In this document: piece by piece, positions 1 to 64,000 of the stretch
How the letters are laid out: every line of letters starts with the position of its first letter
How positions within the stretch are numbered: position 1 is the first letter of the stretch
NCBI GenBank assembly: GCA_000004985.1
Contig: GG738867.1
Reading direction: 5' to 3' (one strand)
DNA length: 64,000 nt
From: Naegleria gruberi
Lineage: Eukaryota
Notes under the pieces: generated by a model
What the model was told of the DNA's origin: nothing
Databases searched by the model: none
Seen by the model: only the letters and a program-made list of their open reading frames with translations
Made by a program: the position numbers and the translations under genes

Positions 1-3000
1 TTACTGTTTCTTCCAATCCAACCTCTGATCCATCAAAGAGCGTTTTGGATGGTTCTGGTATCGGTTCTGCTGTTGCTGGTGTTAAATCCGAATTCCAACT
101 CACTTCATTCGATAAGTTTGGAAACCAAGGACGTGGAGGTGAAAACTTTAATGCTACTCTCACTTTCGGATCTGAAGTTGTTCAATGTCATGTAGATGAT
201 TTGAATAATGGTAAATATCGTTTCTCATACACTTGTCCAAAGAGTGGTGAATATACTTTGACTGTCAAGTTGGGTGATCACGTTGTTGCTACCAAGTCAG
301 TCATTGTTAAAGATGCTGGTATTTCTGATCCATCCCGTACTGATTTCAGTGGTATTGATTCTGTTCTCGATAAGAAGGCTGGTGAACTCTCTGCATTCAC
401 TATTCTTGCTAAGGATACTCACGGTAATGATCGTTCATCAGGTGGTGAAAAGTTCTCTGTTACTCTCATTAATGGAAGTGAAGTTACTGAAGCTAGTGTT
501 AAAGATACCAATGATGGTAAATACCATGTTGAATACACTCTTAACACAAGTGGAAACTACAAATTGCAAGTCAAACTTGGTGATGCTGTTGTCACTGAAA
601 AGGATGTTCATATTCATGATACTGGTGTCACTGATCCATATCAAACTACTTTCAGAGGTGAAAACTATAAGCAATTCCCAGCTGGTAAGCAAATGCAATT
701 CTTTGTTGAAGCTAGAGATAGATTCGGAAACAAGCGTGAAAATGGTAGTGATACTTTCATTCTCCAATTCACTTCAAAGGCCACTATGGAAACTGTTTCA
801 AGTGATTTGATCAAATTCAATGATTTGGGAAGTGGTGAATACTCATTCGATTACACTATTGAACAATCTGGTGAATATGGTATGGAAGTTTTGTTGAAGG
901 AATCTGCTGACACCCGTTCTGAAGGTGGTAGTGAAGCTACTTCATTGTTGAAGGCTTTCTTGAGAAAGTACAAGTACACCAATATTCCAGGATTCCCATC
1001 CACTACATTTGTTGATGATAGTGGTGTTACTGATCCACAAAAGACTCAATTTGCTGGTGACGGTGTTTCTAATGCTGTCCAAGGAAAGGAATCTGAATTT
1101 GTCATCAAGACCAGAGACTCATTCAACAATGTTCGTCAAACTGGTGGTGATAATGTTGAAGTCGTTGTTTCTAATGAAGCTAGAAAGATTGATCTCCCTG
1201 CTTCTGTCAAGGATAATCAAGATGGTACTTACACTGTTACTTATACTCCAAAGGCCTCTGGTAAGACTAAGCTCCTCGTTAAGATTAATGGTGTAGTTGT
1301 TGAAAGTGATATCTTGAAGGGTGGTGTTTTCGTTTCTCCTCCAGATATTAGCGATACTTCAATGCTCGATACTGTTTTGGATCATGACTTGTTATCTGCC
1401 TTGTTGAATGCCTTCAAGGTTGAAAATGATTCTGATAACTTGATCGAAAAGATTCAAAAGCTCCGTGAAGAACTCATTAAACAAATTCGTGAGAACACTC
1501 GTATTGAAGAAAATGTCAGAGAAAAGGACAGAAAGATTTCACTCCTTGCTGAAAATAGATATGATGCCGAAACAATTTTGAATCAACGTGGTGGTATTGC
1601 TGGTTATTTCCAACGTAGAAGACAAGAAAAGATGGCTACTGCTAATGATGATAAGAAGGAAAAGTTCAATATTAAGGATTACGTTGATCACTACAGCAGT
1701 TTGTTCTACTTGTTGCAAACTAATCCAAAGTATTTGGCTAAGTGTTTGTTCTTGGTTCCATCTCGTGATATGGACCAATTCATGCAAACTGTTACATTGA
1801 CTTTGTACGGTTATGCCTTCTCTCCTCGTGAAGAATATTTGATTTTGAGTTTGTTTAATGAAACTCTCCACCTCGAAATTCAAAACAGTTCAATTGATAA
1901 CTTCTTGAACAACAACCCAGTTTTGATCAAGTTGGTTGTTAACTATTGCCATGAACGTATCCAAGGTAAACAATTCTTGCAAAAGGTTTTGTTCGATAAG
2001 ATCTTGGAACCAATCATTGAAGAAAAGGATTTGAACTTGAATTTGAACGCTGTTACTATTTTGAAGGAAAGAATTTCCCAACAAGAAGTTGAAACTGGTG
2101 TTAAGAGCGATATCAACATTAAGGATATGACCTATGAAAAGGCTATGCAAGATGAATACGTCAGTAAGCTCGTCCAACAACGTACCAAAAAGATGATTGA
2201 CATTTGTCAAGGTGTTTTGGATACATTGAATGACAACATTAACGAATTGCCATACGGTTTGAGATATATCTGTAGACAATTGAAGGTCATGTTGGGTAAG
2301 AAGAATCCAAATGCTACCGAAGAAGATATTAACCGTGTTGTTTCATATTTATTGTTCTTTAGATTCCTTAACGGTCCATTCTGTGGTTGTGACTCTTACA
2401 ACTTGACTAAGAAGAAGATTTCTGCCAGTATGAGAAATAATTTGGCTTGGATTTCAAAGGTTTTGATGCGTGTTTCTACATTCAAAGAATTCGATAAGGC
2501 TTATGACATTCACTTCTGTGTTGTCAATGAATGGATTCAACAAGCTATTCCTACTTTCGTTGAAAAGTTCATTAAGCCAGCTATTGTTATCCCAGAACCA
2601 GAAGAACAATTGGGTGTCCATCAATTTATTGAACTCACTCAAAAGAAGTCACCTTCTATTACTATTACCTTGAACGAAATTGCTCAAACTCATGGTTTGT
2701 TGGCTAAGTTCTTGAACAGAATTGCTCCAGACGAAAAGGATCCATTGAGAGAAGTTTTGAGCAACTTCAAGGACATGATTCCAGAACAAGTTGAATCAAC
2801 AAAGAATGAAGAAATCAGTTTGCCACTCCAAGTTAGAACTAACATTGAAAACTTGGATTTGGAAGTTAAGCCAGAACAATTGTACGAAATTGCTAAAGAA
2901 CACTTCCGTGGTATTTTACGTGTCATTACTCCACAACAATTGGGTGAAAATGTTGCTGAAACTGTAGATAAGGCTGAAAAGTATGCCGAAGAATTGATCG

Positions 3001-3635
3001 ATAGTTCTAAACAAGAAGCTGATGGTATTCAATTGAAGAGAAAGGTTGAAGAACTTAGAAAGGCTCTTCCAAAGTTGGCTGATGCTGAAATTCTCTCAGC
3101 AGCCAACGGTTATAGAAAATTGTTGACTGATATTACTAAGGAAATTCAAAACAGAGGTGAAGTTAGAAAGAGACAAGTTCGTGAATTGGAACGTTTAACC
3201 GAAAGTTTGGAATCCCTCAAGGAACATCAAAACTTCCTCAAGGAAAAGGACAAGAGTTTGGACGACTACGTCCAACAAACCCTTCGTAACTACTTTGAAG
3301 GAAAGAACAAGAGAAAGCAAAAGTCTGGAAAGAAACAAGTTTACAAGTTCAGCTACTCTCAACTTTCAGAGAAGTATAAGGTTATTGCCGAAATGACAGA
3401 AGGAGGTGCTTTGAAGAAGGGTATCAAATTCCAAATCTCTATGGATGAAGCTAATCCAGGTTTCTTTACAGTTGAAGCTAAATTGGCTGGTGCATCACTC
3501 AAGACAATTAACTTGCGTCTTGATGAACTTTTGGACAAACGTGGCAGAGGTGAAGCTCTTCTCAAACTCGATGGTGTTTCACTCAATGTAAATATGACTA
3601 TTCACATGATGAATAAGCTTTTCGTTAGCAAGTAA
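1..3635 (+). CDS. IQGAP-like RasGAP protein with N-terminal filamin (ABP280) repeats; 5' partial because the reading frame is open to the window start
   Basis: Long ORF with about 10 Ig-like filamin repeats (recurring 'GxGxxxG...F.V.T.DAG..').
RasGAP-related domain with FLR-like motif 'YGLRYICRQLKVMLGKKNPNATEEDINRVVSYLLFFRFLNGPF'.
RasGAP C-terminal coiled coil.
The track start is a TTG; the same frame continues open upstream to nt 3 (…VSSNPTSDPSKSVLDGSGIG). Confidence 0.75.
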   Translation, partial: TVSSNPTSDPSKSVLDGSGIGSAVAGVKSEFQLTSFDKFGNQGRGGENFNATLTFGSEVVQCHVDDLNNGKYRFSYTCPKSGEYTLTVKLGDHVVATKSVIVKDAGISDPSRTDFSGIDSVLDKKAGELSAFTILAKDTHGNDRSSGGEKFSVTLINGSEVTEASVKDTNDGKYHVEYTLNTSGNYKLQVKLGDAVVTEKDVHIHDTGVTDPYQTTFRGENYKQFPAGKQMQFFVEARDRFGNKRENGSDTFILQFTSKATMETVSSDLIKFNDLGSGEYSFDYTIEQSGEYGMEVLLKESADTRSEGGSEATSLLKAFLRKYKYTNIPGFPSTTFVDDSGVTDPQKTQFAGDGVSNAVQGKESEFVIKTRDSFNNVRQTGGDNVEVVVSNEARKIDLPASVKDNQDGTYTVTYTPKASGKTKLLVKINGVVVESDILKGGVFVSPPDISDTSMLDTVLDHDLLSALLNAFKVENDSDNLIEKIQKLREELIKQIRENTRIEENVREKDRKISLLAENRYDAETILNQRGGIAGYFQRRRQEKMATANDDKKEKFNIKDYVDHYSSLFYLLQTNPKYLAKCLFLVPSRDMDQFMQTVTLTLYGYAFSPREEYLILSLFNETLHLEIQNSSIDNFLNNNPVLIKLVVNYCHERIQGKQFLQKVLFDKILEPIIEEKDLNLNLNAVTILKERISQQEVETGVKSDINIKDMTYEKAMQDEYVSKLVQQRTKKMIDICQGVLDTLNDNINELPYGLRYICRQLKVMLGKKNPNATEEDINRVVSYLLFFRFLNGPFCGCDSYNLTKKKISASMRNNLAWISKVLMRVSTFKEFDKAYDIHFCVVNEWIQQAIPTFVEKFIKPAIVIPEPEEQLGVHQFIELTQKKSPSITITLNEIAQTHGLLAKFLNRIAPDEKDPLREVLSNFKDMIPEQVESTKNEEISLPLQVRTNIENLDLEVKPEQLYEIAKEHFRGILRVITPQQLGENVAETVDKAEKYAEELIDSSKQEADGIQLKRKVEELRKALPKLADAEILSAANGYRKLLTDITKEIQNRGEVRKRQVRELERLTESLESLKEHQNFLKEKDKSLDDYVQQTLRNYFEGKNKRKQKSGKKQVYKFSYSQLSEKYKVIAEMTEGGALKKGIKFQISMDEANPGFFTVEAKLAGASLKTINLRLDELLDKRGRGEALLKLDGVSLNVNMTIHMMNKLFVSK

Positions 3636-3651
3636 ATAAATAAAAAAAACA

Positions 3652-4314
3652 TTAAATTTTATCACCGCTCTCAAGTTCTTTTTCAATCTTTGGAACTACA
3701 TCCTCTAATGGCGTATTATTTCCACATCTATAAACAACTGCCCCATTCTTATCAATGAGGAACTTTTCGAAATCCTCAACTATGGTCTTACTGGATCCTT
3801 CTCTGAAATTGCTCAAATAATGATAGGCATCTCCACATTCTGCTTTAACCGTGAGAGCGTCATAATTAACAGAAGAGCATGTTTCGTATTCATGTGGAAC
3901 GCCTTTACATACAAACAGCTCATTCCTGCTTGTTTCAATTTCATCACAGAGGAATTTTCTCAAAGGGGTGGCTGTTGAGGATGTTGGTTTGAAAGGATAT
4001 CTGGGAATTACCAATACTTCAAATCCTTTCTCTGCATATCTATCTTTGAGTTGTTGAAGTTCTTTGAGGAAAGCATAATAATTCGGATTGTCAGTATTGC
4101 AAATCGCAACCAGTGATAACTTTCCTTTAAATTCTCTAAGATGGACCCATTTTCCTCTTATATCTTTCACGGAATAATTATAAAAGTTGATGGCAGTGTC
4201 AGAAGCTGGCGTGCTTGATTTATTAGATGATGAAAACAGAGCTTTCTTGGGGAGGGCAGAATAAACAGGAGTATTATTTATTCGAATTGAAACTCTCTGA
4301 ATGGTTCGATACAT
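3652..4314 (-). CDS. glutathione peroxidase-like thioredoxin-fold protein
   Basis: ATG-initiated 220-aa ORF.
GPx-like motifs: 'FYNYSVKDIRGKWVHLREFKGKLSLVAICNTD', 'GFEVLVIPRYPF', 'FEKFLIDKNGAVVYR'.
Convergent with the upstream gene; the two stops are 16 nt apart. Confidence 0.6.
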   Translation of the reverse strand: MYRTIQRVSIRINNTPVYSALPKKALFSSSNKSSTPASDTAINFYNYSVKDIRGKWVHLREFKGKLSLVAICNTDNPNYYAFLKELQQLKDRYAEKGFEVLVIPRYPFKPTSSTATPLRKFLCDEIETSRNELFVCKGVPHEYETCSSVNYDALTVKAECGDAYHYLSNFREGSSKTIVEDFEKFLIDKNGAVVYRCGNNTPLEDVVPKIEKELESGDKI

Positions 4315-4418
4315 TTTTATTTACTTTCAAATCAAACTCTATTGTTTAAATTTATATTCTTGCCTTGTAAGGAATGTGTCCAAACATAGTTACTCCACAG
4401 TTATGGTAATGCTCAAAT

Positions 4419-7400
4419 TTATTTCAATTTGCTCAACATTTCAATAAGTTCTTGCAAATTTTCGTAAGTAACCATCACGCTTGATACAGAGTGGCCAACA
4501 CCTGAAATATTACCTGATGATTTTCTACCTAACGAACTGCTGTTCATTGAAATGTTCAACATGCTACTATTGTTAAGAATTGAAGAGTTGAGATTGCTCT
4601 TGTTCAGATTTTGTTTCTTCTTATCTGTGGCATACTTTCTTTGCATCAACTTGGATAATGAAACACATCTCTTCAACAAGTCTTCTCTGACGGCTTTCAA
4701 TCTCTTTGTGTCTGCCTTCTTAATTAGTGAAAGAGCTCTCATGAATATTTCTTCTCTTTCTCTGTAAATTTGAAGTTGATCGAATAAAATTTCGAACCAT
4801 TCATTCTTTTCGTGAACCAGACAATTCAAATACTTAATTCTTGTCAAATTAAGTAATATATCAAGAATGTGAATAAGAAGTTCAGTATGAGGTTTGGATC
4901 TATTGAGCATCTTGATAAAGCTGTACAAAATAGGAACTGCATTGTTGGTAACCAAACTTTCACAACAACTATCACTCCATGTTGTGGTTGTAGCCAAGTT
5001 AGCACATGCACTCATGACTTGATTAACAGAGTTGGATTTGAGCAATACTTCCAAAGAACGTTGGGTTCTATACTTGAGTTTCTTTCTTTCATCAACATTG
5101 GCAGATAAGGTTGTAATTCTTTCTCTGATAGCATTGACTTGATCAGCATTACAACGTCTAACCATGAAGCCTCTGAAAACCTTTTGGATTTTTGTTGCAG
5201 CATCATGCATTTGATGTGAAACACTCTTAATATGATTGATAAATCTTGCAGTAACATGTCTTCTTGCAAGTGCTTGCAACACCAAAACTCTATCTTCTTC
5301 TTGGCTTCTCTTTTTCTCTTCCAAAAATCTTCTGATAGATGTTTGAGCAACAATAGTATGTTCTCTGTCTTGGATGAATTCATTTTGGGCTTGTGTTGCT
5401 CTAATCATGGTTTGAGTATCAACAATGGTGCACATTTGTTGTTGGACTCTCTTTCTTTCCAAGAATCCTCTAATAGAAGCTTGGCAGCTGATAACATCAA
5501 AGGTTTCACAATAGAATGAGACACGAGCAAGTACGCCCTTAATGATTGCTTGACTAAGATAGATGTCATAATAGTCATCCAAAATACTTTCTCTATCATT
5601 CTTAGCTCTAAGGGAAGCTTGGATAGAGAGAATACCTTGTTGCATAAGGTTGGCCTTTTCTCTTTCTCTGAAACTTCTGATGGTAGTTTGAAGAGAAACA
5701 GCTCTATTGGTTTCGATTGAGTGATTCTTTCTATCTCTGAAACCTCTGATTAATGTTTGCAACAATGTGATGGAATTAATGCTTGCCTCTTTTTCTTGTT
5801 GGACTTGATGTCTTCTCATATTGGATTGAAGTGAAAGAACAGATCCAACAAAGTTATTGTACATCTTTCTAAAGAATCCATCTCTCATAGCTCTTTGTAT
5901 TACCATGAGCGATTCTGTTTGTCTTTGTTGATTGTTACGTTGGAGACGACCTCTGATAAGGGCTTGCAAGGTAGTGACTCTATCGAAAGATTCCTCCTTG
6001 TTCTTTCTATCCAAACTTCCCAAAATAATAGCGGATAGAATGTAAGCACGGTATCTGTCCATCAAAGTATCACACTCAAGAGTGAATCTTCTCATAAGAG
6101 ATTGCATTGATGTAATTCTTTCAGTGGATTCAATCATTGCATTCTCAGTTCTAACTCGTCTTAGCAAGGATTGCATGATTTGAACTCTTGATTCTTGGTA
6201 TTTTTGATGAGACTTTTCAATAAATCCTCTAGAAATAGCTTGCATAATGACGATCTTCTTCTGTTCTTCAGCAAATTGTCTTTTTGCAAAAAGGCTTCTT
6301 GCCAAAGATTGAATCGATATTATATCAGCCTTGTCTTGAGCGAATTGAGATCTCTCTTCTTTACCTCTAACTAAGGCTTGTGATTCAGAGATTAGAGAAA
6401 TAGAATCCAATACCTTTCTTCTTTCAACCAAACCTCTTACCATTGATTGTTGAAGAACAATAGCAGATTCATCTTCTTCCAAAGCATTTTCAATATATGA
6501 CTCAAAGTTTTGCATTTCTATTTCATTAAAATAGTCCAACAATTCGGCATAGTCAAGGTAGAATTGCTTTCTTGAAAGATAACCCCTAATGACAGCTTGA
6601 GTTACTTCAACGTCATAAATGTCATCGAGATGAGATTCTCTTTCAATAAAGCTTCTCATAATAGATTGAATATTGAGAGCAGATTGTTTGAATTCAAAGA
6701 CTTTCTTTTGATCTGCAAATGCTCTAGATAAAGCTTGAAGAGTGGTGACTTCTTTCTTTTGAACTACAGTATTCTTTCTACAAAGATATCCTCTAGCCAT
6801 TGCTTGTAGTCTGACTGTCAATTCCATTAGAATTCTGTGTTTTCTTTGTTGTCTAAGGAATTCCAACTTCTTTCTTTCAATATTAGCACGAGTACGGGCT
6901 TCTATAATTGTAGAGGCATCTCGTAAATTGTGGAGTCTTTTTTGCATGTAAATAGTGTGCATCCAATTTTGAATGACAACAAGGGCCTTAGTTTGAATGA
7001 CATTCTCCTTATGTAAATATAATTGATTGAATAAGTGGCCAATTTTACAGACCATTTGATGTTCATCATAATCCTTACTGATTTCTACTGTCTTCTTTTG
7101 AATTTTAGTTGGAGAGAATGAGGCACTCCAACATCCATTGTTGGAATATTGATAATGGTGCAAGAAATCTCTATTCTCTTCTCTAGGTAATATTTCTTCG
7201 AGAGGGAGAGGAGATGGAAGTCTATATTGATTAGAAACAAGGTTAAATACTATTTCTTCTTCAGTTTTAAGCGAAGGAGATGAAAAGTTCCAAACTTTGT
7301 ATTTGGCAGGCAGATTATCATACCTTTCCAATACAGCTTGAATCCATTGAAGAAGCATTGCAACTCTAATATCCTTATAACCTTGAATTAATGAAATTTG

Positions 7401-8563
7401 ATGAATTCCAATGCCGAAATTCTTGAGCTCGTGAACCAATTGTGCCATATTTACAGGAAGGGATTTTTCCAATTCTTTTTGTTTTTCTAAAATTTTTTGA
7501 ATTTCAGACCTAGCAGTACTTTGAATGATTCTCTTCTGAGTTGTGGAAAGACTGTTATTAGTAAGAGCTGATGAATTAGAAGCTACAGCTCTCGATTGTC
7601 CAATAATTGATGATGTTTCCTTTTTCATCTTTTCAGTCTTTTGAATCTTAGTCTTGTTGATGAGTGTAGATTTTTCCAATCTTGATTGCTCTGTTGGTGC
7701 TGTTGTTTTGGTTACTGGTTGAGTTCTTCTAACAATCATTGAGGAATTTTCATTTGGGAGAATGGCAGAAATATTACAAGTGGATAAGTTAAAGGTTGTT
7801 TCTTCAGGTTTTTGAGTGGTAGTTGGTTGTACTCTTGTTGTGTTAAGTCTGGATGTAGTAGTGAGTGGTTTCCTAGTTGTTTGTGCTTTAGTTGCTTCCA
7901 TAGCTTCTCCCATCAAGTAAACAGTAAATCTGAATCTTGTGTTCCACAAAAATACAAGTTGGCAAGAGATTTTACCTGGCTGTAATGGTTGCCAAGAAAT
8001 AGGTATTTGGTAATCTCCACATAGAGCTGGTATAGCATGTGAAACTTCACGAATAGTGAACCCAAACTGAACTGGAAGTTTTTCTACAGCAATTTCTTGT
8101 TGCTTTTGGATTGGATTTGATACAAAGAGTGTCATAACTTTTGATGTACCAAGTTTAACCCTACCAAAGTCAACATATACCTTACTAGCAAATTGTTTGA
8201 GAACCAGAGTTGGCCCTGTTGGAACACCAACTGGTTTTTTATAATTGTTTCATCCATTGTAGCAATAGATGAAAGACCAGAAAAGGTGAGGTCTTGTATT
8301 ATATTTTCCTTGTCATCAACCATTAGAGAAGTATTACTTCCAATTTGTGAAGTTTGAAGAAGAGAGGCATTAGATCGGTCGACACGGTCTACCACAAATC
8401 TGCTGAATTGTGCCTTGTTAAATTGTGGAGAGTTCATGATGGCAGCTGATTTGTTTGTTGTTGTTGATAGAATAGGAAGAGTTTGTGAAGTGTTGAGTGC
8501 ATTGTTGTTGATATTTTGTTGGTTGTTATTATTCACCAGGCTACCTAGCAGTGATCGATTCAT
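4419..8563 (-). CDS. ASPM/Asp (abnormal spindle)-like protein: ASH-like N-terminus, putative CH domain, more than 20 IQ motifs, conserved C-terminal region; frame break at an A6 run near 8235-8240
   Basis: The 1238-aa ORF is full of IQ motifs (IQxxxRGxxxR variants such as 'LLQTLIRGFRDRK', 'ISCQASIRGFLERK', 'ATKIQKVFRGFMVRRC').
A CH-like segment 'AMLLQWIQAVLERY' is present.
The same frame stays coding-like upstream of the listed start ('KPVGVPTGPTLVLKQFASKVYVDFGRVKLGTSKV-MTLFVSNPIQ').
It joins the N/Q-rich 143-aa ORF (8132..8563) through a 1-nt frame change in a homopolymer. Confidence 0.6.
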
Positions 8564-8644
8564 TTTTTTTGAATTTGTTTTTAAAAGACTTAACGTTTCC
8601 CGCCTTCAATTTTGGCGGCAAAGTTTTAAATCATTCAAAGAAAA

Positions 8645-10864
8645 ATGAGCGGCAACAATGCCTACAGTTCTTTTGCCTCCAATCATCAATACGGAGGAGA
8701 GGAAGATGACGACGATCAGTATCATGAAGAGGTTGAAGACAATTTGGAATACGATAATAATTTAGATGATAGTTCTTATAGAAAGAGAAACTATTTGACT
8801 TACGAGGAATATGAATTGGATGAAGAGGACGAGAGATTAATAAGAGAGGAATTAGGAGAGTATGACCCTGAAAATAATCAGAGCCAAATGGAACAACACG
8901 AAGAGGAGGAAAACTTTGATGATATTACCGAAGAGTTCTTATTATCAAAAGTAAATGAGCTCAACAAATTGGCTATCCAAATTGATGTGCTGAGTTTCGG
9001 AGGTGACCAACAAGAAATAGAGGAGACTAGAGCTCAGATGGACAATATAATAGCCTTCATCTGCAAAGTTACTAAAGTCAAGAGAAATATAGAAAATTAC
9101 ATCAAATCAGATAATAAGCGTATTTCTTCATCCCTTCCTTCATTGTTCATTGATTTAAAAGCAGATATTAGGAAGTTGTTTCATACAGAAAGGTCAATAC
9201 TCTCACATACATCATTCAATACTACCCAGGAGCATAATGAACCTGAGGCTCCTAGGGAAACAAAACACTATAACAGTGTTGTTGATCACCATGTAGAAGC
9301 TTCGGGAGAATATGAAGATGATGCAGAGCAGTATCATCAGGAAGGGGATGAGGAAGAACATTATCAAGATGAAGAAGAACAGGAAGAACATGACGAAAAT
9401 CACAATGAAGAAGAACAGGAGAATGAACAAGAAATGCCTGAACCTTATGAACCATACGAGCCAACCTATTATGAAGATGATGTAGATTATACACTTGATG
9501 CTGAAGATGATGAGCTTTCCAACATATCAGAGGATGATTCAGATGATATTAAACAGTTAGATTTTCTAAGGGATCAATGTACGAAGAAGAGTATTGAATT
9601 AATTCAAGCAAGAAATGAGAGAGAAAAGGCCTTAACCACCTATCACTGCAATGAAATGATAAGGAAAGACCCAAATTCAAAAGAAAAATATCAGTTGGTG
9701 CAGCAATTGATTAATAATTGCCGTGCTGAGCTGGATAAACTTAATAAGGAAATTGAGAGATTCAGTAGAGAAGCCATTGAAATAAGGAAACAAACAGAGA
9801 TTAACAAACCAACGAGACCAAAACCTAATAAGAAATTGCCAAAAACTCCTGAAAAGAAGAGGATTGAGAGAATTGAACATATGGTTCAAGAAATAACAAC
9901 ACCTCGTGCAAATAAGGATTCGGTTGTAATGTTGACACCTTCACAATTAAAGGAAAGACAAGAAAACAGTGATCTTCAGAATATGTACAATAGACTGGAA
10001 GCAAGTTTGTCGAAAACCCCTCAGGCTAAAGAGTATGCGGATGAAAAACCAAAAGCAAGCAAGCCAAAGCCTCCAAAGCAGCCAAGTAATAACACAAGGT
10101 CAGTGGATCCAAATCTCTCAATGGAACCATCAAAAGAAAAGACAAGGCCAATGTCATCCTCTATAGCTGTGACTTCTGCCAATGACCCAAGAAAGAAAGC
10201 TCAAGAAAGGTTAAAGGAAAAAATTCAAAAAGAAAAGGAACAAAAGGAAAAGGAAGATTTGGAAAAGGCAGAAAAACTCAAAAAGTTGGAAGAAATATGC
10301 AGTAAGCAACAAACTATCATCCTCGAAGAAAGAAAAGCTCTAACAACCAAAAAATATCTCGAGGAAATCCTTTCAGATGATTCAGATGAGGAAAGAATGA
10401 AAGAAATGGAGGATGAAGAAAGAAGAAGAATGGAAGAAGAAAGAGTTGAAGAAGCCAGAAGAAAGGCGCTCCTTAGAGCTAAGGAAAAGAAAAGAAAAGA
10501 AATAGAGCGAGAAAAAGAAATGGAAGAAGAACGAAAAAAGAGAGAGGCTGAAAAGTGGAGAAAAAGGGATGAGGGTCTAATGGCATTCAAGCTTAAACAA
10601 GAAATGGAAAAGGAAAAGAAGATGGATGTGAGAACTTCAAAGCCAACTATGCCACAACAAGCTCCACAAATCATAAAACCAAAACAACAAAACAAAGAAG
10701 CAAAGCCGTCAACCACTTCTCAAAAGACAAGAAAATCAATGCCAGCCACTGCAGTAACAGATAGTCCTCTACTAGATGGCCTCAATACACGAGATGATGG
10801 CCACGACTATTTACAATTTTCACCACCACCGCCAATGTTTAGTACCAGTAAACTAAAGAAATAG
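8645..10864 (+). CDS. hypothetical acidic, Glu/Lys-rich coiled-coil protein (739 aa)
   Basis: ATG-initiated long ORF.
D/E-rich N-terminal half and a KE-rich heptad-like C-terminal half.
No recognisable catalytic motifs. Confidence 0.5.
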   Translation: MSGNNAYSSFASNHQYGGEEDDDDQYHEEVEDNLEYDNNLDDSSYRKRNYLTYEEYELDEEDERLIREELGEYDPENNQSQMEQHEEEENFDDITEEFLLSKVNELNKLAIQIDVLSFGGDQQEIEETRAQMDNIIAFICKVTKVKRNIENYIKSDNKRISSSLPSLFIDLKADIRKLFHTERSILSHTSFNTTQEHNEPEAPRETKHYNSVVDHHVEASGEYEDDAEQYHQEGDEEEHYQDEEEQEEHDENHNEEEQENEQEMPEPYEPYEPTYYEDDVDYTLDAEDDELSNISEDDSDDIKQLDFLRDQCTKKSIELIQARNEREKALTTYHCNEMIRKDPNSKEKYQLVQQLINNCRAELDKLNKEIERFSREAIEIRKQTEINKPTRPKPNKKLPKTPEKKRIERIEHMVQEITTPRANKDSVVMLTPSQLKERQENSDLQNMYNRLEASLSKTPQAKEYADEKPKASKPKPPKQPSNNTRSVDPNLSMEPSKEKTRPMSSSIAVTSANDPRKKAQERLKEKIQKEKEQKEKEDLEKAEKLKKLEEICSKQQTIILEERKALTTKKYLEEILSDDSDEERMKEMEDEERRRMEEERVEEARRKALLRAKEKKRKEIEREKEMEEERKKREAEKWRKRDEGLMAFKLKQEMEKEKKMDVRTSKPTMPQQAPQIIKPKQQNKEAKPSTTSQKTRKSMPATAVTDSPLLDGLNTRDDGHDYLQFSPPPPMFSTSKLKK

Positions 10865-10889
10865 TATTTTTCAATAGATTACAAAAAAA

Positions 10890-11594
10890 ATGCCTGAAGA
10901 ACTCACACAATATTTCACAATCAATAAGCAACAGTTTCAACTCGAAACCACAATAGATTGGCAAGTAAAATCTGTTCATCACGAATTATCGGAATGTGGT
11001 TCATCTTCAGAAAGTTCTAAACGAAAGAGAATTAGCCTTTCCGATGACGTATCGAAATTAAGAAAAATACAGCACAACAATACAGAAATATTGCCACAAG
11101 ATATTCTGTGGGAAATAGTAAAATTTCTAGATGCAAAACAAATATGGTACGAAATTTGCATGATTTGCAAAGATTGGAATTATTGGATTCATTACGAATT
11201 TAATTCTAGAACAATGTGGAGAGACCTATATTTCACTGAATTGAAAATTGGATCACAACATCAAGCACATGATACCAAAGTGGATTATTTGCAAAGATTG
11301 GCTCAATATTCGTTTTCTAGAGACTTGAATTTGAAATTAACCATAAATTCTAGAATTAACCCACACTATTCAAGAAATACTGCATTGGTAGAAGTTATTA
11401 ATAATGTTGGACATTTGGTGCATATTGTGAAATATAATGAGATAGATACCTCCTTTAGTACCGTAGCAAAAGTTTCATATGATTTTGAAACAATTGTTTA
11501 TTCTAGAAAGGGAAATGGTGATTATGTCAAGTTTAGCTGCCATATTACAAACAGTTTAATGCAAGAGCTACGAAAGCCGTTATCTGGAAATTAA
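10890..11594 (+). CDS. hypothetical protein with F-box-like motif
   Basis: ATG ORF of 234 aa.
'LPQDILWEIVKFLDAKQIWYEICMICKDW' resembles an F-box. Confidence 0.4.
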   Translation: MPEELTQYFTINKQQFQLETTIDWQVKSVHHELSECGSSSESSKRKRISLSDDVSKLRKIQHNNTEILPQDILWEIVKFLDAKQIWYEICMICKDWNYWIHYEFNSRTMWRDLYFTELKIGSQHQAHDTKVDYLQRLAQYSFSRDLNLKLTINSRINPHYSRNTALVEVINNVGHLVHIVKYNEIDTSFSTVAKVSYDFETIVYSRKGNGDYVKFSCHITNSLMQELRKPLSGN

Positions 11595-11854
11595 ATGTAT
11601 TGGAAAAGATAAACCTATTGACTTGGTAAAGTATCTGATTATTTCAAGTGAAGGAGATGGAATTATTGATATAAGATCTTTTACAAACATATTGAAGAAT
11701 ATGGGATTTGAATTTCCAACCAAGGTAGATTTGTTTGCTTACCTAGCTTTATTCACTCTTTACCCTGCAAGACTTGATGCGATTACACTGGGTGAATTGT
11801 GGCAATCATTGAGTTTTAGGATTCTTCGTTCCAATTAGTTTGAAATAAACTCCT

Positions 11855-13720
11855 TTAGTGCTTGTCTTCTTTGTGAAACATTGATAGATAGTCTTTGTAC
11901 CATGATCTATGTGGATACTTTTTTCTATTGTCTTCTACTTGTTTCTGATATGAATATTCATCGGTCAATTCATTTTCACCAATTGGTCTCGTTCCATTAG
12001 CTGTTTTTTCTTTCAAAACTTTCAAAATTGTTTCCTCCATACTGAGACATCTCTTTTTCCATGTTGGATTTGCGACTAACTTATCGAGCCAATCTGGTAA
12101 GTGAACATCAGAGTAAATAATGTGTCCAAACCTTGTTGAATTCTTACCAACTCTGTACATGAAATAGACAAAGAAAATATCAACCATCACTCTTTCTTTT
12201 GGAACTGGATGGAAGGCTAGTGGTGCAGTATGTCCCACATTAATATATCCTTCCAGAACTTCATCAAATACTGTGCTTTGAGTGTGTGGAAATTGTCGTT
12301 TCTTAAACGTTGGTCCAAGATTCAAACAAGTGGTACAATATCTGACCACCAGAGGATTGGTGAGTTTAGATTCGTCATCATCCTCATCTGCTGTAAAGTA
12401 AGCAAGAGCTGATTGTGAGGCCTTGGGGTTTCCAAGAGTTCCAGGCTCATGATAACCAAGTGTTTCAATGCCAGTAACTTCTGTTCCTTTGAGGTCGTAG
12501 GCCTGAACATGCTTAAATACTTTCCAAACATCTTCAACTGGATATGGTAACAAGGTAACAATTTTGAAGAGTTTCAAACCATTCTTTCTGCCACTATCGA
12601 ACACATAGGAAGTTTTCGAATGAAACATCTGAGCTTTTGATGAAGATTTGGAATTTTTCATAGCTTGCCAATCAGGAGAATCTTCTAACAAACTCAATCC
12701 AAAATAAATGTCTCTATCGTAAATATAATTCTTTGTCAAATCTTTAGGTTTGTATCGAATATCCACATTGAATCCTCTTGAAATATCAACTGCAATACGT
12801 CTTGTAAATGCTTCACCTTGTAAATTGAGAAATTCAAACAATTCTTTCGATCTGTTAAATCTTGGAAATTGATCAATCTTTAAATCCAAGTTGACTGAAA
12901 AGATAATCTTTTCGAATAACACATCAGGATTCAACATTTCAAACAAATCAGTAAGTGATTTCATAGTTGATTGACTCATTTCAGATTCAATACTCGATTC
13001 ACTCAACTCTGATTGTGACCTTTCTAATAGTTTAGTTTCCATAGTTTCACTTCCTTTCTTCCCTTGTTTCTCTTGTTTTTGAAGGTGACCTTGCATGAGT
13101 GGAACAATTTCTTGATCCCAAATCTGCACCACATTTGAACTTGGTAAATTCAACTCTCTCTCACTTCCTGGTCTAATATACAAATCAATCAATGCACCAA
13201 CCGAATCGAATAGAATTTTACATGCTTTCAAACTCACATCCTGTTGTGAACTACTATTACTAGTACTCGTTGTTGCCCTATACTTGGCATACTCTTTCGA
13301 ATACTTTCCATAATCATTCAGAAACAACATTGGCTCCTGTGTACATGCCTTCTTTAAGTAATTTGAGAAAACTTCTCTTGCCTCCAAATTTGCCATCAAT
13401 TCATCGTAGAGAGCCATGTAGTGGGTGGCATCGAATTTCTTCTTTTTCTTTTCCTTGTAGATGATTTCTCCCTTTTCATTCTTTTTATTGTGATGATCTG
13501 CTGTTGTTGTTGTTGTTGATGACGATGCATGTTGTGGTTGATGGTGTTGGTGGGAATGGCTATTCGAAAGTGATGTATTGTTATTGGAATCTTGTGCGGA
13601 GGTGTTAGCTGTACTATTCGTTGGTTCGTTAGTGATAGTTGTACTATTTATTGAAGAGGATTCAATTAGTATTGGTGATGAGCTGAGAGGTTGCATTTCG
13701 GATTGCGTGGACGAAATCAT
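11855..13720 (-). CDS. RGS-like domain protein with Ser/Thr/His/Gln low-complexity N-terminus (tentative)
   Basis: ATG ORF of 621 aa.
'REVFSNYLKKACTQEPMLFLNDYGKY' resembles the RGS helix motif (FxxFLxxExSxENLxFW).
The C-terminal half is of unknown fold. Confidence 0.4.
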   Translation of the reverse strand: MISSTQSEMQPLSSSPILIESSSINSTTITNEPTNSTANTSAQDSNNNTSLSNSHSHQHHQPQHASSSTTTTTADHHNKKNEKGEIIYKEKKKKKFDATHYMALYDELMANLEAREVFSNYLKKACTQEPMLFLNDYGKYSKEYAKYRATTSTSNSSSQQDVSLKACKILFDSVGALIDLYIRPGSERELNLPSSNVVQIWDQEIVPLMQGHLQKQEKQGKKGSETMETKLLERSQSELSESSIESEMSQSTMKSLTDLFEMLNPDVLFEKIIFSVNLDLKIDQFPRFNRSKELFEFLNLQGEAFTRRIAVDISRGFNVDIRYKPKDLTKNYIYDRDIYFGLSLLEDSPDWQAMKNSKSSSKAQMFHSKTSYVFDSGRKNGLKLFKIVTLLPYPVEDVWKVFKHVQAYDLKGTEVTGIETLGYHEPGTLGNPKASQSALAYFTADEDDDESKLTNPLVVRYCTTCLNLGPTFKKRQFPHTQSTVFDEVLEGYINVGHTAPLAFHPVPKERVMVDIFFVYFMYRVGKNSTRFGHIIYSDVHLPDWLDKLVANPTWKKRCLSMEETILKVLKEKTANGTRPIGENELTDEYSYQKQVEDNRKKYPHRSWYKDYLSMFHKEDKH

Positions 13721-13874
13721 GATGTTTATTTTTTTTTGATGTCTGTTTCTCCACGCAAGGAGTACGAGACGGTAAACATTCTTGCCTTATCGGGTGCCAT
13801 CCAATAATTTGAAATTCCATTTCATCAAAGTTCAATTACAATAAATTCTAGGTGTTTTTGATTAAGCAATGTAA

Positions 13875-13947
13875 GGGGATGTAGCTCACATGGTAGAGCG
13901 CTTCTTTAGCATGGAAGAGGTACGGGGATCGATACCCCGCATCTCCA
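13875..13947 (+). tRNA. tRNA-Ala (anticodon AGC)
   Basis: 73-nt cloverleaf GGGGATG/CATCTCC acceptor with the G3:U70 Ala identity pair.
Anticodon stem CTTCT/GGAAG, loop TTAGCAT.
T-arm CGGGG-ATCGATA-CCCCG. Confidence 0.85.
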
Positions 13948-13959
13948 AGACTGTTTTAT

Positions 13960-15603
13960 TTACATGTACAAATTTTGGTATTCATATTCCATCCTTAATG
14001 GAACAAGTTGTGCAATTATTTGACTATCAGGTAAGAAGAATCCATTTTGCTTCACAGCTTCAATTTCAATTTCATTAGAAACCATTCCAAAATTGCTGAT
14101 GCAATACTTCAAAACAAGTCCGTTCCATTTAACAGCCTGAAGAATGAAATTTTGGTCGTATTGTAGATTAGTGCATTTTATGGATTCAGGATCCAATAAA
14201 ATACATTCCAATATAAATTCCTTATCCATTTTCAGTGTATCAGATGATAATGCCAAATTAGAACTGGATTGTTTAACTGCTTCTCTCGTAATTTCCTTAT
14301 CATTTTTGAATTCTTCCAAAAGGAAGGGATATTGTGAAGCGTCTTTCTTGATCATCTTCAAAATAAGTTCCCTATCATTTGATATGAATGGTAAGTTGCT
14401 CAATAGACGATAGCATCGAGGAGAATGAACGACCAGAGAGGTAGCAATGGGTGGATCTTGTATCATACCATGAGGTAAATAGATATCTAGAGTTTCGAGA
14501 GCTGATGGTGACATGCACTCAATACATCCCAATATAAAATCCTTATCATTGATTAATGATTCATCAACAAATTTCATTGAAGAGGATGATGAACAAACTG
14601 CCATAACCTTTAGCATGAGGTCTTTGTTTTTTCTCAATGTATGAGGAAGTTCGTTAAGGGCACAACAATTATGCCTTGCATAGTCAACCACTATATCCAG
14701 ATAATTTTTTTGGTAATTGTAGTTTCCAATAGATTTCGCCTGATTCAGAAACTCTTCATCCTTCAATAATTTTCCAGAAACATAATTCAAAGTTTCAATA
14801 TCTATCTTGACTGCCTCCATGACAATCTGCTTGTCTCTTCTAAATTCTTTTCCAGTAAAAAGCAGCACATGAGGATTAGTATGGATTAAGTGTAATATAA
14901 ACTCCTTTTCATTCTTCAACTGTTCATCGGCATAGAAAAAGGCAATTTCTGACACTTCTTTGACAGCTCTCTCAATAAGCTCCTTATTTTCTCTGTTTTT
15001 TGACAATTGAAAAACAGTATGAAATCCATGTATTTCCTCCCTCAAACAAGTTATGCATGCATCAATGTCTGTTTTCAGCTCATCATTCACTAATGTATTA
15101 TTTGAATAATTTCCTTCAATTGCCTTTTCCTCATAAACTATTACACCATTATTGTCATTGCAATATTCATCATCGTATTCTTGAGATTCCTTCCAACTCT
15201 CATAAGGCATATAAATAAAAGGAATATCGCAGTAATTGGCATAGTCAAGTAAATTAGAATTCTCCTCTATTATTTTCAATATAAAATCCCAATCTGTTTT
15301 CAACTCCATAGACATGTGATTTAAGGCATCGAAACAATCATCATTCTTCACAATAACATCTGTGATGAACTGTTTATCGGAACGTATTTCAATAGAGGCA
15401 TATTCAAAGGTATCGGGATAGGCTTCAATGTTTCTCTTCACATACTCTCTATCATTGCTAAATTCTATCGGAATGTAAACACTGTGTAATGTTAATCGAT
15501 TATTAAACCATTTAACCGTTGAATGAGAGGTTGAGTGAAATTTATAGCTGAGAAGTGATGAATTTGCCGATAAATCTAAAGTGATAATAACTTGTGACGA
15601 CAT
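13960..15603 (-). CDS. DUF4116-like repeat protein
   Basis: Repeated ~25-30-aa modules 'NDKEFILKCIE', 'NDRELILKMIKKDASQYPFL', 'KNDKEITREAVKQSSSNLALS', 'QNFILQAVKWNGLVLKYC', 'EIEIEAVKQNGFFL'.
The first ATG is at 15603; the track start is an alternative start codon. Confidence 0.55.
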   Translation of the reverse strand: MSSQVIITLDLSANSSLLSYKFHSTSHSTVKWFNNRLTLHSVYIPIEFSNDREYVKRNIEAYPDTFEYASIEIRSDKQFITDVIVKNDDCFDALNHMSMELKTDWDFILKIIEENSNLLDYANYCDIPFIYMPYESWKESQEYDDEYCNDNNGVIVYEEKAIEGNYSNNTLVNDELKTDIDACITCLREEIHGFHTVFQLSKNRENKELIERAVKEVSEIAFFYADEQLKNEKEFILHLIHTNPHVLLFTGKEFRRDKQIVMEAVKIDIETLNYVSGKLLKDEEFLNQAKSIGNYNYQKNYLDIVVDYARHNCCALNELPHTLRKNKDLMLKVMAVCSSSSSMKFVDESLINDKDFILGCIECMSPSALETLDIYLPHGMIQDPPIATSLVVHSPRCYRLLSNLPFISNDRELILKMIKKDASQYPFLLEEFKNDKEITREAVKQSSSNLALSSDTLKMDKEFILECILLDPESIKCTNLQYDQNFILQAVKWNGLVLKYCISNFGMVSNEIEIEAVKQNGFFLPDSQIIAQLVPLRMEYEYQNLYM

Positions 15604-15694
15604 TTTTTTCCTGATTATGAACTTTAAACTTTGCAAAACATTAGGAACTTAATAGCATTTGAAACATCAATTTAGAAAATTCAGTTACAAAAAA

Positions 15695-17275
15695 ATGACT
15701 TTACTTCAAGACCTTGACAAGGATTCATGGTTGATCATTATGCAATTCTTGAGTTTGGATGATTTATTAAAAAACAAAGATGGCAAACTATTCAGTATTT
15801 CCTCAAGTGTTTTTTTCACACTCATCGGATGTGATATTAAACAATTCACTTGCTCCGATAATTATCATATTCATGATGACTGTTTATTTTACCGAATATT
15901 AAATGAAAAATTAATTGTAAAACAATTAGAAAATACCATTCATAGAATAACTGGTAGAGAAATGGTAATGCAAATGATTGGAGATTTTGATGAAGAAACA
16001 CATTCACATACACCACTAACGAGAGGCAGTGGAAGAGGAAGAATTAGAAAACAGTTTTTCACAAGAAGTCGTGTAAATATTGAGCCATGTGGAGTTTCAA
16101 TGAGTGAATTGAGAGGTGAATTGAAAAAATTGATTCTGATATTATTCACACAATTTCCACATATTTATCAAGAAAAGAAATTACAAATTGATAATGCATT
16201 GAGAAGATCAATCAAGATTTGTACTCCAGTTAAACCTGCAACCTCCGACGATTTTATTTATTTCGAAAATGCAGAAGCTTTTTCAAACAAACCACCATTT
16301 TGGAGCAGTGAAAAGAGAGAGGAATCAATTAATATAGAACTGAAGAAGCCAAAAGTGAAACTTATCCAATGGAGAACTCAGTGGCATCATTCGTATAGAA
16401 ATTATCTTCTCCATGAATTGGAGTATCATGTAACATATTTACAAACACTTTACAAACAGATGGATTCTAGAATTGATTTTAAATTGAACCCAACCAAATA
16501 TGCAAATGTTTTAGATTCAGTTTATGATTTACTTTCACAACTAAATGAAGAATTTCAAGTTAAATTCCTCACAGAGAGAAACTTTTTCATTCCACAAAAG
16601 AAAAAAAGATTTGGAAAGATTAGAACAGTTTTAGAGATAGACAGATCTAAATTGAAACCTATAGATTTCATATCAAATTCAACAATTGCATTGATTAGAA
16701 TCCATAGCTTGTACGATTACAAATATGAAACAAATCCAAATTCCACAAATTTAATATTGAACCAAATTGATAGAAATATGAAAATGTATTCTAAATATTT
16801 CAATGACAATTTGATTAGAGAGATTACACCTGGAAAGACAATTTATAATTACTTATTGAACTTGGGACTTGATTTGGTTGAGAAATATATCACACCAAAT
16901 ATATTCGAATTAATTGGAAAATCGTCTGAACCATTGCAATCATCATTTGTTGTTTCTCTAATAAGATCCAACCATTTCACCCGCTTTGAATTATTGAATT
17001 CATTTTCACTTTCTTTGTATCCGAGCATGTACAAATCATTTGCCGAAATTCTGTTTACTCTTCCAACAATTCTGGATTTTAATGCCCATACAAGTAATTT
17101 TCCCTTCCAGCAATGGTTAGAATTCTTCATTAATTATTTTGGAAAAAATGAATTTATGAAGGCAACTACATCTTTTAGAGAATGCTCCTTCTACATTGCT
17201 CGTCTTCCAGAACGTCATGCAAACTTGGTACACAATTTATTAGGAAAAGAAATTACTGAACTTATAAACAAGTAG
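15695..17275 (+). CDS. F-box-like protein
   Basis: ATG at 15695.
N-terminal 'LLQDLDKDSWLIIMQFLSLDDLLK' F-box-like.
The remainder has no known motifs. Confidence 0.5.
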   Translation: MTLLQDLDKDSWLIIMQFLSLDDLLKNKDGKLFSISSSVFFTLIGCDIKQFTCSDNYHIHDDCLFYRILNEKLIVKQLENTIHRITGREMVMQMIGDFDEETHSHTPLTRGSGRGRIRKQFFTRSRVNIEPCGVSMSELRGELKKLILILFTQFPHIYQEKKLQIDNALRRSIKICTPVKPATSDDFIYFENAEAFSNKPPFWSSEKREESINIELKKPKVKLIQWRTQWHHSYRNYLLHELEYHVTYLQTLYKQMDSRIDFKLNPTKYANVLDSVYDLLSQLNEEFQVKFLTERNFFIPQKKKRFGKIRTVLEIDRSKLKPIDFISNSTIALIRIHSLYDYKYETNPNSTNLILNQIDRNMKMYSKYFNDNLIREITPGKTIYNYLLNLGLDLVEKYITPNIFELIGKSSEPLQSSFVVSLIRSNHFTRFELLNSFSLSLYPSMYKSFAEILFTLPTILDFNAHTSNFPFQQWLEFFINYFGKNEFMKATTSFRECSFYIARLPERHANLVHNLLGKEITELINK

Positions 17276-17311
17276 TAATAATATTATTTGATCAAGAAAT
17301 TAATATTGAAC

Positions 17312-20300
17312 ATATATTGGAGTATTAATTACTGGAGAGGATTGAACACTTTGAGTATTAATGTTTTGAGAAGTTGAAAAAATTGTTGATTTCTTTGGTT
17401 TGGCTGATGTGTGCTTTTTTGGTTGCTTTGATACTGGTTTTACAGTTGAAGTTGGAACGCAACGATGGACTGGCTTAGTTCCTCTTGGCTTTGGAGTTCT
17501 AACAGAGAGTAAATCAGAAGTTACTACATGTTTAACTGTTGGCTTTGGAGTTAAAGCAGGTATAACAGTTGGTTTTACAGAAACTGACTCAGATGGCTTT
17601 GTTGGATTGGTGGTAAGAACATTTTGGGAAGGTCTATTTCTTGGTCCATTGACTGGTTCTGAAATTGATTCAACTGTTGGCTTGATATATGAAATAACTG
17701 GTTTAACTGTTGACTTCGGAACTGTTGGAGTTGCTGTTGGCTTTGGAACTGAGCTACTATTTGGTTTTGGGTTTTACGCTAACTGGTTTAGTTGGTGTTG
17801 AATCAGGTTTAATTGAGTCAATGGTTTGCCCTCTGTTGGTTTAGAAACAGATTTAGGAGTCTTGATATCTGGAATAACTGGCTTATTGGTTGGTTTACCT
17901 GTTGGCTTTGAGGTTGCAGGTTTAATTGTTGGTTTTACAGAAGCTGACACAGATGGCTTGGTAACTACTGGTTTAACTTCAACAGGCTTTGGAGATTGGT
18001 TTAACTGTTGGCTTAACAACTACTGGTTTGACTGTTCCTCTTGGCTTTACATCTGTTTGTTTGATTGGATTTGCAGAGGAAACTGATGATACTGGCTTTG
18101 GGGTTGATACTGGTTTAACTTCAACAGGCTTTGGCTTTGAGATTGGCTTGACTGATGTGGGAGTGGAATCAGGTTTAGTTGTTGGCTTAACTGGTTTAGT
18201 TGACACAGGGTTGGTTGGGGCAGTTGTTGGTTTAGTAGAAGTTGGTTTTACAAAGCCATAAGATTTTGTTGGCTTTGTAACAAGTGTGAAATCTGCTGGG
18301 TTAGCCGATACACCATCTGTTGGTTTGACTGTTGGCTTAATAGATACTGGTTTCGTTGGTTTCATTGTTGGCTTAGTACCTGGTTTTTCAACTACAGTTG
18401 GTCTTTCACTATTGAGTAATTGAGTTGGCTTGTGTGCCGTTGGTTTTGGTGTTGGAACTGAGCTACTATTTGGTCTAGTAACAATTACTGGTTTAACTGG
18501 TTTTGGAGTTGCAGAATGTCTAACAGAGAGCAAATCAGAAGGCTTACTTGTTGGTTTAACTGTTGGCTTTGGAACTGTTGGAGTTGCTACAGGGTTAACT
18601 GTTGGTTTTACAGAAACTAACTCAGATAGCTTGGTAACAACTACTGGTTTAACTTCAACAGGTTTGGAGATTGGTTTAACTGTTGGCTTAACAACTGGTT
18701 TGACTGTTCCTCTTGGCTTTACAATGGAAACTGATGATACTGGTTTTGGAGTGGAAGCTGGTGGTTTTCCAACAGTTGGTTTAGTTGGTTTTACGCTAAC
18801 TGGTTTAGTTGGTGTTGAATCAGGTTTAATTGAAGTCAACTCTGTTGGTTTAGAAACAGATTTAGGAGTCTTGATATCTGGAATAACTGGCTTAACTCCG
18901 TTATTGGTTGGTTTAACTGTTGGCTTTGGTGTTGCAGGTTTAATTGTTGGTTTTACAGAAACTGACTCAGATGGCTTGGTAATAACTACTGGTTTGACTT
19001 CAACAGGCTTTGAGATTGGTTTAACTGTTGGCTTTGGAGTTGATACTTGTTTAACCTCAACAGGTTTTGGGCTAGAGGTGAAAGTAGCAACACTGACCGG
19101 TTTAGTTGTTGGCTTAACCGGTACAGGTTTTGTTAGTACTGGAGAAGGCTTTACATCTGGAACTACTGTTGGTGATTTAACTGGGTTTGATGGTTTAACT
19201 GTTGGTGTTGGAACAGGTTTAACAGAAACTGACCTGACAGTGAATGAGTTTGGTTTTGTAGTTGGTGATGAATTTGCTTTTGGTGGTTCAATCTTAACAA
19301 TGGCCTTATTATCAATAATTTTATCCAATGTAGATAGTAACTTATTGGTTGATAAGGTGTTCAAAGCACTGGCAACCTTCTTTTCACTTGCAGGTGTAAC
19401 ATCTTGCTTCTTTGCTTCTTGAACAGCGGCTTTAGAAACAATTTTAACTAAATCCTTCTTATCCATTTGTGAAATGGCTTCCTTGGCAACTTCCTTACTT
19501 GACACCTTTTCCATTTTCTGCAATTTAAGCATACTCTTGGCAAAACTTGAAGCATTATCTGGATTGATCAACGCATCCACGTAACATGACTTGAAATCGT
19601 TTGGATGATCCTTTTCAGAGATACCTGCCTTAGCACACGCTTTGCGAGCTTGTTCTTTTTCCTTTGAAGTTGCTTCTTTAAGTTCAGCATTAACACTTGA
19701 TGATTTGATCAAGGCAACCCTCTTCATTGGTTTGGCAAAGTAACTTTCCTTTGGAACACCCATGGTGGAGCTTACACAATAACCATAGTTGATATCAAGA
19801 GTTGCAGGAGCTTCAAAGGAAATATCGATATAATTACCTTGTTTGTAAACACTCCAACCATTCATATTAATAATTGCTCCAGAACTACTCTTAATTACAA
19901 TATTTGGACCAAATTTAAGAACATTATATGTAACTGAGGCACCCTTAGAAGTCAATGAAATTGTTTTTCCAGAAGGGATAGTTTGTTTTACACCATTAAT
20001 AAGAAAATATTGACCGTTAGCATGATATTCCAAAACTGATTCTTCATCGAGTGTCATTGCAATAGCAATATTACCAGAAACATGTCTTAATTTACCGGTA
20101 CGAGCTTGAGCCATGATGGACTTGTCAGCTGCTTCAGCCAAAACATATTCACCAATTGAATAGTAATCAAATGTTTTGCCTGTAAAAGTTCTCAAGTGAG
20201 GATCTCCTGTTGAATGACATTTCTATACCAATTCAAATAGTTTGATAATAATACATGTAATTGGGTGCCAACAACAAGAACACACATGAAAGATGATATA

Positions 20301-20492
20301 ACATGCAGATATAAACAATCTTCAATATTTCATAATACCTACATTAACAACAGCCCTAATGATGGCATTGGCATTGATAACAGCAGTAGGCTTGCTACGG
20401 CGACGAGCTTCAACCTCTGATGTAAGCATCATACTGAGCAATAGAAGCAACAGCAAGGATGCAACCATCAATTGAGAGTACTGTCTCTTCAT
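17312..20492 (-). CDS. secreted von Willebrand factor D (VWD)-domain mucin-like protein with Pro/Thr/Lys/Val-rich tandem repeats; 2 exons plus frame breaks inside the repeat array
   Basis: Exon 1 (20343..20492) encodes a signal peptide 'MKRQYSQLMVASLLLLLLLSMMLTSEVEA'.
A GTAGGT…TATAG intron (20223..20342, 120 nt) joins in frame to 'KCHSTGDPHLRTFTGKTFDYYSIGEY…', a VWD signature (GDPHxxTFDG).
A long PT/K-rich repeat region follows (…VKPTVKPISKPVEVKPVV…); the coding frame switches twice near 17979-18019 and near 17774.
The stop is at about 17312.
The + strand ORFs over 17400-19422 are antisense artefacts. Confidence 0.6.
17400..19300. repeat. tandem array of ~340-bp units (higher-order ~1-kb periodicity) encoding the PT-rich mucin repeats
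   Basis: Near-identical blocks, e.g. 'ttacgctaactggtttagttggtgttgaatcaggtttaattga' at 17774 and 18791.
'tggttttacagaa(a/g)ctga(c)(t/a)cagatggcttggta' recurs at about 17573, 17933, 18604 and 18951. Confidence 0.7.
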
Positions 20493-20793
20493 CGTTATTT
20501 TTTTAATAGATGAATTAAAGCGAAGCTGTAGTAACTCGCTAAATTTCAGCGCATGTGGAGCTATCTTATCCAGTACGCAAGGATTGTATTGTACGTGCAT
20601 TACCATTCTAATAAGACACAATGCTGTTCACAATACGACACTGTTTAAGGATTTTACAGCAAGATATTCCACAACAATTTTCCTTCCCTTAAACATTGAT
20701 AAAAATTGCTGAAAGTTCAGTTTGAATTTATAAGACATCATAAAATACACAAAAACAAGATCTTGTTGAAAATCTTAAAATCAAAAGTTCAGA

Positions 20794-20874
20794 CGCAGAC
20801 TGCAGGATTCGAACCTACGAAGGTTTCCCCAACAGATTTCAAGTCTGTCGCCTTAACCACTCGGCCAAGTCTGC
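20794..20874 (-). tRNA. tRNA-Ser (anticodon UGA), type II with long variable arm
   Basis: Reverse complement reads GCAGACTTGGCCGAGTGGTTAAGGCGACAGACTTGAAATCTGTTGGGGAAACCTTCGTAGGTTCGAATCCTGCAGTCTGCG.
Acceptor GCAGACT/AGTCTGC.
Anticodon stem ACAGA/TCTGT with loop CTTGAAA.
T-loop TTCGAAT. Confidence 0.85.
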
Positions 20875-22075
20875 TACGATTATTACAAAATCAATAGTTT
20901 CTAGCTCGGTATCTCAAATTGCTCTGTTCCACCTAGGTTCAACAAGTTTACTATATAATCTATATAATCGTGTGCACCTTTCATTTTGCTACCAATCCAA
21001 AGATGGATGCAGGCAATCAAAGCAGACTATTCCACCATTCTTTGAAAACAGCAAAATTCAAAATCTAAAGAATCTTCCTTAATTAATAAATACAATAAAT
21101 TATTAAAACAAGATGTTGTATAGCTTCTACACTTTGAAAGAAGAAGATCCAATAAGTAAGAATTGTTATATTGTTCTTAAAGAAGGCGTATTAACATTGC
21201 TACTGGTTCAACCTTGCTAAAACCACAATATATTAATATTTTCCAAGGCACTTCCGAGTTTACTAATACATCACTCATATCCAGTTATTTCCAAACAGTT
21301 CTTGTCCAGGGATTTTACGTTGTTATTGATCGTCACTGTGAAACACGTAATTGCTGATTGCGATCTGCCCTTTTCTACCCGTTTTCTTGCTTGCGAAAGA
21401 GTTTGAGAAAACAATTTTTGAACTCTGAAAGCACTTCAGAGCAATACTTAATAGAAATATTCAAAATACGATAACTAATTGTAATGAGAGTTTCAGAAAT
21501 TGAAAATCCGAAACAATACAAAGATAAAGAAGAATAACTCACTTTCTGAATCAAATCAAGTGCCAAGCTTGATATCCAAAATAATCCATTTTGTTAAGTT
21601 TGACCTTCTTGGCAAAGATCAATAAACCAGCTACTACCTCCAAGCATGATTACAAGAACTCTACACTAATAATAGCTTATAATCATCTACAGTTGTTCTT
21701 CCATCTCAGATACTTGGTTCTAAAACAACATGACATGAAATTCTCATCAACTACAGTCTGTCATCTTTGTAATCAATAGCAACAGTTCATTTTATCTTCC
21801 ACGTTTAGAACCACCATGCCATTTAACGAAAATACGAAACAGTTTTTTATTCCTTTCAGTAATGGCCTTATTTTGATTGTTATCCAAGCTTGATAGGTTG
21901 TTGCCAAAAACGCTTCGGTTATTAACATCCAAAATCTCACAGAACCTCCCAAATGGCAAAAGTTACCTCTACATGGATGTTTTCAACTTCACATTTTACC
22001 GTCAATCAAAGATATTTCACACTCGCTCATCCACTACGAGGTCACAAAAATTTATCAGAAAAAACAAAAACAAAT

Positions 22076-23764
22076 ATGAGACAAACAGTTGTGTTTAGTG
22101 TTGTGGTATTGATTGCCACTCTCTGTCTGACGGTTGGCTTTGTTCATTCAAAGGCAATTGACAGTTTCTCCCTGTTCAAACTCTTCACACCAGTCTATGA
22201 GAATTGTTACTCTCACGATGGTGTCAATGTAAATAAGAAACACGTTACTTGGGGACGTACAGGTGAATCACTTCCACGTTTAACTAAGGCTGCCTATACT
22301 GATGGTGTTAAAGATCCACCACGTTTGACTTTGAGTGCTAGAGTTATTTCTAATGCTTTCAGTAAGCAAACTACCTGTGATGAATCTAATGATTTCAATG
22401 ATAGTTCAATGATTTATGCGTATGGTCAATTTGTGGATCATGATATTTCCAATGAAGGAGCTGGTTTAAAGTTTACTGAAACTTTAAATATTGAAGTACC
22501 TCCTGGTGATGTTTGGACAACTGCTCTTCCATTCACCAGAGCTGTCTTTGCCTCTGACAAGCCAACTTATGTTAATGAGCCAGTCAATCAAGTGAACTTT
22601 GTTACTGGTTATATGGATTGTAGTCAAATCTATGGTTCTGATGAGATTCGTGCTGATGCTCTTCGTGAAAAAGTTGGTGGTTTCTTAAAGGCTGATGTCC
22701 AATATGGAAAGGAATTTTTGCCAAAGAGTTTTGTTGATCCAAAGAGTGGATTATTCTTCATTGGAACGGTCAACAATTCTGTAATAGCTGGAGACAATAG
22801 AGCAACTGAAGCCCTTCCAATCTCAATCATGCAAACTTTAATGTTGAGAGAGCATAACAGATTGGCAAAATTAGTAGCTTCCAGATTTGGAGTATCTCAA
22901 CAACAACTTTCAAACTCAAGAGCTGATGAATGGATTTATCAAACTGCTCGTACCATTAACTGTGCTCAAATCCAACACATTACATACAATGAATATTTGC
23001 CAAGAATTTTGGGTAAATTCGCTCCAAAACCAAAAGACTTGTGTTATGATGAAGAAGTCAAGACAACTGTTACTACAGAATTTGCCACTGCTGCTTTTAG
23101 ATTTGGCCACAGTACTGTTGGGTGTGATATGAAGAGATTCACTGGTAATGGTAGTGAACTAGCTCCAATTGACTTTGGTAATGCTTTCAATGCTTATCCA
23201 GTTTTAACTCAATCTGCTGAAGAATTGGATAATTTGTTGAGAGGTCTCATCAAGCATCACGCTCAAAACTTGGATGAAAAGGTTGTTGATGGTTTACGTC
23301 AAGTTATCAGAGGTCGTTTGGATCTTGTTGCCAGAAACATTCAAAGAGGTAGAGATGTTGGTCTTCCAGATTACAATACCATTAGAACTACCCTCGGTTT
23401 CCCAGCTCTCAACGTTACTCAAATCACATCTCGTGCTGATGTTCAAGCCAAGTTAATCTCATTCTGGGGTGTCAATTTGGTTGGTTTGGAACCATGGTTG
23501 GGAATTCTCCTCGAACAAAAGGTTGAAAACTCTCAATTGGGTGAATTAGGTACTCACTTACTCAAGACTCAATTTGAAAACTTTGTAAAGGGAGATAACT
23601 GTTTCTACTCTCACAATCCTCAAACATGGGCTCGTTCCTTGTTCAAGAAGGAAATTGAAAAGGTTACTCTTGCTGATATCATTGATGCTAATACTGGTGT
23701 TAAGAAGGGTGAAAAGTCTATGGGTACTTCTCCATTCGTTGCCAAGTATGGTCCATTGGTTTAA
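22076..23764 (+). CDS. secreted animal-type heme peroxidase (peroxinectin/peroxidasin family)
   Basis: ATG at 22076 followed by signal peptide 'MRQTVVFSVVVLIATLCLTVGFVHS'.
Distal His motif 'YGQFVDHDI'.
'RGRDVGLPDYNTIR' (RDHGLPGYN-like).
Proximal His 'AFRFGHSTV'. Confidence 0.8.
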   Translation: MRQTVVFSVVVLIATLCLTVGFVHSKAIDSFSLFKLFTPVYENCYSHDGVNVNKKHVTWGRTGESLPRLTKAAYTDGVKDPPRLTLSARVISNAFSKQTTCDESNDFNDSSMIYAYGQFVDHDISNEGAGLKFTETLNIEVPPGDVWTTALPFTRAVFASDKPTYVNEPVNQVNFVTGYMDCSQIYGSDEIRADALREKVGGFLKADVQYGKEFLPKSFVDPKSGLFFIGTVNNSVIAGDNRATEALPISIMQTLMLREHNRLAKLVASRFGVSQQQLSNSRADEWIYQTARTINCAQIQHITYNEYLPRILGKFAPKPKDLCYDEEVKTTVTTEFATAAFRFGHSTVGCDMKRFTGNGSELAPIDFGNAFNAYPVLTQSAEELDNLLRGLIKHHAQNLDEKVVDGLRQVIRGRLDLVARNIQRGRDVGLPDYNTIRTTLGFPALNVTQITSRADVQAKLISFWGVNLVGLEPWLGILLEQKVENSQLGELGTHLLKTQFENFVKGDNCFYSHNPQTWARSLFKKEIEKVTLADIIDANTGVKKGEKSMGTSPFVAKYGPLV

Positions 23765-24239
23765 ATTGTATTATAAATATAAACAACATTGTATTAAAAT
23801 TATAATTGTTCTTCATTTCATATATGAATCCAAATCAACAAGATTTCTTTTGTGCTAAGACCGATAAGCTCTATCTTGCCTCCAATAGCTAAGAACACTG
23901 GATGTACACCTCAACTTGGAGTTGTTGTTTGAGATTATTTTCTATTATCGTTGTTAATAACTCTTTAAGGTTGAGCCATACTCAAGGGGTTCAAGGTAGT
24001 CAGCACCTCGAAAGTGGTAATTACGCTGTTAGTCGTAACAATTGGGGAAACCACTGCACATCTCTCAGAGAAGAATAGAGTAGCACCTCTGCATCATTTT
24101 AAAAGAACCAAATTTAAGAGAGAGGAATTTATCACCTATATTTATTGGGCTTAGACCGTTCATTAATGTCATAAAAATTGTGGTACATTTTATATGAAAA
24201 TAGTATTCATTCTACTTGGGATTGAAACATAGAAATAAA

Positions 24240-24358
24240 AGACTACAACACCACAGGTTCCCAAGTTGTCTCCAACCTCAGTACTGATGTGGCTCGACGA
24301 TGCTTAACTTCTCAAATCGGACGGGATGAGGTGCATTCATCGTGATATGGCCGTAGCC
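24240..24358 (-). rRNA. 5S rRNA gene (copy 1)
   Basis: Reverse complement 'GGCTACGGCCATATCACGATGAATGCACCTCATCCCGTCCGATTTGAGAAGTTAAGCATCGTCGAGCCACATCAGTACTGAGGTTGGAGACAACTTGGGAACCTGTGGTGTTGTAGTCT' (119 nt).
Conserved 5S blocks (GGCCATA…, GAAGTTAAGC, AGTACT, CTTGGGAA).
Helix I pairs GGCUACGGC with GUUGUAGUC.
Followed by a T-run pol III terminator. Confidence 0.85.
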
Positions 24359-24398
24359 ACTCATCTTATCAAAATCTTAATATTGAAATAGAAAACAA
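24359..24398 (-). promoter_or_regulatory. conserved 5S 5'-flank with TATA-like element (ATATTAAG about -26)
   Basis: About 38 nt immediately upstream of both 5S copies are nearly identical (…TATTTCAATATTAAGATTTTGA(T/A)AAGATGA(G/A)TG).
The 3' flanks are unrelated. Confidence 0.4.
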
Positions 24399-24474
24399 TG
24401 AAAACTTATTAAGCATAAACTATCCGCTAACCAACTACAATTGGTTTAAATTGCAATGATTGAATAATAATTTA

Positions 24475-26133
24475 TCAATAGTAATCTTCATCTGGTTTCG
24501 CATATTTTCCTGCGAGGGTGATGATTTCTGGATCTTGTTTAAGCTCAGAATCCAACATTTTGAAAACACACCCATTCTCTTTCACAGCTATCAAAGCCAG
24601 TTCTCTATCGTTCTTCAATTCTTTAGGAATATTGCTAAATACATGTCCACAATTCGAGAGAGCAATCTTTACAATTTCTAGATCTGCTTTGAATCCATCT
24701 GGAATTCTTGGGTATGCATATCCATATTTTGAGAGTAATTTCATGATAGATTCACGGTCATTTAAGAATAGATCTGCCAAATCACAACGGGTAATCAAAT
24801 AGCCATGTTCAACAGCAATCTCTTTCAATTTTTGTTTAAAATTCTCAGATTCTGAATAGTCCTCTCTGTAATAACCCATCATTGAAATAGGATTCTTCAA
24901 AATAGCCCTCAACCACAGTTCTTCATCTTTAGCCAAGCTTTCGAAATAACCATGCACCAAAATCAATGGATTAATATCAATTAATTCCTTAATGAATTCC
25001 CGGTCAGATTCAATAGAATTTGTATCTATGTTTTGAATATTTGTTGGATTACTTTCGATTAACATTTTGATAATGTCCCTATCAGCAGACAAGGAGCTAT
25101 GGATACAGCGAGCTAAATCAGAGCCAATTTGGAATGCTTCCATAAAAACTTTCTTTGAACTTGTAAGTTTTTCATTAAGAGAGCTGAAGAATGATCCAAA
25201 AGATTCACATCTTGGTGTCTCTGTTGAAAATAAACTGGATTTGAGTAGATTATTATAGGCTTTAGGACCTCCATTCATAATACATTTGAACACATCGAGG
25301 TAAATAGATGAAAACTCGTTTCTTTCAAATGCTTTTTCCAATCGAGGTAAGATAACTCGTGTATCAAAATTCTTTTGTCCATGTTCTTGTGTGATAAATT
25401 CCACAATCTCAAATACCATCTCTTTTTCAAACTCATTTCTTCCTATACATAATTCGTCTGATATTTCTAACAACCTATCAGCATCTTGTTCATCATCACA
25501 ATTACTCAACAAATCGGTCGATCCAAATATTAAATCAATTCTTTTTGATTTTCTATCAAATCTTTCAACACTAACTTCAGGTCTATTGCACTTTCTCTGA
25601 TGATTTGGTTTTTTGAAGAAATCATCTAATTTCTTCATCATTCCCAAATATTGATAAATAATTTGCAATATAATTCCATCGGTCACTTCAATTTTAATTT
25701 GGGATAATCTTTCTCTCAACACACAATTCATCACAACACAATAGGAATCATTGGTGCCACCATCACATGCCTGATAAATATTATCTCTGGTCGGTAAGAG
25801 CATCGTTAGAGGCGATTGCAATCCTTGATAATAGCAGCTGCTTTCTAAATTCATTGGTGCTAGTGATGACAAGGATTTTAATATACAGACAAATTGTTGA
25901 TTTCTCATTCGGAGAGCAATTATTCTCTCGTATTGTTGTTGCTGATTGGCAATCATAACATGATTTGGAAGCTTTTTAATTATTCTAAAATCTTCTTGGT
26001 TGTTGGAGGTGGAATTTAAGAGTTTGATGATTGATCGCTTTGATTGTTCCATTTTTTTTAATTGTTTACAATAATTACATCTTGATTTAAGATTGTGTAA
26101 TATATTGCATTTTCCTATTAAATTATATTTCAT
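24475..26133 (-). CDS. hypothetical protein with C-terminal DUF4116-like repeats
   Basis: ATG ORF of 552 aa.
The C-terminus 'ADLEIVKIALSNCGHVFSNIPKELKNDRELALIAVKENGCVFKMLDSELKQDPEII' repeats the same module as the gene at 13960-15603. Confidence 0.5.
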   Translation of the reverse strand: MKYNLIGKCNILHNLKSRCNYCKQLKKMEQSKRSIIKLLNSTSNNQEDFRIIKKLPNHVMIANQQQQYERIIALRMRNQQFVCILKSLSSLAPMNLESSCYYQGLQSPLTMLLPTRDNIYQACDGGTNDSYCVVMNCVLRERLSQIKIEVTDGIILQIIYQYLGMMKKLDDFFKKPNHQRKCNRPEVSVERFDRKSKRIDLIFGSTDLLSNCDDEQDADRLLEISDELCIGRNEFEKEMVFEIVEFITQEHGQKNFDTRVILPRLEKAFERNEFSSIYLDVFKCIMNGGPKAYNNLLKSSLFSTETPRCESFGSFFSSLNEKLTSSKKVFMEAFQIGSDLARCIHSSLSADRDIIKMLIESNPTNIQNIDTNSIESDREFIKELIDINPLILVHGYFESLAKDEELWLRAILKNPISMMGYYREDYSESENFKQKLKEIAVEHGYLITRCDLADLFLNDRESIMKLLSKYGYAYPRIPDGFKADLEIVKIALSNCGHVFSNIPKELKNDRELALIAVKENGCVFKMLDSELKQDPEIITLAGKYAKPDEDYY

Positions 26134-26203
26134 TAATAAAATCTTTTTGACCCAAATTCAAATTTCTGACCGTTACATAACAATTTGAAAAAAAAGTCGC
26201 AAA

Positions 26204-27307
26204 ATGGAAACACCAAATAGTCATCATCTTGGTGATGAAGCATCCACTCTCATGATGATGAATACTCCACAATTTCTCAACTATGTCTCCACCAATACAT
26301 CATCCTCTCAAGATATGTTATCGAGTCCGATTGCCTCTAATCGATTTCATCCTTCCTCATCATTATCAACAATAGAACAACAACAGCAAGCAAATACAAC
26401 CTCATCAATTAACAATAATAACAAATCATCTACAATGATGAATATGGCCCTAACCATGCTCCTTCTCTCGCCCAGTAAGCAGAATTCACTTCTCCACACT
26501 CCTACCAAATCAAATTCTCTCACCATTGATGCTTCCCGTATTAATCATGACAATGAAATGCTGTTTTCATCACCATTGAGTGCAATGATGATGGACACAC
26601 CACGTGGTAACTCGTCGAATGTGAATGGTGTGAGGAGAACTTTGGATTTTGATGAATCGATGGATAATTTTGAAGAAGTTTCCCTTTCAGAACCGAATCA
26701 ACCTATTGCTGTGATAAAGAATACGTATTCACAGGAATTGGTTGAGAAGATTGGTTTGGAATCGAATATTGCTTCTAATTTTGGAGAGTCACTGTTTGTG
26801 AGCTATTTCCATAGAATGATGTCTTTGTTGTTGGCCGTGCTGCTCTTTCCAACCAAAATGATGAATAAGGAAATACAGAGTCCTGTTATTCCTGTTGAAA
26901 GAAACGTCAACACTCATAATATTAAGTATCAAGAGGAGAATCCAATGTTAGAGCATTTTATTGGTAAGATGGATAATCAACAAAAAAGAATTGATGAACT
27001 GGAAACAATTATCAAGAAAATGAGTTCTCAAATTGAAGATCTGATAAATTCAAAGGTAGAATTGGAGAAACGAATCGGTAATGTAGAAGAAACACAAAAG
27101 GAAATTCCATCACAACCTGAATCAGTCGATTCACTAATTGTCAATCCTCAAGTAGAAATACCAGAGGAGAAGGATAGCAATACCAATCTATCTAACAATT
27201 CAACTTGTGCAGATTTGGATAGTGTTCCAAAACAACCAATCGAATCTAATTCAGCTTTAATATTTATTGTGCTTCCAATTATGATGGCTATCATCTCCAT
27301 ACTGTAA
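26204..27307 (+). CDS. hypothetical coiled-coil protein with C-terminal transmembrane anchor (tail-anchored topology)
   Basis: ATG ORF of 367 aa.
S/N/T-rich N-terminus.
Coiled-coil 'IDELETIIKKMSSQIEDLINSKVELEKRIGNVEE'.
Terminal hydrophobic segment 'ALIFIVLPIMMAIISIL'. Confidence 0.45.
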   Translation: METPNSHHLGDEASTLMMMNTPQFLNYVSTNTSSSQDMLSSPIASNRFHPSSSLSTIEQQQQANTTSSINNNNKSSTMMNMALTMLLLSPSKQNSLLHTPTKSNSLTIDASRINHDNEMLFSSPLSAMMMDTPRGNSSNVNGVRRTLDFDESMDNFEEVSLSEPNQPIAVIKNTYSQELVEKIGLESNIASNFGESLFVSYFHRMMSLLLAVLLFPTKMMNKEIQSPVIPVERNVNTHNIKYQEENPMLEHFIGKMDNQQKRIDELETIIKKMSSQIEDLINSKVELEKRIGNVEETQKEIPSQPESVDSLIVNPQVEIPEEKDSNTNLSNNSTCADLDSVPKQPIESNSALIFIVLPIMMAIISIL

Positions 27308-27524
27308 ATAAACAATTTCTAATTTAACCACAAAGTGGCTCAATTATTCTCTCAGTAAATGGAAAGATTCAAAGTCGAGTTGGAGTTGTTGTATCGTGAA
27401 AGTAGATCTATCCATTCCTTCTGCGTATCGAAAGTAATCCATTCATTCTCTTCATCCAAATAATAGTATCTCAAGCTGGAACAGTCCTTTTTGGTCCTTT
27501 CTGAAATAATATTTGCCAAGTCAT

Positions 27525-30500
27525 TCAAGCCAATAATGGATCCACTGGTAGGCAAAATTTAAACATATCCTTATTTTTGTATTTCTTCAATCTAACTTTG
27601 ATATTAATCACCTTATTCAATTCTTGTTTTGGTGATTTGAGTAGTTTTTCATTTTCATAGGTTTCAATACCTTCAAGCCAGTCACGTAATTTAGGTGAGA
27701 ATATGCTTAACTCCATCAGATCAGTAATCTTATCCCAATCAAGATTAGAGTCGAGAGCAACAGCACCAATCAATGCCTCCATCACATCTGAAATAGATTT
27801 GGCTTTAAGTTTCAGATCTTTCTTTACAAACAACAGTTGATCAATTCTAAAGTCTTTGGCTATCTTTTCCAATGCTGTATTTCTTACAAAATTGGAACGG
27901 AACGTGTGCATTTCACTCTGGTCCAGATAAAAATTATGGAACATTGTTCGAGAAACATATAAATCCAAGACAGCATCGCCAACGAATTCCAGAGTTTCAT
28001 AATTCACATTAAAACCAATATCAACAGAGGGGTGAATTAATGTGTAGTATGCATATAGAATATTTTTGAATTTGTATCCAATAATTCGTTCCAATTCTTT
28101 AGCATTTTTCTCAATGTCTGGTATTGTGTTTTCAATGATACGCTTGACATATTCTGGATTTGAATTCAATATAAATTTGTCAGCAATAAAATTCTGCTTT
28201 TTGACCAGTTTCAAATCTCTAGCCAATTTTACACCTTCTTCAATACTGTGTTTACCAACGAGACCAATTAAACTTTCAATTATATCAGCACGTACTTTTT
28301 TGCCTTTCACAGAAGCTTCCTGTTCGCTTTTAGAGAAAGCAATACCAGCCACATTGTGATGATAGTACTGAGTTTCGATAAAGAAGTCCATAATAGATAA
28401 TTTTTGGGCCAACTTCCTCAAATTGGAGTTTGAAACTTTGGCAGTCTTTTCCTCATTATAAAATTTCATATTCTCGAATGGAAATCTCAGAACTATATCC
28501 AAAACAACAGCATATTTCAATATAGTATCACCAAAAAATTCGTATCTTTCATAGTTAGTATCCAGATTCTGACTAGTTCTGTGCGTTATTGCATTTCTTA
28601 ACTCTGACAAGTTAATATAACCACAACTTGGAAACATTTGATTTTTCAAATCGTGGGCTACAAGGGTCTGCTCTACTAAACTCATCAATGTTCCTTCATT
28701 GGACGTCTTAAATACTGCTCTTAGGGATTCGATAAAATCTATCCTTAAACTAGTTGGTTTGCAGAATTCTGGTATCAACATGACATATCTGTGGTACTTG
28801 AGAGAATATGCAGATAACATTGGTTGATTTGAATCACACATAATTTCATATCTATCCTTCAAATAGCTTTGGTAAGTTATAGTAGATCCTTGTTTCTCAA
28901 AAGATTCTAAGGGTGTAGAACTCTCATCAATATAATTTGGAGCATAAAAATCCTTATTATATGTGGTTACAATAAAATAATCGATCGGTACCCTCACTCC
29001 TAATCTCAAATGATCTAATATAGTCATTGACTGGGGATAATCTTTCTCACTCTGGGATAACTCTTTTTCGAATGTATATATCACATTCCAATCTATGACA
29101 TCCCTTGGTTGGTTTCCTCTACAAGAAGGAAGTACCAAGTAGAATCTTCCATCTCCATAAAAATAATCTTTAAGAGCATAATTATTGTAAATAATTCTAC
29201 ATAATCTCATGTAAAATGCAATCAATTTTTCATATTCAGACTTGGTTACTGTTATGAATCCACAAGGGAAAAGTTTCAGCCATAAAGGATGCATAGTCAC
29301 TTCAAACGGATATTGAATCTCTCCAAAAGTCAAAAGAGCAGTCATTTCTTCCTTTCCGTTGCTATTGATTATCATTTGACTAACAAATAATTTGACATTA
29401 TTGTTGTCTTTAGGCCCCTCATATCTAATTGGCTTTGGAATGTATGTATCTTTCTTCTCTATCTCTTCGTCATCTGAAAGATTCTCTATTGAAGAAATGA
29501 GTGGTTCAATATCCTCTTGTGTATCATTTGTAATAATAACCTTCTCAGATTTAATATATTCTTTTAGCTCCTCCAAGGCAGTATCTACAATGATGCTTCG
29601 CTCATTGTTACCCATATTGGTTAACATGATGATTTGGGAATAATCATCCTTATCATAAAGTACTACATATCTTGAAAGTTCGTGCCTCGCTCTACCCATA
29701 GACTGGATATGTTCTCTAGTTGTGTTGCAAATATCAAATTGAACCACTAAAGAGCATTTGGAAATGTTCAGACCCTCTTCTCCGGCTTTTGTAGCTACGA
29801 GAAGTCGAGTAGTGTGTGAAAATTCCTTCACTACAGTTGCTTGAGCTTGTCGAGACATAACTGAACTTCCTATCAACTCTTTACAATTTAGAGGTATAAA
29901 CTTTCTATACATTCTAAACATTTTTACAATTGCCTTTACATGAACAATTCGCTCAGCAAATATGATACATCTCATATTTTCGTTTGTATTTTCATATGTA
30001 TCGACTAAATCAAATAGAATTTTGACCTTATCTGAAATGAAAGGTGAAGAATTAATTTCATTCATACTTGAAAACTCAATTGGTTGATTCAAGTTAAAAA
30101 TTGGATAAAATGATTTGAAAGACTCAAAAACATCCAACTCACATATTAGTGAAATAATTATAAGACTTCCAATCAAACCTAATTCACGATAATTCTTCTC
30201 TATATCATCAACTGATATATCTCTAAAATTATGATATGAATGAAACGTTTTCAATGCATTCAATGGCTCTATCAACTCACTCTTAGATGAATAAGCTACG
30301 CTATGTTGTCTCGGGTTGTTGACATGTTTTTTCATCTCTTCCATGTAATCATAAGGTACTTTGATGGAAGCATCAAGGCTAAATTCTAATTTGGCCTTTC
30401 TCAAAAATAAGGTATGTTCATTAAGACTTGTCTTGTAGAGAGATTGAGAAGCCGGTGTCGCAGTAAGACCTAAAATTTTAGGAAGCTCAATTGGTTGTCT

Positions 30501-31211
30501 ATCTTTAAGGAAATTGAAATTATATGCTAATAGTGAAGGATCAATAGGCTTGTTGTTGTGATAATAATCTCTCATCAATTTAACATAGGGATGATCCTTA
30601 GTAGCATGGTGAGCCTCATCAAAAACCAATAACAAGATATCTTCAAAAGAAATTATTTGACTCTGAAGAGCATTCAACAATATTTGAGGAGTGCTCACAA
30701 TAACATTCCAAGATTTGCTCGAATCAATTGTAAAGTCCTTCTTAATTTTCATTTTGCTACATTCCCTTTTGTAGAAATATTTGAAAATAGCCTCCTGTTG
30801 TTGTTTCCTCAATGCAGTCGTTGGAACCAAGAAGAATATCTTCTTTGTTAGTTTCTTCTTATCAGGTGGTCCATTAGTTGGTGGTTTCTTCTGATCAGAA
30901 ATGCAACATGAACACTTTGAGGATAAAAAGTATTCATCTCCCATATATTCCTTTTTATCATTTTGATGTAATAATTGATCAATTAAAAGACAGGCTAGAA
31001 GTGTTTTTCCTGTACCTGTTGGTAGAATACAAATTGAGTTTCCATCGATTGATTCCCGAAGCAATTCCAATTGATAGGCTCTCGGTTTTTCAATGGTAAT
31101 AATTGTATTATTATTCGAATCATTAGTATTATCACCTGTTTGTGTCGACAGTGATGGTTGAGAAAGCATCGTTTTACTTGTTGAACAATTTTTAGGCTTT
31201 GAATAATGCAA
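27525..31211 (-). CDS. Dicer-like endoribonuclease (DExH helicase plus two RNase III domains)
   Basis: 1228-aa ATG ORF.
Walker A 'ILPTGTGKT'.
'VFDEAHHA' (DEAH).
Helicase C 'ATKAGEEGLNI'.
RNase III signatures 'ERYEFFGDTILKYAVV' and 'ETLEFVGDAVLDLYVS'. Confidence 0.8.
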   Translation of the reverse strand: MHYSKPKNCSTSKTMLSQPSLSTQTGDNTNDSNNNTIITIEKPRAYQLELLRESIDGNSICILPTGTGKTLLACLLIDQLLHQNDKKEYMGDEYFLSSKCSCCISDQKKPPTNGPPDKKKLTKKIFFLVPTTALRKQQQEAIFKYFYKRECSKMKIKKDFTIDSSKSWNVIVSTPQILLNALQSQIISFEDILLLVFDEAHHATKDHPYVKLMRDYYHNNKPIDPSLLAYNFNFLKDRQPIELPKILGLTATPASQSLYKTSLNEHTLFLRKAKLEFSLDASIKVPYDYMEEMKKHVNNPRQHSVAYSSKSELIEPLNALKTFHSYHNFRDISVDDIEKNYRELGLIGSLIIISLICELDVFESFKSFYPIFNLNQPIEFSSMNEINSSPFISDKVKILFDLVDTYENTNENMRCIIFAERIVHVKAIVKMFRMYRKFIPLNCKELIGSSVMSRQAQATVVKEFSHTTRLLVATKAGEEGLNISKCSLVVQFDICNTTREHIQSMGRARHELSRYVVLYDKDDYSQIIMLTNMGNNERSIIVDTALEELKEYIKSEKVIITNDTQEDIEPLISSIENLSDDEEIEKKDTYIPKPIRYEGPKDNNNVKLFVSQMIINSNGKEEMTALLTFGEIQYPFEVTMHPLWLKLFPCGFITVTKSEYEKLIAFYMRLCRIIYNNYALKDYFYGDGRFYLVLPSCRGNQPRDVIDWNVIYTFEKELSQSEKDYPQSMTILDHLRLGVRVPIDYFIVTTYNKDFYAPNYIDESSTPLESFEKQGSTITYQSYLKDRYEIMCDSNQPMLSAYSLKYHRYVMLIPEFCKPTSLRIDFIESLRAVFKTSNEGTLMSLVEQTLVAHDLKNQMFPSCGYINLSELRNAITHRTSQNLDTNYERYEFFGDTILKYAVVLDIVLRFPFENMKFYNEEKTAKVSNSNLRKLAQKLSIMDFFIETQYYHHNVAGIAFSKSEQEASVKGKKVRADIIESLIGLVGKHSIEEGVKLARDLKLVKKQNFIADKFILNSNPEYVKRIIENTIPDIEKNAKELERIIGYKFKNILYAYYTLIHPSVDIGFNVNYETLEFVGDAVLDLYVSRTMFHNFYLDQSEMHTFRSNFVRNTALEKIAKDFRIDQLLFVKKDLKLKAKSISDVMEALIGAVALDSNLDWDKITDLMELSIFSPKLRDWLEGIETYENEKLLKSPKQELNKVINIKVRLKKYKNKDMFKFCLPVDPLLA

Positions 31212-31405
31212 TTCTAATATTGTTGGCCAAGTGTTCGGAATAATTTAACATTTAACTCTTTCTACATTCAATATATTTAGAAATTATTTAACACAATTAA
31301 TTGGTGATTCATATTCGGGGAGTAGTTCTTCTCCCTGCAAGGTACAGCCTTCTTGTTTAACAACACAATTTTTAAAAAGAATTAAAAATCAAATTTTAAA
31401 TAAAA

Positions 31406-31834
31406 ATGCCACCAACAACAGTATTGGAACCACTTGATTTAATTAGACTATCATTGGATGAACAGGTTTATATTAAACTGAAGGGAGATCGTGAATTGCG
31501 AGGAACTTTACATGTAGGTGATCTTTTTTAAATATTTACAAATTTTTATTATTATCGGAATAATTATGATGACAATATAATTGCGATGACGATGATGGGT
31601 ATTAATAGGCTTACGATCAACATTTAAATATGGTCCTCGGAAATGTCGAAGAAACTATACATGAAATTGACATTGATAAGGAAACAAACGAACAACAAAT
31701 GAAGGTTTGTATTTCAAATCATTTCACATCAACAAATTTGATTTCTAAAGAGTACTACTCGTAAAATTGGAATGCTATTCTTGAGAGGAGATGGTGTGAT
31801 ATTAGTTGTCAATTCTGCTCTTCGTTCTCTTTAA
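31406..31834 (+). CDS. LSM3: U6 snRNA-associated Sm-like protein LSm3; 3 exons (31406-31513, 31609-31704, 31751-31834); not present in the ORF track
   Basis: Conceptual splice gives '[36 protein letters not shown]|[32 protein letters not shown]|[27 protein letters not shown]'.
This is near-colinear with LSm3 (…[45 protein letters not shown]…MLFVRGDGVVLV).
Introns are GTAGGT…AATAG (95 nt) and GTTTGT…TAAAG (46 nt). Confidence 0.8.
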
Positions 31835-32174
31835 ATATTCATGTAAAAACTCCAACATTTTCAACTAGTTCTGGATTGTGTATTATTATGAGGCCAGGCT
31901 GCAAATTCACAACATCAAAAAGGCTTGTTTTAACTTCCAGAAATTCTTGTTGTTTATTTTTGTTCAAACTTCACCTTCTTATTTTCATTATTTGACGTTG
32001 ACACGTTAAGAGATTTTTAAAAAAATTTTAATCGACTCATCCAGAACCTTCACGTGTCATCACAAAGCTCCATTTTCTTGGTGATACACAATTTGCGTCC
32101 TGACGACGTCAACGTTCCTATTGTCTTGAACTTATTAATAAACCAACAATAAGAATACAACAACCACAAACACC

Positions 32175-34659
32175 ATGGTTAATATATTCAGTAAGTGTGT
32201 GCTGCTTGATTTCAGTCCGTTTAACTTTTTATTCGAATATTACTTCATATCTACATTTTATCATCATCAAACTCTAAATTAATTATCTAATTCATCACCA
32301 CTCTCTTCATCATTCTAACAACACGTTATCACTCTCTATCCAATAACGATCTATTCTGTATTTTCATATCTATTTTTGTGGATTACACTTTGACTAACCA
32401 ACAACATTTTGATAACATAACTTTACCACAACATATTCAACAATAACAAAATCTTACCATTATCACTACGATAACCACTCACAACAATTCACTTCTAATA
32501 ATCATCATACCGTCTACTTCATATCATGTTCCATGTTCTCCACCAATTATAACCGTTTCATTCAACTTTCATCAACTTGTCAACGCTGCGAACAACTCCT
32601 TCATCATTTAATACCATTCTTCTAATCCTGTTGAATAATAATAATAATAATATTACTGCATAACCAACAACAAATCTAATTTATTTTCAATTGAAATATA
32701 ATAGAGAAGAAAAAGGTGTTTGGCTTACCACTCGAACAAGCTATTAAACAATCACCCATTCTCAATGGTTTACCATTTCCATTGACTAGATGTGTTGATG
32801 CTGTGGAAAGATATGCACTCCATGAAGAGGGTATTTATAGAAGAGCAGGTGCCAAGAATTCCATTGAAGCCTTAGTTAAAGCCTACGATACTGGAAAAGA
32901 TCCAGATCTACAAGCTCAAGACCCTTACACTGTTTGTTGTGTATTGAAGGAGTACTTGAAGAAATTACCAGAACCACTCACATCCTATGAATTATATAAT
33001 GATTTTATGGAGATTGGAAGAACTAGAAAGAACAAACCAAGAGAAGCTAGTGCAGATGAAATGAGACGATTGATAGAGAAATTACCAGAAAGTTGTCGAT
33101 ATGTCTTGTATTTTGTTATTAGACATTTACAAGCTGTTGCTCAACATCATGATGAGAACAAAATGAGTATTACTAACTTGTCAATTGTTTTTGGTCCTAA
33201 TTTGTTCCGTTCTCTAAATGACAGTCCAACTGCAATGCTTGGTGATGTTTCTCATCAAGGATATTGTGTCGATTTATTAATTAGAGAATCTGATACCGTG
33301 TTTGGATCAATTGCTGTTGATAATAAGAAGATTGCTGTTATGGATGATCCTCTTTCACAATTCACAGCTGCTCACTCTCCAGCTGCAGAAAAACCAAAAG
33401 CTGGTGATACTGATAATTCTCCTGGAAATAGATCTTCAAGAAGATTTGGTGGAGGACAAGATAAGAGAAAGGGTCTCTCACTCATTGAATTAAAATTGAA
33501 TGAAGACTCTCCTGCATCTGCTGGTAGAGGATTGTTTAGACCAGAGAGTACAAGAATTATTTTTAATGATGACAACAAATCAAAGCAAGTTACCTATTCT
33601 ACCGATGACATTACTCAATTAGTGAAAAATATTGTTAATGAAACTTTGGACGAATCTGCTCACAAGGCATTTAAGAGAACTTTGAATGATGGTTATTCCA
33701 TGTTGAGACCTCCTAAGAAGGCCTCATGGAAATCAGAAGAACCTGAGGATACATCAATTTATGCCACTAACAATAGTCAACGTAGATCATCTGCTGTTGA
33801 AGAATATACCAAAGACTTGGATCACGCTTCGGATGTAACCTCCCCTGCTGAAGATGATTCTTCCACACATGACACTAATTCGAATTCACACAAAGATATT
33901 GAGCCACTAACAGAAGAAACAATCAAAAAACTTGAATCACATCCAATAGATATTAACTCTCCAATTGAATCAATCAATGCAAGATTAACCATCAAAAGAG
34001 GTTACTACTCTCAAACAGTTTTCAAAGGTCTAGATACTACAAGGGTAGATGAGAAATGGAATGTAAACCAATTGTATCTAGAAAAAACAATTATCAGAGA
34101 GGAAATATATAATTTTGAAGAGGCCTACAAGAAAGCCAAACATTCTCAACCAACAAAAGAAGTTAAAGAGCACTTGAGGCCAATTTACCAACGATATTAC
34201 CAAGCTAGAGACCTTTATGAATTATTCGAATCTAAAAACAGATCATTCCTCTCACAAATGAGTATGGAATCACCTTTACATCAAGTTGCTGTTTTTAAAC
34301 GAAACAGTTATTCCCATAAGAATGGAAATAGATTAAGTAACAATCCGTATATGGACGGAAGAAGATCTATTTCATTCTCACTTAGAGGAAAATCATCACA
34401 AATTCAATCACCAGAATTTAAACAAATACTCCTTAAAAACCCAGATTATGCAGAGATGAGAAACAAAAAGCAACAACTGAAGAAATCCCTTTTAACATTT
34501 GAAAAACAATTCAAAGACACTCACAAACGAAAGATGAAATACAAGAGTGACTGGGGAGAAAACTCTCAACTCTTTGATGAGTATAAACTCATCCGAAGAA
34601 AAATGGTAGAGTTTGCCCTGAAACATTCAAGATCAAGAAATCACAATCATGATGAATAG
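32175..34659 (+). CDS. RhoGAP-domain protein; main exon 32705-34659, putative 16-nt first exon 32175-32190 (speculative)
   Basis: RhoGAP motifs 'VFGLPLEQA', 'GIYRRAGAKNSIEALVKAYDTG', 'VLKEYLKKLPEPL', 'NKMSITNLSIVFGPNLFRS'.
The track start is a GTG.
Candidate exon 1 'ATGGTTAATATATTCA|GTAAGT' splices in frame to …AATAG|AGAAGAAAAAGGTG…, giving MVNIFKKKKVFGLPL. Confidence 0.65.
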
Positions 34660-34896
34660 TGACTACACTGATCATCATGATTGAGAGATCTTCATGCATG
34701 TTTTAAATCTTTCGTTGGATTAGTCTTGTAATCCAACATAATAATGGATCGTTAACAAATATTTGTTTCATTCAGTACTATGTATAACAATTTCAATAAA
34801 TGATAAACACCTCTGTCTTAATAAATGAATATCAATAGAATAAAGAGCAGAAGAATAAACCCAGATAGATTATTGAACTATTTCACATTTAAAATT

Positions 34897-35853
34897 CTAC
34901 TTGTCACTCTTAGGTGTTTTAATTTCATTTCTGGATGATTCTTTGGTGGGGTTTGGACTAGCCCTAACCGATGTAAGAGGAGTAGTTGAAATCCAATGTG
35001 GAGGACGCATTCCACCAGCAATGCTTGTAATTGGCATTGGAATTGAAGTTGGCATCGGAGGGATAGGAGTAAAGGCAATGCAATCTCCTTGTATCATGTG
35101 CATTTCAAATGATTCCATATCATGAACCATATAAACATTCTTGTTACAAACATTACAAAATCTGACATTAGAAATGGATGGTAACTGATTGAATTGCAAT
35201 GGACATTTGTAAATAAATTCGCAATTCTCAATGTATACTTGTTGCTCTACTGTTTTTGCAAATTCAGGAGTGTCAATAATAAAGTTTTTCCCGTGCAATT
35301 TGATATGTTTCATTCTACGTCTCAGTACATGCATCCAATTTTTAACATTTAGATTCTTTCCAAATTTAGGGAAACAATATTGAACCAGAGGTGCCCAAAT
35401 CAATTGTTGAACTCTTTCAAACTCCATTACTTCATCCTTATCATAATCCATTTGTCCAATGCCATTTTCTTCCAATGAATTTCCTCCAAAATTCTTTTCC
35501 AAATTAAATAATAATTTCAAAGAATGTGAATCCACTTGTGAAAATTCATTCAAATCTCGCAATGGCAAATACCGTGCTATATGTATAGTAATTTCATCAA
35601 TAAATATATCCTTAATTGTTGTTATTGTTGGCAATTTCTTAGCAGTTTGTTTACTATTTTCAGTTTGTTGTTTCATGTTCTTGCTGTCTGTTGTTGAACA
35701 TGAGGAATTGTTTTCTAATTGGGCGAGATCATCCACTACTTGTGATGAATTGTTTGTAGATGATTGTTTCAACCAGCCAATAAAATTGGACATTTTTTTA
35801 GAGATGTTTGGAGGGGACAAGTGAGTGACAGATGTGAGATTTGTTGTTATCAT
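34897..35853 (-). CDS. F-box-like protein with C-terminal Cys/His-rich segment
   Basis: ATG ORF of 318 aa.
'IFIDEITIHIARYLPLRDLNEFSQVD' F-box-like.
'CPLQFNQLPSISNVRFCNVCNKNVYMVHDMESFEMHMIQGDC'. Confidence 0.45.
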   Translation of the reverse strand: MITTNLTSVTHLSPPNISKKMSNFIGWLKQSSTNNSSQVVDDLAQLENNSSCSTTDSKNMKQQTENSKQTAKKLPTITTIKDIFIDEITIHIARYLPLRDLNEFSQVDSHSLKLLFNLEKNFGGNSLEENGIGQMDYDKDEVMEFERVQQLIWAPLVQYCFPKFGKNLNVKNWMHVLRRRMKHIKLHGKNFIIDTPEFAKTVEQQVYIENCEFIYKCPLQFNQLPSISNVRFCNVCNKNVYMVHDMESFEMHMIQGDCIAFTPIPPMPTSIPMPITSIAGGMRPPHWISTTPLTSVRASPNPTKESSRNEIKTPKSDK

Positions 35854-36243
35854 TCATATCTTTTAGCATGATGGTAATTATCTTTGGAATGATTAGCCAT
35901 TTTTTAGTATCCTTCATGAGTGAAATATGGATAGCAGGAATTGATATTCAGAAAACCAAATCAAAGTATATATACACAATTTCTAAACATTAAAAAGGAG
36001 AGACATGGTTGATAAATAATATCAATAAGAAAACAAATTCCAAAGTCTCACTCACTCCAATATTGAGGAAGGAAATTGAATTTAGCAACATTTAAGAATC
36101 TCATTATTCCTCAATACATTAAAAATTAGCGCTACAGATTCTTGCTTTTCTCCATTTTTGGACATATTTAGGGCAGATCTTCTCGGTCAACTTGGTAATT
36201 GTAATCTCTAGTTTTTTATATTAGCAGCAAGAAGGTTAAAAAA

Positions 36244-37227
36244 ATGAATCTAAAGCAACTTGCCAGAATCCTTTCCAAGTATTCTTCAAATACAACAGTT
36301 TGTGCTCAATTTTTGAACATTAATGTCAAGTCAACAAGTAGTAGTAGATTCTTCTCTCAGAAATGTCAAGTTTCTAAAGAATCCGATCGTCATAATGACA
36401 TAAAATGTATGTATTCAATGGCGTCTAGTATGAAAGCAGTGAAAAGCTATCAAGAGGCTCTTGAATTCTATCAAAAAATTATTCAGGTTTCCAAAACAAG
36501 TCATCATCATGAACACATTGGAAATTCTCAACAGGGACACATAGTGGGGATGTCTTGGTTAGAATCTGGAAATTGCTTGAATTCTCTGAATAGATATGAA
36601 GAAGCTTTGAATTGTTTCTCAACCATCTTAAATTTCCATCCAAACACTTTTTATCAAATATTGGGACATTATGGAAGAGCTACCTGTTATTTCAATATGG
36701 GAAAGTATAGAGAAGCATCTCATGACTATTCTCAAACTATTCTGCTATTTGCATCTAAAAAATCAACTCAGCAACATGTCATTGATTCAAGTTTGTGTTA
36801 TTATCATAGAGCTCTGTGTCATCTCAACTTGAATGAGTATCAACAAGCTATTAGTGATTTCTCTGTACTACTCCGTGACAGTTCAGAAGAGGAAATTATT
36901 GAACTAGAGTCTAATTTAGCATTGGAAAATGAGGATAAGAAATTAGTAGTCTTCTTTTCAAGGGCAAATGCTTTCATTCATGCCAACAAGCTGAAGCGAG
37001 CACTTGATGACATAAATCGTGGTATTGTACTTCACGAAAAACAAATCCGACATCATAATGTCCAACCACATGAATTGTATAGAATCAAAGCAGAGATACT
37101 GTATAGCATGAAAGAGTTTAACAAGTCTCGTGACAATTTATTGAAAGCCATTCAATTGAATCCAACAGACGAGAAAGCTCAATTATCCTTGTCTTTACTG
37201 AATAGTAGTTTGAAAATGGATAACTGA
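36244..37227 (+). CDS. TPR-repeat protein
   Basis: ATG ORF of 327 aa.
Successive 34-aa TPR-like units ('YQEALEFYQKII', 'YEEALNCFSTILNFHPN', 'GRATCYFNMGKYREASHDYSQTI', 'YHRALCHLNLNEYQQAISDFSVLL'). Confidence 0.6.
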   Translation: MNLKQLARILSKYSSNTTVCAQFLNINVKSTSSSRFFSQKCQVSKESDRHNDIKCMYSMASSMKAVKSYQEALEFYQKIIQVSKTSHHHEHIGNSQQGHIVGMSWLESGNCLNSLNRYEEALNCFSTILNFHPNTFYQILGHYGRATCYFNMGKYREASHDYSQTILLFASKKSTQQHVIDSSLCYYHRALCHLNLNEYQQAISDFSVLLRDSSEEEIIELESNLALENEDKKLVVFFSRANAFIHANKLKRALDDINRGIVLHEKQIRHHNVQPHELYRIKAEILYSMKEFNKSRDNLLKAIQLNPTDEKAQLSLSLLNSSLKMDN

Positions 37228-37294
37228 GAATGTAAAATAAATTAAAATGCAATGTTTTTTTCAAAATAACCAAACCCACAGCGCAGTAAAAGAT

Positions 37295-37368
37295 TGCCTC
37301 CCTTGGGAATCGAACCCAAGACCTCTGTCTTACTAGGACAGCGCTACTGCCAACTGAGCTAGGAAGGC
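37295..37368 (-). tRNA. tRNA-Thr (anticodon AGU)
   Basis: Reverse complement GCCTTCCTAGCTCAGTTGGCAGTAGCGCTGTCCTAGTAAGACAGAGGTCTTGGGTTCGATTCCCAAGGGAGGCA.
Anticodon stem CTGTC/GACAG with loop CTAGTAA.
T-loop TTCGATT.
A T-run terminator follows on the minus strand. Confidence 0.8.
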
Positions 37369-37488
37369 TTACATTCATGATGAAAATCTGTTTTATAGAT
37401 TTTTGGAGTATGAGTAAAAATAGGATTAAATTCAAATAGCACGACTTATTGTCCTCAAACTTTTGTGTTTACGTTTAATAAAACAAAA

Positions 37489-39325
37489 ATGAACATTAAG
37501 GAAAGCGAAAAGAATGCTGATCAAAATTCTGTAAGGTTCACCTCTGTAGCACTATCAAACACTTTTAGAATACAAAAATTGAAGATCGGAACAAGAAATA
37601 CTAAAAACAACTCATCAGGGACCCTTATTGATTCCAATCCTAATCAAGATCAAGAGGAGGAAATAATTATGATTCCAAAAAGCAAAAACTCGTCAAAACA
37701 GCATCAAATTCCATCTTCTCCAAAAGTTACAAATTACGTTTCAAATCATGTAAATAGAATGGTTGCATTTCCTCAAAATCTTCATCAACAACAGAAGAAA
37801 AACCGATCAAAATATGCTCTCCTATTGCAATCATTAGATTCCGATTCAATTTGGAATATTTTGGATTTCTATGGTGGAGAATGCAACAAATCACTTTCAA
37901 CACCCAATGGAAAGATAATGATTAAGGAATTTATTAGGAGATATTATGGAAGATTTAAGGATAGATTGGTGAGATTCATGTTCAGATTTATAAGAATCGA
38001 TTTCAGACATGTTAATTCACCTTCTGAAATAATTAGTCTAATTTCAATACCATTACTTTCTCTTGATGAATTTAAATTCAATAAGAATAATTCCGCCACA
38101 AAGTATATTTTTAATTTATTCGAAATATCAAAGATGGAAATGCAGAAGAAGGATTGGGTGAATTCCTATAGAATGATTATTGAGAGGAGATTCTTGAGAT
38201 TTACAGATTTGATTGAGAATCAATTAGGAAAAATAGTGGAATTGGATGTTACTGGAACCTATTTATATAAATGCCCTAAATTACTGGAATTTATCATTTC
38301 GAAATGTTCAAATCTTAAAACTTTTAAAGGGGAAGATGATCTAACGGATAATGTTCGGTTTTACAATATTGAAGAATATTATGAAAAGTTTCCAAAAGAG
38401 TTTTTCAAAGCATTTGAGAGTAATGGTCACTCGTTAAAGCACCTCTCATGGAATGGGTCACCTATGCAATTTGAGATGAGTTGGTGGACAAGAGGTTTGG
38501 AGTTTTTGGACCTTAGTAAGTATTTTCACAACTATTTACATTTTGACATTGAAAGGAGGGTATTATTCATTTGCATTGATTCAATCTCTCTTTGTAAATT
38601 GGACCAATTTGAAAGTGTTGAAAATTAAGAGATTAAGAAAGTTTGGAGGAAGTTTTGCAAAAAATGATGAGAACGAAGAGGCAGAATGTTTATCTGAAAT
38701 GATTAATTTTGTTAGGAATATGCACTTGTTGCGACATTTAGAATTTGGAGATGATATTTCACCACAAGATTTTGAACAATTAGCCGGAAAAACTTCTATC
38801 GAATCATTTTCACTTCAGTTATATAGTAGAAACATGTATTGTGATTCATACTTTCAAGTCATTTCCTCCTTTAGAAATTTGAAACAATTATCAATTGCTT
38901 TGACTTGTAAATTAAGCAAATCTGTGTTGAAAGTAATTGGATCAATGAAACTGGAACAATTTAAAATACTAGAAACTGAATTTTATGAAGAACCAGAAGA
39001 GTTGGAAGATACAGATATTGAGAGTCAATCAGAGGAATCAAGAACAGATCCAATCGAACATTTTGAATTGGTTGACATTTTGGATATGATTTCAAACCTT
39101 TCCAATCTTCAACTATTTTCGATCAATATTTCGAAACATTTAGAAAGAGATGTGTTGAATTATTTTCAAGATTATGAAAGTTACAAGACCATCAAAGCAT
39201 TCAATGGGAGATATACTAACTCGTCAGAAGGTTATACATTGGATGTTTATGGAGTTGTCAATATGTGTGATGTTATTCATTCCGATAGTAAGTTGTTTAA
39301 AATGAAATCCTTGTCTCAAGTTTAA
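37489..39325 (+). CDS. F-box/LRR-repeat protein; 2 exons joined by a 40-nt intron (38516-38555)
   Basis: ATG at 37489.
'LDSDSIWNILDFYGGE' F-box-like.
The first ORF ends at 'GAC CTT A|GTAAGT…GAAAG|GAGGG'.
Splicing joins in frame to the second ORF's LRR-like region ('…EFLDLRGYYSFALIQSLFVNWTNLKVLKIKRLRKFGG', 'NLKQLSIALTCKLSKSVLKVIGSMKLEQFKILE'). Confidence 0.6.
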
Positions 39326-39590
39326 TAGTTTATGCAACTTTTGAATTGGAACGATTGAGAGAAGGAGCAGTGCACAATAAGCTCTACCTCAATCAATCCT
39401 CTCACCGACAAGTATATTCTTTGTAAATATTTCACTTTAGTTGTACAACTCCTATGAAAATCTTATTTCGTGGAGATTGCTGGATAAATTGCGAAACAAA
39501 TAATAAAGCCGCAATGGAATGCCAACTCCGTCTCCTATGAATGGTTCAAAATTTACAATTCCTTTATTAATAAGGTAAATAAAGGATCAA

Positions 39591-41326
39591 TTAAATACAA
39601 TTTGTACAGGAGGAAATAAAACCCTTATCTGGTTGGTATCTACAAAGTGTACATCTAGCTCTTCTGTTAATATCCAAAGTGCCAACATCCATGACATTAT
39701 GTACAACAAGAAACTGCAAATCGTCAATGATTTGTCTGGTCTTTTTGATCATGGTATGGTCTTTTGAAATCATGTAAGAGAACAAGTCTTTTGGGAGTGG
39801 ATACTCCGGGTGCTCCCTTTTAGATTTTTCCACAGCCTTTTTTAGAGACATGTATTGCAAAAATCCAATGTCTGAACTGGAGCCACTCGATGCCTTGATA
39901 TTCTTAACTATTGGCACCATTTCCTTGAATAATCTTTCAATGTCCAAAAGTCTAGAAATTGGAACGCTTGGGTATGTTTGCTGATTTTCAGAATTAATGA
40001 GACAAGTAGCAAATCCACAATATGGTGATGGTCGAATATTGTAATTTCCCTTTCCAAGAACTGATAGGAATGGTTCCAAAATCATTCCCACACTGGCAGG
40101 GAAAAAGTCATCCAATTTAATTTGTCCCTTAGTATCTTCCTCAATTAATTTTAGCAACTCCAAAGGATCCACATTGAAAGACTCGTCAACTTCATTAAAA
40201 GGTACAGCACATCTAATAAACATGAGTAAATCAGATGATTATCAAAACTTACTTTTTAAATTGTTTCATGATTTGGTTTGGTGTTCTCTCAGCCTCGATA
40301 ATAATAAATCTACAAAATCCCTTCATTGGAAAACGAAGTAAATTCAAAATTGAATCCAACTTTGGGAATGGTCGACTGACAACAATTCTGACAATTATTG
40401 TCAAATTGGTAATTTGTTTCAATATCAAAAACGCATTGTTCAACTCTAAAGCAGTTTGCTTTTCAATTCCTTTTTGAAGGAATATTTGTACAGATGGGTG
40501 AATACGAGGATTCAACAAGCAGGTATCGTCCAGCTTTGAAAGTTGAACAACTCTATCAAATGATAACTCTAAAACTATTGGATTATCCTTTGGTACATTG
40601 GCAAGAATCAAATTCACCTTCCTATTCAAAGTGACCATATCTTCCACTAATTTTCCATTCACTCTAATTATTACCTGTAATTTTAATTTATCAATTAATG
40701 AACATTTAATTATAAATATATTATTAATAATTAATAATCATAATTAAACATACATTCTTATCTTTTGGTATTAATTTCATAGTTTCCTTGATGGAATGCA
40801 AAATATGTTGGTCAGGAATAAATTGTTCCTCCGAATAAACATCCAAATCAACCATGAGTGGTGTGTTCTCTATTATTGTTCCATCATTATGAATCTGTTT
40901 TTCCAACTCTTCAATATCTGGATTGAAATTAGGTTTTGATTCTAGAATATCGGGAGAGTAATCCAACGTCTTCATGAAGAAATCAAAACTAGAACTAATT
41001 TTAATTTCCTGATTGCCATGTTCTTGACACTTAATTACTAGCCAAATATCATCCTTCCTCTTTACTATGTGACCTTCTTTCCAATGTTCCTTTTCCAATC
41101 CCTTTCCATCTTCAACAAACGAACAAATTGGGCAAATTGTTTGAGTTAGAAATAATATATTAATATCGGCCTCTGTTGATGATGATGATGGAGGTACCAA
41201 GAGGAGTGATGGTGAATTCACCAACCCACTATTACCACTCGATGATGAGGTGGCAGGAGAGGAGGGTGCCGATTGAGACCCTTTCGATGACTTGGAAGAT
41301 TTTTTGAAAGGGCTCCAAGAGAACAT
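39591..41326 (-). CDS. hypothetical protein; 3 exons (40754-41326, 40253-40674, 39591-40212) joined by introns of 79 nt (GTATGT…TTACAG) and 40 nt (GTAAGT…TTATTAG)
   Basis: Three consecutive minus-strand ORFs join in frame across canonical splice sites ('…LIPKDKN|VIIRVNGKLVEDM…', '…NQIMKQFK|K|CAVPFNEVDESFNVD…').
The N-terminus is Ser-rich.
Cys-containing motifs 'ICPICSFVEDGKG', 'PSPYCGFATCLI' and C-terminal 'RARCTLCRYQPDKGFISSCTNCI'.
I do not recognise the family. Confidence 0.5.
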
Positions 41327-42173
41327 TTTTTCAATTTGTGTTTTCTTGCTATGATGATAATCAACGTGATGAGGCGTAGCAAGAAGATATCGTTTTTATT
41401 AATCGGGTTGAAATTTTGGATGAGATTGAAGTAATATTAATGATGATCTATACAATGAAACATTCAGAATTGAATTGTTGTTTTGTATTGTTATGAAGTA
41501 GTAGTTTGGAGATTTTGCAACTCCTCAATATTCTCCAAAGATCTAAATGAGACCCACGCTTCTCTCCTTATAATATCTTGGCAACAATACTGTAATAATC
41601 AATCTCTCTCGCACTGAGAGTGATTTATTACAGTAGTTAAAAAGGATTTATTTGTTATTGCAAATCTTTTCAAAGATTTAAGGTATTTTAATCGAATGCA
41701 ACTCAAAAATCTTTGTATTAATCTTTCGATATTTCTCATTCCATCACCTTCCTAGTTGACTGATAAGATCTTATTAATAGTGATGGAAGGGAGGATTTGA
41801 ATTTCTCTCGGTTATTGGTGTGTTTCTCGAAAAAGGTTCCTTCCAAAAAACCCTGGCCGGAGTTTCATCCCCGGACGCTTTGCTTTTCTTCACAAAACGG
41901 TGAACAGAGAATTTGCCTCCAAAAGCATAGGAGAAAAAATACACGCAACACCACAACCCCTCTCTGTTCTTCTCGTTCAACAACCGCTCCTCTCTTTTTC
42001 CTCTGAGAACATACGTTGTGGCTGAAAGCCGTTCAAAAACATTAACAATCCATACAAAACATCAAATCTTTTAACAAGAGCGTTACGAGGTAGCAACCAT
42101 CTTCATCAAACGTGAAAAACTTCCCAACAACAAGAACAATAGTTTTTTTTATTTATTACTTCATCATATAAAA

Positions 42174-43322
42174 ATGTCTTCAATCCACCTTACAAGATTG
42201 AATCCACCACCATCCACAGCTTCAGATATTCTATTCTTGGGCTTTAATCAAGACAATAGCTGCATGGCAGCAGGTGTATCCAACGGTTTTCGTATATATA
42301 ATTGCGATCCATACAAGGAAACCTTCAAGAGAGAATTTTCTGGTTCTATCGGTATGGTAGAAATGCTTTTCCGTTGCAATATTCTTGCCATTGTAGGTGG
42401 AGGCACTGAACCAGCTTTTAATAAGAACAAGGTTATTCTCTGGGATGATAATCAATCTGCTCCTATTGGAGAATTAACATTTAAATCAGAAGTGAAAGCA
42501 GTCAAATTACGAAGAGACAAGATTGTTGTCGTCCTCGATAAGTATGTCTACGTATACAACTTTGATAAGTTGGAGAGAATTAGAAAGTTTGAAACTTACA
42601 AGAATCCAAAAGGTCTTGTGGCCTTGAGTCCTTCTGATGATTGTGTGTTAGCCTTCCCAAATACTACCAAGGGTACTGTTCGTGTTGAATTACTCGATCA
42701 AGATAACTCTATCATTATCCCAGCCCACGATGGTGTCATTAACTGTATAGCATTAAATTCCGATGGTACGAGACTTGCTACTGCCTCAGAAAAGGGTACA
42801 TTGATCCGTATCTTTGACACTAAGAAGGGAACCAAATTACAAGAAGTGAGACGTGGTGCTGATAAGGCTGATATTTATTCTATTTCATTCTCTCCAGACT
42901 CTCTATTCTTCTGTGCTTCCAGTGACAAGGGAACTATTCACATTTTTGCCAATAATACTGGAACAGGTGCCAACTACCAAGTCAATCCATCTAACATTAA
43001 CAATAATAACCAACCAACACAACAAAATTCTATCCAACAACAACCTACCACCAGTACACCAACAGGCTCATCCCCAGACCAAATTACAAATCGTAAATCG
43101 AAAATGTCATTCTTTGGAGGATATTTTGGGTCCGAATGGTCTCATTCTTGGTACAAAGGTCCTGAGTGTCCTTCTATAGTTTGTTTTGGCCTTGATAGCC
43201 GTTCTATCATTGTTTTCACTGCTGAAGGTTCATATATCAAGTTAGTTTTTGATCCAAAGAAGGGAGGAGAATGTCAAAGAAAATCTTTTGCTCGGTATGC
43301 CAAGCCAAACAAGAATCACTAA
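42174..43322 (+). CDS. WD-repeat PROPPIN (WIPI/Atg18 family) with Q/N/T-rich insert
   Basis: ATG ORF of 382 aa.
'GSIGMVEMLFRCNILAIVGGG'.
'TLIRIFDTKKGTKLQEVRRGADKADIYSISFSPD' carries the (L/F)RRG phosphoinositide-binding motif.
'DKGTIHIF'. Confidence 0.75.
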   Translation: MSSIHLTRLNPPPSTASDILFLGFNQDNSCMAAGVSNGFRIYNCDPYKETFKREFSGSIGMVEMLFRCNILAIVGGGTEPAFNKNKVILWDDNQSAPIGELTFKSEVKAVKLRRDKIVVVLDKYVYVYNFDKLERIRKFETYKNPKGLVALSPSDDCVLAFPNTTKGTVRVELLDQDNSIIIPAHDGVINCIALNSDGTRLATASEKGTLIRIFDTKKGTKLQEVRRGADKADIYSISFSPDSLFFCASSDKGTIHIFANNTGTGANYQVNPSNINNNNQPTQQNSIQQQPTTSTPTGSSPDQITNRKSKMSFFGGYFGSEWSHSWYKGPECPSIVCFGLDSRSIIVFTAEGSYIKLVFDPKKGGECQRKSFARYAKPNKNH

Positions 43323-43468
43323 GTTACTGCTGGGGGGTTCCCCACTCGATCGAATAAACCACTTTCGATTCTTTTGTACAAATTAATTTATGTATTGAAC
43401 AAGTTTTAAGTAAGCCAATAACAACTTTTCCCAATTCCAATAACCTTGTGAAATATTTCAATAATATA

Positions 43469-46400
43469 TTACTTGAAATATTTAAGAGATAGCAACTGGG
43501 ATGCTGATGGCCTTTGATTTGCATCTTTTTCTAACATTTTCAAAACTATCTCTATCAATTCCTCAGAATATTCACTCTGACTAGATTCCTTCATTTGATT
43601 GGTCAATATTTTTGTTGCATTCTCTGATTGATTTCCCATTAGCATGTTACTAATCGAAGTTGCTTGATCATTGGTCATGATTTGATATATTGAAACACCC
43701 AAAGAGAAAATATCTGTATTGAATGAATACGAACTACCAAGTGCAACTTCAGGACTCATAACTATTAATCGGTTAAATTTGTGAATAAAAACAACTACTT
43801 ACAAAGTGGAGTTCCAACATAGGATTGACCAGTCATTTCTTGATACTTTTTAGCCAATCCAAAGTCTGCTAATACAATGTCAATATTCTCACTTGATAAT
43901 TTCTTGATAAAAATGTTAGTTGGCTTAATATCTCTGTGGATAATGTGCATTTCTTCGTGAACGAATCTCAAAGCTGTCAGCATTTGCTTCAAAATTTGTT
44001 TGATAATCTTTTCACTGCAAATTTCTTGTTTCAATTTTGTTAAATCTCCTGATTCATAATAATCTGTGTCAATAATCAATAAATTATCATTGGTAATGAA
44101 ATAGTCATTAACTTTGATAATATTTGGATGATTAATATTACTCAATTGAGATGCCTCTTTCATAATTGTATTCAAATCTGTAAGGTTTTCAAATTTAACA
44201 ATCTTGATCGCCTTCAACTTGTTTGTCTTTGAATCTGTCACTTTGTAAACACTTCCAAACGCTCCTTGTCCAATTCTTATAATATTTGAATATCTGGAAA
44301 ATGGATTTGCAATATTTGATCCAACAGAAGAGTTAGCAGATGAGGAAATAATCATTGAGCTCATAGAAAGGAAATTTGTATCAGAAAGTTCAACATTTCT
44401 TGCTTCTAATTGAGCTATTTCAACATCTTTCTTCTTTTTCTTTGAGAAACACATAATAATTACAATGACCACTATGAAAATAGCAATTAAAATCAGCAAG
44501 ACTGCAACTATAGGTATCACAATAGCTACTGCCAATACTGTAGAATCAATTGATTGTTGACTTTTCTGAATTTCACAAAATTGTCCTTCAAATCCATTAT
44601 TACATTGACAAGTGTCAAAATCAGAACATTGTCCATTTCCATTGCAAACATTTTCACTAGTTGCCACTGTTCCATTGCAACTCAATTTGGCATCACATGT
44701 ATTATTCCAAGAATTATAAGTAAAATTCTCTCCACAATAGGGAATAACCTTGCGAATATAAGCTCTACCATCAATAAGAAAGATTTCACCTGTACTTTCA
44801 TCATATTCGACTTGTTTTGAGAAGAGTGTAAACATTGAATAAATTCCAAATCCATCTCCATTAAATTTTGCTGATTCAGCTCTGGAACCAGCAATATCCA
44901 CCAACAAACCACTTTGTTTCTGATACATTCGAACAAGATACGTACTAGAACCATCCAAAATAATGATATCCCCATTCCTTTTCACATAGATAGCAGATGG
45001 TTTATCAATAGATGATGACAATGCAGGTAATCTATCCCCTGAATATCCAGTAACAAAGTTTCCAACCAAAGTTCTCAAATAATAAGTGCCTTCTGATAAT
45101 TTTTCAATTCTTCTAATGGCATTATCTGTTAAAATATAAATAAATCCATTATTATGGTGAATATTGCCAATTGCACCAGGATTTGTTTGATTGCTAATTA
45201 TTCCATCATTGATGGAAATATCCAACATGTTAGAGAATGCAAATTCGAGTGAAATAATTTGAGTTTTCATGTTGTATCTATAAATGGAGAAGAATAAGGA
45301 AATGAGCAGATCGCCATTTGTATCATCTATTGTCATTCCAGAGATTATTAATGGACAAGGAGAATCTATACCCTTAACACCAGTCTTGAATTGAGCACCA
45401 AAAGAATTTCCAATAATTCTTTCAAAATTCATAGTTTCTGGATCTATTCGAACAATTCTACATTCGTCCTTAATGTATATCTTTCTATCAAACTTTGAGA
45501 ATGTAGCATATGCCCTTACCATATTCGGCACTATATTCAATGTTAAATAGGGTGTATCCACTGGAGTAGATGTGGATAAATACATGGACGTACTGAGAGA
45601 GGAGGACTTTCCAGTTGTTTCATCATATTTCTTCAATGTCCTAGTATCAATATAGTAGCATACCTTCTTCACAGGATCTCTCATTAGAATGAGTGGATTT
45701 ATTGTTCTAGAGACTGGGTTTAGTCCAGCAATTGTGGAAATTCGCCCACTAGAAATTTCACTAAGGTGAAACATATTTTTCACAAGAATACTTGAATTGT
45801 ATCTGGTAGCAATTGGGGTATTCCTATTAAGGGGTTGAAATTAGTAGTCAATTGACCAATATTGAGAATGGTATTATTACTTACAGAGCTGAGTTTTCGA
45901 ATGGAATATTCTCACCATTATATCCAAGAACATGTTGTGGTGAAAATAATCCAATCCACCAATTTTCTGCAAAGTAAGTGTTTCCAATTGAAAATTATAA
46001 AGTTGACCAACTGTCCAAAAAAATAAATTTCTGTCATTTCTTGAAAATCCTTCAAAGGTCAAAATACTTGGCATTTTCCAATTAAAAACTTTCATTGAAA
46101 CAGTTTCATTCTGAAAGTCAACATATTCATACAGCATATTCTCTACATCTGAATATAAAAATAGAGAATTTGAATTGGGATATCTTAAATTGGGAATAAC
46201 ATTAAATTGTCCAACCGCTCCTGGCACCAAATTAATTTGTAATTTTTTCACAATTCCACCTTTTTGTAAAACTAGAATTGAATTTTGAAAATCTCTGAAG
46301 TAAATTGTAGAATTTTCAAAGGAATCACCAACTGCAGCCAATCCCTGACTTATTGGATAATTCTTAGAGTTTAGAATGAATGTCAAATTTTGAGTTTCCA

Positions 46401-47249
46401 AATTGAAATTGTAAAGTGAAAAATCTTGACCAAAATTGTAAAGTAAAACATCACCATTTCCAATATAAAACAAATTGGTAATTTCAAAGAAAGTTCGTTG
46501 TGGAATGTTGGCACTGTACTTGGGTGCAGTTTCTTGTTGACAGCCCAATACTGTTTTCAACTTTCCATTCGAAACCTTTCGTAAGTAATATTGACTTTCA
46601 ACAAAGTACAACTCATTCTTATAGTAGAATGGGAAAGTAAGAGATGCTGCTGAATACATTTGGAGAGGAGAAATATTTTCACCTTTTGAGTGAATAATTA
46701 TGCCACCTGATAATGTGGAAACCATTTTGGTTTGCAGATCAATCTTTCGAATACATCTATTCGATTTATCTGCCACTATTATTGTATTTTGGGTGACAAT
46801 TAAAGAAGATGGTTCATAAAATTTGATATTGGGAGAATCGTATAATTGATTATCACCACCATATCCTTCTGACCCTCCAATAAGTATTTTGGTTTCGTCT
46901 GAATTCAGCAATTTCATTGTACGAAATTATTACTTTGAGATGAAGTGTAAATTTCACCTCCACTAGAAACATAGACACCATATCTTTCGAATAGTTATCA
47001 ATTGAATCAATCAATTATTCACTTACAAATTAGATTGAGCCACTCCTCCATCCACAATTCTATACTTTCCATTTTCGTCAATTGACTTGACTCTTTCTGC
47101 ATCTGTGAAATAGACAATATCCTTATTACATATCCAGCATAAACTTCCACCACCGACAAGTTGTTAAAAATCCTAAACACCAAATGTCTTTCAGCATTTG
47201 CAACAAAGACATCTCCATCCAACCAACACATTCCAGTCGGGGACAACAT
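43469..47249 (-). CDS. receptor-like Ser/Thr kinase: NHL-type beta-propeller repeats, EGF-like module, transmembrane helix, NEK-like kinase domain; multi-exon (at least 4 exons, internal boundaries approximate)
   Basis: Kinase exon 43803-45779 has 'HRDIKPTNIFI' and 'DFGLAKK'.
It is spliced over a 41-nt GTAAGT…TTAATAG intron (43762-43802) to the last exon 43469-43761 ('GTPLF|MSPEVALG', subdomain VIII-XI).
Upstream: a TM segment 'LAVAIVIPIVAVLLILIAIFIVVIVIIMCF' and an EGF-like 'CNGNGQCSDFDTCQCNNGFEGQFC'.
NHL-like repeats continue in ORFs 45877-46917 and 47019-47249 across short introns (GTAAT/GTAAGT sites at about 45876 and 47018).
The 5' end is unresolved. Confidence 0.6.
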
Positions 47250-47405
47250 GTACGCATACTTTGCCTCAACTAGTTCAAAATTAGTGTTGAAGCACTTTCC
47301 TGACCAATCCTTTGAACAAATGTATTGTAAATTTTTTAATTCAATATATATATGGATATATTAACATGGTGGGAAAAGTAGTTTTCTGGAATTTATTTCA
47401 ATAAT

Positions 47406-48413
47406 TTAAAAATCTTCATCAGTTGAAGGAGACAAATACAAATTTTGTAATTCTTCTAATTCCCTTTCGTTGATAGACAATTTATATGAAGAAGGTGAAT
47501 TTGAATTTGTTTGAAATGTGATTCTTGGATTCTGTTGAAGAAATAAAGAAGTTGGAATTGTAGAGATAAAGGAAGAGAACTTGATAACATGTAGCATTGT
47601 ACTGACCATTTCCAATTTGAAAGTTTGAGGGAGAACATTGAAAGATAAGTAAATACTATTTGAACAACTCAATTGACTAATCAAATTGAAGAATTGTTGC
47701 TGAGTCATTTTGGAATCAAGTTTTAAAAACAAACATCTGATGAGTTTTTCTGCCTGCTCGTTAGTTGTGTACTTTTCACTCAATGAAGAATCGATCAAGG
47801 AAATTATTCTTTCTGGATTTGTGGCAGTTGTTTGATTTTCAATGAATTTTGAAAGCCATAATTGATGCAGAGGAATTGCCCTTTCTTGATCAGTGATTAG
47901 CTTATCTATACAAATCAAAACTAATTGGGCAATGTAATTATCCATGTGGTTTTCTGGATTTTTCTCCCCGAACTTTCTTAATGTGTGAATTGCAACTGGA
48001 AATGAATTCTGACATTGTAAAGTCCACAATTGTTTCAAATGTTCAAAGTGAGATTTCATTCCAAGCTTGGAATACATATCGTACATTGATGAAAATTCAT
48101 CGGTTTCAATTGTAATGGAGGTGTAAATGGATTTGATAGCTTTTTCACAATGCATGGCTTCAAATTCGGTTGAGCAAATTAGTTTTAGGATGTGTTGATT
48201 ATCTTGTTGTTCAAAAAGACCTCTCAGAACTTCACTTGAATTTGCAATGAAACATCTGTGAGCTTTGATTTCCATAAAACATTCATTCTTGGTATTGATT
48301 AGCTTGTTTACAATAATCTTGATTTGCAAATCGGGAAATGAATTTGGATTATCATACATACAACCTCCTTTGATAGGAAGAGTGAAGAATACTGTATTGT
48401 TATTCTTTTTCAT
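47406..48413 (-). CDS. BTB/POZ-domain protein
   Basis: ATG ORF of 335 aa.
'DLQIKIIVNKLINTKNECFMEIKAHRCFIANSSEVLRGLF…EFEAMHCEKAIKSIYTSITI' matches the BTB core (f.aHr.vLaa.S.yF). Confidence 0.55.
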   Translation of the reverse strand: MKKNNNTVFFTLPIKGGCMYDNPNSFPDLQIKIIVNKLINTKNECFMEIKAHRCFIANSSEVLRGLFEQQDNQHILKLICSTEFEAMHCEKAIKSIYTSITIETDEFSSMYDMYSKLGMKSHFEHLKQLWTLQCQNSFPVAIHTLRKFGEKNPENHMDNYIAQLVLICIDKLITDQERAIPLHQLWLSKFIENQTTATNPERIISLIDSSLSEKYTTNEQAEKLIRCLFLKLDSKMTQQQFFNLISQLSCSNSIYLSFNVLPQTFKLEMVSTMLHVIKFSSFISTIPTSLFLQQNPRITFQTNSNSPSSYKLSINERELEELQNLYLSPSTDEDF

Positions 48414-48662
48414 GATTAGTGGGTTGAATCTGTTGATACTTTAGTGTTCTAATTAAAGAGAGGTTTGGAAATTCTTTTATGTGGAATTCAGTTTCCCGCC
48501 AAATTTTTCCTTGTTTCAAATTGTTCACTGAAAAGTAATTTAAATATTTATAAACTTTCCCTTCTGAAGGGTATACAAATTCGAAAATCCCCTTTCGAAT
48601 AATAAGGTTACAGGCATATTATCTGTACTGGCCATGTTATATATTAGTTAGTTAATAAGAAG

Positions 48663-51600
48663 TTATTGTTGTGGACATTGTGGTCCTTTGTTCTGATTCA
48701 TTAAGGCAGCGTTCATCATGAGCATTCTTTGTAGTTCTTCTTGATCTGGATGGAATTCATCAGAGTCATAATCGTCAAAGTCATCATCATCATCATCATA
48801 ATAATCACCACCTCTATAATCATCCTCATCATCCTCCTCATCATCATCATCATCGTCATGTACTGTTGTAGGTAATTGTTGAGAATAGATAGAACGTTGT
48901 TGATATGTTCCCTCACGTCTGGCAGGTTGGTGTCGAATGCTTCTAACAAAACTTTCATCGTCACCAACAACTTCCTCTTCCTTATCACTTTCTTCCTCTC
49001 CAAATAGGACAGCTTGGTGGTCCACTTGTGCGATTTGTTTGATTCTTGGAATAACTCTATTATTATCTTTAAATCTCTCCATTTGTGAACCAAATTTTCT
49101 AGTATTCTTAACTTTGTCTTTTGTAACAACATACATATTCCTAAAGTCAATAACTCTTCCTTCCTTATCATCAGGTAATGGAAATTCTGCATCTTTAGTA
49201 TCTCTTGTCTTTAAGAAAGCACGATATTTCTTTTCAAATAGTTTTGACATCTCTTTTGAATAAGTGGTTTGTCCTTCTCTCCAAATATACGTATTCTTTG
49301 ATTTTTTAAGTCTGGTTCCAGAAATGTATGCATCTTGGAAGAAATTTCTAGTGTGAGGGAAAAAGCTTCCTACGTTTTGAGTACCAGGACTGGCTGTAAT
49401 AAATTTCAGTTTGTTAGATTGTTGTTTGACCTTTTTCTTATTTCCAGATGATTTTGAATCTGGATCCACTATGACCTTAATATCGTTAAGGGCTGTTTTT
49501 ATAAAAGGAGGGTTACTACTATAGTGTCTTATGCCATATAACTTGTTTGAAATCTTTCTACAGACATCTCTCGGAGTACTATAGTCAGCTAATCCGGCTG
49601 TGAAATCCACATAAGGGGCAGAAGGACGAATAAGTTTTCTTTGGGTTTGTTCTAAAGTATTACCTCCTCCAACAGACCACCACATTGAATTCTTTCTAGT
49701 ACAATTTTTAATTCCATTTCTAATTAGTAATATTCTTGCTAGACCAGTGACTTGCTGAATATTCAATTTCTTTTTTCTACCAGTAACGCCCCACCAATCA
49801 CTGTTTTGTTTCAATGAATCAGAATCTGTCAAAAGTTTGTTACATATTTTCTTTTCTGAAAAACCAGGAACACCAATTCTAAAGCCTCTCAATCTTTAAG
49901 AAAATTAATCCTCATTCTAATAAATAAATACTTACGCATATTTTACAAGTCTAGTCTCGAATCTAATTAAGGTATTGATTAGATATCATGAAAAACAAAC
50001 TTACGTTGTAGATTGACGATCTGGATCAACAATATTACACCTTGTAGAGAATGCTTTAATGGCCCTTGGTAAAGCATAAACTTGATGTCCATCATATGCA
50101 ACACAACAACTTGCAACATCAAATCCCATTAGTATTTCTGACATACTCTTGTAAATTCTTAAAATAATTTGTACTTTTCTAAAATTAGGATGGAAAGTAA
50201 AAGTGATTGCATTATCTGTTCTTATGATTGCAATGTCATTTAGCTCAGTCTTTCTGTTGTATGTTTTTTTCAAAAAACTAGAATCTGGAATACTGCTGAC
50301 TTGTTTTTTTAAGTGTTCATAAATGTAAATTATCTTATCTATTGCCCTTTTTTCGTCAATATCATAAAGGAAGATGTCAATATCACTCTTAACAAAATTT
50401 TTCTTGTAGTAAGAATATAAATTTTTTTCTGGACTATCTTCTTCCTTCTTCCTGGACTCCTTAAATGCTACGAGTTTGGAAAATTCTTCGTCTCCAGAAG
50501 ATGTAAAGTAATCACTATTTTCAAGAGTTTCTACTTCATCATTGGATTCATCATCTTCAGTCCAATATGGCTTATCATTTGGATCACTGTATGTATTTTC
50601 CTCAATTTCAAAGTTTTTCTTCTCGGCTTGAGGTTTCTCTTGTTGATCAGCAAGTAATAAGCAGTTTAACACTGAACCTCCAGCGCATGCAATATTTGAC
50701 CAATCGAGGTCTTTCAATAAAAAACATGAAAAAGCATCGAATTGATTTTGGAAAGTTTCTTTTGAATTGCAAATAACTGGGATTGGTGGTTTTTTGATTT
50801 GTTCACGTTTACACAATTCTGCAGCCTCTTTTTCATTTTCAAAGTCGAAAAGAGGGTAAATAGAGGATGGTAGCTCTGTTTTCTTGCACAAATCGGAAGA
50901 TTCATCATTAAATAATTCTATCAAGTGTAGTTTTGGATCTTGTAAAATTGGATTATTTCTTTCTAATAAAGAGTTATACATATCTCTCAAAAAGTCTTCA
51001 TTTTTCTTAATGTTGAGATTAGTTTCACCTAGCAATTCGAAAGGAAACCTAAGTGGATCGAGATGTTCAAGCAAAAATTTAACATTCAATTCTTTTGCCA
51101 AGTTATAAAGTTGCTTTCTTGGTGCTACTTCTTTTGGAATATTAGCTGTAAAGTCATCAGAATTATAACACTCAACTAGTACTCTAAAGGTAGATGGGTC
51201 TCTATCAATGAATATCTCCTCATCGTTTCTTTTTTCTTTACAAAGAGTGGTTAATAAACTGTCACGATTAATAAGTTTTTCAAAACCAATTTCAAATAGT
51301 ACCCCTCTTACATTGAATTTTTTGAGTGGTTTTTCAACTTTCTCATCTAATTCCTTCAATTTATCTCTTAATTTGACTAGCTCAGTGTCTTTATCAGCAA
51401 CATATTTATCAAAAAGCTCCTTCTCTTCTTGTGTCAAATAGACAATATCTCTTGTTAGCAATTTAGATTCTTCTTCATCATGTTTTCTATTCTCATCTGA
51501 TTCATTCTTCTCTTGATTGGAATTTGATAATATTTTTCTATCCTTCTTGATTTTGAGTGCAATAATATTACTCAACTTTTGAGTTCCAAAAAAGTCCGAT

Positions 51601-52271
51601 TCTTCTAAAAGGTTTCGTAATTCTATCAAACTTTCTTCAGATGGGTATTCTTCAGGAATGCCGATATATTTTGTTGATCCTGATGAGAGAGTTAAATAAG
51701 GGTTCATAACAATTAACTTACCTGTTCTAATATGTTCTAAAATTATTGGGAAATAATGTGGGTTTCTATCAGCAATTACAATACATCCATTCTCATCTTT
51801 ATCAATTGGGAATTCAGAGTTGATCATAACTTTCAACATGTTTTCTCTTTGGTTCAGTGTTTTCTTGGTTGTTGTGTAAATACCTCCACCAATATTCAAC
51901 TTGATAATATTCTCAGCAGATGTATCATTCGTTGCACGTAATTCACTCAAAGTTGCAGTATCCGATTTGCTATACAAAGGAATACCAACAATACCTTCCT
52001 TGTTGAATTTATCTACCAAGCCTAAAATTTTAATTCGTTGCTCAAGTGAAGCCTTCTCCTTCTTCATACACATCAGAGGAGTGAAGGAAACTTGTTCAGT
52101 TCTTGGCTGATCACTCTTCAGAAGTGGAGTTGTTGGCGATTCTGTTGCCGATGATGAAGAACTCTCACTTGCCGGTGCTGAATTGGATGGCTTTGTGGAG
52201 GTTCGTTTGGCCAAATAAATCTTTCGTTGTGGGGGCATTTTTTTTATTACTGTCGGTTTTGCAGCCTTCAT
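48663..52271 (-). CDS. large protein with two KCTD-type BTB domains and a D/E-rich C-terminus; 3 exons including a 27-nt micro-exon (50005-52271, 49936-49962, 48663-49893)
   Basis: BTB-1 'IIKLNIGGGIYTTTKKTLNQ…CIVIADRNPHYFPIILEHIRTGKL'.
BTB-2 'VRGVLFEIGFEKLINRDSLLTTLC…IFIDRDPSTFRVLVECY'.
The 782-aa ORF ends 'ACA AC|GTAAGT'.
A 42-nt intron, micro-exon 'ATTCGAGACTAGACTTGTAAAATATGC' and a second 42-nt GTAAGT…TTAAAG intron join in frame to the 409-aa ORF (…DPDRQSTTFETRLVKYALRGFRIGVPG…).
ATG chosen at 52271 (MKAAKPTV…). Confidence 0.55.
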
Positions 52272-52365
52272 TCCAATCAAGGCTCGAACAAAAAAACCAA
52301 GCCTTTGATTCACACTACAAATAATTACAAATAATGAATACAACAACAAGAATATTGGTTTTTAA

Positions 52366-54912
52366 TTAAGCAATGGTACATTTCTTTTTCTTTCTGACAA
52401 TTCTTTCTTTTGGAGGATACATTTGTCGAAAATTACTCAATGAAGAAATGATTTTTGCACCACCCAACACATCAAAAGATCCACCTGATAATCCCTTCTT
52501 TACATCCCATACTACATGTTGAACTGTACAATGAATATTTTCTTGATAGGTGAAAGAGGCATGTGGGAATTTTGTTGTAAGAATTTCAATGATTGTTGGT
52601 TTCATATTTTCTAAATGAGCTAATTCTCCCACAATTATAAAATTGCTAGAGACTTCCACCTTCTTATTCCTCTCACGAATAATAGTTTCGTATTGTGAAA
52701 TTGAATTGAGTAGTGTGCTCAATATATTTGAACCTATATGAATTCTCTTCTGTTTTCCTACATATTTAGGTGTCCAAGTTTGTGAAATATTTACTGGTTC
52801 AATGTTTAACTCTGATTCATTGGTATCAATAGTTGGAGGAATATATGCACTCTTAAGAACATCCAAACTCTTTTCATTGCATTTAGATTCTTCATAAACA
52901 ATGTATTCTCTAACAGTTTCGTGTTCAATCACAGGAATTAAATAAACTCCACTTCTGTTGACTTTCAAAACAGTACAGGTTGGTTTTTGATAGTAAATGG
53001 TTCTAAGTTTTTCCTCATCCACATAAATTACATCAATTTCCAACTCGTCCTAATTAATGATATGTTATTTGTTGATAAATAGTGACAGAAAATACTTACG
53101 AGAATGTTGCTTACTTTTGAAATAATGGAATCTGTCCAAGATAGTGGAACTGCTAACAGCAACGGTGTGAAAAAGCTCTTTTTCAAATCGTCTTGATAAA
53201 GTTGAATAATTAGTTCTTTAAAATAGTCATAATCCAAGATATTCGAATTGCAATCAAGAATAAGATTTTCTTTGGAACAATCACGCTGGAAGACTTGATA
53301 TCTATCACCACACACGAGACTTTTAAATCCATAGGCCAGAACATTAAAGTGGGAACCAACTTTTTCTGCACACAAAGCTGGAGAAGAATAAAATAAAGCC
53401 AAAGATGAAAGTCCAAATCTGTAAAATCCATCAATAAAGTCCAATAAGATGACATCTGAGAATCTATTCTGATATGATCTCGATATAAAAGCATGATACC
53501 AATCGCCTATTGTCTGTTGATATTGATAAGTTGCTTGATTTTCAATTGAAGTAATAACTCCTTCCTCTATTTCTTCTTCGAAGTCTAGATTTTTAATTCC
53601 AATTTCTCGACCAAGTGGAACTATAGGATTGATTGGCCATTTTTGAGAGTATCTTTCTTTCCAAATGTATGAGTGTCTTGTAATGGCATTCAGTTCTCTA
53701 TTAAGCTTGAGAAATGTTTGAGAAATTTCTTCTGCTTTCATAAATGAAAATATGGCATAGAAAGCATCTTCTGAAATTGCATAAATTGTAATTGGTGAAT
53801 CTTCTTTACGAGCCGATTGTTCAATTCGAATGCTTTTTGATTCGTTTGTGTGTAAATCCTGAGCTTGAATAAATTTTTCAGTTGCTAATTTAACATTTCC
53901 TTCCTTCTCTAATTGTTCACTTTCTTCCAATAATTGTAAAACTTTTTGGTATTGACTATTTTCAATGTAATTTTGCTTGTAGACACTCTCAGAATCTATT
54001 CTCTTAAAAATCATTTCAGTTCTCACAACATATTTGAAACCTTCCTTTACATAATCTCCTGAGTGGTAAATATCATGATTAAATATTGCTATGGACCCAG
54101 CTTTTGGTTGAACTGTTAAGAGTTTCTTGAATTTCATTTTTGAAAGGTCTTCATTTGTTTCGTCTGGAATCTTTTTCCAAAAGGTAGTTCCGTAAGGAGA
54201 ATCATCTAAATAAATAAGAATGGTGAATATACTTCTCTCATTGTCATTTCTGACAAAGTGAGAATCCATGTGAGGTTTAAAGAAATTTCCTTCCTTATAT
54301 CTGTTAAATCTCAAACATTCGGATAATTCTATTGGAACCCATTTTCCATTGTTATCAAATCCATATGGCTTCACATTTGTAATATCTTCCTTCTTCATCA
54401 TTGGTCTATTTTCAAAATAATAACATTCAAAAACCACGAGACTGTAAAACCTACACTATCCTATTCCATAATATTTCAGCAACTTTCTTACTAGTTACCA
54501 CTACTCTCTCACTATTTCTATACTCTTTTGAATATTCTCTATCAATCGAATGATACCCCAATTCATCAGTCACATCGATCAAATCTTGACATTCCTCCGG
54601 AGAAAGAACTTGTTCCAACACGAACAAACAATCAAGACAAGTAAATTCTTGTTTCTCATTGCCATGATCATTTGATTGCTGATTATCAAATATTTCATCA
54701 TTATTTAATAAATCAATTTCATAAATATTCGGATCTATGTGAATTTTCTTGTGTGGAATTAAATAGTCAACCCGAGTTGGGGAAGTTTGATCTTTTTGAT
54801 GGGAAACAATGATTGGAACTCTGCGTTGTTGTTGATTTGAAGTAGTTGATAATTCTTCAGTTTCGTCCCAAATATTTGCTTGTAGATGTATGTGTGGTGG
54901 AACTCGATTCAT
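52366..54912 (-). CDS. prolyl-4-hydroxylase-like 2OG-Fe(II) oxygenase fused to an F-box-like/unknown C-terminal region ending in a polybasic CaaX box; 3 exons (54455-54912, 53100-54405, 52366-53049)
   Basis: ATG at 54912 (MNRVPPHIHL…).
2OG oxygenase motifs 'FKPHMDSHF' (HxD), 'IFNHDIYHSGD' (distal His) and 'KYVVRTEMIF'.
Intron 1 GTAGGT…AAAATAG (49 nt) removes in-frame stops between ORF 54451-54948 and ORF 53028-54437.
Intron 2 GTAAGT…TTAATTAG (50 nt) joins '…KVSNIL|DELEIDVIYVDEE…'.
The protein ends 'RKKKKCTIA*'. Confidence 0.55.
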
Positions 54913-55981
54913 TTTTTTAATGCAATTGTCTTTAAAAAAATACAACAACTGTTTGAGGGAAACAGTTAGCGTCTTTGGCTAGAGGCCAGGTGCTAGCAGC
55001 ACAGAGGTTGATCAACTACCAAAACTTGAGCATCGGGTTTAGAAGTCAGAGCAAATCGCGTACTCATATTAGCATGGAGGGTAATATAGTACAACTACCT
55101 TACGGTTCAAAGGTTTAAAGTAGATTTGGGTTGATCAACATGGGCAAAAATAAAATAGCTAAGGTAATAGGAGAAGTGGAGAGTAATGATTTAATTATGA
55201 AAAGAATTTGAATGTATTGTAAAACGAAAACACATTGGTTCGTTGATATTGGTGAAGAATTAATTATTAGCATAAGACAGAATGTTCCATCCATTCCGCT
55301 CGGTGTCGTTGAGCAGGCACATAGAAGACTTCCTGGTTAACTCTTATAACATCTTTATTAAGTGTATTCCTATTTATGGATAATCAAAAGGTTTAGTTTC
55401 GTTCCAAATCAAGCTTGAAGGCTAGGCGATAACTCCAATGTCTCTACAAAAGTCCCCTTCATTTTAAATAATGATGTATCTGTGAAAGAAGCGCTGCTTC
55501 CTGCGAACTGTTTACAATTGGAGATCATTGACTTCACGTCTTTGAAGCAGGAATCTGAATAGATTCGTATTGTAAACGTAATAAAACATTACCAGATTTT
55601 TTTAATGCAATTACAGAGATTGTAAATCCAAATTCGATGAATTGTTATTGCATGTTTTAATTATCTCAAATAATCTGAAAGGAAGAGTGTTTGATTTGGA
55701 AATTTAATACATTCGATTCTACGTCGACTCTAAATCCATTTGGTTGATATTTGAATAAAAAGAACAAAAATTTGTTTTCGGAAAGAGAAGTTGAAGTGTC
55801 TTGTGTATCTATTCCATCTTGTTCAGGCAGTCTTTTCACTTCCAAACTCAACCTTTACAGCCCAAATGAAAGTGTTCTTTTTTCATTTACTTGACGAAAA
55901 GGTGATGGCTCTGACATGTAGTGAACAACTGTCTACTTCAAGTGTCGCCTCGTTTAACAAACTTCAAAAACAAATCATTCA

Positions 55982-57115
55982 ATGTCTGTCTATGGAGACT
56001 TTCAAGCTCTCGTTGTTGACAACGGTTCTGGTATATGCAAAGCTGGTTTTGCTGGCGATGATGCTCCAAGAGCTGTCTTTCCTTCAATTGTAGGTAGACT
56101 AAAGCGACAGTCAATCATGATTGGAATGGGTGAAAAGGATGCCTATGTTGGTGATGAAGCTCAATCCAAGAGAGGCATCTTGACCTTAAGGTATCCAATT
56201 GAACACGGTATTGTTACTAATTGGGATGATATGGAAAAGATTTGGCATCACACTTTCTACAATGAATTGAGTGTTGCTCCTGAGGAACATCCAGTCTTGT
56301 TGACTGAAGCTCCTTTGAATACAAAGGCAAATAGAGAAAAGATGACTCAAATCATGTTTGAAACCTTCTCAGTTCCAGCCATGTATATTTCCATTCAAGC
56401 TGTCTTGTCTTTGTATGCTTCTGGTAGAACTACTGGTATAGTTTTAGAATCTGGTGATGGTGTTTCACACACTGTTCCAATTTTTGAAGGTTATTCGTTG
56501 CCACACACCATTTTGAGATTGGATTTGGCTGGTCGTGACTTGACTGATTGCTTGATGAAGATTTTGATGGAAAGAGGTTACTCATTCAACACTACTGCTG
56601 AAAGAGAAATTGTAAGAGATATTAAGGAAAAGCTCTGTTACGTTGCTTTGGATTTCAAAGAAGAAATGAAAGTTGCTGCTGAATCGTCTTCTGTTGAAAA
56701 GTTATATGAATTGCCAGATGGCACTGTTATAACAATTGGTAACGAACGATTCAGATGTACAGAAGTTTTATTCCAACCTAATTTCGTTGGTATGGAAGAT
56801 GCTGGTGTTCATGAAATAGCCTTCAACTCAATTGGTAAATGCGACATTGACATTAGAAAAGAATTGTTTGGAAATGTTGTCTTGTCTGGAGGTACTACCC
56901 TGTTCGAAGGTATTGCTGAAAGGATGACCAAGGAATTGACTGCTTTGGCACCAGCCTCAATGAAGATAAAGGTTGTAGCCCCACCTGAAAGAAAGTACTC
57001 AGTCTGGATTGGAGGCAGTGTCCTCGCGAGCCTTGCAACCTTTCAGCAGATGTGGATATCGAAAGAAGAATATGAGGAGGTTGGTCCTGGTTTTGTTCAT
57101 AGAAAGTGCTTCTAA
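55982..57115 (+). CDS. actin (divergent paralog)
   Basis: 377-aa intronless ORF colinear with actin over its whole length (…[29 protein letters not shown]…, …[20 protein letters not shown]).
It has an atypical N-terminus 'MSVYGDFQ' and scattered substitutions. Confidence 0.9.
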
Positions 57116-57205
57116 ATTGGCTCTGTAAATCAGTACTTCCAATGAGTTTAAAACAAGTTGAATTTTCTGGTGGTGTATTTGAATAATGTTAAGATAATTG
57201 AAAAA

Positions 57206-57324
57206 AGACTACAGCACCACAGGTTCCCAAGTTGTCTCCAACCTCAGTACTGATGTGGCTCGACGATGCTTAACTTCTCAAATCGGACGGGATGAGGTGT
57301 ATTCATCGTGATATGGCCGTAGCC
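57206..57324 (-). rRNA. 5S rRNA gene (copy 2)
   Basis: Near-identical to copy 1 (2 substitutions inside the gene).
The same conserved 5' flank lies at 57325-57362.
An A6/T6 terminator run lies immediately 3'. Confidence 0.85.
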
Positions 57325-57775
57325 ATTCATCTTTTCAAAATCTTAATATTGAAATATTGAGAGAACATCAAGAGTCATTATCCCAAAATTCTATTGAAAA
57401 TTTGAAACTTGTTGACTTTAATGATTTTGACTTTTTTAAATTTTCTATTATTATTTTGTAAATTCTCAATTTCAGTAAGGAGGAGATGAAACAATTTAGA
57501 ATATATAACATTTAAATGAAAGCCATGAACAAACTACTGTTGAATATTAAGGTAAACTACCAAATTCAATTCATGTTTGAAAATGAAGTTGATTTCGCCA
57601 ACAATTGGAACGGAATTGCGGAGTAGATGAGGACAATTTATAAATAATACCATCCACTCTGGCATCCAACTCATTTTCCAAATGCCACACAAAACAACAA
57701 GTGGTAACCTTCTTAAAAATCATAAAACGTTGCAAATTCATGTTTCTTGTAATCAACTTGAAAGTAGTAAAAAAA

Positions 57776-60700
57776 ATGAGCAGCAACGAAGAAGCACCAA
57801 CTTTAATCAAAAATTCATCTCATAATCAAGATGATGAATTGGAGGATCTTCTCGATGCTCGGAATGAAAATGTTGTGGATGTGTTTAAGGAGGAGATTGA
57901 TGGGTCGTCTTCAGAGCCATTAGAGAATGGAGCTTCTTGGATATCACTCGTGTTCTTTTCATTTGCTGGAAGTTTGATGAGTCTTGGGTTTAGAAAGGCT
58001 GGTGAGAATTATTTGATAAAATTGATCAAACAAATGTTGAATCGAATTGGGATATTTGGTCAGTTTCAGATTAGAAAGGAGGAGGGAATGAATCATGGAG
58101 ATATTCCCAAGTTGGATGAAAGGTTCAAGGCAAACAGGCATTGTGAATTATTCGAAAGACAGTACAGAGAATTATATCATGAGAGAGGTTATTATAGTGA
58201 GGATGGAGGATTTAGGAAGAATTTTGGAACTTTATTGTTGCGAGTGATTGAGAGAGCTTATAGAAATAGAGGATTATATTCAATATCCTTGTGGAAGATT
58301 GCTGAAATGGCATGTTTGTACATGTCACCACTCATTCTCTATATTTTACTCGAGTCAATCAAGGTGGATGATTATGTGAAAAGTGCAATACCAGCAGCAA
58401 CTCAATTTTTAATACCAATTTCTTCCTACGGATTGTTGAATAATGACACTGTCATTACCTCCAATTACACAATGAACAACGAAACAAATTGGTTTCAAGA
58501 GAACTTGCCACTCTCAAATATTTTCTTCCAGTTGACTTTGGTAATTTTATTATTTACTTTCAACTCAATGGCTTCATTGTGCATCCATCAGTATTACTAT
58601 GCTACTTCAAAAATTTGGATTCCACTCATTGGAGCACTTCAAGGTTCAATCTTGCAAAAGCTGAATAGAATCAAGAGTGAGGAAAGAAGAAAATTCAAAA
58701 GTGGTGAATTGAACAATTTATTTGCCACAGATGCCAAAAGATTAGCCATGGATGGTATTGATATTCACGAGGCTTGGCTATTGCCATTGACATTAATTGT
58801 TGGTGTTGTATTGGTTTTCCTATTTTTTGGTTATAGCTCACTTGTTGGTATTCTTGCAATGGTAGTTTGTGGACCTATTCTTCCATTGTTGGGTAAATAT
58901 CAAACTAGTTTTGCTGCCAAAGCTGCCGAATTCAGAGATGAAAGAGTCAAGCACATTAGTGAGGTATTGAATGGTATTAGAATTGTCAAGTTTTATGTTT
59001 TTGAAGACAAGATGAAAGAAAAGGTGAATCAAGCAAGAGGGAAGGAATATTCACTCCTCAAAAAGTATATTACTGTATTGAGTGGATATTGCTTTACTTC
59101 TTCTTTGATTGCTGTTGTTGGAAGTGGAGCCACTTTTGTTACTTTCTATTATGTAGGTGGAAATTTGACCTTACCTAAAATGTTCACTGGTCTAGTGTTG
59201 TTTAGCACCTTTAGATTACCATTATTGTATTTGCCTTGGGTCTTTTCAAACTTGGTTTTGGCCTATGTGAGTGCTAAACGTATTGGTAGATTCTTGTTTT
59301 GTGAAGATACTTTGAATTTACCTCATGATCATGAAAATAAGGCGAATTTGTGGGATTTTGATTCAGAACATACTGAATTGTCATCAATTATGGATAATAA
59401 TTCAGCTATTGAATGTAAAGATGCATCTATTGGATGGTCAGAAGAGGATGCTCCTATTCTCACTGATTTAAATCTGAAAATTGAGAAAGGAAAGCTCTAT
59501 TGTGTAATTGGTAATACTGGTAGTGGAAAATCAACTCTGATCTCCTCAATTTATGGTGAATCTATTGTAAAGAGTGGAAAAGTTCAAGTTAACCCATCAT
59601 GTAATATTTCACTCAGTGATGAAACTCCATGGTTGATCAATGCATCTGTCATGGAAAATATAATTTTTGATAAGAATTTAACTTTTGACAGGGAAAGATA
59701 CAATAGAGTATTGGATGTGTGTCAATTAAGAGACGACCTCAGTCAATTCCCAAATCATGATCAAACCGAAATTGGTTTTTCTGGAATTAACCTTTCAGGA
59801 GGTCAAAAACATAGAATTAGTTTAGCCAGAGCATGTTATAGTAATTCTGAAATTATCTTAATGGATTCCACTCTCAACTCAATTGATGCCAAATTGTGTA
59901 GAAAGATTTTTAATGAATGTATTAGTGGATATTTGAAGGACAGAACTAGAATTCTCGTAACGCACTCGCTGCAGTTGTTGGAAATGGCTGATGAAGTCAT
60001 TGTTTTAGAGAATGGAAAATTGATTGCCAAAGGCCCTCTGAAGGATATTAAGGATTCCTATGACTTTTCCAAACTAATCTCTGAACAGGAAGAAGAACTT
60101 GAAACTGTAGAGAAAGAAGCAATTGAGAAGGAAAAGAAACAAGATGAAAAGAAGGGCCAACTTGTAGCTGTGGAAGATAAGAGCCACGGTGAAGTTAGTT
60201 GGGCTGTCTTTATGGCCTATATCCGTCAGTGTGGAATTTTCTTGACACTTCTCAGTCTCTTTATGAATCTATTATCTATTGGAGCAAAAACAGCAAGTCA
60301 AGTCTGGATATCTGTTATGAATAGTGACCTGCTTGGATTACCTCTGGGTACCTATGTTTGGGTCTTCTTCTCTTTTGGATTAATGGATTGTTTCATCATC
60401 TTCTTTAAGGAGTTAACTTTAGGTTTTGCTACTCTAAGAGGTTCGACCAATTTGCATAGAGGTATGCTGAATAACATTCTAAGAGCTCCAATACAATTCT
60501 TTGATCAGAATCCAGTCGGAAGAGTATTGAATAGATTTACTCAAGATTTAGAAACTTTGGATAATATGGTAATGCCTGCCTCTGATTTTATTGGAAATGT
60601 GTTGAATATTTTCTTTACCCTAACTCTGATATCTATAATCAATCCAATGTTTTTAATTGTGGTTATTCCAATCGGTTTAGCATTTTACTTTATTCAAGAA

Positions 60701-62036
60701 TATTATAGAACTACCTCAAGAGAACTTAGAAGATTGGAATCAATCTCAAAGAGTCCAGTCATGTCACATTTCAATTCATGCCTCGAAGGTGTCAATACTG
60801 TTAAGGCATCGCTTGTACATTCGAATATTTATGCAGATAGTTTTTCAAAGATTGACTTTGCCAACAAACATACCTTTAACAGATTTATGATAAACAGATG
60901 GTTGGGAGTAAGAATTCATCTCAGTAAGTATCTATTCACATTAATAATGTTTCTCATATATTTCACAGTTTCTCAATCAGTTTTGTTCTTCACAGCAATT
61001 TTTGCCATCATTGCCAAAAATACACAAGATATTAGTCCAGCTTTCCTTGCCTTGACTATTTCAAACTCTCTCCAGTTGAGTGATTGTTTCCAAGGTCTGG
61101 TTCGTTCTTTTGTTGAAGTTGAAAGTAATATGACTTGTGTGGAGAGAATTGTTTATTATGCCCAGAGTATCTCACAAGAAGCTGCCTATGACAAAGAAGG
61201 AGATCCAACCACAACCGAATGGCCAACTAAGGGACATATTCAATTAGATAAATTCTCAGTAAGATACAGAGATGATTTAGATCCAGTTTTGAAGAATCTT
61301 GATTTGGATATCAAAGCAGGAACCAAAGTTGGTGTTGTAGGAAGGTAAGTTGTTTAATATTTCTTAACATTTCTAATAATCATAATAGAACTGGAAGTGG
61401 AAAGAGTACTTTATTGATTTCACTGTTCAGATTCCTCGAAGCTAACGAAGGTAAAATCTCCATTGATGGTCAGATATTTCGAGTATTGGTTTGAGAGCTT
61501 TACGTAAAGCTTTATTAATCATTCCCCAACAACCTGTTCTATTCTCTGGATCTATTCGATACAATTTGGATCCTTTTGATGAATTTGAGGATTATGAAAT
61601 TTGGAATGCCCTCGAACGAGTTCACATGAAAGAGAAGATTCAACCACTCCAGCTCTCATTCACCGTTACTGAGAATGGTAGCAATTTTTCAATTGGTGAA
61701 AGACAATTGCTTTCCTTGAGTAGGTGCATTTTGAGGAAGGCAAAGATTATCATCTTTGATGAATCGACTGCATTTGTGGACCATAATAGTGATGCATTGG
61801 TTCAGAAGGTTATCAGAGAGGAATTTAAAGATAGTACCATCATAACTGTTGCTCACAGATTGGACACCATCATTGATTCCGATAGTATTGTCTTTATGAA
61901 GGAGGGTGAGATTATTGAGACTGGAAGTCCTAAGGATTTACTCTTGGATGAAAGATCGAATTTCTCCTCTCTTGTGAGAGAAACTGGTAAACAGTACTCC
62001 GATCATTTGAAGAAGCAAGCTTTTAAACTTCCTTAA
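57776..62036 (+). CDS. ABCC/MRP-type full-length ABC transporter (TMD1-NBD1-TMD2-NBD2); 2 exons (57776-61344, 61389-62036) with an apparent 1-nt frame break near 61473
   Basis: NBD1 Walker A '[10 protein letters not shown]', signature '[14 protein letters not shown]', Walker B 'IILMDSTL'.
A 44-nt intron GTAAGT…ATAATAG splits NBD2 Walker A 'VGVVGR|TGSGKSTLL'.
NBD2 signature '[14 protein letters not shown]' and Walker B 'IIIFDEST'.
'…ISIDGQ' and '(D)[33 protein letters not shown]' lie in different frames. Confidence 0.8.
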
Positions 62037-62160
62037 TAATTTTTTATTAAAATACAATTTGAAGATTTAACGAAACTTTCTTTAATGGCTCACACTTTAA
62101 AATCAATACAAACCTACATGTAAGGGAGAAGTTTTCTTTTGAAGGCTGATAAAAGGCTAT

Positions 62161-64000
62161 TTATTTATATGGATTATCGCCATAATTTGAATCGACAATT
62201 ACGACACCAATTACTTTGTGCTTGGTATTGTAGGCAAAAAGATACCAATAATTATCTACCAAAACTGAATAGTACAAAACTTGAGTAATCTTTTCCTTAT
62301 ACATTTCTCTCTTGACTGCAATATTCTGCATTGAAAAAACAAAGTTAGTCAACTGGTGGGCGTGATGTGAAATTTGCTCCTCAATAAATCTGAGCATACT
62401 CTTTTCAGATTTCTTGCTTGCCTTGATTTTCTCGTACATTTGTAACATTGAGTCATCCAAGTTGCATTCATTGAAAATGAACAAGAGCAGGGAAATAAAG
62501 TGGGCACTGTCCAATGATGGAGGAGTATTCATCAATACTGTATTATTGTCTAAAATATCCTTGTGTTTTCTATCCTTCTCGTTAAAGATAAAATAGGTAA
62601 TGTCTTCATTCTTGAAGTGATGTTTGAATTCTGCCAAGCATCTCCATGAAAGTTTGCACTCTCTTGTTTGCATAATATTTTGCAATTTGTGGAATGGATT
62701 GAAAGCCACAGTTTCAACTGTTTTAATCCTTGTAAAAATGTCCATCCATAACTTTTCATTATCAATAACATTGATACCGTAGAAGTTTTTAGAAACTTGG
62801 CACCAGGTAGCAATTTCTTTCACTTCCAAAAATTCGAATATCTTTCTCCACATGTCATGAGTAACTGAATCAATGTTTTGAGGTTTGATTTCTTTAGCTC
62901 CAACAAATGTCAAATAGTCATCAATTTCCTCCTTAATCATACCACTATATAAAATACGAGACAATGTCAGAGGTGAAATACCATCTTGATTTACGCAATT
63001 CACATCGACCAAGCATTCCTCTATGAGATATTGAATTACTGCAATGTCAGGAACTCTGATAGCATCAAATAGAACAGTCTCATTCTTATCGAAGGTTCTA
63101 ACTCTGGCAACAGAACCAACATCATGATGAATGGAAAAGTCTTCAAAGAGGCATATTGGATTTTCAGAGACAGCATCCCTAAGTAACACTTCAGTTACAA
63201 TAAATCCGAAATGTTTTGCAAAATCCAATTGTGGATTGTATTCTTTGAAAAATGGATTTTTGCCTCCCATCATTTTACTAATGAGAATAGCACGTCTATC
63301 ATAGTTGGTAATCTTGTCATCCTCATAGGCATTTTGCTTTTTCAAATTCTCAATAGAGAAGGGATGTTGATCCATTGGTTTTAAAAGCAATGCAAGTTTT
63401 GTTGTATCACTTTTCTTATAACAAGATCTTATGAGTAAACAGAAAAGAACCATATGATAGTAAGGGTAGTAAGCTAATGTTGGGAAAATGCATAGAATCC
63501 AGTCTACAAAGAATTGATCATCCAATTTTGGATCATCGCAGGTTTCAAAGAAATATTTAGTCATCGCATGAAGGCATGATATTAACATAATAGTTGAACA
63601 TTCATCCAACATGATATCGTAATCGTGAAGGGAATCAGATGTTACATTGAAAGAAAAGTCCTTTCCAAGTTGTTTACCAAGTTTTTCTGCTACATCATCA
63701 AACATGAATTCAACTGGATCATAGTAAGTAACACTTTGAAGTCTTTCTACAATAGAGTTAAGATCACAGGAAGTGTCACTTAGAATAAATCCAGAAAGTG
63801 ACAGATTGACAGTTTTTTCCGAAATGCTAACCTCAATATTCACACCAAAAATATTGTTTGAGCAGAGATATCGTTGTACTGCTTTTTGGATTTCTCTAAG
63901 GATTGGATCCTTCTTGACTTTAGGTGTCTTGACTTTCTTTGTTGCCTCTGTATTTGAAGGACTTGGAGTTGAATCAACAACAGGTGTAGATGATTTCTTT
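62161..64000 (-). CDS. F-box-like protein, 5' partial because the frame is open to the window end
   Basis: 'DSVTHDMWRKIFEFLEVKEIATWCQVSKNFYGI' F-box-like.
The track start at 63843 is a GTG.
The same frame continues open to nt 64000 (…KKSSTPVVDSTPSPSNTEATKKVKTPKVKKDPILREIQKAVQRY…). Confidence 0.5.
   Translation of the reverse strand, partial: KKSSTPVVDSTPSPSNTEATKKVKTPKVKKDPILREIQKAVQRYLCSNNIFGVNIEVSISEKTVNLSLSGFILSDTSCDLNSIVERLQSVTYYDPVEFMFDDVAEKLGKQLGKDFSFNVTSDSLHDYDIMLDECSTIMLISCLHAMTKYFFETCDDPKLDDQFFVDWILCIFPTLAYYPYYHMVLFCLLIRSCYKKSDTTKLALLLKPMDQHPFSIENLKKQNAYEDDKITNYDRRAILISKMMGGKNPFFKEYNPQLDFAKHFGFIVTEVLLRDAVSENPICLFEDFSIHHDVGSVARVRTFDKNETVLFDAIRVPDIAVIQYLIEECLVDVNCVNQDGISPLTLSRILYSGMIKEEIDDYLTFVGAKEIKPQNIDSVTHDMWRKIFEFLEVKEIATWCQVSKNFYGINVIDNEKLWMDIFTRIKTVETVAFNPFHKLQNIMQTRECKLSWRCLAEFKHHFKNEDITYFIFNEKDRKHKDILDNNTVLMNTPPSLDSAHFISLLLFIFNECNLDDSMLQMYEKIKASKKSEKSMLRFIEEQISHHAHQLTNFVFSMQNIAVKREMYKEKITQVLYYSVLVDNYWYLFAYNTKHKVIGVVIVDSNYGDNPYK

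Follow-up and report, generated by a model that had tools for sequence, protein, structure and literature searches.

A predicted 2-oxoglutarate oxygenase / F-box / actin-like protein with a polybasic CaaX-type tail in Naegleria gruberi

Three open reading frames (ORFs) at positions 52366-54912 of a 64,000-nt stretch of Naegleria gruberi DNA (assembly GCA_000004985.1, contig GG738867.1; hereafter the window) raise two questions: whether they are pieces of one gene, and what kind of protein would carry a prolyl 4-hydroxylase (P4H)-type oxygenase, an F-box-like region and a lipidation-type tail in one chain. The first-pass annotation of the locus, made from the letters alone, proposed a membrane-anchored, possibly SCF-associated prolyl hydroxylase. 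Here, the gene structure, the domains, the family and the tail are taken in turn, and the possible functions of the protein are then weighed against one another.

Gene structure

The locus 52366-54912 is a single three-exon gene encoding an 815-aa P4H / F-box / actin-like protein, with the following parts:

52366..54912, minus strand: whole gene, with the ATG at 54912, the stop codon TAA at 52368..52366 and an 815-aa product (from the ORF list, splicing and collinear homologues)
54455..54912, minus strand: exon 1, residues 1-152 and two bases of codon 153
54406..54454, minus strand: intron 1, 49 nt, GTAGGT...AATAG, phase 2
53100..54405, minus strand: exon 2, residues 153-588
53050..53099, minus strand: intron 2, 50 nt, GTAAGT...TTAG, phase 0
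52366..53049, minus strand: exon 3, residues 589-815 and the stop codon

The joining of three ORFs across two short introns into one gene, as originally proposed, holds: both introns are GT-AG and lie exactly where they had been placed, and the homologues are collinear. The earlier length of about 830 aa gives way to 815 aa, as the spliced coding sequence of 2448 nt consists of 815 codons and a stop. At the first junction, the residues LWNRIV/PMMKKEDI (the slash marks the intron) are paralleled by ...IWSRIVPFLKKSDI and similar strings among the aligned homologues, and at the second, SKVSNIL/DELEIDVIYVDE aligns free of gaps with SVVSTELINMGLDVIFIDE of the orthologue P0001, whose own model is missing its first exon. 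The alignment is gap-free over both junctions in eight homologues, whose N-termini agree with the chosen ATG, and the N-terminus of exon 1 lines up with those of the paralogues. An open frame of 815 codons would arise at this base composition with a chance of ~4e-27.

Domain order and family

The spliced product can be divided, from its N-terminus to its C-terminus, into an oxygenase domain, a helical linker, an F-box, an actin-fold domain and a short tail:

53991..54654, minus strand: prolyl-4-hydroxylase-type 2OG/Fe(II) oxygenase domain, residues 87-291, with intron 1 inside
54272..54264, minus strand: Fe ligands His198 and Asp200
54065..54063, minus strand: Fe ligand His267
54035..54033, minus strand: 2OG-binding residue Lys277, ten residues after the distal His
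53787..53990, minus strand: conserved helical-hairpin linker, residues 292-359, with two long helices spanning 303-341
53631..53777, minus strand: divergent F-box ISEDAFYAIFSFMKAEEISQTFLKLNRELNAITRHSYIWKERYSQKWPI, residues 363-411
52414..53462, minus strand: actin-fold (Arp-like) domain, residues 468-800, with intron 2 inside
52369..52413, minus strand: C-terminal tail PKERIVRKKKKCTIA, residues 801-815, with the CaaX-type box CTIA at 52380..52369

A phmmer search of PDB sequences with the whole protein gave no matches, and profiles of the single domains were used instead. The AF2 model used here is based on 33 sequences, since with 9 the mean pLDDT of the P4H domain was no more than 59. The oxygenase domain is real, since Pfam PF13640 (2OG-FeII_Oxy_3) matches residues 185-280 of the whole protein with 33.9 bits (cutoff 27) and the isolated N-terminal part with 36.1 bits, but it starts near residue 87 and not, as first thought, at the N-terminus. 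The iron triad of the proposed HxD...H motif is found as His198, Asp200 and His267, whereas the 2OG-binding residue is Lys277 rather than the Arg that had been named, and it aligns in the profile comparison with the Lys of the Bacillus P4H. All four residues are invariant in 33 of 33 aligned family sequences. By sequence profile and by fold, the nearest solved structures are prolyl 4-hydroxylases, the double-stranded beta-helix being closest to that of known P4Hs, and the domain does not group with EGLN/PHD-type enzymes. It is thus of the collagen/algal/viral P4H type and not of the EGLN/PhyA (Skp1 hydroxylase) type, and therefore the likeness to cytoplasmic Skp1 prolyl hydroxylases drawn in the first-pass annotation is one of analogy, not of membership; a PhyA-type identity was dropped on the same profile and fold comparisons. 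Fold and motifs of this kind cannot tell prolyl from other hydroxylase specificities.

The oxygenase domain is followed by a helical hairpin, modelled by AF2 with pLDDT 85-92, whose conserved alignment columns read SxxLEKxGxxxxSTxxYLxA; the same module comes after this P4H subtype in many relatives. Next lies the region that had been called F-box-like, the string quoted for it being residues 367-387, inside the segment that aligns with F-boxes. As a single sequence it fails in Pfam, neither F-box nor F-box-like matching at E <= 10, be it with the full-length protein or with the 67-aa segment by itself, but it scores through the family: an HMM that leaves out the gene and its orthologue gives it 47.4 bits, and one restricted to non-heterolobosean members 20.6 bits. 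In the PDB, the family F-box profile matches FBXL5 at 5e-15, then KDM2A/B, FBXW7, Skp2 and Cdc4; F-box proteins make up the top 46 of its 53 matches and weak NDUFB6 chains (E at least 0.5) the remainder. In addition, the predicted model has helices across residues 365-408, Trp401 is invariant in 33 of 33 sequences, and the core hydrophobic F-box positions are retained by most of the 33. Judged by the family profile, residues 363-411 are homologous to true F-boxes. Skp1 binding by this particular copy is uncertain, because its F-box falls below the Pfam thresholds and because Ile363-Ser364 stands where helix 1 begins with Leu-Pro in most F-boxes; Leu-Pro is present in the orthologue P0001, and 20 of the 33 family members have Pro and 6 have Ser at the Pro position. 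Weak Pfam matches of the isolated F-box and actin segments to RnlA_toxin, FlgA_N and MC7 were taken as chance.

The C-terminal 330 residues, about 40% of the protein and absent from the first-pass annotation, form an actin-fold domain, the actin fold being found over its entire length. This domain turns the identity of the protein into 2OG-oxygenase / F-box / actin-like. Pfam Actin (PF00022) does not match the 815-aa protein, whole or as an isolated segment, and it scores in 7 of 9 close homologues (best 2e-17). At the positions of actin D11, G13-S14-G15, D154, G156-D157 and G301-G302 the gene has D-F-I-D-G, K-V-N-R-S and G-E, so that the phosphate-binding and adenosine loops of this copy are degenerate, with loop glycines and acidic residues gone. 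The family retains the loop glycines (26-32 of 33 sequences) but not S14, D154, D157 or H161.

These modules recur together well beyond this locus. Among the 9 close homologues, Pfam finds 2OG-FeII_Oxy_3 in all 9, Actin in 7 and F-box-like in 6; an F-box or F-box-like match lies at the aligned position in those six and in most distant relatives, and a scan of 30 more distant relatives found the three domains together in nearly all. The architecture occurs in Naegleria, Willaertia, dictyostelids, Physarum, testate amoebae, chytrids, a centrohelid and Ancoracysta, the named sources being Dictyostelia, Physarum, Arcella, Pyxidicula, Dracoamoeba, Soliformovum, chytrids, Pterocystis and Ancoracysta, as drawn from a few dozen named hits and not from a systematic profile. 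The named database entries that were looked up are labelled hypothetical or by one domain only, and no paper on the architecture was found in the literature on Naegleria and Dictyostelium actin repertoires, P4Hc with F-box, or the Skp1 interactome. The fixed order of collagen-type P4H, helical hairpin, F-box and actin fold marks an old, uncharacterised eukaryotic family, and this family is spread over several eukaryotic supergroups. Within it, the gene described here represents a paralogue of the Naegleria gruberi lineage that evolves fast and that is alone in having acquired a polybasic CaaX tail. Hence, the architecture that had seemed unusual belongs to an old and widespread family rather than being a one-off, and what sets this copy and its N. 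gruberi orthologue apart is the CaaX tail.

The C-terminal tail

The polybasic, CaaX-type ending RKKKKCTIA, read in the first-pass annotation as a prenylation signal, is present in the spliced translation, which finishes with ...RIVRKKKKCTIA and the stop codon. In the tail, ...ERIVRKKKKCTIA, a Cys-a-a-X box is preceded by a basic cluster, with seven Lys or Arg among the 13 residues ahead of Cys812, and no other of the 41 long ORFs of the window has a CaaX-like ending. AF2 gives residues 803-815 a pLDDT of <50 (the mean of the model is 80.5). The tail thus takes the form of a CaaX box with a polybasic cluster at a C-terminus predicted to be flexible. Ile at a2 and Ala at X suit the preferences of farnesyltransferase (FTase), as in yeast a-factor CVIA, and it is by these established preferences that the compatibility of CTIA was judged. 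An FTase gene has been reported for N. fowleri (PMC7560193). Taken by its sequence, the protein is probably farnesylated at this tail. The string IVRKKKKC was also considered as a relic of actin's IVHRKCF, and this was dropped, since the paralogues have no such likeness and the two Cys are not co-aligned.

One may argue that the tail is unused, CTIA having arisen by chance or not serving as a substrate, and that the protein is soluble like its paralogues, and this is a possible, if rather unlikely, explanation. The tail is shared by this copy and the N. gruberi orthologue only; the other paralogues are missing the motif, nearly all of the 162 relatives are without any CaaX, scans of metagenomes yielded no further CaaX-bearing orthologues, and word-index protein searches gave fragments only. 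Moreover, Lys-rich tails arise easily in an AT-rich genome (GC of the DNA ~33%). On the other side, the orthologue ends in ...EKRSKKKEKRCTIA, so that CTIA and a basic cluster of seven residues persist where the region is only ~48% identical, the neighbouring sequence has diverged and the order of the basic residues differs between the two, though four identical residues would be expected by chance in ~5% of cases at that background, and the comparison is with one orthologue. The flexibility of the modelled tail and the fit of CTIA to FTase preferences also argue for use, and a distant relative in Amoeba proteus ends, independently, in ...KKRCAMM.

Possible function and known systems

The reading preferred here, held at a probability of roughly 0.5, combines a competent oxygenase, an F-box on Skp1, an actin-like platform and a farnesylated tail. 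With O2 and 2-oxoglutarate as cosubstrates, the oxygenase domain would hydroxylate a side chain in a protein, most likely that of a proline; its competence is suggested by the conserved iron triad and Lys277, by the nearest solved structures being P4Hs, and by the identity between the gene and its N. gruberi orthologue, which is 88-95% in this domain vs 37-64% in the other parts of the protein. The F-box may dock the protein on Skp1, either as an SCF substrate receptor or for Skp1-dependent control of the protein itself. The actin-like domain stands at the position that the substrate-binding module takes in F-box proteins and has lost the ATP-binding loops, and is therefore proposed to be a protein-binding platform rather than a polymerising ATPase, with partners that recognise the actin fold being plausible. 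Farnesyl-Cys812 and the Lys/Arg cluster would direct the complex to the cytoplasmic side of the plasma membrane or to the cortex, and the net effect would be O2- and metabolite-dependent hydroxylation, possibly ubiquitylation, of cortical targets. For this gene product we infer the substrate, the binding of Skp1 and the prenylation alike. In Dictyostelium, the effect of JcdI overexpression on O2 sensing is independent of its F-box (PMC9485057), so an F-box on a dioxygenase is no proof of ligase function. A wider proposal, that the whole P4H / F-box / actin-fold class are ancient O2- and 2OG-sensing SCF adaptors in which a nucleotide-free actin mimic captures actin-binding partners and so links oxygen or metabolic state to cortical actin turnover in amoeboid eukaryotes, with the N. 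gruberi paralogue held at the membrane by its farnesyl-polybasic tail, is speculative and unlikely as a complete package.

A different view is that the protein is a cytoskeletal hydroxylase apart from SCF, in which the actin-like domain pairs with actin or actin-binding proteins, the P4H hydroxylates cortical actin or its regulators, and the F-box is vestigial in this copy; we regard this as unlikely, though not strained. Actin-fold proteins often heterodimerise with actin, as in Arp4-actin and Arp7-Arp9, and both of these pairs are among the fold matches of the actin-like domain. The F-box of this copy is degenerate, most of the named family members belong to amoeboid or amoeboflagellate lineages and to the chytrid fungi, and PHD3 has been reported to prolyl-hydroxylate non-muscle actin (PMC4161513). 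However, the invariant Trp401 and the mostly kept core positions point to selection on Skp1 binding, and a later study found recombinant PHDs to be inactive on reported non-HIF substrates (PMC6739866). In addition, the 3 of 150 listed relatives that lack a P4H in searches with F-box and actin sub-profiles are short fragments, a weak argument as the ranking favours P4H-containing proteins.

Distinctly less probable is a tethered Skp1 hydroxylase, whose F-box merely docks the P4H on Skp1 as the substrate itself, in the manner of PhyA in Dictyostelium and Toxoplasma. Such an enzyme would fit the presence of P4H and F-box in one chain with a conserved, rigid-looking helical hairpin between them, and protists are known to carry out prolyl hydroxylation of Skp1 (PMC9485057). 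This is essentially the picture given by the first-pass annotation. Finally, that the gene is a paralogue in decay, or a wrongly joined model, and lacks any function of its own is very improbable, and the pseudogene reading was dropped: the branch is long and three loop glycines and the F-box Leu-Pro are lost, but the 815-codon frame is intact and open in the N. gruberi orthologue too, the splice sites are canonical, the homologues run collinear over the junctions, and the catalytic domain is conserved.

Since Dictyostelium has family members, Skp1 binding, O2 dependence, the substrate and recognition of the actin fold are directly testable, and the Naegleria paralogue with the CaaX tail can serve as a natural experiment on moving such a complex to the membrane. 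Each module of the preferred reading is well known by itself; what the family adds is their fixed combination, conserved across Heterolobosea, Amoebozoa, chytrids and further protists. PhyA of Dictyostelium and Toxoplasma resembles the gene product as a cytoplasmic protist prolyl hydroxylase functionally tied to Skp1/SCF, but it is EGLN/PHD-type, single-domain and without an F-box, and the domain found here stands nearer to collagen-type P4Hs than to PhyA. Collagen-type enzymes such as Chlamydomonas P4H-1, PBCV-1 vCPH, Bacillus anthracis P4H and human P4H-TM, are stand-alone, secreted, ER or viral enzymes with Pro-rich or collagen-like substrates, whereas the gene encodes a cytoplasmic-type multidomain protein with no evident signal peptide. 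Its tail is like those of the K-Ras4B type and a-factor CVIA in the Cys four from the end, Ile at a2, Ala at X, the Lys/Arg cluster and the flexibility; to our knowledge, no hydroxylase, F-box protein or member of the actin family is known to carry a polybasic farnesylated tail.

Also close are JcdI/Fbxo13 of Dictyostelium, which joins an F-box to a dioxygenase, binds Skp1 and for which physiological O2 is limiting (PMC9485057), and human KDM2A/KDM2B, all of which, like the gene, have a 2OG/Fe(II) oxygenase and an F-box in one polypeptide. They differ in being JmjC-type, with the F-box N-terminal to the JmjC in JcdI and with other C-terminal modules such as LRR, whereas here a P4H-type oxygenase lies N-terminal to the F-box and an actin fold C-terminal to it. 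In the picture of protist oxygen sensing, the family takes its place beside JcdI as a second kind of F-box protein that bears a dioxygenase. On the actin side, Arabidopsis ARP8/SUSA2 (At5g56180) combines an F-box with an actin domain and binds ASK1, a homologue of Skp1 (PMC7562919), with the F-box followed by a divergent actin-fold domain as in the gene, but without the oxygenase domain and the CaaX tail; a protein search with F-box and actin profiles aimed at plant ARP8 matched two family members only. [quoted passage not shown]

Gene structure and surroundings

The 815-aa protein encoded by this three-exon gene is a member of a conserved, undescribed three-domain family that combines a prolyl 4-hydroxylase (P4H)-type 2-oxoglutarate (2OG) oxygenase, an F-box and an actin fold. 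The first-pass annotation, made from the sequence alone, had joined three ORFs into one protein of about 830 aa by removing two short introns. Both introns are found at exactly the coordinates it gave, with GT...AG ends, and their removal yields a single reading frame; the one-protein claim stands, while the length proves slightly shorter, the spliced CDS of 2448 nt encoding 815 residues plus a stop. The features of the gene (ORFs from the ORF list) and its neighbours are as follows.

Features of the gene and its neighbourhood
54948..54451, minus strand: ORF 1 of the gene
54454..54406, minus strand: intron 1, 49 nt, GTAGGT...AG
54437..53028, minus strand: ORF 2 of the gene
53099..53050, minus strand: intron 2, 50 nt, GTAAGT...AG
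53043..52366, minus strand: ORF 3 of the gene
55982..57115, plus strand: intact conventional-type actin gene, 377 aa, Pfam Actin 479 bits
57206..57324, minus strand: 5S rRNA gene, Rfam RF00001, 106 bits, full length
50004..52277, minus strand: BTB/POZ ORF, 758 aa, two T1-type BTB/POZ (BTB_2) stretches, 63 bits

The splice junctions are more than formally possible, because eight homologous proteins align through both of them without a gap; the chosen N terminus also resembles that of several homologues. At this composition, an open frame of such length has a chance probability of ~4e-27. The window is AT-rich (GC ~33%), the surrounding genes are eukaryotic with short introns, and no second copy of the gene lies within the window. 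The actin gene is arranged head-to-head with it (ATG-to-ATG distance 1070 bp) and is followed ~90 bp downstream by the 5S rRNA gene. Downstream, the nearest same-strand gene is the BTB/POZ ORF, which starts ~90 nt past the stop; its long C-terminal region has no Pfam match at E <= 0.001.

The three domains

The P4H-type domain proposed earlier is borne out: 2OG-FeII_Oxy_3 (PF13640) scores above the Pfam threshold (33.9 bits vs 27), and the closest solved structures are prolyl 4-hydroxylases. A profile built from 18 family members and run against solved structures best matched the P4H of Bacillus anthracis (9e-10) and Chlamydomonas P4H-1 (8e-7), and also PBCV-1 P4H (3e-5) and human P4H-TM (2e-4), whereas the EGLN-like Pseudomonas PPHD scored just 0.059 and neither PhyA nor PHD2 was recovered. 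An AlphaFold2 model based on 33 family sequences has a mean pLDDT of 80.5, exceeding 90 within this domain. His198, Asp200, His267 and Lys277 are invariant (33/33 family sequences). The 2OG-binding residue is a lysine and not the arginine named initially, since Lys277, ten residues after the distal histidine, aligns with the corresponding lysine of the Bacillus enzyme. Moreover, the window protein and its N. gruberi orthologue, P0001, are 88-95% identical in this domain vs 37-64% in the remainder, a pattern of conservation that indicates a working enzyme.

The F-box requires a more careful reading. The string quoted as F-box-like, FYAIFSFMKAEEISQTFLKLN, falls within residues 363-411, and by the test that the first-pass annotation itself proposed the claim fails for the single sequence, as Pfam gives no F-box score even at E <= 10, whether the full-length protein or the segment by itself is scanned. 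As homology through the family the claim holds. Pfam scores an F-box or F-box-like domain at the aligned segment in six of nine close relatives (best 1e-6) and in most distant ones (best 5e-12), and the segment reaches 47.4 bits with a family F-box HMM from which the window protein and P0001 had been left out, and 20.6 bits with one from non-heterolobosean members only. Among 53 PDB matches of the family F-box profile, the top 46 are all F-box proteins (FBXL5, 5e-15; KDM2B, 3e-11; also KDM2A, FBXO4, FBXW7, Skp2, Cdc4 and beta-TrCP), and the others are weak NDUFB6 chains (E >= 0.5). The short helices expected of an F-box are present at 365-408 in the AlphaFold2 model. The window protein has Ile-Ser where its orthologue and 20 of 33 members have Leu/x-Pro, and serine occupies the proline position in 6/33. 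Sequence comparison makes homology to F-boxes clear, with the window segment reading as a diverged example.

Residues 468-800, overlooked at first, are an actin-fold domain. Pfam Actin is found in seven of nine close homologues (best 2e-17, precomputed or recomputed), the family profile aligns with residues 6-366 of the neighbouring conventional actin (95.9% probability, E 5e-9), and Foldseek matches the model to actins (E ~2e-14, TM 0.63-0.70 normalised to actin). Among the remnants still recognisable is ...DVLGGAKIISSLSNFRQMY, set against a 19-residue stretch of actin. The nucleotide-binding signature is largely lost in the family: in actin numbering only D11, G13, G156 and G301-G302 are kept family-wide, S14, D154, D157 and H161 are not, and the window protein and orthologue have further lost G13 (Ile/Val), G156 (Asn/Thr) and G302 (Glu/Glu). 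We infer an actin-shaped binding module that would be neither an ATPase nor a filament former.

Relatives and the CaaX tail

HMMER, run exhaustively with the family profile over 1.84 billion cluster representatives, gave 5759 matches at E <= 1e-3 (301 of these at E <= 1e-30), among them several 700-800-aa proteins aligned in one stretch from the P4H domain through the end of the actin domain. In Pfam scans of 30 of these proteins, nearly all had 2OG-FeII_Oxy_3, F-box and Actin in that order, with a different or undetected C-terminal module in a few (e.g. ankyrin repeats in P0025). A conserved two-helix hairpin (residues 303-341) separates the P4H domain from the F-box. Extra N-terminal modules precede the core in P0022, P0029, P0033, P0047, P0020 and P0052, namely NADAR, rhodanese, ankyrin repeats or long uncharacterised extensions. 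Six relatives of ~290-300 aa (P0080, P0102, P0108, P0111, P0127, P0150) have only the same P4H subtype and a helical 'ELYERALSIRQ'-like motif, and by sequence look like a stand-alone P4H-hairpin module.

Named sources of the family
Dictyostelids: Tieghemostelium, Cavenderia, Dictyostelium cf. discoideum
Chytrids: Nowakowskiella, Rhizophlyctis
Others: Physarum, Arcella, Pyxidicula, Dracoamoeba, Soliformovum
Further: the centrohelid Pterocystis; Ancoracysta

All named entries examined are called 'hypothetical protein', 'F-box domain-containing protein' or 'Fe2OG dioxygenase domain-containing protein', and we found no paper describing the family. In the paper on the Dictyostelium actinome there is no mention of a member linked to an F-box or a hydroxylase; that on the Naegleria actin repertoire gives a bare count (78 actins and Arps) and no description of the family; and the Dictyostelium Skp1-interactome paper, with one supplementary file, is likewise silent on it. 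The family contradicts the statement, made in a paper on Arabidopsis SUSA2/ARP8, that F-box plus actin is confined to plants (PMC7562919); it matters because it is widespread, has no name and can be studied experimentally in Dictyostelium.

Closer to home, searching 5.8 billion proteins by word index gave exclusively heterolobosean relatives (N. gruberi 2, N. lovaniensis 3, N. fowleri 1, Willaertia magna 1, ENA fragment 1). The best match is P0001 (58% identity), whose 662-aa predicted protein is truncated, beginning at 'MKKEDI', the start of exon 2 of the window gene; its model probably lacks the first exon, ~150 residues, among them the helices at the N terminus of the P4H domain. In a neighbour-joining tree the two pair in 100/100 bootstraps on a long branch within a Naegleria/Willaertia-specific expansion, and the sampled sequences included no orthologue from N. 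fowleri or N. lovaniensis. As a paralogue, the window copy is evolving fast and has gained a K-Ras-like tail.

This tail, ...PPKERIVRKKKKCTIA, is as first described: Lys/Arg make up 7 of the 13 residues before Cys812, and the final Cys-Thr-Ile-Ala has CaaX-box form, a kind of ending that no other of the window's 41 long ORFs shares. Farnesyltransferase favours an aliphatic a2 (Ile) and X = Ala, and yeast a-factor ends in CVIA. Residues 803-815 are modelled by AlphaFold2 as disordered (pLDDT <50), which would suit a prenylation substrate, and a farnesyltransferase gene is reported for N. fowleri (PMC7560193). The orthologue ends in ...EKRSKKKEKRCTIA, with the same last four residues and an equal number of basic residues in changed order, in a region 48% identical overall. 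No other Naegleria paralogue has such a tail, and nearly all of 162 relatives lack it too, the exceptions being P0064 (Amoeba proteus, 806 aa; ...PKKRCAMM) and P0022 (Pyxidicula operculata, 974 aa; ...EQKCSTF), which hint at more than one possible origin of membrane-anchored variants. Only the oxygenase domain of P0064 is detected by Pfam. Because the others lack it, and its conservation comes from one orthologue, where four matching residues at such divergence have a chance of ~1 in 20, the tail is a lineage-specific addition whose function is probable but not certain.

Possible mechanism and known systems

The observation behind the first-pass annotation is confirmed, and its interpretation as a membrane-anchored, possibly SCF-associated prolyl hydroxylase finds partial support and is incomplete in important respects. 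The oxygenase would be active and hydroxylate a protein residue, most likely a proline; the F-box would bind Skp1; the actin-like domain, positioned where F-box proteins carry their substrate-binding domain, would be a partner-recognition module; and a farnesyl plus polybasic signal would target the window paralogue to the plasma membrane. An SCF-independent cytoskeletal hydroxylase is possible for the window copy, given its weakened F-box and a claim of actin prolyl hydroxylation (PMC4161513), although recombinant PHDs were inactive on reported non-HIF substrates in a later study (PMC6739866). That the CaaX tail goes unused is less likely than not. A tethered Skp1 hydroxylase is disfavoured, since the oxygenase domain is of another type than PhyA and this reading does not account for the actin domain; a decaying gene is very unlikely.

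Two precedents support the F-box-Skp1 and actin-module steps of the SCF-associated reading. Arabidopsis ARP8/SUSA2, which like the window protein has an F-box and an actin domain, binds ASK1 (PMC7562919). Dictyostelium JcdI, which is limited by physiological O2, binds Skp1, and the effect of its overexpression on O2 sensing is independent of the F-box (PMC9485057); it too joins an F-box to a dioxygenase, but one of JmjC type, whereas that of the window protein is P4H-type.
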